Shown one piece after another: positions 1 to 64,000 of a DNA stretch of 64,000 bases. Numbering within the stretch: the first letter of the stretch is position 1; each line of letters starts with the position of its first letter. The notes under the pieces were generated by a model. That model ran no database searches and was not told the DNA's origin. It saw only the letters and a list, made by a program, of their open reading frames with translations. The stretch lies in contig OZ024755.1 of assembly GCA_964016885.1 (NCBI GenBank), forward strand, positions 6,510,001 to 6,574,000, written 5' to 3'. The position numbers and the translations under genes are program-made. The stretch comes from Eledone cirrhosa. Its lineage: Eukaryota.

Positions 1-225
1 TTATATACATATAAGAACTAGTATGTCCCTGTATATTTCAGTTTCCACTTTTTCTCATTAAAATGCGTGCAAAAATCACTCTTCAAAGAAATATGAACAG
101 GCAGATTTTTTGAGTGTATAATCAATATATTGAAAATGGGAACATAGACAAATAGACAAATACACACATGTGCACACAGCTGCACACACAAGTGTGTGTG
201 CTTGTGTGCGGGTTTCTATAAGGCG

Positions 226-270
<45 letters not shown>

Positions 271-489
271 TTGTGTTTGTATATATATATATATATATAT
301 ATTCATATATGTATTTATACATACAGATATATTTTCATATATACATATATATATATTATATATATATCTATATACATATATATATATATACACATATATA
401 TATACATATATACATATAGATATATTTTCATGTACACATATATATATATAAATGTGTATAAATATATATACATAAATATATATATATAT

Positions 490-1442
490 TTTATTAATCA
501 AAAGGCCAGGTGAAAAAGGAGAGAGAAAAGGAAAGAGAGGGAAAGGAGGAAAATCAGGGGGGAAAAGATGAGGAGAGAGGGGGAGGGTAAAATAGGAAGG
601 AATGGAAGAAAAAAAGTGTACAGATCCCACCGTGGGAAGACACAGGTGAAAGAAACATGCAAAAAAGTAACAATGGAAAAATAGGGAAAGTAAGTTGTGG
701 CTAACCTGAGAGACTTGAGCCTAACCTGAGAGACTTGAGCCTGGTGGTCAGGTACGACTCAGAGCTGGTATAACCGTGCTGCCTCTCGTATAGACAGGAG
801 AAAGTGAGAGAGAGACACGGGCAACCGAAAGGGAGGAGAAGGGAAAGGGAGATAAATCCAGAAGGGTTTTTTTACGACGGTGGTAAAAACGAGCCGTAAA
901 GATTGCGGAGAGAGAGGCCACCACGGCACGTGTAAACATGTCAACAATCAAAACCGAACGGATGGATAGAGAGAGGGAGATAGAAAAAAACGAGAGTGAC
1001 GAGGAGAAGGGAAGAGAGAAGGGAGGGTCGATGCGAAAGTGTGGAGGGTACACAGATCGACGAAAGCAGGTAGGGTCCCAGCGGTAAATACAAAAAGTTA
1101 TGAAACGGAAGGAGCTGTGTAGTTACTAAAGGTTTAAGATGGTGGTTAGGACGGAACAGGAGGAGAAAGGAAGAAAGGAGTTTCCATCGTCAGCTGTAAA
1201 TGTATCCCGAAACGATGTTTCGGTGCTGAATTACAGGACATCGGTGTAGTTCGGGTGCACCCGAGGCCTTTTATTAATCAAAAGGCCAGGTGGAAAAGGA
1301 GAGAGAAGAAGAGAGAACAAAAGTAGAGAGAAAAGGAAAGAGAGGGAAAGGAGGAAAACAGGGGGGGGGGGGGTGAGGAGTAAGAGAGAGAGGGAAAATA
1401 GGAAAGGAATGGAAGAAAAAAAGTGTACAGATCCCATCGTGG

Positions 1443-1445
<3 letters not shown>
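490..1445 (-). mobile_element. Unclassified ~950-bp element bounded by ~150-175-bp direct repeats, inserted between (TA)n tracts
   Basis: 490-638 and 1269-1445 share TTTTATTAATCAAAAGGCCAGGTG...GGAAGAAAAAAAGTGTACAGATCCCAYCGTGGGAA. AATAAA lies at the repeat end on the minus strand. Internal 20-bp tandem duplication at ~701-741. Confidence 0.55.
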
Positions 1446-1470
<25 letters not shown>

Positions 1471-1478
<8 letters not shown>

Positions 1479-1900
1479 ATACTTGGGGAGGGTCATATTT
1501 GTGTAATATTGCCAGAATTAATAACAGAACACACTCACTGTTTGGTTGGTTTTCGCTTTTCGCTTCTGGTGTAGAAAATACAATGCAACGTGAGGAAACA
1601 ATAGCACCAGATGTGCAACGAAAGAACTTTGATAAACTATATATATATATGTGTTTGTGTTTATATTGTATCTGTATTATTTTTGACCGTTGGTCAGTCA
1701 ATGGCAACATTTAGGACCGAATAAATTAGATTACCGATATAAAAGACACAGAAGTGAAAAGCGAAAACCAACCAAACAGTGAGTGTGTTCTGTTATTAAT
1801 TCTGGCAATATTACACAAATATGACCCTCCCCAAGTATAACAATATTTGTTTCGACACACGATTTCATATCAAAAACCTCGCAAAACTAATTCATCGCCG

Positions 1901-1905
<5 letters not shown>
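1471..1905. mobile_element. Inverted-repeat element (98-bp arms), Penelope-like/retrozyme-like candidate with a degenerate hammerhead on the minus strand
   Basis: 1471-1568 is the reverse complement of 1749-1846 with about 1 mismatch; (TA)n on both sides. Related sequence at ~16386-16590 and 37041-37065. Confidence 0.65.
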
Positions 1906-1964
<59 letters not shown>

Positions 1965-4900
1965 ATGAATATGTGTGTGTAGATGTATACGTGTGCATGC
2001 CTCTGTGTTTGTATTCATGTATATTTTATATGTATATATATATTTATGTTTCTTTCTGTGGCTTTTTTTAATCAACCGGTCTCCTATGGTAGAACAAGAT
2101 TCTTGCTTTAAAAATTATTCACCACATAGGAAATGTGACATGGTGACTTTATGATGACTTACTTCTTACTTCTTACCTAAAATATGTTTATACAATCTTT
2201 TTTAACGTAATCTCAGTCGTAGTTAGATGTATGATTAAAATATTCACTTCTCATTCTCGCGTTTGCAGCTTAGATGGCACATTTGTTCTGATACAGTATT
2301 CTCTCGTTGATTGACTCTTCATGAGATATGCATAGTCTTTCGTAAATCTCAAGTAGCTTGTTGCTTCCTCACCTGGTATCAGAGATATTTTTAAAGCATT
2401 GATTGACATGTTTACAGGCTGTGCTGTTACTTATAACCTACCTATGAATATTATCTTGACATAGCCTTACATATTACATTATGAACGAATAAAGAAGATT
2501 CTACCTGGTTGTTCAAGACGCTAGAAATTGTAGCCAAACATTTCTCAAGTCACAATCAATCGCCTTTAAAAGGAACAAAACCCATCAATAAATGGCAAAA
2601 TATGTTACTTATAGTCTGCGCAATCAGCTTTGATCTGGAGATAAACAAATACAAATTACACTGGCCAAACAAGATTGTTATGTCTTGTAAAATTCCTACT
2701 AACGAGATCAATGTGCTTCTTTATAATAGTTGTTTGCTTAATATACAGTTTATATTTACTAAGAATTTTAACTGTGTACTTAGTACGTAGCTTGAGGTCT
2801 TCAAAGACAAATTGAATTAGATTGGTGATTCGTTTCCGTTGTAACTGTATATAATCATATATGTTTCTAATTTCAACTATAAAAACGTATAGGGTGGTTC
2901 TGTACTACACAGAGTTTCTTGGTAAATAGTCTTGAAGGAATAGTAGAAGACACTTGCCAAAGGTGCCTCACATCATGTCTGTACCCAGAACCATATGGTT
3001 GTAAATTATATTCCTTAACAATAAGACCATATATAATTTCACATCTTCCTTAAATATATTCTTTTATAACGAAGCTAAATTATATAACGTTAATTAGATT
3101 GCTCGCTATATAGTCCATTGCAGAAGGCAGAACGATTTAACATGTGAACTAATTGAGAAAAATATAAAACAGAGAAAAACATTATAAAATACTTTAATAA
3201 TATATTGAAATATGGTGAGATCAAATACGCAATTTCCATGAAAGTACATGCATGAACCTTCTCTTTAGTACTTACACTCGCTTTTGTATTTCTTTGTCTG
3301 GGAAATAATTTAGATTACATAAATTGTCATTGGTTTCCTTTCTAATAAAAAATATCTAATTTTTACAATTGAATATATCAATACATTTCTCTCCGCTCAA
3401 TAAATTCAGGTGTTCCATAAACTCAAACTAATTATCATCTCCCATTGTTTTTAATCAAGCATTAACTGAGATTATTTCTTTTTCTCCGCTTTTTTATTAT
3501 ATAATTAGTTTTAATCTACGGCTAGTGTGGTATATATTAGGTAGGTAATATTGAGTATAGGTTTGCTTATGGATCACACACACACACACGCACACGCACA
3601 CACACACACACAAAATACCTTTAAGTTCACCATGAATAAAACAAGGTAAAGAAGAAAAGAAAGGTATATTTATTCGCAGTATAATAGTCGATAAATTATT
3701 TTACTATTTAGTCTATCATTGCTATTGAACTGAAATGATAGAAGAGAAGTTTTATTTTTAGATTTGTACGTTTGTTTTAAAAGCACAAGGGAGTATAACT
3801 GCCTATTTCTAAGGAATGAAATTCGGGGAATGCACGTTTGAGTAGATGAAGTACTAACTAACTTTCCAGCTATGCTTCAGCTGCTTTCGAGAAGTGAAGC
3901 AAGTGCAGAAGGAAATGATACCTTTCTTCAATGTTATAACTTAGCGGGAATAAATGAAATTGTCTCGAATTTCCTTTATGCGTGAGACTTGATGAAAGTC
4001 AATCTTCGCATGAATTTTCGTACAATCGTGTTTCCTATAATTTTAAAGGATATAAATATAGATAAAGACAAAAATAAAGAGAAGAGTATTTGATATAAAA
4101 TAAAGGCATAAGATTAAATAATGATATGACGAATGTGACCGAAAGCAAAGTAAGTGAAGAATGTTTATAAAGGAGCCCTAATAAATGCGAAAGGGGGAGA
4201 TGAAATAGAAGACGAATTTTTGGAGGCACTTAGAAAAAAAATATAGGTGCTTTCATCAAGTTGGTATTTGAAACTGGGTGCGGTTTTGAAGGTAATTATT
4301 TCTTAGTATTTGTCCAATATATCATCCTCATCACTGGCATCATTCTCATCAAATCCTGTTTGTATTTAAATTGAGAATTCACTAGTTTGTCTGCCGGGAT
4401 TTTTAGGATGGATGGATGGATGGGCGCATTGTTAGAATGATGGAAGAGGTACCTTGCACTTTTCAGTTACGTCCCTTTATGTAAGGTTATCTTTATCTTG
4501 ATCCTTTATGGGTGGATAAAATATATGCCAGTCAATATATTGAGTTTGGTGTAATAGAATGTTTTCTTCGGCTTGTATCTCTGTTAGATGTAAATCTTTA
4601 GTGCTCCGTTTAGAGAAGGAGAAAGCGAAAGAGAGAGAGAGACATAATGAGAAAGAGAGCAAAATAGAGTGAAGGAAAGCGTGTAAAATGATGGGTAACA
4701 TAAAAGAAGGCTCAGTTAGATGTTAGTTGTGTAAGTTGTGTGAGAAGTGAGGGAGAAAGAAACAAGTTCAGAAAGATCAAATTTCTCACAGTAATTATAG
4801 AAGCGGCAGAAATAATGAATGACATGATACGATAGGCCAGAGAATATCAAATATTTTCTGCAAGTGAAAGTCAAAAGCAATCAGGAACAATGGATATAAC

Positions 4901-5213
4901 ATTTACTAGAAAGAATACAAGAGATTGGATTGTTATATGTTAATTAACAAGGTGTTATTGAAGCAAAAAAACAGTGATAGTCGTAAATATAACAGCTTCG
5001 TAACAAGACAAGGGAAATATGTAACAGCGTATCTTATGTCAAAATGATTACACCAAAAGATAAATCACTGAGATTAATTGCTCAGAGACGTGATCTGCAG
5101 GGAAAACAATAGTGAAATTCGTGTTAACATATTTAATGTAGTTGGCATGAAAATCTAATTAGAAATAAAAACGTTATCTCAATTATTGATATTATTGTAA
5201 TACTTACACACAC

Positions 5214-5256
<43 letters not shown>

Positions 5257-5403
5257 ATCCCACATCTATAAGTAGTAAAATCGACGTAGAGTACTGAAGA
5301 TGGATTACACCTGATTGTGTAATTCTTGATTGTTGTGATGTAAGTCCATCACTGGAAATTAATTAACTATTGAAATAAGACAACTATATAAATATATATA
5401 TAC

Positions 5404-5591
5404 ATAATTGTTTCTACTTTTGGCACAAGGCCAGCAACTACCCAGTGTATTACTGGTACTTTAATTTATCGATCCCGTAAAGATGAAAGGCAAAGTTAAC
5501 CCCGGCAGGATTTGAACTCAGAATGGCAAGGGCAGTAACTCTATGCGTCAAAGCATGGCGTCCGACCCTCTACCGATACTGCCAATTCCCC
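5404..5591 (-). mobile_element. tRNA-derived SINE, family A
   Basis: Reverse complement has a tRNA-like head (TGGCAGTATCGG...GAGTTCAAATCC), central GCCTTTCATC...GATAAA...AGTACCAG domain and GTAGAAACAATTAT tail. Confidence 0.9.
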
Positions 5592-5638
5592 ATATGCATA
5601 ATGTGTGTGTGTGTGTATTTTATATATATATATATATA

Positions 5639-5670
<32 letters not shown>

Positions 5671-5844
5671 TATTATATATATATATATATTATTATATAT
5701 ATATATATTATTATATATATATATTATTATATATATATATATATATTATTATATATATATATATATATATATATTATTATATATATATATATATATTATT
5801 ATATATATATATATATATTATTATATATATATATATTATTATCA

Positions 5845-6032
5845 GCGGTGGATTGGCAGTATCGGTAGAGGGTCTGACGCCATGCTTTCCAGCATAGTTA
5901 CGTCCCTTTACGATCTGAGTTCAAATCCCGCCGAGGTTGACTTTGCCTTTCATCCTTACGGGGTCGATAAAATAAAGTACCAGTAATGTACTGGGTAATT
6001 GCTGGCCTTGTGCCTAAAGTAGAAACAATTAT
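5845..6032 (+). mobile_element. tRNA-derived SINE, family A
   Basis: GGTGGATTGGCAGTATCGG (A-box-like), GAGTTCAAATCCC (B-box), GCCTTTCATCCTTACGGGGTCGATAAAATAAAGTACCAG, tail AGAAACAATTAT. Confidence 0.9.
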
Positions 6033-6213
6033 ATATATATATATATTATTATATATATATATATATTATTATATATATATATATATTATTATATATATAT
6101 ATATATTATTATATATATATATATATTATTATATATATATATATATTATTATATATATATATATATTATTATATATATATATATATTATTATATATATAT
6201 TATTATATATATA

Positions 6214-6250
<37 letters not shown>
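6033..6250. repeat. 20-bp-period minisatellite (ATATATTATTATATATATAT)n
   Basis: Lines starting 6061 and 6121 are identical and each has a 20-bp period; similar array at ~5660-5840. Confidence 0.85.
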
Positions 6251-6253
<3 letters not shown>

Positions 6254-6504
6254 GGATAATAGATAGAGAGAGAGAGAAAGATTAATATGTAGATAGATAT
6301 ATAAATACTTTTATCTTGTATGCAGATGCACGGTGACAAATATATAAATATATATATATATACATACATATATTAGACGGGAACAAAAACAGAGAGGCAG
6401 TACAAATAAGAGTTTATTAGGTTCACGCTTTCGATATATATATATATATATATAATTATATATGTGTATGTATATATATATATACCTACACACACACACA
6501 CACA

Positions 6505-6559
<55 letters not shown>

Positions 6560-6566
6560 CCAATAC

Positions 6567-6650
<84 letters not shown>

Positions 6651-7680
6651 TGTCTAGGTATAGACATGGCTACATTACGAACCATTGTATTAGACACATT
6701 CACACCGATTCCTTGGAGAATTGGTTTACAATGCTAAGTACACAGGAAATTACTTTCCTCTGTTATGTCACAGTTTCACTGCAGACCAAGAAGCTACATA
6801 ATTCCTGCAGATGTTCTATAAGTATTCTATACAATATAAAGTTAAATACAATAACATAGTCTGTGATAAATGAATGTGTATATCACTAATTATTGAAGTT
6901 CGAAGTTATTATTGGATAGAAACAGTGTGGTGATTTGCTTGGAACTTGATAAAAATATACATTGTTAATGATTGATCTGTATTGGACATCCGTCGGTTCC
7001 CGTTGTTCGAATATCACACAGTTTAGGCGACAAAGAAATAGAGAAATTATAATTATACAAATATATATAGATTTATTCATAGAAATAACCCGAACGGCCA
7101 TGATGAAAAGGGAATCAACCCTTATAATAATAGTTACCCTCGGGATGATAAAAAGATGAACATTCAGATAGACACTTAGCTAAACCCCAAGACTCACATT
7201 AATAGAACCCATAGAAAATAGCATTACTGTGCACTGCTAATAATACAAACAACAACTGCACCTACACAAAGGGTACAGAGTCGTTCTCTGTAAGACAGTG
7301 ACAGCATGCAATGAAATGAAGATATATGATAATAAAACTAATAATCTGTACTTGTTTTACTCCTTAGAATGTGTATTGAAAACATTCAGCTACACACATA
7401 TATATATATATACATATATATATATTTATATATATATATATATATATTATATCATATTATATATATATATATATATATTATATCATATTATATATATATT
7501 ATATTATATTATATATATTATATATATATATATATTATATCATATTATATATATATTATATTATATTATATATATATATATATTATATTATATTATATAT
7601 ATATATATTATATATATATATATATATATTATATTATATATATATATATTATATTATATTATATATATATTATATCACAT

Positions 7681-7735
<55 letters not shown>

Positions 7736-7792
7736 TATATATATATATATTATATTATATAGAGATATATAGATATATATAGTATAATATAT

Positions 7793-8276
7793 AGTATAAT
7801 TGAATATAAAAGAGAGATAAACACAGATATATACATATATGTGTTCAAATCGTAAGGGACCAGATTTGCTAGGGTTAAAGGGTTTGCCAGACTCAATTTA
7901 AGAATAAATCAAGAAAATAAATACAAACCGGAATTGTGGTAACTACCAGACACACAAACAGAGTTTGGTGATGATGTTTCGCAATTTAATTGTGAAGAGG
8001 ATCACCAACTTTTTGCTCATCAGTGAGTGTAAAATTAGTAACATCTTCACTTCTATGTATCTCAGAAAACTGAATAGTGTGCGTATATAAAATAACGCAC
8101 ATGGCATCAGACCTAGTGTGTCTCATAAACGGTTACCACTAAAAATAGCAGCCAAGTTTACTCGACATTTAAATTAGCCCAACAAATTGAAGGAGCCGAA
8201 TATATCAAAGGTATACGATTTGAACACATATATGTATATATATGTGTTTAATCACTCTTTTATATTCAATTACACT
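7793..8276. mobile_element. Inverted-repeat element (~62-bp arms) containing a partial hammerhead core
   Basis: 7793-7854 is approximately the reverse complement of 8214-8276. Minus strand 7969-8023 reads CTGATGA-GCAA...TTGC-GAAAC. Confidence 0.55.
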
Positions 8277-8360
8277 CTACAGCTCGGAAAAATCTCTTTA
8301 CTTGAGCTATTTAATTGTAATAAACTATTTTGAGTTTCTAACTCAATATATACCTTTGAT

Positions 8361-8434
<74 letters not shown>

Positions 8435-8489
8435 TTCGTTTTTATATTAATCATAAAATATCATTTAGAGCATTAATCTTAATAAAGCA

Positions 8490-8531
<42 letters not shown>

Positions 8532-9187
8532 AGAGTATTTGTGTTTGAGTGAGAGAGAGTGTCTGTGTTTTTTCGATAGTGTGTATGTGTTTGTGTGTGT
8601 ATGTGTGTATGATTGTGTGTGCGTGGGCGTTTTTCTGCGAAATAATGTCTGACTGCGTCTGTAGGTGAGTGACTGTATATATGTGTGTTTGTATTTGCGA
8701 GAGTGAATAAGTGTGTGTTTATGAGAGAGTCTGCATGTGTTTCTGTATGAGTGAGTGTTTATGAAAGAGAGTGTGTTTGTGTGTTTGTATGTGTGTGTGA
8801 GCGTGAGTGTCTGTGTGATTGCGTGTTAATCTTAATATACTGTACGTCTGTACGTATGCATGTGTATGTATGACATGTTTCTGTGTGTATGAGCGTATGA
8901 GTATGTGTATGTATTTGATATTATGCCTGTGCTTGAGTTAGTAGAATATGTCAACAAGAATCATCGTAACAATTACATAAGACCATTAGCAACACTGAAG
9001 TGTGATGGGAAACAGAACATGTTCACCTTAATTATATTTTGTTTTTACCTTTTTTTCCCAATGTATACCTAATGTTTGTCTTAAGCAAGGAAATTTGTAA
9101 TCTCTTTCTTAAATCATCAATAACAAATAAGTTCTCATAGAATTAGGAACAGGAATGAGAGGGCAAACAAATGCTTGCAACTATGCA

Positions 9188-9247
<60 letters not shown>

Positions 9248-9430
9248 ATAATAATAAATTTGAAGACTAAAATCCAAAGAGGGCTTGATAAGGATAAATA
9301 TATATCAAATATATAAGAACCGTAGAGCAAATAGAGTTTCAGAAGGTCCCGTTAAGGGTGAAAGCAGCGATTCTTTGCTTAAACTTTAATCTGTTATTTT
9401 AATAAATATATATATATATATGTATATTCG

Positions 9431-9477
<47 letters not shown>

Positions 9478-9478
9478 G

Positions 9479-9517
<39 letters not shown>

Positions 9518-9534
9518 GTATATAAATATATATA

Positions 9535-9721
9535 TAACGAAGGAGTTGTGGTAAGGAACCAGATGGACCATAACACACCAGAGTACTCAATACTTAGGGT
9601 AGTATTGTGGATAATAGGAAAATGAATGACACCCGACGGAGGAGCTCCTGCCGTTTCGACGGCTATTCCAGAAATAGCCGTCGAAACGACTTGAGCTCTG
9701 CCGTCGGAGTCATACATTTTC

Positions 9722-9725
<4 letters not shown>
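9535..9725 (-). mobile_element. Fold-back element copy 1 (112-bp palindrome plus ~80-bp unique tail) in (TA)n
   Basis: 9614-9725 is self-complementary around loop CCAGA; the whole unit is the reverse complement of 36818-37010. Confidence 0.85.
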
Positions 9726-9753
<28 letters not shown>

Positions 9754-9799
9754 CTGTATGAGAACATTTGTTATTGCTGTTTTAAGAAAGAGCTAAGAA

Positions 9800-9859
<60 letters not shown>

Positions 9860-11223
9860 ATTTATCTTATTATTAAAGGAATGGTTTTTATTCGCCTTAG
9901 ATACGCTATACCCACGCGGATGAGATTAAGGCAAGGTCTGAAATGATCTGACCTAAAAGAAAAATAATTTTTTTTCGCCATCACATGTTTGAAATATGAA
10001 TAATAATAACAATAATAATAACAGTAATAATAACAACATACAATACCAGTGCACCAAATATGCTCTGACTTCCATACCATACCACACCATACACATAATT
10101 TATGCAATCATTCCCGAATAATACAAAAGCTTCACCAACAACATCAACATCAACAACAACAACAACAAAAATAGCAGTATAAAAATTAACAAAACGGAAA
10201 TAATCAAACTACAACCAACAGAAGATTTTGGTCAACCCGAAAATATAATAAAAGACAATAGCCGAAAATGCCACTCAGTGGGTGTGAACACGAAGTTTCA
10301 TGATTGTACTGTAAAATTCTTAAGCATTCCGCTATTCTGCGTCAATAGATTCAGTGACACCGCATAATGTTATCTCGGCAACACAATCTCCACCTTACTA
10401 TGACAACATAAGATAATGAAAGTTGAATCATGACTAGAAAGCTATTAAAATATGTTGTTCGTTATGAACAAAAATTCTATCTATTGAATTTCTATAGAAA
10501 CAAATCACCCTCTGCTATATATTTTTCACATGACTTCTTTCCATCTATTATAATACCATTAAACCTATTCTTCTTCGTTTTGTTGTTCTTGATTTTCTTG
10601 TTTCTCTCTCAGCTTGAATTCTATAGCAGATAATCTGTTAATTAATCCCAGGACGAAGAAAATATGCTAATGAATTTATCATAAATAAGGTAGCTGCACA
10701 CATATATGTACAAATACATACATACACCCATATATATATATATGTATATATATGATGCATGTGTGTGTGTGTATGTGTGTATCTGTGTATGTATGTGTGT
10801 GTGTGTGTGTGTGTACAACCAACCTATTATGGAAATATTTCATTCTTAATTGCAACAAAGAGTTCAGAATTCTTAATTTCAGAGCATTTCTGATTCTTGT
10901 TGAAAATGCTGGTGATGGTGATGGTGGTGGAGGTGTGGTGGTGGGAGGGTTTCTTGTGGGTAGTGGTGCTGGTGCAGGATAGTGAGGGTAGTGTTGTTGG
11001 TGGTTTTCCTGGTGTCTAAGTTAAAAATCAATATTAGTATTAGGTCAAAGGTTATAGTCTGTCCAAGCTTAAAGGCTCATCAGGCCAGAACTTAGCAAGG
11101 TTTAATTGGCGTTAAGAGACTGCAGGTACCAGCATAATAAGGATGTATATGAAAACATATAGCATATGTTTATATACTATATGGGTGCCTTGCTATCAAA
11201 ACCAAACATATTTATATCATATA

Positions 11224-11310
11224 TGTCAGTAGCAGTCAGAAATACTAGACAGCGCTGTTTCATGATTGGTTAAACTCTCATCAGCAATATTTACTCAACT
11301 GCTACTGTCA
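11224..11310 (-). ncRNA. Minimal type I hammerhead ribozyme motif (stem II decayed)
   Basis: Minus strand: AAATATTG-CTGATGA-GAGTTTAACCAATCAT-GAA-ACAGCGCTGT-C-TAGTATTT. Stem I 8 bp plus outer CAGTAGCAGTT/GACTGCTACTG; palindromic stem III; GUC site. Confidence 0.75.
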
Positions 11311-11450
11311 AAGAAATAGACTAGAGTCTATAAAGATTTTGCAAGTTGGACACAGCAGAGAGAAACATCGGTTGAAAATGCTCATTTGCGTATAGTACGA
11401 TCTTGGCTGGTTATAGTGGTGCCGCTAATATATTATGTATATATATATAT

Positions 11451-11718
11451 CTATCTAGGGCGGGTAAAATTCCCGAGATCCATGGACGAGTTCTCTCCAG
11501 CGGACTCTGTCCCTCATTATCGCTGCCATAACCTGCGTCTCCAAGAGACCAGTGTCTGTCCTTAGGACATCAACATATGTTAACCTCGGTCTTCCTCTTC
11601 CAGTGTGTCCATGCAGGGGGTTCCACAGGAGCACTGAATGCAGTGTCAACACTGGATGTCGGTGAGCATGTCCAGCTAACCTCAGTTTCCTCTGTGCTAC
11701 TCTTGAGCTGACTTTTGG
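11451..11718 (-). mobile_element. RTE-clade LINE 3' fragment
   Basis: Encodes LLWNPLHGHTGRGRPRLTYVDVLRTDTGL...RDRVRWRELVH; TAGA tail; matches 40120-40704. Confidence 0.9.
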
Positions 11719-11730
11719 ATTTGTATATAT

Positions 11731-11771
<41 letters not shown>

Positions 11772-11859
11772 TATATATATATAAATAATATATATATATA
11801 AATAATATATATATATTTATAAATAATATATATATATATATAAATAATATATATATATA

Positions 11860-11895
<36 letters not shown>

Positions 11896-11897
<2 letters not shown>

Positions 11898-12058
11898 GAC
11901 GGACCAAAGTAGACCTGGGTGGAAGCGGTGAAAGCTGATCTAAAATGGCTGAAGCTTATCAAGGAGATGATGTAGAAACAAGAAAAGTGGAGGGTTGTGT
12001 GATGAGAAAGACCTGTACAAACCATGCAATCATGGAATAACGAACGTAAAATGGTGAT
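11896..12058 (+). mobile_element. Second RTE-like LINE 3' end, decayed
   Basis: Reads like GPK*TWVEAVKADLKWLKL...KWR, resembling the RTE C-terminal GRP..TW...V..DL...W motif, followed by a 3' UTR. Confidence 0.6.
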
Positions 12059-12061
12059 ATG

Positions 12062-12137
<76 letters not shown>

Positions 12138-12239
12138 CACGATGTGAGAAAAACCACAGATTTCATCTTTTTTCCCTATACTTTCACTCGTGTAGGACAC
12201 CTCGGTTATTTTTCATTTTGTAAAAAAAACCTAACTTTC

Positions 12240-12241
12240 TG

Positions 12242-12274
<33 letters not shown>

Positions 12275-12386
12275 CATACATATATATATATATACATACA
12301 TACATATACATATATACATATACATATATATATATATACATATACATACATATATATATACATACATATATATATACATACATATG

Positions 12387-12417
<31 letters not shown>

Positions 12418-12470
12418 ATATATATACATACATATATATATATATATACAGACATTACACATATACATAC

Positions 12471-12503
<33 letters not shown>

Positions 12504-12608
12504 CATATACATACATATATATATATATATGTACATACATACACATACATACGCATACATATATACATACATATATACATATACATACATACATACATAC
12601 ATACACAC

Positions 12609-12639
<31 letters not shown>

Positions 12640-12770
12640 TATATACATACATACACATACATACACATACATACATACACATACATACATATATATATAC
12701 ATACATATATACATACATACACATACATACATACATACATACACATACATATATATATATATATATGCTT
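12240..12770. repeat. Compound (TA)n/(TACA)n microsatellite
   Basis: Direct inspection. Confidence 0.95.
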
Positions 12771-12913
12771 TCTGTATTATAATTTTGTAAATTATAATAT
12801 TCATCCATTTTGGTTCATAATCTTGATAAATTACCTCCGAATGTTATCAACATATCTTATTACGTATTTTTCACACACACCCACAATATATATGTATATA
12901 TATATGTATATAT

Positions 12914-12944
<31 letters not shown>

Positions 12945-13256
12945 AAGATACACATACATGTTCACACAAACATACACACAAGAACACTAATAGAGATTCA
13001 CATAAACAGACACACAGACATATACAAAAAGCTCTCATTATCTCTCGTATTTTTTGTTGCTTCTTCGCTCTCTCTCTATATTTCTCTCTCTCACACATAC
13101 ACACGATTTCACTCTTTCTTTCTCTCTCTCTCTTCCTCCCTCTCTATTTTTTCACTCTTTCTTTTTCCCTCTTTCTTTTACATTCTCTTTATCTCATTTT
13201 TCACACGCCACTTTACATAATGAAGTAAATCCTGATTTCCCTCTATATTTGTTCCC

Positions 13257-13320
<64 letters not shown>

Positions 13321-14628
13321 CGCACACACGCACACACGCACACACGCACACACGCACACACACACACACGCGAGAGAGAAAAAAAATGGAAAATTAATAC
13401 AGAAATGAAACTAAAGTTGTCATCGTTAATTTTCAGGAAAAAAAATTGTAATAAATTCACATGATCATACCATACAGAAGATGGCCTTTTTATTTTGTTT
13501 ATTTGTTAATATTTTCATGTTGATTTTTTTTTTCTTTGCTTGCTTGGCTCATATAATACAAAGTTTGGTTTAGTCATAATTATATTTTAAAATAATTTAT
13601 ACGCTGTAGTGGTGTATTGCAGCATATGGTGTATCGGTGTGAAGATACGTTGTGAATTCGTTCCCCAATGGAGTCGTCTGATTTTCAGCAAGACTTTTTT
13701 TCACAATTATTTCTAGATGAATAAGCTGTAAAAAGGAACATGCCTTCAATACTAAATGTATTACTTGAATGTGTAAACTTTACATTATTGTATTTCATGT
13801 GTTAACTCACATAGTTGGCTTTTAATACCTTCCTTAAACATTTCCAACCTGGACGTTACACTAATTTCACTAGCGTTAACATTAGAAGACAGACAGAAAA
13901 TTTGCTTTCTGGATCAATATATGACATATAGTAATGGTAGATATCTTGTTCCATGGCAGTTAAATGAGAGATATATTAAAATTTTTGATAAAATGAATCA
14001 TAAAATCTCTCTTCTTAAGCCAATATTAACATATAAGTATCTTCATTGCGCACGGTTAGATTATTGATCAAGATATTTTTTTCTTCTTATATATTTTCCA
14101 TATTGACAGATTCTTTACTGTAAGAAGTCAATCAATTGCTTTCAGCAGCAAAAAAAAAGAAGAGAAACTTCACGACAAATGGCCATGGTTATACCATTTA
14201 CTACTGAAAAACACTTAAAGAGAAACATTAAATGCTTTTCAAGCAAGGCTATGTAGATGAAGACATTGAAATTATGCCAAATTAAGAAGAGTTCTATGAT
14301 ATAAATCTCTGACAAATGAAGTCTTAAAATATTTGATTCTAGAACAAGGAATAAAGTGTTAAATTTATGACACTATATATTCTTTTATTATTGTCGCCTT
14401 TTAGAGGTTTCACTCATTAAACTACGACCATGCTGGGGCAGGCACTTAAAGGGATTCGGTCGTCGATACTACTGACTCAAATACTAATGTCTGGTATCGA
14501 TCTTTTTTTCATTGAACCATTAAGTTGCAGAACATAAACACATAACCCTACATACATACATATATAAATATATATATCAAAGTAAACCCTATCATATCGC
14601 TTATCCGTGTTAATCATCCTTTTACCTG

Positions 14629-14667
<39 letters not shown>

Positions 14668-14670
<3 letters not shown>

Positions 14671-14866
14671 TTAGAGAATTGGATTCACAATCTTCACGTT
14701 GTGAGTTCGATTCCTGGACCAAGCCATGCGTTATGTCCTTGAGCAAGACATTTTATTTCACGTTGCTCCTTTCACCTGGAGTTGCGACCGATAGATAGTA
14801 TTAGCAACTGGAAAGACCGACGAAAACATTGTTTCCTCGGTCCGATTTGACGAAAGTCGACCAATC

Positions 14867-14868
<2 letters not shown>
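14668..14868 (+). mobile_element. tRNA-derived SINE, family B
   Basis: GAGTTCGATTCC B-box, TGTCCTTGAGCAAGACATTTTATTTCACGTTGCTCC core; 3' part nearly identical to 41271-41487. Confidence 0.85.
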
Positions 14869-14909
<41 letters not shown>

Positions 14910-14963
14910 ACATATACACTCATCCACTCCACCTATATATGTGTGTATAACACTATATATTTT

Positions 14964-15076
14964 GTTTGATTGTCGTCTGAGGAGAAGATCGTTAGTGGAG
15001 TCGAGTCTGTAACCTCTATGAGTGGAACTGAGCCAATTCTCTCCGAAACGTGCGTAATATATCGATACACAATAAA
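14964..15076 (+). ncRNA. Degenerate type I hammerhead motif with long stem II, between (TA)n tracts
   Basis: CTGAGGA (14977-14983), ~60 nt, GAA-ACGTGCGT-A (15045-15056); weak stem I; AATAAA at ~15071. Confidence 0.5.
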
Positions 15077-15113
15077 CAACTAAATACATGCAAAAGAAAC
15101 TTAATCGTTTTTC

Positions 15114-15168
<55 letters not shown>

Positions 15169-16070
15169 GAGGGGCTTCTGCAAGTTCCATCGACTATATG
15201 TACGTTGCCAGGCATTGGTGAAACGAAACCTACACTATAAGACACACACGTTGCCGTGCAGTGCAGGTTGTGAACTCAGAACCTTGTGGTTTCAGAATAA
15301 ACTTATTAACCACAGAGCCATTCCTACGCCTACATATATGAGAATATAATTGAAATTGGTAGCTTACGTTGAGACCATCTTGATATCTACAATATAATAG
15401 GAAATTGTAACGTGCTGCACGAACGCTTCTTCCTTTATACATTAGGAAACATTCGGTTCAACATTGAAAAGAAAATGAGATTCTTATCGGATAAATTGAT
15501 CGATATCCCTATATAATCCAAGTGTGGGGATTCTACCAGCCAATCTGTAAAACCTATATCGATGTTTCTCATCAAAGAATGTATTGAAGACAAACAGTGA
15601 ATACAAAGAAACAGCATGTTTGATGGATTTACACGCAATATTACTAGATTATGTGTTGGGATTGTGAAGACACGTTGAACAACGGTTACAGTATTCAGCT
15701 CGATATAGTAAGGCCATGTGTTCGATTCCTGAACACTATTTCTCCTGGCTCCACTCCACTCAGGTTTAACAAAATAAGTTTTACTTCAAGGTTAAAGCGT
15801 AATCCTTGTCTCACATACTGTCACGCTGAATCTTCCTGAGAACTGCCTTAATTTTACACATATCTGTAGAATTATCAGCACCATGCAAGTATTTTCACGA
15901 GTACTCTGTTTTTTAGTCGAAAAACTGTATCACTGAAAGTCAAAAGTGACAGATGGTACAACACATGTATTGTGATTTTAGATGGTGGATGAAAAGATGC
16001 AATACGCCTATATGGATACATATCAACATATTAAAGCGATACCAGTTCATATATACATACATTATAAGTA

Positions 16071-16127
<57 letters not shown>

Positions 16128-16329
16128 TTTGACAATCGCTACCGTCGAATTCAAGAAAATTCTCTAGGAAAGTTAACCAGGAATCTTTAAAAACCTCCCC
16201 ACCGAAGTTAAGAAAGAACTTAATAGACCTACAAAACGAAATTGTAAAATTATAATATTATAAAATTAAATTAAATTGTTTAGAAGCAAAATAGAAGTCA
16301 TTCTTTTCCTTTTTTTTTAATAATATATA

Positions 16330-16365
<36 letters not shown>

Positions 16366-16385
16366 TGTGTGTATATATATATATA

Positions 16386-16590
16386 TTTGTTTTGCGAGGT
16401 TTTTGATATGAAATCGTGTGTCGAAACATATATTGTTATACTTGGGGAGGCTCATATTGTTGTAATAATATTGCCAGAATTAATAACTGAACACACTCTC
16501 TGTTTGGTTGGTTTTCGCTTCTGTATCTTTTATATCAGTTATATATCTATATGCTTCACAGTTGGTCAGTCAATGGTAATACTTCATCAA
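16386..16590 (+). mobile_element. Second copy of the 1471-1905 element family
   Basis: TTTTGCGAGGTTTTTGATATGAAATCGTGTGTCGAAACATATATTGTTATACTTGGGGAGG... matches the reverse complement of ~1730-1887. Confidence 0.8.
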
Positions 16591-17054
16591 GGATATAGCC
16601 CATGGTCATAATAACCGAAAAACGTCTTTTAATAACTATTATTTAAAGTTTTCGGACAAGAACTAATAAATCGAAGCATATATAAATAAAGTAGACACTA
16701 CTCGTTTCTCCAGATATGTATAACATAACATTAATCTCAAGTACCGTGAATTACATACATTTTCTAGGTGAAAATCACATTTTTGTTTCATCGTCGTTTC
16801 CTGCATAGTAATCAATATCTTCTATGGTCAGTTATTAACCAAACTTACAAGTTTTGTTTCTTTTCTGAGCTAGCGTTACTGTGATATAGCCAAAGGACAA
16901 AATATTTAAGTAATAATTTCTAACTAAAGATTAGTTAGAAGGTGATACGCCAGAAAATATTTCTCTAAGTGATATTGAAGTACGGTATAAACACTGCATA
17001 TGTGTAATCATATTCAAATTACTATTGGAATATACAAATTAAACGAAAGAGCCT

Positions 17055-18235
<1,181 letters not shown>

Positions 18236-18930
18236 TAATGAGTTGGCATTATTTGAAATTTGAAATATAGTTGGTCCAACACAAATTACCGTAATAATGA
18301 TTGCTCACTTAAATTAATAATTAACAAAATCTATAAACGTTATTCATTATGCTAATAAGTACCTCGCCAATAATTAAAAGATTAGATGATTCTATGTCTG
18401 CACCTGGAGGGGTAAACGACCGGTTAGCTTAAGGAGCATTGTTAAAATCTAAGAGAGGTCATCCTCTTTAAAAGCTAGCATCAGTGTAAACTCTGCTACA
18501 TACACCCAAGTACTAGGGAGTGGAGTTCAACCAAACGTCGAATTGTGTCTATGAGCTATGAACTGGTTCGAACCAGTAATAAAGCCGATTCTGGCTAAAC
18601 ACTCTGGTTAAAAGGTAAGTTTAAACCGGGTGACTCATCTTCCATCGTTTCTTTAATAATTAACATGAACTAAAATAGCAATGTTTGAAATGAACTTCTT
18701 AATCACACAGCCTAGAGTTGTGCCTATTGTTTATCTCCAATTATTATTTATACACAAGAAAAATTGTTGCTGAACTTCAATATTCATAATAAATAACTAT
18801 TCTACTTTTATATTTGACCATCTGACATTTGTTTAAAATATTTTGTTCGTAAATATCAAAGGAAATCAACAAATTATTTAATAGATATTTGCTTGTAATA
18901 TATATATATTTATATATATATATATATATT

Positions 18931-19025
<95 letters not shown>

Positions 19026-19542
19026 AGTTTTTATATATATATTTAGTTTTTCTTTACGTTTATCTCTTACTAAAAATGAATAATAAACAATTTTGAATAT
19101 TCTGAAAAAATATTACGGCTGAAGCTTTCGTTTTCAACATAGTAAACATTCTTTGATAAAGAAGTTAAATATATTGATTCTAATGTTTCCCAATACTTGT
19201 AGAATGCAATGAATAATAAAAACAACAAAAGTGAAAAAAGCTATAATTTCTAACTTAGAATCAAAGCTAAACTGTTTTGTATTTCATTTAACTCGGTTGG
19301 TTGTAAAGCTTATATAAAGAGCCATAACTAAACGCCACAAGAGATTATATCTACCCTCAACACCATTCATGTCAATCACTGTAAATATCACAGATATTTA
19401 AACTCTGATGTAAAAATACTACATCTAATAAACCAACAGAAACATAATAATAATTCTTCTTCTTCTTCATCTTCATCTTCATCATCATCTTCTTCATCTT
19501 CATCTTCTTCCTCTAAGTCTTCTTATTATTATTATTATTATT

Positions 19543-19573
<31 letters not shown>

Positions 19574-19577
<4 letters not shown>

Positions 19578-19750
19578 TCGGTAGAGGGTCGGACGCCATG
19601 CTTTGACGCATAGAGTTACAGCCCTTGCCATTCTGAGTTCAAATCCCGCCGAGGTTAACTTTGCCTTTCATCCTTATGGGGTCGATAAAATAAAGTACCA
19701 GTAATACACTGGGTGATTGCTGGCATTGTGCCAAAAGTAGAAACAATTAT
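19574..19750 (+). mobile_element. tRNA-derived SINE, family A (5'-trimmed)
   Basis: AGTATCGGTAGAGGGTCGG...GAGTTCAAATCCCGCCGAGG...AGAAACAATTAT. Confidence 0.9.
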
Positions 19751-19769
19751 TTTTATTATTATTCTGCCA

Positions 19770-19922
19770 CTTATTCATGAGAAGGTCGTAGGGGCAGAGT
19801 CCTCAAACACTCTGTCCAGCGCATCAGTCTCCAACTGATCCGGCTGGATCCTCAAGAGTGACCAGCCAAGCTCATGGATGTTATCCAACCATCTTGCTCG
19901 GGGTCTACCCCTGAGTCACCTA
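19770..19922 (-). mobile_element. RTE (Rex3/Expander-like) LINE 3' fragment
   Basis: Minus translation GRPRARWLDNIHELGWSLLRIQPDQLE resembles the Expander-type C-terminus GRPRTRW.D.I..L.W..L.I.P.EL. Confidence 0.65.
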
Positions 19923-20150
19923 CCTACACAAATTACGGGCAAAACCAACAAACATAATTATCACTTTTGATTTAGGCATAAGTCCAACAGTTTATACTCT
20001 CTACCAGTTCTTTATTTTATCGACCCCGGAAGAATGACAGGCAAAGTTGACCTCGTCAGGATTTGATCTCAGAACCTAAAGAACCAGAACGAATGGAGCT
20101 AAACATTTATCCAACAATGATAACTCTGTCAATTGATAACCCTAACAGTG

Positions 20151-20340
20151 ATAACTGTTTCTACTTTTGGCAAAAGGCCAGCAATTATCTCAGTGCATTA
20201 CTGGTACTTTATTTTATCAACCCCGTAAGGATGAAAAGCAAAGTTAACATCGGCGAGATTTTAACTGAGACCGTGAATGGCCGTAACTCTATGCTGTAAA
20301 GCATGGCGTCCGACCTTTTACCGATACTGCCAATCCACCT
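20151..20340 (-). mobile_element. tRNA-derived SINE, family A; an older copy lies at ~19955-20080
   Basis: Same head, core and tail as the other family A copies. Confidence 0.88.
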
Positions 20341-20395
20341 CCCTAACATTAATAATAATAATGATTTTTATTGGCCACTCGGGCCTAAATACAGA

Positions 20396-20580
20396 GGACA
20401 GTTCAAATGAATATTTTATTCAACATATTCCCCTCTCAGATTGACACACCTATTGAAAGGGTCATTCAGCTTTTCGAAACCCTGTAAAAAGAACTCGCAG
20501 GTTTTGGCCTCTCCAACAAGGCCTCTGTAACCTCTGAAGCCCGGGAACCTTTCAGCACCTTCTCACCACCTCATATCCTC

Positions 20581-20583
<3 letters not shown>
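20396..20583 (-). mobile_element. Mariner-derived non-autonomous element, one end missing
   Basis: Minus strand encodes a mariner-like C-terminus (...CVNLRGEYVE*). Ends in a TIR-like GGAACCTTTCAGCACC...CCTCG followed by TA. Confidence 0.7.
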
Positions 20584-20623
<40 letters not shown>

Positions 20624-20635
20624 TATATATATGAA

Positions 20636-20868
20636 TAAATGTAGTCCTTCATCAGTGATCTTCCAGCCTTCATTGGTATTTCATCGCTTTCAAGACCATA
20701 TACCACCGGTTGGTGCGAGCAGCCGCTAAAGAAAGTCGTTGGGACACGTAAATAGGGGGAACGAGCGAGACAGTAAACAAACAAATATGGTAATGCAACG
20801 AAAAGTGAGAAAGAAGGAGTCAAGTCCTTGAAATCGATGAACATAAGTTCTGTGAAATCGTGGACGAG
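20636..20868 (-). mobile_element. Unclassified insertion between two (TA)n tracts, ending in a truncated hammerhead-like core
   Basis: Minus strand ends ...CACTGATGAAGGACTACATTTATTC then (TA)n, with no GAAA half. Confidence 0.35.
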
Positions 20869-20903
<35 letters not shown>

Positions 20904-20944
20904 TATACATACATATATATATATATACATACATATATATATAT

Positions 20945-21023
<79 letters not shown>

Positions 21024-21561
21024 TTTGTATATATGTATGTGTGTGTGCATGTATTCAAATTTAAAACTTTTAAATATTGATATCTTATATAAAGGGTCAG
21101 AGATATTATTGCATGCGATGGATTTTATGAGCAATATACACGTAATATTCCGTTGTGTTCTTCGTTTTTCTTATTGTTTTTTCACCTCCTTTTATTAACA
21201 CAGGGATGACAATCTCACTGTCACGTAAATTACTCTCTTGTGTAATAAAATATCGGCAGAAGAAGGGAACATGAAAAAATCAATCAAAGCAGATTTGCAA
21301 AATATGAAATTGTGTTGTTTGTAATACTTTATGGGGCATTAAACTGCAGTAGTGTAAAAATTGAATATTTTTATGTTCGTGTGAGGGAGACTCTGACTGT
21401 TGTTCCGGAATTATTTATGGGAGAATATAATTTTTTTTTTTATAATTTTATTCATTAATAATTTAAATCAAGTGAAGCAAAAATAACTGGCATGTTTTTA
21501 AATTTTATTTTAGTTTAGCTTCTAGCATATTGTCAACGGATTCCGTACCAATCAAATACAA

Positions 21562-21609
<48 letters not shown>

Positions 21610-21765
21610 CACAAGTATATAGAAGCAAATATAGAAATACACATATATATATATGTATATATATAATGCGCGTGTGTGTCTGTGTACGTACATAGATACA
21701 AACATGTTCATATATGGATTCCTTTAATAGATTGTGAATTCATACACACACACACACACACACAT

Positions 21766-21801
<36 letters not shown>

Positions 21802-21802
21802 A

Positions 21803-21928
21803 AGAGTACCTCTCTGATATGTATGTATAATTATGTATATATCTTTGTATGTATGTAATATATATATTACATACATACAAACATATATACATAACCATTA
21901 TTTTACATACATATCAGAGGGATACTCT
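21803..21928. repeat. ~125-bp fold-back palindrome centred on a short (TA) run
   Basis: CTCTGATATGTATGTA...TTTGTATGTATGTAATA pairs with TATTACATACATACAAA...TACATACATATCAGAG. Confidence 0.8.
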
Positions 21929-22179
21929 AGCACATTAATGCCACTGGGGCTTAGCACTATTAATTAACAATATTCAATAAGCGTACTATTTAAAGTATTA
22001 TATTCTATAGAATAATTTAAGCATCTTAAAACAATCTAATCTGAGTAGGATTGAAGAAATATACGTGTGTTTCCTCTGACAAGATTCTTTCAATTTATCA
22101 GAAGCATATTTTACATCTAAACTTGCAACCTTTGGCTTTAGGTATTGGCCACTCGTCCGAGCGATTTGTTATACCTATT

Positions 22180-22372
22180 ATAATTGTTTCTACTTTTGGC
22201 TCAAGGCCAGAAATTATCGCAGTGTATTACTGGTACTTTTTTATTTTATCGACCCCGTAAAGATGAACAGAAAAGTTAACCTCGGCGGGATTTGAACTCA
22301 GACCATAAAGAGCCGTAACTCTTTGCTGCAAAGCATAGCGTCCGACCCTCCACCGATACTGCAAATCCACCG
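22180..22372 (-). mobile_element. tRNA-derived SINE, family A
   Basis: Family A head, core and tail. Confidence 0.88.
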
Positions 22373-24139
22373 TTAATTATCTCTTATTTAATTGAAACAG
22401 CAGACAAATTATTCTCAATGGTTGAATATATTGGATACCTTATAGGTCCTATGAAGCATGTCTACAATTTATGTCACCACCTTCGTAATTTGTTTTATTA
22501 CAACATTTTAAATGAGGCGTAATTTCTGTGTTTTTCAGAGATATATTTGCAAAGTTTTATGTTATGATGCTGATCAAATTTTTAAAATATCAATGAAACG
22601 TAAACTCAGATATTTTTTCATCATGTCCCTTAAATTCCTTTTGTTGTAGAATATTATCAATTTAGGATAATCCCAGAGATGTGCTATAGGTTTATATTGT
22701 CATTTCAGCATCTTGAAATTGTCGACAAAAGCAAGAATAATTTTTCCTCAGCCTTATCGTAATCGATAATGTATCGCTGAAAAGTATGTATTATTAAGGA
22801 AATTGTTAAGAAACAAAGTTTGGTGAGAGACTCTTAACATTTGGTATGTCTACTCTAGTTTATTTACATGTACCAAGCTTAACTACGTCGAACTATAGCT
22901 ATGATTATTTAGCTAAGATTAAAAGTTGCTTTCTTTCTATTTCTAAATGTTACTTGCTTGTAATTTCATATGCAGTGTTATTACAAACTAGCCAACTTAT
23001 TTCTTGTCAGCCAGACATTCAGACAGTTCTAGATTGTGAACCTACTTTCTTTTAAGAGGAGTATCTCTCAGAGTAGATAGCGGCAATATTATGTGGTGGG
23101 TGGGATTTCAGAAGCGATCTTATATTCTAAGCTATATACTTTTGTTTTCTGTTTGAAAGTCGAAGTGAGGCGTAAAATTAAGAAGTTTATTAAATACATC
23201 TTAGAATATTCTCCGGTTATGTGTTGCTTTCTCTCTGCTTCCTAATACAACACCAAATAACCTAGAGGCTACACATTTCTTTCTTTAATTGTATGACTTT
23301 AACTGTAAATTTCGCACTATAAGCAATAAGACTCTCTTCATATCCATGCTTTTATTATAATAGTGTAAATGTTTTTGTTTTTCTCTCAATAATTTCATAC
23401 GCCAGTAAAGTAATGTGCACGTTTTAAACTGTAATCTTTTATATTAGATAATCACTTTTAGATAATAGAATGTATAACCACCACCCTCGGCAACTTCAAA
23501 TGAATTAACAAGTGACATTGAATATATACAGTACACATAAGTTATTTCATAGCCGCAAGCAATGCAATATGTACACGAATCTTTGTTGTCTCGAGGCAGT
23601 ATAAAGATTTGTTTTAGTGTTCATGTATTTATTTATTTATGCCCTCGAGTATAATTCTATTCTCAAATTGTGTCCTTGACATTTTTCCATTTAATTCATC
23701 CCCGTACTAAAATAACATCAACTCTATTTCCACTATTATTGATGAGAGGGTCCACTGGTTTGTGTATATAGGGAGCAGACACTCGAGTTCTTTTTCTCCT
23801 GGTGTATAGAGGACAATCACAAACATGAAATGATGACAAAGAAAATTATATTCAGCTTTATCAAGATGAAATAATATTCAATAATAAAATATAATCCTGA
23901 AAGGATTAAGGAATTTATGATAAGATTAAGGAATTTTATGCAGAAATCGGAGGGAAATTCACGTTTATATTTCTAGAAGCATACGAGGGCGGTGGCTTGG
24001 CAGAATCGCCAAGTACTTGGAAAGATTTAATAGAGTTTCTTCTCTTCCCAGTTAGTGTTGTGCCTAGATTAGAAACTATGATTATATGCAAGTTCGGTCC
24101 TAGGAGACAATAAAGAAATAAAGAAATCGTTATTAAACG

Positions 24140-24560
24140 CAAATATTCCAGAACTAACGGGAGTCTTTGAAGACATAATAACAACGGCAGCTGACAGAGT
24201 CCGTTCTAAAAGGATGAAAGATAAGAATCTTTGGATAAATAAAGATGTTTTAATCAGTTGTGATGAAAGAAGAAATCTGAAACAGAAATGATATGAAAAT
24301 GAAACAGCAGAAATGGAATATCGATTGGTCAATAGGAAAGGAAACAGGAAATTAGGGCAGCGAAATATATATGGAATATCAAAAGGTGTGAAGAAAGTAA
24401 TCATTGAGTAAATAACTAAAAAATATCATACCAAATAGTTAAAGATCTAATCAAAGACGGTCTGCCTAATGCCATCTTATTGAATATGAATATTGTAAAC
24501 TACTATACGAAACATAAAGTAAATATAAGATGGAAGAGTATCTTGCTAAAATGATAGAGG
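24140..24560 (+). pseudogene. Decayed RTE LINE ORF fragment (endonuclease-RT linker region)
   Basis: ELTGVFEDIITTAADRV...NLWINKDVLISCDERRNLKQK*...EYRLVNRK, then EYC..LY; resembles the RTE linker; stops and frameshifts present. Confidence 0.55.
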
Positions 24561-25044
24561 AAAAAGTTGTGTTTTAAAGCAAAATTCTTTATTTTTTGTT
24601 GCTCTTTCTGCAAGGAGGGGTTGTGACTCTGCTGATAGAAAAACTAATAGAAACATTATTTTCTTAGTTCGAACTGAGGAAAGTCCTATAATACAATTTT
24701 ATCAATTAATTTATTGTATACACTACACAAACAGAGATACAATCTTATTTATCGATATCATACGATGTTGATTATAAAGTTCGTTAATGTATAGATTATG
24801 ATCAGGTATACATTAGAAATAATGTCAAATGGAGGATTAATCCTGATTAAATCTTCGTCAGCGAGGTAACTGATATGCAACGAAATAATTGGTATCCATT
24901 AAGACATACAGGTAATAGCAACAGGAAAAGTCAGTCAATGTATGTAATGCTCTAAAGTAGCGATTCTCAAAGTGGGCGCTATTATCACCGGAGACTGGGC
25001 TCTTATTGATGCAAGAATATAACTTTAAAATCTATATTCAGAAT

Positions 25045-25206
25045 ATGGACGCAGTATAACCGAATGGAGTTTGCTTCGTAATCACTATATCCCAGGTTCG
25101 ATTCCAGTACATGTTACTTTGGTCTAGTGTCATTTACAAAGGCTGAGATCAACCCACGCATTGTAAATGAACCTGGGTAGACAGAAGCTGTTTGTAATCC
25201 CGTTAT
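25045..25206 (+). mobile_element. Degenerate tRNA-derived SINE, family C
   Basis: GGTTCGATTCC B-box, CTTTGGTCTAGTGTC (decayed CTTGGGCAAGTGTC), ending GGTAGACAGAAGCTG...CCCGTTATA. Confidence 0.6.
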
Positions 25207-25305
25207 ATAGACTGAACTTGTCTTTCAAATCATCAGTCTTTTCAGACACGTTACATTTAACTGGGTGATGTCTAAAAACATCTGACTGATAAAATGACAA
25301 GTCAG

Positions 25306-25527
25306 TCAATCATATTGGTGGCCTCCCCACAACCCCGGCGGAGAGAATGGAGAAGCGGTTCCCCGGAGGACAGCAAGGGAGACGCGTTGGAAAAGCCATT
25401 CCAGCTCGCGAGGCTCACACCTGCGGCTGGCCAGCTCAGCGCCTATGGTGGTGAGTAGGGAGGTAGCCCTAGGGCCGAGGACACCAGAAGTCTCCACTGC
25501 CAAGGATACAACCGCAAATCTGTCGGT
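25306..25527 (-). pseudogene. C-terminal restriction-like endonuclease region of a CRE-clade non-LTR retrotransposon
   Basis: GC-rich island encoding SLAVETSGVLGPRATSLLTTIGAELASRRCEPRELEWLFQRVSLAVLRG, matching the CRE-type P.AVET.G..G..A......G..L......P.....L.QR.S.A..RGN motif. Confidence 0.75.
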
Positions 25528-28147
25528 ATTTTCAGACCCTATAGTACATTGAATCTCTTGGAAAATTTCCTCGAGGCTACATGTGTCAGCGGAATTCTCT
25601 TTCACATATTAATTTCATGAGCAGGAAGTTTAGTTGCCTGAACAAGGAGGACAATCATCGTCGAAAACGACGGATGTATATTCCATTCCATTCCATTCGA
25701 ATCCATATTTAGCGATTATTTCTTGGCCTAAGCATAGTTCGAGAACAATCTTCTTAGTTGATGTGTATTCTCATTGTTAATCTTGTAATGCAGAAAACTG
25801 AAGATTAACTGCTCTAACCTTAAGAATCTTAGTGAGCATCTCCACTGAACTAGAAATTCTAGAAGCTATAAGTGAGGTTGGTTGTTATTATTAGACAAAC
25901 GGAATTCAACGAAAGCCACCTTAACTAAAATTATTACAGATAGAAATCAATGATGAGATGAAGTATTAATATATAATCCATTTATCCAGAGTTCCTTTTA
26001 ATGAACTCTAAACCAATGATTGCCTCAAAAGATGAAACAATAAAAGAGAAAATAAACCCCTACATATTTATTCATAGTTGAACGCGGATTAAAGAGCATT
26101 ACCTTTACAAAAACAAATACGAAAGGAAAAAGAAACAACAACTTTTCATTAAAGAAAATGAAAGGAAATTTAAATAAATATGCTGTTGGGAGAGAGAAAA
26201 AAATGAGGATACGCACAACCACCCCACTCACTGACATATACACACGCATATTTTACTAAATGTTGATGGATCTTTAAAAAGCAAGAATTTAAATATCAGG
26301 TAACTAGTTTGTTTATGCTTTGGTGGCATCGTTTATCAAAGTAGCTAACCGGTTATTATTGACTAATGAATGCAGTGTGTAAGCAGAAACGTTGGATTAA
26401 TGGACGACAAATTTGGGGCTCTGATGACATATTTTCATAACACTTCATAATTCTTCTCTAACGTTCATATAATTTCAGTTTTACTCTTGAAGTTATTAAG
26501 TAGTGTTTAAGGGAAAAAGATCAGAGTATTAAATATGAATTCCTTTTTATTCGTTTCTTTTTTTTGTCTCATGTTCTATTTTAATATTTTAAATCAAATT
26601 TGTTCTCGAATATCAATTGCACAGCTTCGGTCAAATATTTATTGATTTTTCATTAAAAATTAAAAATAAATGGGGCAACATTGGTGTTTAATCAAGGCGG
26701 CAGAAAGAAAGCGTTAAGATCATATTTTCTATATAACATTGAATTAAATATTGATGAAATCTACTGAGATAATAAATCTTACTTAAATGTATTTATAACT
26801 GAAACTAACATATAAATAAATAATAAGGTATGACACCTTAAGTAACTACATTTACATCGAGCCAACGAGGGACCCTTTACCTGGCTACGTGACTTACTAG
26901 AAATAGCAGCCAAATCTTCTACACATAAATCAACATTAGCATGGTATGGAATAGAGCAGCCTGTATATAGAATTAACTTGTGAGTAACCGAGCATTCCAC
27001 AGACACGTGTACACATCTCTTTGATATTCAGAGTGACACAATGTATGACAAAGCTGGCTCTTTGAAATCCAGATAGTCAACCCGGCAGGCTTCCACGCAG
27101 CTTTCGTCTACCCGATTTCATTCACAATATAGGGATTGATGCCAGGATAAAGTAAATGACACATCCTTAAGGGGTCACGCAGTAAGATCGAACTAAAGAT
27201 CAAATGATTGCGAAGGAAATCTATCATACATTTGTCCATGCTGAGTCAAAGAGATGAAATATCTGGCTTAGTATTAACGTAATCCTATAAAAGTAGATAC
27301 TTGTTTTTATGAGGAAATTTGTTATCCTCGGAACTTTCTTTCATTGCCGTTTCTGTTATCTCTACGACTTATATCACGTTACATTTTTTATGTATATGGT
27401 AGGCATTAAAACACATTGATGGCTTTTATCTTGATCAAACATTTTTATTTCTCATTTATCATAAGGCATATATTCATGTTGAAAGATCGGATCTACTAAG
27501 ATAGATCAAGTGGGATCCATATGAAAGTTCTATACACATGCATATGTAGGAAAGAGCTTTTGATAAACTCACAAACTTTATAGGCAGTAACCATTTTCCA
27601 AACCGAAGGTGAGTGGTGAAGATTTATTCATTAATACATTTTAACCATTGGTTAGCTAGCTCAGTTTTTGTCTTTCTCATATCGCTTCTACTATTGCTCA
27701 GAGATAACATGCTACAACCTAAGTATAGTCGTGTTTTGAAAATGCCATAGTGTTCATGTGCCAAACGTAGTAACAATTATTAGTAATGTAACATAATTAA
27801 AACAGCTAAACATTAAAGATTTTGTTGATTGGAAAAGCATATTTCCACCCTAATGGCCTTCGTTAATTAGTCTTAAAATACCCGCTCACATATCTCACCA
27901 TTATAAATTAATTTGGATTTTGTAAGAAGGAATGTTTGTCAAAACAATGCTTTAGTACACATATACACATGTCTTTTGTCAGCAATATCATGCATCGCCA
28001 AAGAAATGTCGCATATCAAGCGATGCATGTGCTTGAAGCTTTTCTAAGTGAGGAATGACTTTGCAAAGGGCCAATCCCACTCTCTGAACATCGAATGCAT
28101 TTACCCGAAAAGTAGATACACGCACACATACACACACACGCACACAC

Positions 28148-28235
<88 letters not shown>

Positions 28236-28310
28236 TCATATATACATATATATAGAGAGAGAGAAATGGAGAGAGATAGATAGATAGATAGATAGATAGA
28301 TATAGATATA

Positions 28311-28389
28311 CAGGGCGTTCCATAAAATGTATACACATCTTCAACAGTATTCTAATACAAATGTGTATACACTTTTGGGGGACACCCTG
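28311..28389. mobile_element. 79-bp Tc1/mariner-type MITE
   Basis: 28-bp TIRs CAGGGCGTTCCATAAAATGTATACACAT and the reverse complement CAGGGTGTCCCCAAAAGTGTATACACAT; TA on both flanks. Confidence 0.85.
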
Positions 28390-28684
28390 TATATATATAT
28401 AAGTTTAATTTTACAAATGAATTTTATTGCATTATGTTCTTGTATGTTCAAATTCCCCGACAGTCTGGAGTGTGGTCCATTGATAACCTTCCCTTCTGTG
28501 GCCACCATTTACATACAACATCCTGTTGTTCTAAACTAAGAATCAGTCTAAACTTTTATTCAGGCTGTGAAGTGGGGCAATTTATATTAAATTCAACAAA
28601 GCACACAAGACTGATTCACATTAACCCTCATACAAATTTCATTATTGAATCGATTCTCATTATTCACAAGAAAAGATTACATTT

Positions 28685-28714
28685 TCTCTCTATATATATA
28701 TCTATATCTTTCTT

Positions 28715-28782
<68 letters not shown>

Positions 28783-29082
28783 TCTCTCTCTCTCTCTTAC
28801 TCTCTCTCTCTCTCTCTTACTCTCTCTCTCTCTCTTACTCTCTCTCTATCTATCTATCTATCTATCTATATATCTATGTCTCTCTCTCTCTCTATCTACC
28901 TATATATCTATCTATCTATATATCTATGTCTCTCTCTCTCTCTCTATCTACCTATATATCTATCTATCTATATATCTATGTCTCTCTCTCTCTCTCTATC
29001 TATCTATATATCTATCTATCTATATATCTATGTCTCTCTCTCTCTCTATCTACCTATATATCTATCTATCTATATATCTATG

Positions 29083-29115
<33 letters not shown>

Positions 29116-29140
29116 CTATATATCTATGTCTCTCTCTCTA

Positions 29141-29171
<31 letters not shown>

Positions 29172-29174
29172 ATG

Positions 29175-29205
<31 letters not shown>

Positions 29206-29275
29206 CTATCTATCTATCTATCTATATATCTATGTCTCTCTCTCTCTCTATCTACCTATATATCTATCTATCTAG
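28685..29275. repeat. (TC)n/(TCTA)n compound array with higher-order ~40-50-bp units
   Basis: Repeating TCTATCTATATATCTATG(TC)n blocks. Confidence 0.9.
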
Positions 29276-29277
29276 AA

Positions 29278-29655
29278 ATATTTTTTTCAAATACCACTTT
29301 GGAAGAAGAATCAGGATGGAGACAGAGGTGCTGTACCCCAGCAAGTTTTATGAAAGGTGGGTGAAAGTGGCGAGAATGGCCCGAGTGAATGGGCCTTCTC
29401 TCTATATCAGCCTGTAGGTTGAGGAAAAGGAGGAGGAGAGGAAAGGGGTACAAATTCTTCGTACTCCTGGAGATGAGGGTTGCACATTTTTTCGGGGGTA
29501 TGTGTTACCCATATGAACTGTCTCCCCCTATTGGGGAAAATTGACTAATTTTTAAATTGCATTTGTGATAATATTTTACACGTTTTTATTGTATGTAAAC
29601 TTCCCCCTTTGTATTTGTCCCCTTCTTTTGTGCGCCTGTGGCTAATAAAGAAACA
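29278..29655 (+). mobile_element. Probable Tx1/L1-like non-LTR retrotransposon 3' fragment
   Basis: Non-repetitive frame FFKYHFGRRIRMETEVLYPSKFYERWVKVARMARVNG, then a UTR ending CTGTGGCTAATAAAGAAA. The same tail recurs at ~20355, 51575, 51705 and 60790. Clade call is tentative. Confidence 0.5.
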
Positions 29656-29703
29656 TATCTATCTAGAAATCTATCTATCCATCAATCTATCTCTTTCTTT
29701 CTT

Positions 29704-29735
<32 letters not shown>

Positions 29736-30468
29736 ACTTTATCCCTCTTTCTCTTCTCTATCCCTATATCTCTCTTTTTCTCTCTCTCTAACTCTCTATC
29801 CTTCTCTCTCTAACCATCTCCCTCTCTTCCTCTCCCCCTTTTTCTCTCTCTCGTTCTCTCACTCGCACTCACTCACTCACTGAGTCGCGATTTATACTAC
29901 CAACAGAAAAATAAACTCGGTAACAACGCCGATATAAACACCAACAGAAGTGACTTCAAAAGCAACAACAACAACAACATCATGAAGAACAACTGTAACG
30001 AAATGTTCTTTGGACGCCTACTGTTATTCTCTCAGCTGCATTGTGTTTGGTTCATATTTACATTCGTTTTGATAACAGGAATCATTGGTAGCTCTTTACC
30101 TTATACAATGAAATAGAACATTTTTTTTTTTTTGCCTTGTTACTTTTAATGTTTGGTTTTAGTTTTAGTTTATTTCATAAATCAGTTTTGTTTTATTGAA
30201 TTTCACATAACATTCTGACTACAAAAGGAGAAAATATTTTCGAAAATATCAACGATGATATCAACGAAAATAAAAGAAACAATCCATTTTCCTACTTGAA
30301 ATAAACTTGAATTAAAAGTACAAATTAAATTAAATTTCATTCAGTGATTACCCACAATACTGGGTGTAGTTTTGTTGTTCATCGCATACAATGATGGCGA
30401 AAGTGGAGTTGATGTCGTACAGCCAGTACCAGATGGATCAATAGTTTGGTGTGTGTGTGTGTGTATGT

Positions 30469-30506
<38 letters not shown>

Positions 30507-30636
30507 CATACTAACATACTCTCCTTCACTGAAGAATGAAATCCAATATAATAGTAAAAAAAATAAACAGTAAAGCGAATACAAAAAGGAAAGCAAAGGA
30601 TAAAAAAATTACAAATCCATATTACAGTTGTGTTGT

Positions 30637-30900
30637 AATCACCATCATCATCATCAACACCATCACCATCATCATCATCATCATCATCAGCATCATCATC
30701 ATCATCATCACCGTCGACATCACCACCACCACCATCATCATCATCACCAACACCATCATCATCATCACCGCCGTCATCACCACCATCACCAACATCATCA
30801 TCATCATCATCCTGACCATCATCATCATCATGAACATCATCATCATCATGACCATCATCACATCATGAACATCATCATCATCATGACCATCATCATCATC
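30637..30900. repeat. (CAT/CAC)n trinucleotide array
   Basis: Direct inspection. Confidence 0.95.
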
Positions 30901-31785
30901 TCGTGTCCGCTTATTTTATATTCTTCCTTTTCTAATTCTTTCCTCATCTTTGTCCTCGTTTCTCTTTTATTCCGAATGCGCTATCAAACAAAGAAAGTTC
31001 GCCCTCCAAACCAACAGGAAGTTCTCTCACATTTTACATCCGGCACAACTCATAAAGAGCAAACAATCCGACGAACGAGTGATCAAATGTGCATACCATG
31101 CACGCACTCATGAAACAAATTTACAAACAAATAAATGAAAAATATAAGAAGAATAGCATAACAATGATGCAAACACTAAAGGTAAGCGCTTTGTGTGGTA
31201 CACAATGTTACACACAAATATAGCAGCTTTCTTTTAAATCAAAATTCCAAATTTCCACCTTTTAACAACAACCAAATAAGCCATAGGTTCGGTAAATTTT
31301 AAACAAAACATATTGAAAAACATGACAGAAAAAAATAACTATGTGTAAATGTGTATATCATTCCTTGTTGCGATGGCTGGGCGGGTAAATATTTCTATGT
31401 TTAGATTGTAGAGTTACAAGCTAACAATCCACCATCCTTTCCACATATAATTCAATATCTCGGTTGACTTGTGATGCTGAAAATCCAGCACCCGTTTGTT
31501 GATCTGTTAGCTAAGTTTAATCATTTCTCTTCTGACAAAGAGCAGCACAGCAAATACTTGTATCTGCTTTATTTTTCCACTCACCATATATCACTTTAGC
31601 ATATATTATTACTGACTAACATTCTATACGGATTGTTAAGTTACCATCTGTTTAAAAAGTAGATATAATGACGGATCTGTCTGATTTTGTGGTTCGTTGG
31701 GAAATGTTCTTTAATGTGATACAGTGTTGGTTTTGAGACAATAACGAATATTTTAATATATTTAGATTCCATTTACTTTGTATAA

Positions 31786-31968
31786 ATAACTGTTTCTACT
31801 TTTGGCACAATGCCAGCAATTATTCTAGTGCATTACTGGTACTTTATTTTATCGACCCCGCAAGGACGAAAGGCAAAGTTAACCTCGGCAGGATTTGAAC
31901 TGAGATCATAAAGGGGCGTAACTCTATGCTGCAAAGCATGGCGTCCGGCCATCTACTGATGCTACCAA
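31786..31968 (-). mobile_element. tRNA-derived SINE, family A
   Basis: Family A tail, core and head. Confidence 0.85.
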
Positions 31969-32921
31969 TGAATCACTAGAGAATAATAATGAAATGAACT
32001 AGTCATCAAACGGTGGAGATAATTATAACAAGATATATATTTGTGTAACGAGTAATATAGTAACAGACGGCTCACGGGGGATGTTAGGCAAATTTAGTTT
32101 AAGATAGAACCAACTGATATCCTACAGTATAACTGGCACAATTTGTCTCATACATTTTAATAAGTAGCTTACTTTTTCTGGACCCCTAGATGGAGAGGGG
32201 AGAGAGAGAGACAGACAAAAACAGACAGAAAGAGACAGATGGGTGGAGATGTATGTAGAGCAGTCCACACACACATATACCCTTAAGATAATTTTCAAGG
32301 AGTTTCAGCATGACAATAGTGGGTGACGAAGGAGGGTGTTTGAATTCTAAGTACAGTTCATCTGATGAGCTTTGGTACAGTTTCCGACTAACCTATTCCA
32401 CTCAAAAGGCACAGATACCCAAGAAGTAACGCAATGGGATCGAATCCAGGACCTAATGATTGCCAAGCGGTTTTCCTAACCATTCGGCCATGCTGTATCC
32501 ACTGAGTTAATATTATGCATTGGAAACACTTAATAAAATTGAAAGCAAATAGAAACGATGTAGAAAAAGAGAAGTAATTTATAAGCAGTCAACTATCAAA
32601 GAATGTAATTGGCCTGCATTGGCTAACATTAAGTCATTTCTTTATCAATCATTTTATTACTGACACGCCAAGAGTGAGAGAGAGATTCGCTAGAACTAGG
32701 TTACTTTCTCATGAATGTGTGTTTCTTTTGTCAATTGCACATTGATTGTTATATAGGCTGCTTTCTTATATATATATTTGCAGAACTAGATGAGTAAATA
32801 TGCATAGCTTCTTCTTAATGAAGTCGTTCTAATTTGTGGATTTAAATTCAATTTTCTAAGGCATAACTAATTTATATATAAGCTTTCAAAACGATATTGT
32901 TCTTGGCGTGCGTTTTCGTGT

Positions 32922-32991
<70 letters not shown>

Positions 32992-33012
32992 AAGAACAAA
33001 TTGTTAAGCCTT

Positions 33013-33129
33013 CATTACATTTATTGATTGGTGACGCGCGTTTCTCTATTGATCAACTCAAGGTTCGATCTGTATTGATCTGGCCCGACTCTGGAATCAA
33101 ATGCTCGTCGGACCTCTGCTGTTGTAATG
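33013..33129 (-). ncRNA. Type I hammerhead motif with one core substitution, between (TA)n tracts
   Basis: Minus: GGT-CCGACGA-(~60-nt stem II region)-GAA-ACGCGCGT-C-ACC; outer CATTACA/TGTAATG pairing; AATAAA just 3' of the site. Confidence 0.6.
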
Positions 33130-33187
33130 ACAGTATATATATATATATACATGCATACATACATACATACATACATACATACATACA

Positions 33188-33218
<31 letters not shown>

Positions 33219-34541
33219 GTACATATGTACACATAAATACTCAGATGACTACACACTTGTTGTAAAATGTGTTGTGTCATAAGACTTATTGCAAGCGATT
33301 AGCCGCCAAAAGCACATATGTCTTTTATTTTGGTTTACTTTAGCGTTTAGTCAACGTAATACTCTTTCTCAACTGTGGGTAAAAACGTTAAGAGTTGAAT
33401 GGTTTCTTGAAGAACAGTTAATGCTATCAGTAACTCCATAGAAATTGAATCAGCGTTAGTCATTAGAATTCACTTGTTCACTAACGCTAATGCAATGCCA
33501 CCTTCTAGTTTATAAAGGCAATTTTTGTTTTATATATTTAGAATGGTTCTTCATGTTTTATGAATTATCAAAGAATGATTTACTAATGAAAGTTTTTAAA
33601 AAACTGCATTTAATTTCTGTGTAAATTAACAAATTTAAAATCATGAAAATATTATTGAAAAGCATGACAGATCAGAAAACTAACTGAATTAAGTGCCATG
33701 ATTTAATATTTGAATTTGTATGCTTGTATTAGTAATAGCACAGACACATAATTTCTCAATACTCAATTAGGATAAGATAACACTAATGTGAAGCTTCGAG
33801 ATTTTAAACATATTTAGTAAAGCCGAGAGTTAATCTCTTACATGTAGCACACAAAGATAGCAAGAAAGACAATGCGTTGAACCTTCGAATATTCTTATCT
33901 GAATGTCTCGGATGCAAATAGGTTACGTAGAAACGGTTATGTAATAATAGAAAATATAATTTTATTGATTTATTTATTACTTCTGATTTTAACACACTTG
34001 CTTTTATTTAAAACTGTTTAGATACTTCAGTTGATTTTCAGTTGAAAAACGATAAGCTGAACGGTATATGATATAACTTTTACATAATATATGTACACAA
34101 CTTTAGTCTAAGAATTGGCTGACCAAAATAACTATTCTTATCTATAGTCAATTTTTCTTCAGTTTCTCTTGTTGATGTCATTTAACTACATTTGTTTTTA
34201 TTTAGAAAAATAATTTCATGTATGTTTATTTTACCGTTAAATTTATATCACAAAAGTTTAATTCAATGATAAGTTTAGTCTACAGACAAATTTATACACG
34301 TATATGTCTAGATCACTGATTGTTTTAGTTTACAAAGTCTTTTGTTTCCTTTTTTTAATCTAGAGTTTAATTCGTTTGTTTGTGTAGTTCACTGACATGG
34401 CTGCTTCAATATTTCTTCACTGATACATTAAGGAAATGCGTAATTTCGAAATACATGATTGTAGACATATCAGTTCTCTTATTTGTATTGTTCTATGTAT
34501 TAAATTTAAATCTATTTTGAACTAAAATATAACATTTATAA

Positions 34542-34800
34542 CCTAACTGTTTTTCGTAACTCAATAACATATCTAAATATGTTCTTATATATCAATATAT
34601 ATTTGAACTTAGTTCTATGAATGCTTCATATCTAAGGGTTAAATCACTAGCGTTCAATCTCAGAAAACGATATATACCCTAACTGTTCTTCGTAACTCAA
34701 TAGCATATCTAAATATGTTCTTATATATCAATATATATTTGAATTTAGTTCTATGAATGCTTCATATCTAAGGGTTAAATCACTAGAAAACCGATATATC
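34542..34800. repeat. Tandem duplication, ~136-bp unit x2
   Basis: CCTAACTGTT...GGGTTAAATCACTAG repeated starting at 34542 and 34678. Confidence 0.9.
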
Positions 34801-35149
34801 ACCAAGAAGGCAAGAACATACAAAAGAATGGATTTAGAATGGCATTACAGTGTTTGGGCACATGTTAACCAAACGATAATATTCTGTTGTTATTTTCACA
34901 CTTGTAGCTTGAGTATAAATATATTTCTCATCCCAGAAAATTAAACACACTCTTTTCAGCATATCTCTATTTGTAAGATAACCGAGAAATCTAGTTATGT
35001 AGGTTTTATCTATTTCCATATTTAGGTCATCTTTCGAACGATAGCTCATAGATCTAGTATGAACACTCTATAAAATTTTCCAGATTTTCTTTTGCGAGAT
35101 CTGGAGGCATTCCTAGATCAATAAGATTGGTGGTTAAGTGTTCGGTTTA

Positions 35150-35720
35150 TAATATTACAGGTCGATTCCTGCTGGAAAGGCATGTGCAGAAAGGGAATTA
35201 CAGATCGACAACAGAGCTAATACTGTGTATATACGTTAATGGGAGGAGTGGAGGAGTTGAACGTATATGGGGATGAGTTAAGGTAACAAAAGGTCAATGA
35301 GGTCCAATGAGATATCATTGTAGTACGATAGACAAAGGAATGGGTACATAACATGTATGGGCCAGAGGTTGGACTATATCTGGCAGGGAATCTATACCAA
35401 CTGGACGAGAGTACTTTGTTTCTGGATGTCGCTTGAGTGTTTTTGCATATGGCAGTACCAGCCTCCTAGATTTGGGGGCAATACTGAGATTCGTCGAGGG
35501 TCGGAAGATGTGCATAGTTGAGCGCTGAATTCAGTTTCTTTAAATGCATATTTTTGATGAAGATACGTGACCTGTATGAAAAGGATGTCGAAAGTGAAGA
35601 CGATTTCTTCAATGCAGTTTTCCATATGGAACAGCTTTTAGTGTTCTTCGAATGAAAATTAGATTAAAACTGCGTTCCTTCTGCTTTATTCCCCTCTGGA
35701 AACATTGACTTCTTCTATTA
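35150..35720 (-). pseudogene. Heavily decayed CR1/Jockey-group LINE RT C-terminus
   Basis: Minus-strand fragments resembling the (E)YC..IW, QPL.H, YYN and N.L....FP...DL motifs of LINE ORF2 C-termini; many stops. Confidence 0.5.
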
Positions 35721-36817
35721 CGTTAAAGGTTACATTTGCATTGATAATATCTCTTCACCTTGAAACACTAGATTGACCGATACTGTTATGTAAGCTGAAA
35801 GAAATATACTTGAAAATTAAATAATATAATTTGTGTCACATCACGCAAAATGGAGGTAAGTTAGATCCAGGAGCTGTCATCTTGGTTGAATTGTAAATCA
35901 GCATAAATAAGTATACGTACACATACATAGTACATATATTTATATATATATATACATACATACATATATAATAACTATATACGTACATACATACATATAT
36001 ACATAGAAATATACATCCTTAATACATATATAAATACATACATATTTAATATATACATACATACATAATACATACATACTTAATACATACATACTTAATA
36101 CATTTGTACGTACATACATAATATATTCATATATACATACATAATACATAGATACACAATATTTAATATATGTATACATAAATACATACTTAATACATGA
36201 AAACTTAATACATACATACATACATACATACATGCATACAAATTAAGGCTGCAACGATAAGCAAATTGATTGATTGAATGGCCTTGCCTCATCGACCGAT
36301 ACCGATTAATGGGTCATCGATTATCTATAATGTAATTATATAATGTGATATGAAAATGTGTTAATTCCAATGGCGAAATGTTGATGTTTTTACATTTTAA
36401 GTTATGAATTATTAAATTTGATTATTAAATTTTCTTTGTTTGGTTAAGATAGCAGAAATCATTATAACTGGAAATTGTTTAAATATATTGAAATAAGCAA
36501 ATGATCAGAATCTTCAAAATTTTATATTAATTCCTCTTTTAAAAGATCAATAAACACACATTCTATCAGTTTGTTAGGAAAGTCTTTCTTCTACTGCATC
36601 ACGCTTTAGCCTATACGGAGTTATGCCCCTTGGTGAGACTCGTGTAATTTTCCTTTTTGTAGATCATTACGTTTAAGCAGTAAGAACAAAGTTATATTAT
36701 ATAACTTGGCTTAGATTGTATGTCCAAGGAAATATATGTTGAATGCAATGTGTTTATAGAGTTTCTTTGTCACCTCTGGTTTTCTCGCTATACAACTATA
36801 TATATATATATATATAT

Positions 36818-37008
36818 ATAGGGAAAAGTATGACCCCGACGGCAGAGCTCAAGCCGTTTCGACGGCTATTTCAGTCCAGAAATAGCCGTCAAAACGGCTT
36901 GAGCTCTGCTGTCGGGTCATACTTTTTCCTATTTCCCACTCTACTACTCTAAGTATTGAGTACTCTGCTGCGTTATGGTCCATCTGGTTCCTTACCACAA
37001 TTCTTTTG

Positions 37009-37010
<2 letters not shown>
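36818..37010 (+). mobile_element. Fold-back element copy 2 (115-bp palindrome plus tail) in (TA)n
   Basis: 36818-36932 is self-complementary around loop CAGTCCAG; the tail matches the reverse complement of 9535-9610. Confidence 0.85.
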
Positions 37011-37046
<36 letters not shown>

Positions 37047-37835
37047 ATACTATGGGAGGGTCATGCTGCCAATAAAAACACACGCACCTGTTAGGTTTCA
37101 CTTCAATTTATTATGAATTTCCGGTTGGTTTGTTGGTTGGTTCGATAACGGATGGTTGTTTATATATTGTTGTTGTTGAGAACTGGAGATGTGGTGGTGG
37201 TGGTGGTGATGGTGCTGGTGGTGGAATGGGTGGAGTGGGAGAACAGAGGAAGAGGAAGGGTGGGTGTGAAGCGCATGAGGGATGAGACGAAATGGAGAAG
37301 AGAAGATGGTAAGAGGATGATGACAACGATGATGGTGATGACGATGGCGGCGACGACGAAAACGACTAGGAGGAGGAGGAGGGGGAGAAGGAGGAGGAGG
37401 AGGAGAAGGTGGAGTAGCAGCAGCAGAAATAATTGCAAGAATATAGAGACTGAGAAGATGAAAAGAATAAGAATTATATATCTGAATAAATACTGAAACT
37501 AAAACAAAACAAACAAACAAAAAAAAAGCAATAAAAGACCAAAAGGAAAAGAAGGAGGGAAGGAGAAAGAAGGGGGGGGGGGGGGAGAGTGAAGGAAATA
37601 ATAGAAAGACTAAGGAGAAAGAGTAAGAGAAATATAAGCAAAACGAATTGAAGGACTTGGTCAGGAAAAATGTATTTTATGATGAATGAACATAGAAGAA
37701 GAAGAAACAGAAACAGAAGAAGAAGAAGAAACAGAAGAAGAAGAAGAAATAGAAAAAGAAGAATAGTTTGACGATGATGATGGGAGAAATATATGTACAA
37801 GTGGATTGGGGTTTGAGATAACAAAAAATTGATTT

Positions 37836-37956
37836 CAACATCATCATCATCATCAGTAGTAGCAGCCTCACCACCAGTGCATTCATCCTCATCAGTACTA
37901 ACATCACTATTATCATCATCAGCAGCATTTTCACCACCACTATCAACACCAACACC

Positions 37957-37988
<32 letters not shown>

Positions 37989-38270
37989 CATCATCACCAT
38001 CTTCATCACCACCATCACCACCATCACCACCACCACCATCATCACCATCACCACCACCATCACCACCATCATCACCATCACCATCACCATCATCATCATC
38101 ACCATCTTCATCACCACCATCACCACCATCACCACCACCACCATCATCACCACCACCATCACCACCATCACCGCCGCCATCACCATCACCACCATCACCA
38201 CCGTCATCACCATCACCACCATCACAACCATCACCACCGTCATCACCATCATCACCATCACCACCATCAG
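37836..38270. repeat. (CAT/CAC)n array; an (AAC/CAG)n array follows at 38380-38795
   Basis: Direct inspection. Confidence 0.95.
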
Positions 38271-38974
38271 TAGGTAGTACTCCAGCACGTGACAAGACAT
38301 ACATAGAGCAGCAACACAGGTAAAAACTACAGTCACAGCCGCGATGTAAATAATAAAAACCTCACCTGATAAGAATGACAGCAGCAACAACAACAAAACA
38401 ACAACGAGAACAGCAACAGTAACAACAACAACAACAGTAACAACAACAACACCAGTAACAACAATAACAATGATAATAATGTCAAATATGGCAATAATAA
38501 TGTCGTCAGCAGATAAGAAAAATATCAACAATAACAACAACAACAACTACAACAGAACTGCAACAGCAGCAGCAACAACAACAACAACAACAGTAACAAC
38601 AACAACAGCAACAACAACAGTGGCAACAACAACAATTAATGCAACAGCAAAATGACACTAAATGCCACAACAGCAACCACAACAGGCACAATGGCAGCAA
38701 CAACAACAACAACAGCAACAACAGCCACAACAACAGCAACAGCAACAACAAAAACAGCAACAACAGCAACAACAACAGCCACAACAACAACAATAGATAT
38801 TCTATCTAGAATCTACCTTCAGTAACTAATGCATTGTTATTGATTAGAGAAATTTGGAAAGAACTGACAGTTAGTGTGTCTCTCTAGAAGAACTACAATA
38901 TATAATAATGATATTAGTTCAAGGCAGAGTAGGCTATTAGCAATAATAATATTGCTTAGCATACACACACTCAC

Positions 38975-39007
<33 letters not shown>

Positions 39008-39082
39008 CGTACGTACATATATGGATATATTGAGAGATATACACAGAGCCACAGGTACGAACAGTCAGTCTTAAGATACATA

Positions 39083-39114
39083 CTTATATAGAATATAAAT
39101 TTATATATATTATA

Positions 39115-39148
<34 letters not shown>

Positions 39149-39207
39149 CATATTTATATAGAATATATATATATTCATACTTATATAGAATATAAATTTA
39201 TATATAT

Positions 39208-39238
<31 letters not shown>

Positions 39239-39373
39239 TCATATTTATATAGAATATAAATTTATATATATTATATATATATATTATATATATATATTTA
39301 TATTTATATATTCATATTTATATAGAATATATATATATTCATACTTATATAGAATATAAATTTATATATATTA

Positions 39374-39407
<34 letters not shown>

Positions 39408-39500
39408 CATATTTATATAGAATATATATATATTCATTCTTATATAGAATATAAATTTATATATATTATATATATATATATTTATATTTATATATTCATA
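39083..39500. repeat. AT-rich minisatellite built from TTATATAGAATATAAATTTATATA blocks
   Basis: The motif ATATAGAATAT recurs repeatedly at semi-regular spacing. Confidence 0.8.
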
Positions 39501-39642
39501 TATATATATATATATATATATATGCTCTGTAGTATACTAGTTATCCTATATTGAGCTAAAACGACACTGTCATACCAAGGGCAATATATATACATGTATA
39601 GGTATATTGATATATTTGTCAACGAAATATATATGTATATAT

Positions 39643-39911
39643 ATACGATATTAACAAATAGAAACTATATTTATAAAACCATATTTATTTCATTATACAT
39701 ATTTCAAGGACACCGAGTTAAATTATGGTGTGCTTTCATCAACAGTAATGGTTGCATTTTTTAAGGGTATGTCAATATTTATTTATAAAACTGATCTATA
39801 TTATATTTTATCTGATGGAAGCACACCATAATTTAACTTGGTGTCCTTGAAATATGTATAATGAAATAAATATGGTTTTATAAATATAGTTTCCATTTGT
39901 TAATATCGTAT
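39643..39911. mobile_element. Inverted-repeat element (99-bp arms, 71-bp spacer) carrying a hammerhead
   Basis: 39643-39741 is the reverse complement of 39813-39911 with about 3 mismatches. Confidence 0.85.
39781..39885 (+). ncRNA. Minimal type I hammerhead motif
   Basis: TATTTTAT-CTGATGG-AAGCACACCA..TGGTGTCCTT-GAA-ATATGTAT-A-ATGAAATA. The inverted copy preserves TGATGA. Outer ATTTATAAAAC/GTTTTATAAAT pairing. Confidence 0.7.
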
Positions 39912-40091
39912 GTTTACTCCAAATACTTGTTGAGTGCTTTATAATTGTTATAAAAATATTTGCTTGTTGTATCCCAACAATTTAAATAGAACTTTTGCAT
40001 ATATATATATATATATATACATTCATATATATATATATATATTATGGAATACTGTTGGCTTCTTGCTACAATAATTTCTATACTTGTCATT

Positions 40092-40119
<28 letters not shown>

Positions 40120-40122
<3 letters not shown>

Positions 40123-40704
40123 TTGGGAACAAAGATTGGGAATACGGAAGAAGATGTGACCGAGAGGAAGAGCAAAGCCTGGGCGGCGTGCAACAGCTTG
40201 AGATCGGTGTGGAAGTCGGATCTTCGTAAAGATCAGAAGATCCGTCTCTTCTTTGCTGTAGTGGGGTCTGTCCTGCTGTACGGGACTGAGACTTGGACAC
40301 TGACCAAGAAACTCACTCAGATGGTGGATGGGTGCTACACGAGAATGCTGAGGATGGCTCTGAACATTAATCAGTATACACTGAGGATGAAGAACCCAGA
40401 GCTGTACGGGTGCCTCCCAAAAGTCAGCTCTAGAGTAGCACAGAGGAGACTGAGGTTAGCTGGACATGCTCACCGACATCTAGAGTTGGCACTGCACTCA
40501 GTGCTCCTGTGGGAGCCTCTGCATGGACACACTGCAAGAGGAAGACCGATGTTAACATATATTGATGCAGTAAGGACAGACACTGGTCTCTTGGAGACGC
40601 AGGACATGGCAGCGATAATGAGGGACAGAGACCGCTGGAGAGAACTCGTCCATGGATCTTTGGAATTTTACCCGCCCCAGATAGATAGGTAGATAGATAG
40701 ATAG
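40120..40704 (+). mobile_element. RTE-clade LINE, 5'-truncated (RT C-terminal region, open frame) with (TAGA)n tail
   Basis: YLG...KAWAACNSLRSVWKS...KIRLF...VLLYGTETWTLT...RRLRLAGH...GRP...W: canonical RTE ORF2 C-terminus. The stop of sibling copies (CCCTAG/CCTTAG) is CCCCAG here. Confidence 0.92.
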
Positions 40705-40708
40705 TGTA

Positions 40709-40850
40709 GGCGCGTAGCTTAGTGTTCATGGTGTTCACTTCACGATCATAAGCTCGGGAGTTCGATTCCTGGCGACTGGGGGGGGGGGGGGGCGAGATGA
40801 GATATTGATCACGAGACTTTGTTTTACGTTAATCTAGTTCACATTGTTGG
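40709..40850 (+). mobile_element. Degenerate tRNA-derived SINE (family B-like)
   Basis: GGCGCGTAGCTTAGTG A-box and GAGTTCGATTCC B-box. Confidence 0.65.
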
Positions 40851-40946
40851 CTTGAAAACGAGGTAAGACTTGTATTTCTATTTTTTTTTGTTTGCCCAAT
40901 ATCCTACATATTCGGAAAATCTACTGCCATTTCATTATTTATGAGG

Positions 40947-40993
<47 letters not shown>

Positions 40994-41270
40994 ACTGCAT
41001 CAATACTGTATTTCTCTGTTTGGCTATTTCTCAAAGGTATTATATGTTCTCTGAGCGTAAAATTCTCTCTCTGGGAGCAGTTATTATAAAATAGGCAATA
41101 GTTTCGTTTCGTCATCGCTCATGCAGAAACTTAGGCAAGACAATAAAAATTATAATGCAGAAAATGCAATGTGGCTTAAAACTAGTTTGATATATAGAGA
41201 AACTCCAGAGAAATTCTTCACACTTAAAGCTGTATAGGGACATCCATTAATATCAATGTCTGATAGTAAT

Positions 41271-41487
41271 GAAGGCGCGTGGTTGAGTAGTTAGAGAATT
41301 GGATACACAATCATGAGGTTGTGAGTTCGATTCTCGGACCCGGCGATGCATTATGTCCTCAGGCAAGAAATTTTATTTGATGTTTCTCCTTCTACCTGGA
41401 GTTGGGATCGATATAGAGTATTAGCAATTGGAAAGACCAACGGAAACATTGTTTCCTCGGTCGGATTTGACGAAAGTCGATCGACTT
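41271..41487 (+). mobile_element. tRNA-derived SINE, family B
   Basis: GGCGCGTGGTTGAGTAG...GAGTTCGATTC...; 3' end shared with 14668-14868. Confidence 0.85.
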
Positions 41488-42241
41488 ATATATATGTATA
41501 GTAGACAGTTTTGTAGTTTAACTAAAACTTGAGTGAATTATCTAAGTATTCTCTGCGACCTCATCAGATGTCTGCAACAATTACAATTAATTGAAGTATA
41601 GGAGAAAGAATATTTGTTAGAAATCTATTGGAAAGGGGTTGGTTCAGTCTGTGTTAAAAGAACATATGTTAATCCCAGACAATATTCTTATTTGTGTGTA
41701 GATATATAATATCAATGCTTACTAGTTGTTTCTAGTGAAACCATGAGACTTTCTAAGGGGTCAGCTAGTATAGGTAAACAACTATAGGGTTACCATAACT
41801 TGAAGTTTAGAAGTTCGTACCTGATAGTGTGTATCTTAGCGATAAAATGAGATGAAAATGATATACATGTAGCGTGTCAATGTTAATTGAAGAATACCAG
41901 ACAAGCAGCCAGTCTGCAATATGTATATGGTGTGTGTATATACATATGTGTGTGTGTGTGCGATTGTGTGTACGTATATGTATGTATATATATATATATA
42001 TCATGATGTATCATGAACATTGCCAAGTTAAGAGATTTTCTTCAGAGGAAGGGTCAATCTTAAAATGTCAGATTCCTCTTCTCTGCCTCAGAATACTATA
42101 AACCTATCTAAACTGATGAACTTCTCTGTGCCGCTTGGGATTGCTTTCTTAGATAGATTAATGTCACAAGGCCGCGATATTTAATGGAAAAGTACACAAT
42201 TACACAGTCCATACATACATACCTAATTACATATATATCTG

Positions 42242-42303
42242 TATATAGGTATCAAAGATATATAAATATAAGTATATATTTATATATCTTTGATACCTAT
42301 ATA
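42242..42303. repeat. 62-bp hairpin palindrome
   Basis: TATATAGGTATCAAAGATATATAAATATA-AGTA-TATATTTATATATCTTTGATACCTATATA. Confidence 0.85.
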
Positions 42304-43481
42304 AAAGTAAATGTATCAGGAATTATAAAAAATACCTAATTTCTTAAAAGCAAAGAGGACTAAGATGCAGGGATTAGTGTATTTCATAACAACATCCCAC
42401 TTTCTACTCTCTGAAAATGCTTCTATCAAATATAGTTCTAGACGACAGTGAAAAAAGTCTAGCAATATACGCTCAACAAAAATAATGTGTCATGTCTCAT
42501 TCAGGATTTTATATTCGATTTCAAGATAAGGAGACTCAAATCTAATGCCCTTTGTAATTAATTTGATCCTGGTGAGGTTGAGACGGTGGATGTTTCGCTC
42601 GATTATATACATGTTGATGTATGTAGAAAAAAAATCACCTGGGAATAAAAACCTTTTATAGTGATATTAAAGACATTTTAAAATATATCCTGAGCGAAAA
42701 CAAATACATTTCTAGGTTGTTCATTCAATTTCACATTTTTCAAATTCACCATCAACTAAACTAAGGAAAAAATCCTTCCATACCGTCTCTCTTTTTGTCT
42801 TTCTCCGTCTTTCGTTCATTCCTTCTTGTTTTTCCCTTCATTCTTTCTTTATATACATATTTATTTCTAGAACGATTTGGCTACAAAATGATTATTACGA
42901 TGAATTCGTTTGAAAGTTGAATTTGCCTTATACACGGTATACATTTATACATCCTAGGATTTCATTTATCTTATCGACAGGCAGTAAACAAACAAGATTT
43001 CATTGTTTGAACATCAAAGAGGATGAGGATCACAAGACAGAATCTGATATTGAGGAATGTTTTTGCAAGGAAACCAATGAATGTTTTATAGCCGATTTAA
43101 AAACACTTTGAAACCAGGATATCGCCATAATAATTTAATGACTCTCCATAACGTAGATTAGAGATATTACAAATACAATGAAGATGAGTGATACGAAGCG
43201 ATAGGGCTCAATATGTAATCCATAACAAGCTTCTGATTTACCAAAATATCTGCATATGAAATAAACTCCATGCAAAACTCTACAATGCTCGAATATCTTC
43301 AGGAAAGTAATTTGTGTGAAATCTTCACTCGTTATGCAAAGGATATACATGTTTGTTTGTTTAGTTTTGATATTCCTCTATTAAAATAATAATCAATAAG
43401 TAATATTGATAAAGAAGATTTTAACAATAATTGGTATATTAATGGTTATTGCAAGTAATATTTCCCTATTAGGAAATGGTA

Positions 43482-43690
43482 ATAATTGTTTCTATGTTAG
43501 GCATAAGGCCAGCAATTTGGGAAGAGAGGAAAGTCGATTAAATCGACACCAGTGCATTACTGGTGCTTTGTTTATCGACCCCGTAAGGATGAAAGGCAAA
43601 GCTAACCTGGACAGGATTTGATCTGAGAATGCAAAGGACCATAACTAAATACTGCAAAGCATGGTGTCTGACGGTCAACCGATACTGCTA
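43482..43690 (-). mobile_element. tRNA-derived SINE, family A (longer variant)
   Basis: Family A core with an extra GGGAAGAGAGGAAAGTCGATTAAATCGAC segment. Confidence 0.8.
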
Positions 43691-44403
43691 AAAGACGCCA
43701 TCAACAACAATAAGGATGAGAGGCAGCGTAGGCGGACGAAAATCTAAAATGAAAAGGATAGTGAAATATCTAAACAATAGGTTTAACGATTGTGGACAAA
43801 GGAAAGCGAAGTTATATACAAAGGCATTATGCAGGGGATGAAATGGTTCATGTACGTGTAAGAGAGAGTGTTCACGTGCCTCCGTATATTTGCATGCGTC
43901 CAAGAGTAAATACCTTTGTTGCGCTTCTTTGCGTGTTTGTCGGTGTACAGAAGATTTTCTTGCAGTATTTGTACGTACGTGCCTATATATAAATGCATGT
44001 ATTATGTATATATGTATATATGTATGTATTATATATATATGTATGTATTATGTATATATGTATGTATTATGTATGTATGTATGTATTATGTATGTATGTA
44101 GTATGTATGTATATATGTATGTATTATGTATGTATGTAGTATGTATGTATTATGTATATATGTATGTATTATGTATATATGTATGTATTATGTATGTATG
44201 TAGTATGTATGTATTATGTATATATGTATGTATTATGTATGTATGTAGTATGTATGTAGTATGTATGTATGTATCAATGTAGTGTGTGTATGAATAGTTT
44301 ACATGTGTCAATATGTGGTTGTATATTCGTGTATAATGCTAATGTGTACACTTGTGTAAACGTAAATATTTACACATATTTATGTTGCCCCGTGCATCAA
44401 TCA

Positions 44404-44466
<63 letters not shown>

Positions 44467-44495
44467 GAGAGAGAGAGAGACATATATAGATACAC

Positions 44496-44535
<40 letters not shown>

Positions 44536-45089
44536 CATTTATATATAATACATATATATATATATTTATTACTAATACATATATATAATACATATATATA
44601 TATAATAATATATATATGTAATACATATATATATATAATACATATATATATAACGTTTGTTATTTCAATTTATATACGTAATCTTTTTTGCATGCATAAT
44701 GATGAAGATAATATGTGTGTGTTTACGACGAATGAGATGTGGGTCATGCGTGTTTTAAGTTTCTAAACCTTTTTTTTTCCACTCACATTGTAGGCGGTAT
44801 GTAATTACAAATTTCAATCTCGAACCCTTGTTTTTTTAGTTGAATATATTTTGTAATATCACGTCATAGGACGTTCTCAGCGGAGAATTCCATTCAATAG
44901 CCTTTGTTATTCAACATTAAAACGAAATACAGAAAAAGCAAGCAATGCATTTCCGTTATATTTTTTTTTCTTATATAAATTCTCTCCCAGATGAGCAGCA
45001 AATAAATTGATTGAATAAATAAATTAATGCTTAGATGTGTGAAGAGGATATGCTTATAAAGACTTTTGGATATTAATGTTTTAAATTTA

Positions 45090-45484
45090 TTTACGCTATA
45101 TATTTTAATATATAAAAATGTATGTATGCCTATATATATTTTTTAATATATAAACAATGTATTTATGGTTATATATATATAGTCTAATATATAAAAAGTG
45201 TATGTATGCTTATATATATATATTAGCATACAAAACGTGTATTTATGCCTATATATATTGTTTTTAATATATAAAAAGTGTATGTATGCCCTTATATAGT
45301 TTACTATATAAAAAAGTGCATGTATGTCTATATATATCTATATATATATTGAAATATAAAAACTGTATGTATGCCTATATATATATATTTTTTTTAATAT
45401 ATAAAAAAGTGTATGTATGCTCATATATATATATATTAGCATATAAAAAGTGTATGTATGCTTATACATATTTTAATATATAAA
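45090..45484. repeat. ~36-42-bp-unit minisatellite (ATATAAAAAGTGTATGTATGC...)
   Basis: About 10 diverged copies. Confidence 0.85.
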
Positions 45485-45524
45485 GAACTTAGCTATTTTT
45501 GTTAGCTGTAAAGTGGAAAGAGAA

Positions 45525-45835
45525 TGCAATGTGGTTGGATGGTTAAGAAGTTCGCTTTATAATATTTAGGACGTGAGTTCGGTCTCACTGCGTCGTATTT
45601 TAGGTAAGTGTATTCTATCATAGTTCCTGGCCGAGCCAATCCGTGTCAGTGACATTGAGTTGAGAAAACTGGAAATTTGAAGCATTGTCATACATAGAAT
45701 CTCCATGAGGATTACTTTAAGTGTACACGTGTCTGTGGAACTCTCAATCACTTACACGTTGATATCATGAGCAGGATATTCCGTTGATTGAACAACTGTA
45801 CAACTCGTCCTCAGAACCGACGGATGTTTAACATT
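45525..45835 (+). mobile_element. Degenerate SINE, family C-like; similar copy at ~57890-58190
   Basis: GGTTAAGAAGTTCG head, B-box-like GAGTTCGGTCTC, AAGTGT..TCTA.CATAG core. Confidence 0.55.
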
Positions 45836-46199
45836 AACAGGCATCTCAAAGACCATCACAGGCCCACCCATTTCATTTCATGATGGTAAAACTTATGACA
45901 CGAGAAGATTCCTTTACAATTAATGCATGGGCTAATGGACAAGAAATAAATTGTTTTTCTGGGGTCAATATGAGCTGTAGTTGATTTTGATTTGTCCAAG
46001 GAAAATATTAGCCCAGAATTACAGATAGCGCATGATTTAAAGTAGAATCACAAAAAGAATATATTTTAATAAGTCAGTGCCCCAGCATGGTCTCAGTCAA
46101 ACATAGAACCAGTAAAAGAGTAAAGTATTAATCAGGAAAGTATTGCAACTAGATTATTAGTGTAGTCGTGGGTCGTTATCTTATTTAAAAACATATGTG

Positions 46200-47000
46200 T
46201 ATATTCTCTGATAATGAATATCGTTATGGATTTAGTAATAACATGTAATAACTGTATATAAAATAATGATTTGAACTATAGGGTATTAAAAGAAATATTG
46301 ATGAACCTGAAAACGAAATACGGTAATTTCTTCTACCATTGTGTGGTTCGTTGACGAAGCAAAGGGCGCATGCTCAGATGCTACTATAAGCTGAAATATG
46401 AAGTGGAACTATTCATGTGTATTAAAACCATTTCCATTATGGATTAAGATGACAGGAAAGGGTTATGTAATTTGATACCGTTGGGCAATATCGCTAGCTA
46501 CATAAATGATTTATGTTTTAAATTACCAGGACTGAATCAGATTATTATCTCCCTTCTAGCCAATATCGAGAGCTTTGAATCAATGCTGAAATTGTTCGTA
46601 ACTCAACTATAGAACTCTGCATGGTATATTTTCCAACAATGAAAGAGCAAAACCTAATATCGATCATGGAGAATGCTACAGAATGTTTCAAATATTTTGG
46701 ATCAATTTCAAAAGAGATATCGATATGGAGTAGGAATACGGGAATGCAAAACTCCTTTTGGCGTGATGCCAGGCAAAAGTCCTCATTCTTTGCTCCTCAA
46801 ATTAATTCATTTACTGTCGGATAATATTTTCATATCCAAATCTAATTATTTATCTATGTTGAACTTATATAAATCCCATGTAGATAGAAGAAAACATGCA
46901 CATCCGAAGAAGCCCATACTGGAAAATGTATTACTTATGCCAACTATTTATCTTAACATGAGAAAAATAGGAAAAAGCAAAGAAGCAAAGGGCTCTCTTC
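46200..47000 (+). pseudogene. Decayed hAT transposase (GTF2IRD2/SPIN-like)
   Basis: YGNFFYHCVVR*RSKGRMLRCYYKLKYEVELFM resembles the hAT motif YH.EVRWLSRG..L.RF..L..EI..FM, followed by NDL..KLPGLNQ (cf. LQG.NQ); many stops. Confidence 0.6.
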
Positions 47001-47786
47001 AGTGATGACTAATCATGATGACTAATCACCGTGTTTCACCATGGATATGGCTCTCCAGCATATTTCATCTCTCTCTCTCTCTCTCTTTATATATATATAT
47101 ATATTTCTCTCTTTCTCTCACTCTCGCTACTCTCTGTATATATACATATATATATACATATATATATGTGTGTGTGTGTGTGTGAAAGACGAGTGGGAGA
47201 GAAGGAGAGAGAGAGACCGACAGACAGAGAGACAGAGACAGATAGATAGATAGACAGACAGACAAATAGACAGACAGATAGATAGACAGATAGATACAGA
47301 GAGATGATGAGGTAAGATTTAGTGGAATCAATTGAAAACTATATTGATTCAGGTGTTTCTTATTCTTACAGTCGTGCTAGGTACGTTCTCTTCATCAAAC
47401 GTTGAAATTAAGATTTTTAAGCTGATAAACAATTAGACGAAAGAAAACGTGTGTCTTTATAAGTATTGAAATATTGAAAACACCTGTAGAAGAACCGCAA
47501 TATCTTTGAAGTTTCCTGTAAAGAATCAGCGATAAAGAATAACTGTTTTATAATCAGATACATAGACGAACTTCCTAAATAACGAAATACAGGAGTGCAG
47601 TTGTTGCTTTTTATCCTTTGTGATGTGTGCGGAAGGAAAACAGAGTGAGAATGAAGTGGAGGGAGCGAGAGAGAGAGCGAGAGACGGAAAGTGAGAGATA
47701 GATAGAAAATGAGAGAAAGAGAGGGAAGAGACGGGGAGCGATAGTGAGACACAGAAAGTGAGAGACGGCAAGAGAACGAGAGTGAG

Positions 47787-47841
<55 letters not shown>

Positions 47842-48384
47842 TACGAACTTTCTAAATAACGAAATATTAGTGCAGTTGTTTATTTGTTTTGTTATTTTTT
47901 GTCTGTGATATGTGTTTGTGATGAATAGAGAAAAAGAGAGTCAGGAAGAGGGAAGGTGAGAGAGAGAGGGAGAGAGAGAGCGAATGAGTGAGTGAGAGGG
48001 GAAGAGCAGAGGGTGAGAGCAGATATGAACTTACTTCTCTCTTTCTTTCTCTCTCTCACACACACACACTCACTCTCTCTTTCTATCAGTACGTGTGCGT
48101 GTGTGAACTTAAGCACATTCATATTGTATGTAGACATATTGAGAAGCTGTATGATGTTTTTAAAAAATTTCATTGCGAAAGTATCGCTTTTAATTGTTTA
48201 CTGAGTTCAGTCAGTAGACTGCGGCCATGTTGAAGCACCGCCATAAAGGAATTTGTACGTGTGTATCTTCCGTAAGTTACCATTTCTACAACAAAATGTT
48301 GAGGTTAAATGCTGCTGAGGTCTTCTTTGCGTTTCACCATTTTGGTATCAATGAATAAGTACCATTCCAGTATTTTAATGCACC

Positions 48385-48467
<83 letters not shown>

Positions 48468-48471
<4 letters not shown>

Positions 48472-48671
48472 AACACAAAACATAACTACTCCATTACCAA
48501 AGGTTTCTGGATCACAGACGATAATAATATCGTTCGTCAGACAGAGATGTTTTAGATAAAAGGTATCTTTTATCTATAACATCTCTGTCTGACGAACGAT
48601 CCAGACGTATATTATTATCGTCTGTGATCCAGAAACCTTTGGTAATGGAGTAGTTATGTTTTGTGTTGTTC
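48468..48671. mobile_element. Fold-back palindrome (~95/105-bp arms, 4-bp centre) carrying a hammerhead
   Basis: Left arm is the reverse complement of the right arm except for a 10-bp gap and about 1 mismatch; follows (TA)n(GA)n. Confidence 0.88.
48576..48657 (+). ncRNA. Type I hammerhead motif
   Basis: CTCTGT-CTGACGA-AC-GATC-CAGACG..CGTCTG-T-GATC-CA-GAA-ACC-TTT-GGT-A-ATGGAG; outer ATAAC/GTTAT pairing; GUA site. The base of stem II is unpaired. Confidence 0.68.
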
Positions 48672-48743
48672 ACTTTCTAATTAAATAGCTCTGTTCTATA
48701 TATAGAGCACTCTTTTTTCCTTCGCTTTTCCTTTGGAATTACC

Positions 48744-48831
<88 letters not shown>

Positions 48832-48961
48832 GTTAAACAATATTCAATGATTATGTCAAAGAATGAGTTTTACAGTAGATTGGAAGCACTCAACGGTAAA
48901 TATAATTTTCTGGAGTTATTAATATTAAAATATAAGTATTAATAAAATAGATGTTCTTTTG

Positions 48962-49031
48962 ATCAATTACATTTTATTATACATATTTCGGATGTACAAC
49001 AGTACGTCCTCATCAGACAAAATATAATGAT
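48962..49031 (-). ncRNA. Minimal type I hammerhead ribozyme, apparently intact core
   Basis: Minus: ATTATATTTTGT-CTGATGA-GGACGTAC-TGTT-GTACATCC-GAA-ATATGTAT-A-ATAAAATGTAAT. 12-bp stem I, 7/8-bp stem II, self-complementary stem III, AUA site. Confidence 0.8.
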
Positions 49032-49128
49032 ACATGACATACCCTGAGATGTTAAATGGTTAAGATTTAATCAAGATAGTCTACCTTGATTAAATCTTAA
49101 CCATTTAATATCTCAGGGTATGTCATGT

Positions 49129-49198
49129 ATCATTATATTTTGTCTGATGAGGACGTACTGTTGTACATCCGAAATATGTATAATAACATGTAATTGAT
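49129..49198 (+). ncRNA. Mirror hammerhead copy with one stem I mismatch
   Basis: CTGATGA at 49144-49150, GAAA at 49171-49174; ATAACAT instead of ATAAAAT. Confidence 0.75.
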
Positions 49199-50354
49199 CA
49201 AAAGAACATCTATTTTATTAATACTTATATTCATTTCTATCTATATTCTAAAGTTATTTTAATGTTCGAATCCCGTTTTAAATACTTGAAATGTGTAAAA
49301 TATTGATGTTCTTGGAGAGGTTTAGTAACACGTGATATTGTCTCTATCGAAGCCGAAAGGACTAAATGTAAAGTTAACCTTACCAGGATTGAAAGCCAGA
49401 GCACAGAGAGCGAGAATACTGCAAATATTTTAATTCAACGCTCTAACGGCTTTCACATATCTGCAGTCCTCAGCAGTGATAAGTGATTAATACTCCATTG
49501 TAGGTTAGAGGTCGATTTTTATGAAATCAGAACTGATGAGGGCTGACATATATTCTAGTCTTGGGTTGAAGCCTAATCTTTCAAATGAGGTTTTGGCAAT
49601 ATTATATATGCGAGGTCACCATGGGAGATCAATGTGCTTTATGAGGCCTAGCATTTGTTGATCTCAAAACGAATTTAATGTATTATTTATGAGTAAGGAA
49701 AGCATAGTATAGGATTATTTCTTTAACGTGTGTAGTGATAATACATCTACTGTTGAAAGGGATTAATTTGTCATATCTTCATGAAATGGTGATCTCAGCG
49801 TCATTGTTCAGAAGCTTACAAGAAGTGAAAATTGATATCATTTGCATAGGAGCGAGTGTTGTTAGAAGTAAGAGCACGAAGATCGTACAACCTAAACTAG
49901 TGTGACTGTTGGTGTATAATTTTCAGGACCAGAATGATACATATGATATAGAGAAGGCTTAGGGGGCTATATATACCGTATGTTTTAATAGTTATTGTGG
50001 TTTAGCCCTTGGTCAAAATTGATCTAGCAGTCCTACCTTCAAAGATATTCGAAGTAAGTCTATGTCCACAGAGATTCATAACATTGAAAGGCAAGATTTG
50101 AGGGAGATTTTAGTTTTATTTCTAGCAGATTGGGTGTTCACCTAGAAGACCAGACATTGACTCAAATAACTTTAACATAATTTTGATAACGAGCCTAAAA
50201 TGAGTGTAATATGTCTTAGAGAAAATATAAGAGTGCTTGTGTATGTGTATGTGTATGTATATACGTATATACGTATGTGAGTGGTTCCGTGTGTGTCTGT
50301 GTGTATGTGCGTATGTGAGTGTTTCCGTGTGTGTATGCACGCGTTTGTATGCAC

Positions 50355-50389
<35 letters not shown>

Positions 50390-50623
50390 TATGTGACTGT
50401 TTCAGTGTGTCTATGCACGCGTGTGTATGCACTTGTGTGTGTGTGTATGTGCGTATGTGAGTGTTTCAGTGTGTGTATGTACGTATGTGTGTGTGTGTGT
50501 GTGTGTGCCTAGAACACATCAGTGTGCTGTTTGCTTATATTCATTGGTTATCTCTTATATTACATGACATGTGTATGTGTAATGGGTGCTATATAAAATA
50601 TATATGCGTGTGTGTCGGTTGTA

Positions 50624-50692
<69 letters not shown>

Positions 50693-50788
50693 TATTGTCA
50701 TATAAAGATATGAATGAGTGAGGGAATAGATGTATATGTTGAAACAACGAATAAACGCATATATATATATATATATATATATACATAC

Positions 50789-50819
<31 letters not shown>

Positions 50820-51441
50820 CACATACATATATACACAAATATATAGACACACATACATATATATGTATATATATATACATACGTACATAAATTTTTTATG
50901 TACATCTATACTTGCATACATGGATGTATACATATGTGTGAGTATGTATGTGTATGCGTGCATGCATATATACCTACCTATAATCATACATACATATGTT
51001 TATGTGTGCGTATGCGTGTGCGATTAGAAAGCGTAGCCATCACAGCTGAAAGGCCATATGTGTATAGAAAGGTCAGAATCACAGCTTTGATCGATGACAC
51101 TCAAGCAAAAAGGAAAGGAAATCAAAATGGATTCCTTAATCGATGATTTTGGCGGAAAGATCAAAACCGGGCGCCATTTGTCGAACGGTTTCAATGATCT
51201 GCAAGATAGAATTATAAAAGGAAAACAACATAAATAAAAACAATAGTAAAAGAAAAAAGAATTGAACACTACTTTGGTGATGAACTGTCATATGAAATAG
51301 GAAGTTTATAACAACGGTAGTGTTTTAAAATAAAAAATGTCTGATTATAGATTTTGGTACTCGTATTTCAACTGTCATACTTATGACAGGCGTACAAGTT
51401 AAGATATAGCAATAGTAATAATAACAATAATAATAATAATA

Positions 51442-51561
51442 ATAATTGTTTCTACTTTTTGGCACAAGGCCAGCAATTATCCAGTGCATTACTGGTACTT
51501 TATTCTATCGACCCCGGAAGGATGAAAGGCAAAGTTAACCTCGGCGGGATTTGAACTCAGA
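51442..51561 (-). mobile_element. 5'-truncated SINE, family A
   Basis: Tail, core and B-box only. Confidence 0.85.
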
Positions 51562-51564
51562 TCA

Positions 51565-51795
51565 TAATAATAATAATAATAATGCTTTCTTTATTAACCA
51601 CAAGGGTTTACACAAAGTAGACATTAAGGACAGTACAGGACGGTACAAAAGGGCATTTCTGCGTGTAAAAAAAACAAAAAACAGAGGATGTAATAATAAT
51701 AATAATAATAATAATGCATTCTTTATTAACCACAAGGGTTGACACAAAGTATAACATTAAGGACAACACAGGACAATACAAATGGGCATTTCTGC
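51565..51795 (-). repeat. Two tandem LINE-type 3' tails (..CCCTTGTGGTTAATAAAGAA..(ATT)n)
   Basis: Duplicated ~90-bp unit, each preceded on the plus strand by (AAT)n; same tail type as ~29635-29655 and 60790-60900. Confidence 0.6.
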
Positions 51796-51999
51796 TATAT
51801 TACTGAGTCTCCATGTGGCATCATCAGATACTCATACAATTATGAGGTGTAGTTATGCAAGTATGGTGATATGCGGCTGGTGATGTATTACCATCTTCGT
51901 GTTATGCGAGCGAGCAACACTAAGCTGGTAATACATTGTCAGTGACATACCTGCATGCTTGCATAACTACACCTTACACCTATATATATATATATATAG

Positions 52000-52135
52000 G
52001 TTAACATATGTTGATGCCCTGAGGACAGACACTGGTCTGTTGGAGATGCTGGATATGGCAGCGATAATGAGGGACAGAGACCGCTGGAGAGAACTCGTCC
52101 ATGGATCTCGGGAATTTTACCCGCCTTAGATAGAT
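52000..52135 (+). mobile_element. RTE LINE extreme 3' fragment
   Basis: Nearly identical to ~40551-40685; TAGA tail; (TA)n on both sides. Confidence 0.9.
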
Positions 52136-52144
52136 ATATATATA

Positions 52145-52218
52145 TAGGAGGCAAAGTATAGCCATGAGGTGTGGTTACCTATAAATATATAAATATTATA
52201 TACATATATATGTATTTA

Positions 52219-52291
<73 letters not shown>

Positions 52292-52292
52292 T

Positions 52293-52349
<57 letters not shown>

Positions 52350-52410
52350 ATGCATATAATATTTATATATTTATAGGTAACCTCACCTCATCGCTATTCT
52401 TTGCCTCCTA
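52145..52410. repeat. 56-bp inverted repeats enclosing a (TA)/(CA) microsatellite
   Basis: 52145-52200 is the reverse complement of 52355-52410 with about 3 mismatches. Confidence 0.85.
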
Positions 52411-52832
52411 ACCTAACTTTCTAATCAATATTTTCATTTTCATGACGAAACCTTGGCCAATATGATCGATAAGTAGGTTGATGCTGACATAAATAGCGGA
52501 AGTTGAGGGGCAGGGGGAAGGAGGACATCTTGATTAGAATTAAATGTGTGAAGTTAATTAGAGAAATTGAAGTTTGTTGATGATTAATATCAAACGATAA
52601 AGAGCAATTTTTTTTTTCATTTCGTTTTTTCCTGATTTGTTCCAGATTTCAGTCACTCCTTGATCTTACCTTCATACCAGAAACAGATATTTAATTATGG
52701 TTTTGTATAATTCTCAATTGTTATAGTCCTTTTAGTTAATTTTCTGATCTGTTTAATTCTTAATTCTATTAGTATTTATATATCTATATCATATCTATGC
52801 ATGTATCATGTATTTATATATAAATATATATA

Positions 52833-52894
<62 letters not shown>

Positions 52895-53735
52895 TAAAAG
52901 GAAAAGAAAATGCTGACAAATTGTTCCCAGTGAAAACTAGTTTAATTAGGAATAAGTAAAAATTAGTAATAGTATTGGTTAGTATTCAGTTTTGGTTTTA
53001 AGTTTTACCGGTTGCGCATTTCTAATGCTTTTCAAAAATAATTTTGAGATAGAGCGCCCGTGATGTTTGCTCTAATCTGTATATATATATATATATATAC
53101 ATTTGTAAACACATATACGTATATATATGCTTTGTTTGGCCTTGTTTAATCATATTTATATTTATAGATTTCTTTTAATTTAGTTATGTTACAGTTCTAG
53201 TATTTGTAGTTTGTCACATGTTGAAATAGAAATATAGAAATTTGTTTGAAACATAAAATAAAAATATATATCATTTGTGTCTCTTTCAAATAATTTGAAA
53301 CAAGAAAAAAATAAATTATTACAAGCGATACTCCGTCACAATTTCATATATTAAAGAAACATTTGTAATATTTTTTTTATATTAATCTATTAATTATTAA
53401 CTAATAATTTAGTTCTATTTTCAAAATAATTAATATCATTGTTATTTTTTATGCAGTTGCTTTCTCCTCTCCTCCTTGTCCTTCTTCTTTTTTCTTTTTT
53501 TTTACTTCTTCATCATCGACACTATCATCATCATCATTTTTTTTCTACTACAAAATCGTTGGAGAGCCGGACAAAATACTTTGCGGCGTTTGTTCTGGTT
53601 CTTTATATTCTGAATTTAAATTCGACTGGGATAAACTTTGCCTTTCATCCTTCTGCGAACACCCGTGAAATATTGTGTCGGTTTAATTACCTTCCTTCTG
53701 GTCTGTTACCTAATTAGAAACCATTATTATTTCCA

Positions 53736-53923
53736 GTGGATTGGCAGTATCGGTAGAGAGTCGGACGCCATGCTTTGACGCATAGAGTTACAGTCCTTGC
53801 CATTCTGAGTTCAAATCCCGCCGAGGTTAACTTTGCCTTTCATCCTTACGGGCTCGATAAAATAGAGCACCAGTAATGTACTGGGGTAATTGCTGGCCTT
53901 GTGCCAAAAGTAGAAACAATTAT
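53736..53923 (+). mobile_element. Young SINE, family A, with target-site duplication
   Basis: ATTATTTCCAG at 53726-53736 and 53919-53929; inserted at the tail of an older family A copy (~53553-53730). Confidence 0.92.
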
Positions 53924-54103
53924 TTCCAGAAATTTACAAAATCCTCATTATTCTCCGAGCTCTACAACTGTTGTAACGAAACCGTACATGAGAAACTACA
54001 CAGACACACATGTGTATATATAGTTCAAGAAAACGACTAAATAGAGATAGGAATGTCTTATTAGTTTCACGCTTTATATGGAAGAAGAGAAAGAAAGTTC
54101 GAC

Positions 54104-54140
<37 letters not shown>

Positions 54141-54144
<4 letters not shown>

Positions 54145-54219
54145 GTTGTAACATAAATTCCCGCTGTTGCCATAACACTTGTTGATAACAAAACAGCGGG
54201 AATTAATGTTACAACCCAA
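54141..54219. mobile_element. 79-bp mariner-type MITE
   Basis: 28-bp TIRs TTGGGTTGTAACATAAATTCCCGCTGTT / AACAGCGGGAATTAATGTTACAACCCAA with 1 mismatch, inside (TA)n. Confidence 0.88.
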
Positions 54220-54322
54220 TATATATATATATATAATCATTTTCTAACCCTGAAAAAAGAGAGAGAGAAACGAAAAGGAAAAAAAAATATTTTTCTTCCT
54301 CATAATCGTCTCTTTCTCCCTG

Positions 54323-54363
<41 letters not shown>

Positions 54364-56152
54364 ATTACGGAGTGTCTTTTATATCACTGAGATGGATCGA
54401 TCGTCATTTAGAATGTCCATATTTCAGTCAACTTCTTAGAAATATTATCAAATTTCTGGCACACATCTTCCTTTCTCACCATGTACTACGTGAAATGGAA
54501 GATTTAAATTGCACTTATGCTGTGCATTCATTGATAAACTGAGTTAATTGAGATGCTGCTTATTTGAAGTAGATCTATTTCCTTTCCTTTTAACTGTTGT
54601 TATTATACAGAATTCCTTTGTTTCCTAGGTAGACATATTAAACTTAACGGGGGGATAGGTCGATCATTTGAATCACATAATAACTTCTAAATTAGTTTAT
54701 TATTGACGATAAAGCCTTGTAACAGTAAATTGTAAATTGTTCAATAGTATTTGTTATGGAATGTTTCGATTGTAATGCATATACAGGTCTCTAATTACTG
54801 GATATTAATAAGGTACCTTTGACTGATTGTTTAACTGTCTGAGTACGTTGTTTAGTTAAGATATGTGGGAGAAGTGAAATTGCAAGCTAGCATAGCAAAT
54901 ACCTACTGGAAATGAAGAGAACAAACAAGACATCGACTGTAGAGAATATGAAGAAAATACTTTTGTTTCATATCGCCAAAGAAGTTTGATTAATAATACA
55001 ACGCAAAAATAATCATCTGTAGGGTATAGTTAAAAGACATTGTTGATACACAAGTGTTAAATAGAAAGCAACATACATTTTGTGTTTTATTTCTTTACAT
55101 AAGTATAGTATAATAGATAAAATTAAGAATAGATGACAAACAGCTATACTATGTCTTTTCAGAACTCAGTGATCACTGCATATTTAGTTGATTGAATGTA
55201 GGACAATTAAGATCTCAACATTCATGTCGCCATGGACAAATATATGTGAGGTGGGAATCTTAATTTGTTTTATTACTCAAGAGAGCAAGTTTTATGATTA
55301 CTACTTTATATTACATAGACACGTACAAGAGAACAATATGAACCTTCTGTTGTGTGGATAGGATATTGTTGTGTTTATTGTATTAGATTCTGGCTGGTAG
55401 ATTGGTACCTCTAAGAATGTACCTATACTTGGCAGTTTCACATCTCTTCTTTCTCCTTTCTCCTCTTCTTCTTTAAATATGGCGCTTGATATACGGGTAA
55501 CTACGACTAATATTTATCTGGAAAATGTAATGAAAATTCAAACAAACCATTATTAATGTATTTAGGTTATTTAGGTTTATAGTTAACGTTAAATACCACT
55601 AAAAGTTGGTGCTAGAATTATCTGGGTGTGGATATTAAATGGTAATGTGTGGTAGTCTAATGCGCAACTACAGTAAATATAATGTTTGGTAGGTCAGTGC
55701 AAATATATATTTAACTATGTATCAACTCAGTAATTAGTATAATTGTTAGTGTAGGTTGATTATATGCCAGTGTTTACTATATCTATGGCTATGGCAGTAG
55801 AATATCGTTAGAATATGTTTGGGAAAAGGTCCGTGGTAAATGTTACTAGAAATTAGTCTAAGTAAATACAAGAGGATATATGACGTAATAAAGTGTTTTG
55901 TTTTCTTTTTGTTTTCCACAATTGTATGTAAACCTAACATTTGTACTAGAAAAATATGATAGAATTTTCAATTAATTCCAACAAGACTACATAAGTGTAG
56001 TAATACGTATACAAATGGCTTAATAAGTGAAGAGGGGGGAAATGTTTTTAGTGAATATACGGAAATAGATATATGCTCGTTAAAGAAAGTATATGTTGCT
56101 ATATTTCAATACATTAAATGAGTACACCGCACTATTGTGTGTGTGTGTATTC

Positions 56153-56193
<41 letters not shown>

Positions 56194-57090
56194 CTGAGGA
56201 AAATGGTGGCAGTGAATTCTAAGTTTCTATATTTTGTTGAAATAATGGACGAAAGTAATTCAGAAAAAAAAAGCAATGAAATTTTATTTTCCTTATTTAA
56301 TAATAATCTTTTCTTTCGGTGTTATATAAAAGAGTATTGTTTCATAATGGCTCCTATTATTTTGTAGTTGTTAAAGCAATGTGTGTGTGTGTGTGTGTGT
56401 ATTTGTGTGTGTGTAAAATGGTAAACAAAAATAGCTTGAACCATTTATTCTAGCCTATTTTCGCAGTCCCTTCTCCCTTTACCCCTTTTATTGTAAATGC
56501 TGTTGATTCCTTGGAGTCCTACGTCAAGAAACAAATTCTATTGATTTTTAATGACCTTAATTCACATAGTACATGCCTACTTCAAATAACTTAGATATTT
56601 TACTCTGCAACTATCCACATTTTAGCTATTTCAGGCTAAGGGTTCTGGCCATGCTGGTGCCCCACAATTTGTTACACATTCGCACATTTGTAGTATCAAG
56701 AATGACTGATTAAACGTTTCTTTTACATAAAAATCTAAAAACTATCATGATATATTGTTTTACAATTCTGCACGTAAACCTAATCTTTTTACAAACCATC
56801 CGAAATCGTCCATACATTTCTATATTTTTATCTCTACCTTTATACTGAAGAATTCTGAAAATTAGAAATATATAACATTGGTATTTTTGTTACAAGTGTC
56901 TACTATCGCAGATTTGCTGAAAGGCTACATTCTTTACAAACCTTACAGTATATCCCGCAAATTTCTATATATTTCTGTCTATCTTCGTGTTGAGAAATTC
57001 TGAAATTTAGAAACATACCATACACTAAATAAATATACATTTACAATTCACCATTTAATATAAGAAAATTGATACTTTAGCAACTACAAT

Positions 57091-57279
57091 ATAATTGTTT
57101 CTACTTTTGGCAAAAGGCCAGCAATTATCCCAGTGTATTACTGGTACTTTATTTTATCGACCCCGTAAGGATGAAAGGCAAAGTTAACCTCGGCGGGATT
57201 TGAACTCAGAATGGCAAGGGCCGTAACTCAATGCGTCAAAGCATGGCGTCCGACCCTCTACCGATACTGCCAAACCACC
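57091..57279 (-). mobile_element. Full-length SINE, family A, with target-site duplication
   Basis: ACTACAATATAAT (57083-57095) and ACTACAAAATAAT (57280-57292). Confidence 0.92.
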
Positions 57280-57685
57280 ACTACAAAATAATAGGAACCT
57301 TTATAAAACAAGGCTATTTTAGCTAGTATTGATTGTGTTTCTTATTGCCTGAAATTACTTCAATTACTTCATCCGTTTTCTCAACACAATATTGACTACT
57401 GATATACTAGGATCAAACAATTCTTGATGAGAAAGTCCCCGAGGAACATTCTTGTGGTATATCGATTTTATTCAAAGCGAGTTAATTTGATCAGATGTCT
57501 CATCAAAACACAACAATTCTGTTTGTCTTGAGAGTCTTCATTTCTATCCATATTAGATTAAGTAGGGTATTATTTAGAGTATTTAACTGTATGTCTACTT
57601 TACAAAAGTTACATCGATTTACTTTTTTCTTTAACGTAAACCTTCGTATATTTCTCTTCAACATATACAATTGATGGTCGAACTA

Positions 57686-57882
57686 CAAAGTTGTGATATA
57701 TCTTTCAAAGTTGTCATATATCTTTCAAAGTTGTCATATATCTATCACGGTAGTGATATATCTATCAAAGTTATGATATATCTATCAAAGTTGTGATATA
57801 TCTATAAAAGTTGTGATATATTTATCAAGGTTGTGATATATGTATCAAGGTTGTGATATATCTATCAGAGTTGTGATATATA
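57686..57882. repeat. 20-bp minisatellite (TCTATCAAAGTTGTGATATA) x~10
   Basis: Direct inspection. Confidence 0.92.
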
Positions 57883-59913
57883 CTTTGTAGACGGAGCATA
57901 GGTTAAGAAGTTCGGTTCTCTATCATGAGCTCCTGGTTTCGATCCCATTGCGTGGAATCATGAGCAAGTGTCATTTACTGTAGCCTCGGGTTCAATCAAG
58001 TTTATTTGGAAGACCATAGGTTTGACTCTAACTTTAATTTAAAATGCCAGCTTTGACAGTCATTGTGTCCTGCTGAATCTCCCTGAGAATTGCGTTGTGC
58101 ATATGAGTCTGTAGAATATTCGGCTATATGTTAGTTCACAAGCAAGCTTTACTTGAACACACATCGTCCAAACCGACGAAGGTCCATTCCATATTCTACA
58201 TACGCAATACATTCTATATTGCAAATGCAAAATTTGAACGTCACGAATCATCTCGGTAATAAATTCGATGGTAAACACAATGAGACAACTCAAACCGTGT
58301 TAGTCTCTTTGGCATATATGTTGCTTTTATTAACCGTATACGTAAGTATATTTGAGGATTCAGATATTATTGGAATAGACGAAAAAAACAATGTCAGGAT
58401 AAATTCTAAACTGGGAGAATTACATGAGAATTATCTGAAGAATACAACTAAATATCCATCTTTAAACATATGGCTATGGTCGCCATGACAGTCTACTTTA
58501 ACCTAAGTGAAATTAAGCATACGTGTTTTTGATAGATTCTAAGTGATAACCTACATAGCCTTGCTTTGTGTAATGGAAACTGTAGTAGGGTCAGAGAATT
58601 GATAAGTTGTAGCATAAGTAATATCATTAAGTGGCTAAGTATCAAACTTTTGGACAATGCGGCGTTGTTGAACTGATATCTGTCTTCTAGGAAGTAATGT
58701 GAAACAAACATCAGGAGCTGCCTATAGAACAGAAATGATCTGTTCTAGTTAATAGAAAATGGTTCAAGTGGTGAATAGACTTTGCTATTGTTTCTCTTTA
58801 CGTTATATTTAACTGTGATAGTATTTGTCAGTAATTTATGATATATTGTGTGGATTCTAATGCTATAAATATAAGAAGCCAAAATGATTTTATTATAAGA
58901 TAGTTCTAGAAATCGATTGAACTTCTATGATGCTTTCACTCACTTCAATTATTCGTATTTTCCTATCCACTACTATGCCATGCCATGAGCCCTTATCTGT
59001 GGAAGTAATTTTAGAGGAACTGGCATGATATTTTGTGGAATTTGGACTCTTTAACCCTGGCTGAGCGCATTAATCTCCGCGTCTGAACACAGCCGAGTTT
59101 GCAAAGCGAGGAGTAAGGCCGAGAGAAAAAGGGAGAGAGTGAGAAAGACAGAGGTGGTGGAGGGAGGGAGAGAGAGAAATAACTATATTACAGGATTGAA
59201 TTGCTATTTTATTTATCAATGTTAAAGAAACAAAAAGCAAAGTTGACCACCGTGGAATTTCAACTCGGAACACAAGGGCCTGAAATAAACCCCACAAAGA
59301 ATTCTATTCCAGCCCTGGACTGAACTGGTACTTATTTATTGATCTCAAATGACTAAAAGAAAAAGGCTAACTTCGGCGGAATTTGAACTCAGATGACAAG
59401 AAATTGAAACAAATGCTGCAAAACATTTTATCCGCTTTTTCCACTACTAACTTTAAGTAAATACATTATTCACAATTTCCCACCTTTGTATCCGGCACAA
59501 CCCACACCCCTGCTTTTCTTCAAATACTCATCTCACTTCCTGTTTTTCTTACCTTGCTGCAAATATCGTTTTCCCTTTTTATTCTGAAGGCTGTTGGGGA
59601 TATTTTTTTTTTGTGCGTGTGTTTTCTATCATTAATCAGTAAATAACGTTTACGAAACTATTTCTTCATGTTTTCTTCTCTTTGTCTTTCTCTATTTGAT
59701 TTTGATCCCTGTGTTGTTGCTAATGGTAGTCTTGTCGTTTCTAGGTGATTTTTTTTTCCCTATACTTTTTCATTCGATCGTAATAGTGTTGTTGTTGCTG
59801 TTGTTGCTGTTGTTGTTGGTGTTGCTGCAGTTGCTGATATAAAAAAAAATATGTATATATCCTGATGCACTTATCTTGTTTAACTCATACATACCGCCTC
59901 CTAACTAATGACA

Positions 59914-60380
59914 TTTCCTCCTCCTCCTTCTTCTTCTTCTTTTTCTTTGTCGTCTTCTTCTTCTTCCACGCTTTCTTCTTCTTCTTTTTCTTCTTCTTCT
60001 GCTTCTTCTTCTTCCTCTTGTTCTTCTTCTTCTGCTTCTTCTTCTTCTTCTTCTTCTTCTTCCTCTCCTTCTTCTTCTTTTTCTTCTTTTTCTTCTTCTT
60101 TTTCTTCTTCTTCCTCTCCTTCTTCTTCTTCTTCTTCATATTCTCCTCCCCCTTCTTCTTCTTATTATTATTATTATTATTCTCCTTCTTCTTCTTCTTC
60201 TTCTTCTTCTCCTTCCCCTTCTTCTTCTTATTATTATTATTACTATTATTATTATTATTCTCTTCCTCCTCCTTCTTCTCCTTCCCCTTCTTCTTCTTCT
60301 TATTATTATTATTATTATTCTCCTCCTACTCCTACTCCTCCCCCTCCTCCTTCTTCTTCTTCTTCTTCTTCTTCTTCTTC
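59914..60380. repeat. (CTT)n/(TAT)n/(CCT)n array
   Basis: Direct inspection. Confidence 0.95.
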
Positions 60381-60722
60381 ACCCAATACCACAATGTTAT
60401 TTTCCTATTATATATATTTTTATCCCCTATTTATATTTATCAGTAACATCCTACAGTTAATCAAAGATTTGCCTACCTCCCAGTAAATACATGTGTAAAC
60501 CATTGTTTTTGCTTTCTTTTTTATGGTTGTTGTTGTTTGTCGTAGCGATTTTCCCCTTTTTCCCTCCCTCTGTTATTTATTAATTCACTTTTATTTATCG
60601 ACCCCAGCCCCAATTGAGCAACACAATTTAATCAATCAAAAACTCGTTTTTGGAGGATCTTTTTAGAATTTTTGTTTTAGATTGACATCTTTTTTTCTTC
60701 ATGTTCGCATTCCTATTATTAC

Positions 60723-60758
<36 letters not shown>

Positions 60759-60848
60759 TATATTGTTTACACGTTGCATATGTAAACCCCCCCCCCCCTG
60801 TCTTTGTATTGTCCACTACATGTCTGCCCTTGTGGCCAATAAATGAAA

Positions 60849-60905
<57 letters not shown>

Positions 60906-62027
60906 CATATTTTTTGTCGTTGTTTCATTAGAGTAAACTTTTGTCATTTTTTATCAAAACAATTTAATAAAGTAAGTAATAGTAATGAAAAGAACAAAAA
61001 GAAAACCCAAATCCCGAAACAATAACAGAATAACGTTTATTCTGAATTGAGTAGGCTTAGAATTTTTATTTTTTGTATTAGTTATTATTCTCCTAATATA
61101 ATATTCTCTGCAAGCAACACTTTCATTGTTTACTCTAATATGTTCACCTCATTCACGTTGTTTATAGTCAACCTGTTTATTTGCTCCTTTCCAGCGTTTT
61201 TTCTTCTTCTTCGTTCAGATATTGTTTACTTTCCTTCACAAACATTATCATATTAATAATATATTCACCTAAATTACCCTTTTTTTCTTTCTACCGTGTG
61301 CCTTGCCTTTAATGTGTAGTTGTAGCTTTAGCTTTAGCTTCTTCTTCTTGCTCTTCTTCTTCTTGTTCTTTCTTTCTTTCTTTTCTTCCTTTTCTTCTCC
61401 TTATTGCTATAGTGGTTGTTAGTCTCCTTCTGATTTTACTATTTCACGTCTCCTCTTCTTTCTTCTTCTTCTTCTTCTTTTCTTCTTCTTTATCTTTTCA
61501 TCCTTTACTTTTTCTTCTGTTCTCATTGTTATTATTATCATTATTATCATTATCACTATTGTTATTATCACCATCATCAACAACAACAACAACATCATCA
61601 CCATCACCATCATTAATAAGGTTATTACTAATACTAATAATATTATCACTACTCTTACTAACGAGATTGTTTTTACCCAGTCTACACATTTCCTTCGATC
61701 AATTTTCTTTTGGAACGAAAGAAGATAATAAACCCCTACTGTAACAGAAGGAATGTCATAAAAACCTTACCTGTAAAATTGCTGGATCATTAACGTGGGA
61801 TGTATGCAGGTTATTAGATTTTTTTTTTTTGCCTTCTCAATTTTTTTTGGTTATATTTAATATAATTTTTTTTTTTTTCAATTTTTGTTTAAACATGTGG
61901 CGTCGTGAAAAATAGATTAACACGAAACTTTAACAACTGATAAGTATGTAAGATATCTCCCATAATAATACACACATACACACATACACACATACACACA
62001 TATACATATATATATATATGTGTGTGT

Positions 62028-62083
<56 letters not shown>

Positions 62084-62085
62084 AT

Positions 62086-62302
62086 GAAAGCGCGTGGCTT
62101 ACTGATTAGAGTGTTGGGCTTGCAATCGGAAGGCTGCGATGTCGATTCTCGGACCGGGTGATGCATTGTGTCCTTGAGCAAGACACTTTATTCATGTTGC
62201 TCCAGTTTACTGAGCTATAGATATGAGTTTCCACGTCACTGGTGTCAAGCCGTATGACACATAACCTTTCCCTTCGACAACATCGGTGGCGTGGAGTGGG
62301 CA
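62086..62302 (+). mobile_element. tRNA-derived SINE with family B-type core
   Basis: GCGCGTGGCTTACTG head, GTCGATTC B-box-like, TGTGTCCTTGAGCAAGACACTTTATT core. Confidence 0.8.
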
Positions 62303-64000
62303 GACCAGGTTTAAATGCTCAATACACGTCGTTTGACACGACAGCCCACCATGACTGAATTAAGAGTTAAGCACCTAGCGCATGGATAGACTGACAAATA
62401 AAGAAGATCAACCTAAGAGAGGTCTTACAATATTTAGTTTACCAGCCAGAAACTAATGTAGACTTCACTTACGCCACTAATATATTTGGAAATGTATGAT
62501 TGTCACTATATCGGAATTCATTTCGAATATAAATGAACATTCTTTGTGTTCTGTTGTTTGAATTTATTGTATTCTCAGTCAAACTTAAGAAAAATATACT
62601 AACATTGTTTTTCTCTTGTTTTTGACACATTGGAACATTTCCAAGTATCGTTTTGTTAAATCTGTCTTAGGAAGATTTAGATATTTTAAATAGATTATTT
62701 TCAAATTATCGCTTGTCAAAACGTATCTTATACATTCTGTGTAACTAATTAACATAAAAAGGCGTTTGAACTTGTGATTCGTGTGTTTATCGATTTCTCT
62801 GTTTTCTAAAACGTAAGTTGTATAATCATTGTTTGTTGTTGTTTAGCCCCATCTCAGCTCTGATCCAGAAAATCTATGATCAATTATATTCCAACTGATA
62901 TTATGCCGTAGTTTATTTTCAAATTGTGAACTACATTATCTAACATGTATTTCGTTTAATAAGACATTGACTTTAAATTTGAAGGAGACTTGGCTGCTAA
63001 TTCTAGCAAGAAGGAATCCCCTACAATGATCGTAATGTGGTATAGTAGACGTCCATAATGGTTTTTTTTTTTTTCAGTTTGTTATTACTTGGGATTTTTA
63101 TTGTAATTTCTTTTCACTGGATATAGGATCAAATTTTATACGATATTAATATATATAGTCGTTTGAATTGGTCAGTGTATTACTGGTACATATTTCTTTC
63201 GACCCAGAAGTGATAAAAGTCAAAGTCAAACACTAGCGAGAATTGAACAAGAAATATGCAGTTTCGAAGCAACTTCTACATTAAGGCCAACTTGGGGCAG
63301 CCGTCTAAGACTGCCACTGCCATCTAGGACACATCACAGAGAGGCATATTTCTGAAAATTAAGGGATCACAGTTATATACAAAAATATTAGGGGCGATAA
63401 TCAGGCTGTATTGTATCAAAAGGGTCAAATTGTCCTTTTACGATGAGGGTTCTAATTCTCTGAGATACATGTCTCCTTTAATCCGAATAAAAGGTTAATC
63501 AGTAATTTTCTAATAACGATGTGAATGACCTCTGTTACAAGTAACATTGTGTAATATATAGTCGGGTTCAGGAGCCATTTCCAATTTTATGTTGAAGCCA
63601 TTTCATATCAATTATCTGACAATTATCGCTAGGAAATGTATTGATGTCTTACACTCATTTGATCTTTTGTTTAACACTAGCATCTTGTAATTACTTTAGC
63701 AATCAATATTTAATAATTCATTGAGATAGGCTTATAAGCTGTATATCATTAGGGAGATTAAAATCGGATCTTGTGAGGTTCGTATATTTTTCTCAATAGT
63801 ATTAGCAGCATGATGGAATTGAAATATTTTGAACTGGGAACGAAAATCGACTCCACCACGCACCCCACTTATGTTATTTATTAGATCGATCTTCACCATA
63901 CTTGTTGATTCCACCCAGTTGACTCAGTACATTTGTCTCTAACAAATTCAATTTATTTTCCAGATAAGATGCAAATAACAAATGATAGACGATACTAATT

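Follow-up and report, generated by a model that had tools for sequence, protein, structure and literature searches.

Hammerhead ribozymes in the pLTRs of Penelope-like elements (PLEs) are described as minimal, with a palindromic helix III, and as present in thousands of solo copies that are inactive as monomers (PMC4209133). The same source describes pairs of minimal hammerheads on opposite strands, 100–700 bp apart. PLE insertions are reported in which an inverted 5'-truncated copy lies beside the forward one, with a tail at one end and a bias towards microsatellites (PMC8557442), and in which the inverted pLTR is shorter than the direct one, with 5' palindromes and microhomology junctions (PMC3846280). 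The protein of a Poseidon PLE nicks both strands of AT-rich DNA in vitro, and reverse transcription starts from two internal RNA sites, which define the tail (PMC11167929). According to that study the RNA used is mostly uncleaved, the hammerhead works with protein assistance, and insertion does not require it. What the hammerhead does for PLEs is presented as still open in the field (PMC8557442, PMC11167929).

We analysed an inverted repeat at 39643–39911 of a 64,000-nt stretch of genomic DNA (the whole of which is called the window here). The locus is very probably a fold-back truncated pair of a hammerhead-bearing repeat, set in a TA microsatellite and likely left by one PLE insertion, and the end of one arm within the core box of the ribozyme is probably due to chance. 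Membership of the PLEs is likely, by analogy with the systems above.

Arms, flanks and repeat family

The inverted repeat has two arms of 99 nt each, 39643–39741 and 39813–39911, which are complementary at 96 of 99 positions and are separated by a 71-nt spacer; the three mismatches lie at plus-strand positions 39818, 39839 and 39893. The forward copy (39742–39911, plus strand) represents the pLTR-like 3' part of a repeat family: it begins 70 nt ahead of the core and reaches the position where most family copies have their 3' end. The mirror arm (39643–39741, minus strand) is an inverted 5'-truncated copy. Its inner end is TGATGA of the core, as an earlier note on this DNA had stated, and it keeps A at core position 9 where the forward copy reads CTGATGG (39812–39818), a difference that the note had also read correctly. 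The mirror has U in place of C3, and the 5' side of stem I is missing; against the foreign sequence upstream of it, stem I pairs at four of eight positions and at neither of the two nearest the core. The mirror arm therefore cannot fold into a hammerhead in cis. As ribozymes, both arms are probably dead, the forward one through A9G and the mirror through the missing C3 and stem I.

The copies meet at a junction (39740–39754, plus strand), likely through a 2-nt microhomology at 39740–39741, the first bases of a weak 4-bp hairpin (DNA fold −0.6 kcal/mol), and the forward copy begins there. At its other end, only the forward arm continues into a tail-like 3' extension (39912–39998, plus strand), recognised from the family depth table and loose ends. 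This is family sequence for at least 64 nt, through 39975, the end of the compared stretch, and the extension probably measures about 87 nt and reaches the (AT)n at 39999. The outer end of the mirror arm is the main 3' end of the family and adjoins TA-rich DNA. That left flank (39624–39642) and the (AT)n microsatellite on the right (39999–40042) are the likely target; no target-site duplication was discernible at 39624–39642.

The window is AT-rich (GC 0.20–0.39 per 2 kb), with dense microsatellites and interspersed repeats, and appears to be animal intergenic or intronic DNA. Pfam searches of 66 complex ORFs in the window gave none above threshold and no PLE protein, and none of the 66 matched an RT or GIY-YIG family that could be linked to the repeat. 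Such an absence is expected, because the copy is 5'-truncated.

Several other repeats were observed in the window. A higher-order 97-bp repeat of 4.6 copies, based on a TA microsatellite, occupies 39086–39523, 120 nt left of the element. Just downstream, 40075–40700 is a C-terminal fragment of a non-LTR retrotransposon-like ORF, with copies at 11451–11718 and 51998–52147; the ORF at 40075–40689 had one sub-threshold DUF6451 match, and an atlas look-up pointed weakly to eukaryotic EN-RT-like clusters. A 94-bp inverted repeat (1475–1568/1749–1842, 98.9%), with a one-arm extension and TA flanks and a copy at 16385–16545, has the fold-back-plus-tail layout without a CTGANGA box, and may be a MITE or a PLE that lacks the hammerhead. 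A TA-flanked element that carries a GC-rich hairpin (about 110 nt) at one end is present twice (84%), at 9537–9725 and 36818–37009, and short, TA-flanked, MITE-like palindromic elements lie at 54142–54218 and 51845–51974. Self-comparison also gave a SINE-like family of about 185 bp, whose copies, at least 10 in number, are 76–95% alike and occur in both orientations (5404, 5852, 19574, 20151, 22180, 31786, 43549, 51445, 53736 and 57091).

Parts of the stretch were present in 13 of 17 listed public runs (10 organism labels, 9 studies). Only three runs held at least half of its words, the best of them 55% of the sampled words, and there was no RNA run among those listed as containing the stretch (17 listed runs). 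Four runs (X1, X15, X4 and X6) were compared over 39742–39975, X15 being reduced-representation (RAD) data. Family copies were found on 5100 contigs in X1, in 29258 of 12.5 million reads in X15, and on 63 contigs in X4 and 4 in X6. This is a high-copy repeat family with thousands of copies, and the 39-kb locus is one decayed copy of it. At 39818 the base was A in 767572 of 767614 depth in X1, in 2855 of 2916 reads in X15, and throughout X4 and X6. Because A makes up 98–99.99% of coverage there, A9G is private to the 39-kb copy: A is ancestral at position 9, and the forward G is private decay.

The common variants of the family respect the hammerhead fold. The double changes A39820G with T39847C and C39824T with G39843A occurred in phase in loose ends before 39849 (three contigs in X1 and one in X6), and these loose ends also carried a mismatch at 39826/39841. 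A39823G and A39810G produce G-U pairs, the frequent G39856A makes helix III a perfect palindrome, and the loop of stem II varies freely; these are the variants listed, and there are 86 further ones. Family 3' ends lie mostly at 39901–39911, where depth falls, many running into (TA)n (X1 and X4), and a minority of copies extends past this main end to at least 39975. Further loose ends were seen before 39744, 39747 and 39750 in X4/X6.

The hammerhead motif and its relative at 49 kb

The forward copy contains a type I hammerhead motif (39804–39868, plus strand), recognised by a strict descriptor and by structure comparison. Stem I (39804–39811/39861–39868) has eight pairs, the core CTGATGG (39812–39818) bears the private A9G, and stem II (39819–39848) has 3 + 6 pairs around a C.C mismatch. 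The GAAA box (39849–39852) is followed by a self-complementary helix III (39852–39859) with two G-U pairs, and the motif predicts cleavage after 39860, at UA. Core positions follow standard hammerhead numbering. C3 and G8 are numbered as in PMC11167929. The helix III duplex is predicted to be weak (−2.2 kcal/mol), and its palindrome would permit dimers.

The strict type I descriptor, which was composed after the motif had been seen, matched twice in the window (39812, plus strand; 49016, minus strand) and in none of 200 locally shuffled windows. The boxes CUGANGA, GAAA and UH stand in order in the family and in the 49-kb motif, and the 39-kb copy departs from them by A9G in the forward arm and by the absence of C3 in the mirror. 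Stem II is closed by an A-U pair at 39 kb and by a G-C pair at 49 kb, without a bulge in either. The unpaired base 9.1 and the G10.1-C11.1 pair (more than 80% in the published consensus) are thus not present at 39 kb. We regard them as a consensus trait and not as absolute, because Fig. S3 of PMC4209133 has rows of PLE-linked motifs with A10.1-U11.1 closing pairs or no bulge, as far as the columns of that figure can be aligned correctly.

Free minimum-energy folding of the 39-kb motif was no better than that of shuffles (z −0.47; 57/200), which is expected because the motif is of the dimer type, and it was not counted as support. Rfam gave no hammerhead among 7 matches at E ≤ 10 in 39600–39960 or among 34 in 48480–49300, the matches being hairpin and microsatellite artefacts only, below threshold. 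For the forward copy alone, stem II had a predicted pair probability of 0.87 and stem I one of 0.23. An RNA running through both arms is predicted to form a long hairpin (−146 kcal/mol), so the ribozyme fold would be excluded in it, and the modelled pairing probability of stems II and I fell below 1e-21. Most hammerhead core mutations strongly lower activity (PMC3088659), and our literature search found no direct activity measurement for A9G. A monomer with A9 restored is itself expected to be inactive, as PLE minimal hammerheads are described as needing dimers or protein (PMC4209133, PMC11167929), and for the same reason its inactivity would not refute the fold.

A distant relative of the element lies at 48929–49231, a 151-nt near-perfect fold-back whose minus strand carries the motif intact at 49016; both arms begin about 64 nt upstream of a CTGATGA core. 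The earlier note had linked the two elements through a shared GAAATATGTATAAT and a TATTTTRT stem I. Both sequences are indeed shared by the two elements. At 49 kb stem I is intact in the minus-strand arm alone; the plus-strand arm has a U.C mismatch there and fails the strict scan.

The kinship proposed in that note also held, in that the two hammerhead-type folds are related and their stem II changes are compensatory. Its account of stem II itself needed revision. The stem does remain paired despite its changes, but ACACCA/TGGTGT covers too little of the actual 39819–39848, and the two stems are not 'completely different', as they align in register. Five of seven stem II pairs are changed on both sides and all seven stay paired, a covariation between two independent sequences from which the structure was also derived. 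The mismatch falls at the same fourth position in both elements, and the shared structure is 92.6% paired, compared with 26–59% when slid by 1–3 columns. These five double-sided pairs, together with the double changes within the family, bear out the suggestion that changed sequence with kept structure supports an RNA fold. The fold is well supported and of a known class, with clean stem II covariation between what would be two hammerhead families in one genome.

Whole forward copies of the 39-kb and 49-kb elements were more alike than expected, only 1 of 500 shuffles scoring as high. Similarity outside the core was not significant by segment (57, 267 and 74 of 500 shuffles), and the two elements are therefore distant relatives that the ribozyme mainly connects. 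An 11-nt motif upstream of the core, AGGGTATGTCA (39764–39774, plus strand), is common to both, and is found at about 49114–49124 upstream of the 49-kb core. It is not significant alone, the upstream segments being those for which 57 of 500 shuffles score as high. It resembles a splice signal, which is of note in that PLE pLTRs can carry an intron.

A third hammerhead fold-back was observed at 48468–48745, with CTGACGA at 48589 (plus strand) and 48540 (minus strand). Its sequence is unrelated, and it was not alignable with the 39-kb element (241/500 shuffles). A single substitution and, in stem II, an indel of 10 nt distinguish its arms, with a 10-bp hairpin at the junction; the mirror adjoins (GA)n, and the forward arm is about 74 nt longer, reaching (AC)n. 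Pattern scans for the hammerhead motif gave 0 matches in viral contigs and 20 in metagenome contigs. The latter were rejected as chance, stem I having three or fewer pairs in 20/20, and none was used; BLAST gave them only two weak AT-rich hits.

Origin of the fold-back and position of its breakpoint

As in PLEs, an inverted truncated copy stands at the 5' end of the forward one, and 11 opposite-strand joints occur in other family copies among the 15 joints listed out of 17; the list also gives 23 loose-end rows out of 334. A PLE-like optional tail is likewise present on one arm, with family sequence past 39911 in the forward arm only. Following published PLE biochemistry, a GIY-YIG endonuclease would have nicked both strands of AT-rich DNA, and reverse transcription would have started at two internal RNA sites, which lie about 50 and about 140 nt beyond the cleavage site on its 3' side. 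An uncleaved RNA would have served as template, which fits the locus because each arm runs through the predicted cleavage site without a break. One cDNA would have ended at a length of about 99 nt; its partner, primed on the opposite strand from the second start site, would have continued to the small hairpin that lies about 70 nt ahead of the core. The two truncated cDNAs would then have joined head to head at their 5' ends via the 2-nt microhomology, an outcome that matches the observed structure exactly. Conservation of the fold would reflect selection on the RNA of the parent element, whose ribozyme may cleave as a dimer via the palindromic helix III or with protein help, and not a function of the 39-kb copy, which would have decayed after insertion.

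The earlier note had placed the breakpoint exactly at the CUGAUGA box. The inner end does lie in CUGAUGA, but inside the box, after C3, and with a 2-nt uncertainty (arm end at U4, G5 or A6), because the CA at 39740–39741 fits upstream family sequence too: in at least four loose-end rows (5 contigs, X4 and X6) the family likewise reads CA just before 39742. Cleavage was rejected as the cause, since the breakpoint is 48 nt upstream of the predicted site, which is intact in both arms. Among the 11 opposite-strand joints listed, 0 of 22 joint ends fell in 39800–39818 or 39858–39864, with 0.9 expected in the box if ends were uniform. The count of 0/11 excludes only hot spots at or above about 30% (P = 0.02), a 10% hot spot giving P = 0.31. 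Within the window, one of six inner arm ends is in a box, and at least one would be there by chance with a probability of 0.22 under a uniform model; in the two further hammerhead fold-backs of the window, both arms have their turning point ahead of C3, at a distance of about 64 nt in one and about 24 nt in the other. A preferred inversion point inside CUGAUGA was not found reported in the literature. With no listed joint end in the box, an intact cleavage site and these chances among six inner ends, a special significance of the breakpoint was not supported, and its position in the ribozyme core is probably coincidence, the test being small.

A non-random inner end within a PLE origin would arise if reverse transcriptase stalled on leaving stem II of a folded or protein-bound hammerhead, so that arms ended in or just upstream of the core. 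We consider this unlikely. The inner end does fall in the box, and depth across 39782–39813 steps up near the 5' edge of stem I, the increase being about 24% for X15 and about 3-fold for X4. However, depth is nearly flat in X1 (over 39790–39829 too), the step overlaps a variable, indel-rich zone (39792–39803) where divergence and clipping can explain it, none of the 22 listed joint ends lies in 39800–39818, and five of the six inner ends in the window are elsewhere. The depth step may reflect divergence, or copies starting near stem I. At the other end, 7 of the 22 listed joint ends fell at 39742–39748, in the weak hairpin 39740–39754, five of them on the first base of the compared stretch, where they may be an edge effect. 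A general rule in which PLE inversion junctions are directed by the template, the forward cDNA stopping at the hairpin about 70 nt upstream and the opposite one stalling as it leaves stem II of the uncleaved hammerhead, is similarly doubtful. If true, the hammerhead would block or terminate reverse transcription and would not serve for cutting, so that a motif which insertion in vitro can do without would gain a role. Arm ends piled up at the core genome-wide would point to such a non-cleavage role in ending reverse transcription. The locus alone matters little, as one decayed copy among thousands in a known element class.

It is about as improbable that the locus is a truncated inverted monomer pair of a non-autonomous retrozyme, a tandem hammerhead repeat mobilised by PLE enzymes, a reading compatible with PLE origin. 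A type I hammerhead, high copy number and the lack of an ORF in view would suit a retrozyme, and retrozymes have been reported as derived from PLE pLTRs and as occurring as monomers (bioRxiv 10.64898/2026.07.22.740005; PMC7229834). Against this, there is no head-to-tail unit repeat at the 39-kb locus, the only joints listed that go back are of 23 and 48 nt, and the long stem II with its variable loop is closer to PLE variants than to canonical retrozyme hammerheads.

Inversion after insertion, by template switching in replication or by repair, or an assembly artefact, is very unlikely. The exact 39-kb junction was absent among the joints listed, in runs that at best held the share of sampled words given above, and such structures are known to trouble assemblies (PMC8557442). 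Yet the three differences in 99 positions between the arms show that the mirror is no echo at the level of reads. Other copies have similar strand-switch joints (11 listed), and the outer end of the arm is the family's main 3' end adjoining TA. That the locus is a host gene for a functional ribozyme or for a hairpin RNA can practically be set aside: a transcript through both arms would be a long hairpin that could feed small-RNA pathways, but A9G is a private change of this copy, the mirror lacks a core, no Rfam family reached threshold, and the predicted pairing of stems II and I in that RNA is vanishingly low, as given above. A single truncated PLE insertion thus remains the preferred reading.

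Comparison with known systems

The non-LTR retrozymes described in PMC7229834 and bioRxiv 10.64898/2026.07.22.740005 are, like this family, short non-coding high-copy repeats with a type I hammerhead; unlike them, the 39-kb locus is not a head-to-tail tandem. The PAc Poseidon of Anolis (PMC11167929) resembles it in having 3' ends that lie about 100 nt past the core-box ATG, two 3'-end classes, an AT-rich target and a template uncleaved at the hammerhead. The ORF of PAc starts at stem II, whereas a reading from the 39-kb core ATG stops after 11 codons, and an ORF from there was rejected.

The inverted-pLTR units of Penelope, Poseidon and Neptune (PMC3846280; PMC8557442, Fig. 2) share the head-to-head arrangement, the shorter inverted copy and the one-arm extension, as well as a short palindrome and microhomology at the 5' junction and TA-microsatellite flanks. 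The 39-kb locus differs from those units in lacking an ORF and in an extension of at least 64 nt, against a published 30–40 nt.

Compared with the PLE-pLTR hammerheads of Cervera and De la Pena (2014, PMC4209133), the 39-kb motif has no unpaired base after position 9 and closes stem II with A-U and not G-C; the fourth-position stem II mismatch is conserved here, stem I has eight pairs, and the 39-kb copy carries A9G. The likenesses to the hammerheads described there are the type I form, the order CUGANGA...GAAA...UH, a long stem II, a palindromic helix III, a U-rich 5' flank and an AU-rich 3' flank. As in the metazoan EN+ PLEs of the same source, there are thousands of solo or opposite-strand copies, and covarying families are found together in one genome.

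Follow-up and report, generated by a model that had tools for sequence, protein, structure and literature searches.

Geometry of the inverted repeat

What is the near-perfect palindrome at positions 48929-49231 of the window (the whole 64,000-nt stretch of Eledone cirrhosa DNA analyzed here), which carries a hammerhead ribozyme core on each strand, and how was it made? The original prediction described it from the letters alone as 147-bp arms around a 9-bp loop with 2 mismatches. We recover the same object as an inverted repeat with 151-nt arms, 98% complementary, around a 1-nt centre, with mismatched pairs at three sites (48973/49187, 49051/49109 and 49076/49084). The apparent 9-bp loop is the 1-nt centre combined with a G>A change at 49076 that is private to the window copy, since all 23 other copies of the exact junction read G. 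The predicted inverted arrangement is confirmed, with pLTR arms lying head to head, but the element does not start at 48929: the insert is bigger, about 48827-49231, as the left arm extends to about 48827 and into (TA)n. The insert is also asymmetric, with a tail of ~100 nt on the left arm that is absent from the right arm. The features of the locus are as follows.

48469-48746, unstranded: neighbouring element of a second hammerhead-core family, inserted head to head, whose cores lie near 48540 (-) and 48589 (+) and whose right arm bears the tail; distinct from the main palindrome, although the two share the microsatellite
48747-48786, unstranded: (CA)n, just before the (TA)n tract (sequence)
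48787-48826, unstranded: (TA)n target tract (sequence; (TA)n ends family-wide)
48827-49080, minus strand: left arm, assigned as a pLTR copy that begins at -64 (counted from CUGAUGA) and takes in the ~100-nt tail, reaching the long 3' end; outer boundary blurred by (TA)n
48827-48921, minus strand: tail, left arm only, which in tandem copies runs on into the 5' UTR and ORF start (sister-copy comparison)
48966-49028, minus strand: type I hammerhead of family-majority sequence, with stem I of 12 bp, core 49016-49010, stem II, GAA and AUAUGUAU; predicted cut after 48978 (sequence and folding)
49080-49081, unstranded: head-to-head junction of the -64 arm with the -63 arm, no spacer; the TCACT motif starts both arms, TATA box absent (sister copies)
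49081-49231, plus strand: right arm, assigned as a tailless pLTR copy that begins at -63 and stops at the short 3' end (+87) (sister copies)
49132-49194, plus strand: the other hammerhead, with its core at 49144-49150 and cleavage predicted after 49182; one stem I pair is broken by A>C at 49187 (sequence and folding)

A check for a target-site duplication found both insert ends running into (TA)n. The main palindrome element is inserted in the (TA)n that ends the tail of the 48469-48746 element, whose own family is abundant (1,897 first-look candidates), whose left core has a 10-nt deletion in stem II, and of which 2 of the 15 fetched loci adjoin related ORF remnants. Elsewhere in the window lie two diverged SINE-like repeat copies (49343-49403 and 51504-51564) and fragments similar to LINE ORF2 C-termini at 11455-11892 (-) and 40075-40692 (+); no host gene is evident among the window's ORFs of at least 120 aa.

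Hammerhead cores in both arms

Each arm contains, in order, CUGAUGA, a 20-nt stem II region, GAA, AUAUGUAU and A, and the complete core claimed for each strand is indeed present, at 49016 (-) and 49144 (+), with predicted cleavage after AUA at 48978 and 49182. The features of a type I hammerhead (CUGANGA, GAAA, NUH and stems I-III) are found, and AUAUGUAU is self-complementary, in agreement with the predicted short palindromic stem III. The two strands differ in their predicted folds. In the minus arm 12 of 12 positions of stem I pair (two as G-U) and 7 of 8 in stem II (one C-A mismatch), with a mean pair probability of 0.87-0.90 over stems I and II. In the plus arm 11 of 12 stem I positions pair and the mean probability is 0.07-0.24; the A>C at 49187 disrupts stem I and makes this copy the weaker predicted ribozyme. 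Monomer folding z-scores are weak on both strands, at -2.2 (minus arm) and -0.07 (plus arm). The minus hammerhead is the commonest form, with 138 occurrences among the collected loci (overlapping loci counted more than once), and the 49187 C variant has only 11 exact matches genome-wide. We considered this variant as the mark of a separate short-arm template and rejected it, as the 11 matches lie on tail and short arms alike and in differing subfamily backgrounds.

An Rfam scan of 48000-50200, the check proposed with the original prediction, returned zero hammerhead models at E<=10 and, under their cut-offs, hairpin miRNA models only. This lowers the Rfam family label and leaves the motif itself standing. 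The 39-nt core has 1,396 exact matches in the genome and its reversed control has 0, so the core is not a chance occurrence, and the anticipated genome-wide family that conserves it exists. The core is also kept across families whose stems differ.

The genomic family and its parent ORF

By sequence comparison, each arm corresponds to the end of a Penelope-like element (PLE) that bears the ribozyme (the pLTR); the element is of autonomous type and its ORF has Hydra-clade motifs. We regard the palindrome as almost certainly a pair of such pLTRs. In three sister loci (L032, L058 and L059) the pLTR is joined to a single RT + GIY-YIG ORF, bearing out the Penelope-like origin that had been proposed. 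An identical pLTR caps both outer ends of the inverted ORF remnants in L032, while L058, and likewise L055, reads 3' UTR, pLTR with hammerhead, tail, 5' UTR and ORF start in that order. The sister copies further display features of EN+ PLEs, namely a pLTR derived from a partial tandem, an inverted 5'-truncated copy and a one-sided tail. The exact tail-to-5' UTR pattern has 1 genome match, the pattern being too strict to count tandems. A genome search with the right arm gave 351 first-look candidates, of which 40 were scored, with full-length matches at 97-100%. The family was predicted to be young, and at a mean divergence of about 2.0% from the majority in 92 arms it is fairly so.

The element comprises an ORF of ~2.3 kb plus ~1.4 kb of 3' UTR and pLTR. 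A search with the RT piece gave 23,307 first-look candidates, of which 150 were scored; the matches listed (15 loci) include ORFs of 636 and 750 aa and no intact ORF. Motifs recognized in the ORF are RWR/RWK, DKT, YRDD, CNCRNKSNC, a C-terminal YKC..YIG region and CPLC..E..N..CLH, with RLRWRA in L055, RLKW in L058 and KSDKTNN representing the RWK and DKT features. At E<=0.001 the ORF has 189 homologous proteins, the best at 38% identity, the named ones coming from a bryozoan, a coral and Argonauta. Pfam gave no above-threshold match on the PLE ORFs, with a weak RVT_1 match (E 0.008, below cut-off) and no GIY-YIG hit; the endonuclease call accordingly draws on the motifs together with the 189 homologues. 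A 430-aa RT ORF in L031, considered as the parent, proved to be an unrelated LINE-type insert inside a copy, and the PLE-type ORF of L068 has marginal similarity only to the family ORF.

Two observations concern individual copies. L032 carries a ~300-bp tandem duplication in its 3' UTR that includes the ORF end (2449-3042 and 5198-5756). In L084, L095, L141 and L150 one foreign sequence, probably a SINE 3' end by resemblance, is joined at -12, and in L102 it lies inverted just past the predicted cleavage site; these joins likely reflect an insertion hotspot at ATTATA.

Ends and junctions of the sister copies

The sister copies come from 96 of the first 100 listed core matches (of 1,396), all on a single contig (C1) and at 78 loci; an intact core was required, which makes the sample a biased one. 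Among 115 arms, 35 read past -130 and 80 end within -129 to +3. The latter are strongly clustered: 21 of 80 lie at -64 to -62 and 16 at -57 to -55, where 1.8 would be expected in any 3 nt (p about 1e-14 and 4e-9, respectively), and 50 fall within -71 to -54. The A of TCACT falls on position -64, with a TATA box 20-21 nt upstream of it, and the spacing of TATA box and TCACT is kept in three divergent subfamilies while the spacer sequence changes. Together, the motifs and the end clustering point to -64 as a putative transcription start, and the window arms begin at -64 and -63. The pLTRs of A. vaga have been reported to carry a TATA box and TCACT at 20-bp spacing, taken to be a putative promoter (PMC3846280), and in D. 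virilis Penelope a promoter is described within the pLTR. The second 5' cluster, ~9 nt downstream (L081-L158, -57 to -55), may mark either another start site or RT halting before it reaches the cap; a similar offset seems to occur in the second family (L164-L172).

The arrangement of the arms is equally regular. By hand count over the first 100 listed matches, with a separate check of orientation, 16 pairs within 10 kb run minus-then-plus (11 of them within 400 bp), 2 are same-strand and 0 run plus-then-minus. The 3' ends are bimodal, at +86/+94 or at +202, both into (TA)n. With the window excluded, 35 of 37 direct junctions pair a tail arm with a short arm, 2 pair two short arms and 0 pair two tail arms. 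Within the 35 tail-plus-short junctions the arms are nested in 13, overlapping but non-nested in 16 (10 by at least 20 nt) and without overlap in 6, giving 22 of 35 non-nested, 16 of them with offsets of at least 20 nt. Where truncation is one-sided it affects the tail arm in 15 cases and the short arm in 3 (hand count; p=0.0075).

Junction positions vary widely among sister loci, yet the exact 33-nt head-to-head junction of the window occurs at 24 loci. In 12 of the 23 others the tail belongs to the -64 arm in 6 cases and to the -63 arm in 6, and three stem II variants occur, each locus being uniform inside. The junction therefore forms repeatedly and is not copied as a unit, since the tail sits on either arm across the three variants.

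A proposed two-site priming model and its alternatives

We propose that the head-to-head insertion was made in one event, by priming on both strands of a cut (TA)n tract, run-off and joining, and give this reading a probability of about 0.6. A partial-tandem source would be transcribed from the pLTR start, and the PLE protein would cut both strands of the (TA)n tract. Priming would occur at two fixed internal RNA sites (about +86/+94 and +202), much as the Poseidon protein PAc does in vitro; each cDNA would halt early or run off the RNA 5' end, and the two cDNA ends would then be joined head to head. Both arms would be primed cDNAs, with their 3' ends presumably joined by end-joining or by an RT template jump. 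In the window both cDNAs would have reached the RNA 5' end, which would require the tail cDNA either to displace its partner on a shared RNA or to be copied from another RNA of the same source. We also lean, a little less firmly, toward the head-to-head insertion being the default product of the family, with both target strands primed, two fixed leader sites, run-off at the start and joined ends. L1 twin priming, in which two primers on one RNA yield a head-to-head inversion, differs from the present case, where the two proposed priming sites are internal and fixed, overlap between the arms is frequent and this form accounts for nearly all junctions.

The main competitor retains the PLE origin and derives the mirror arm by self-priming or fold-back, one arm being templated on the other, with later central deletions producing the non-nested copies. 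We judge it unlikely, though far from negligible. An antisense-template version is in print (Arkhipova et al. 2013, PMC3846280), a hairpin spanning about -62 to -24 is predicted in the leader, and the window junction is nested, as are 13 others, so that the window alone is compatible with fold-back. The arms of one locus also have alleles in common: in 21 pairs, the window's among them, 20 minor alleles are shared within loci, compared with a mean of 6.6 and a maximum of 15 after shuffling (0 of 5000 shuffles reach 20), and the mean arm distance is slightly lower within loci (4.5 of about 100 nt) than between them (5.1, outliers included). Such sharing could come from gene conversion, and asymmetric later deletion in unstable palindromes could turn nested pairs into non-nested ones. 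What weighs against self-priming is that most junctions are non-nested, six of them without any overlap, while the short arm of most non-nested junctions still ends in the -55 to -69 cluster. The 15:3 bias of truncation toward the tail arm is likewise hard to reconcile with central deletion, which should be even-handed, and an arm starts near -27, where the leader hairpin would prime, in only 2 of 38 junctions.

The remaining explanations are far less probable. The original prediction of a non-autonomous fold-back retroelement, copied as a palindromic unit with the use of its ribozymes, can appeal to the exact junction at 24 loci and to a hammerhead core conserved in several families with changed stems. 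For this family it is largely refuted and very improbable: the pLTR belongs to an RT + GIY-YIG ORF, the junction re-forms independently with the tail evenly divided between the two arms, most sister junctions are non-nested and their positions vary widely, none of the other 23 loci has the window's G>A junction variant, the arms lack a TATA box and the read-through RNA is predicted to be one long hairpin. About as improbable is a full-length inverted insertion that collapsed later by deletion into a short palindrome. Long inverted copies of 2-6 kb do exist and long palindromes are unstable, but random deletion would not bring both arms to an end within 1 nt of TCACT in 24 loci, or gather 37 of 80 ends into two 3-nt windows. 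An assembly or chimeric-read artefact is the least probable of all. Among the matches listed, no contigs or reads bridge the palindrome centre or the right junction, and the unique right-flank contig begins at 49226, 6 nt inside the arm (three runs, one sample), with repeat-derived reads swamping the arms. Against this, the arms differ at 3 sites, their outer ends differ and are family-typical, the identical junction recurs elsewhere in the genome (23 loci), and raw DNA reads from other samples also contain joints that link family parts on opposite strands. The contig start at 49226 is compatible with an allele whose (TA)n tract is empty or with a break in the contig, and the insertion may be polymorphic.

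If two-site priming is correct, it would account in one step for the inverted pLTR, the one-sided tail and the 5' boundary of the pLTR, and would replace the antisense self-priming model. The family copies give it nucleotide-level predictions, in that transcription should start at -64, priming should take place at about +86/+94 and +202, and arms should occur in non-nested pairs. In the literature consulted, which included few subscription papers, we found no published statement of two-site priming with run-off for PLE inversions, and the origin of PLE inverted repeats and one-sided tails has been called open (PMC8557442, section 15).

Relation to known elements

The palindrome is ordinary retrotransposon debris of published architecture: inverted truncated pLTRs with a one-sided tail, opposite-strand hammerhead pairs and Hydra elements in Octopus are already in print. 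The ORF motifs of its family suggest placement in the Hydra clade of C-terminal EN+ PLEs (Craig et al. 2021, PMC8557442), which includes Hydra-1_Obim and Penelope-13_HM, the latter being recorded as having hammerheads on both strands and a 5'-truncated copy in inverted orientation. Common to both are RWK/R, DKT, the CxCX5C linker, CxxC and CxH around E and N, a C-terminal GIY-YIG-like region, (TA)n targets and a pLTR hammerhead. In contrast, the hammerhead sequence reported for Hydra-1_Obim is unlike that of our family, the 3' UTR is long here (~1.4 kb) and the unit exceeds the usual <3 kb (a typical, not strict, size), the tail is ~100 nt as opposed to 30-40 bp, and the window copy has no ORF.

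Head-to-head inverted pLTR insertions with a one-sided tail are described for EN+ PLEs (PMC3846280; Craig et al. 2021, Fig. 2). These insertions match ours in the inverted truncated pLTR, the tail at one end and the TATA box 20 bp before TCACT. The present pair differs in consisting of two bare pLTR stubs, and in that the statistics of its sister copies speak for two primed cDNAs rather than for the self-priming put forward in that literature. A biochemical parallel is Poseidon PAc (Frangieh et al. 2024, PMC11167929), which in vitro nicks and extends both target strands, acts on AT-rich targets, starts reverse transcription at two internal sites bounding the tail and can dispense with its hammerhead for insertion. 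The available part of that report leaves inverted arms and the 5' boundary unexplained, and its tail lies inside the ORF, whereas ours is upstream of it.

The hammerheads resemble those of PLEs and the min-HHRs (Cervera and de la Peña 2014, PMC4209133) in being type I, with a conserved core, a large stem II, a small palindromic stem III and predicted action as dimers; opposite-strand pairs 100-700 bp apart were already reported there for Schistosoma. They differ in a stem I of 12 bp as against 4-6, in having no unpaired base before G10.1, and in the presence of stem III/loop 3, which makes them a short-helix-III variant and not a strict min-HHR. Non-LTR retrozymes (bioRxiv 10.64898/2026.07.22.740005) are likewise protein-less and PLE-derived with a type I hammerhead, but form head-to-tail tandems with two hammerheads on one strand; the window element, an inverted pair with its two cores on opposite strands, is not one of them.

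Probable fate of the hammerheads

On folding predictions and comparison with related systems, the hammerheads here are probably inactive passengers. Their position, bounded by the start site on one side and the priming sites on the other, would cause them to be carried along. Being on opposite strands, the two cannot dimerise in one RNA, and related PLE hammerheads are described as showing little activity except as dimers or with protein, while that of PAc is dispensable in vitro. That a transcript from either strand would carry one ribozyme, as originally supposed, is doubtful, since the arms begin at the putative start site with no upstream TATA box. The companion claim, that full read-through would bury the ribozyme in a hairpin, is supported by predicted MFE values of -242 and -235 kcal/mol against about -10 for the hammerhead fold; such a hairpin, at about -240 kcal/mol, also argues for idle ribozymes. 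The DNA of 92 arms holds no RNA-editing footprint (9 A>G changes over 33 A sites, 14 T>C changes over 36 T sites), a comparison that is silent on transcript editing. The many short near-perfect hairpins of this kind would, if read through, be a predicted genome-wide source of dsRNA. At least three more hammerhead families have an identical core with an AT-rich stem I and a different stem II, and several of their copies lie head to head (L019, L055, L057, L093, L101, L110, L113 and L148).
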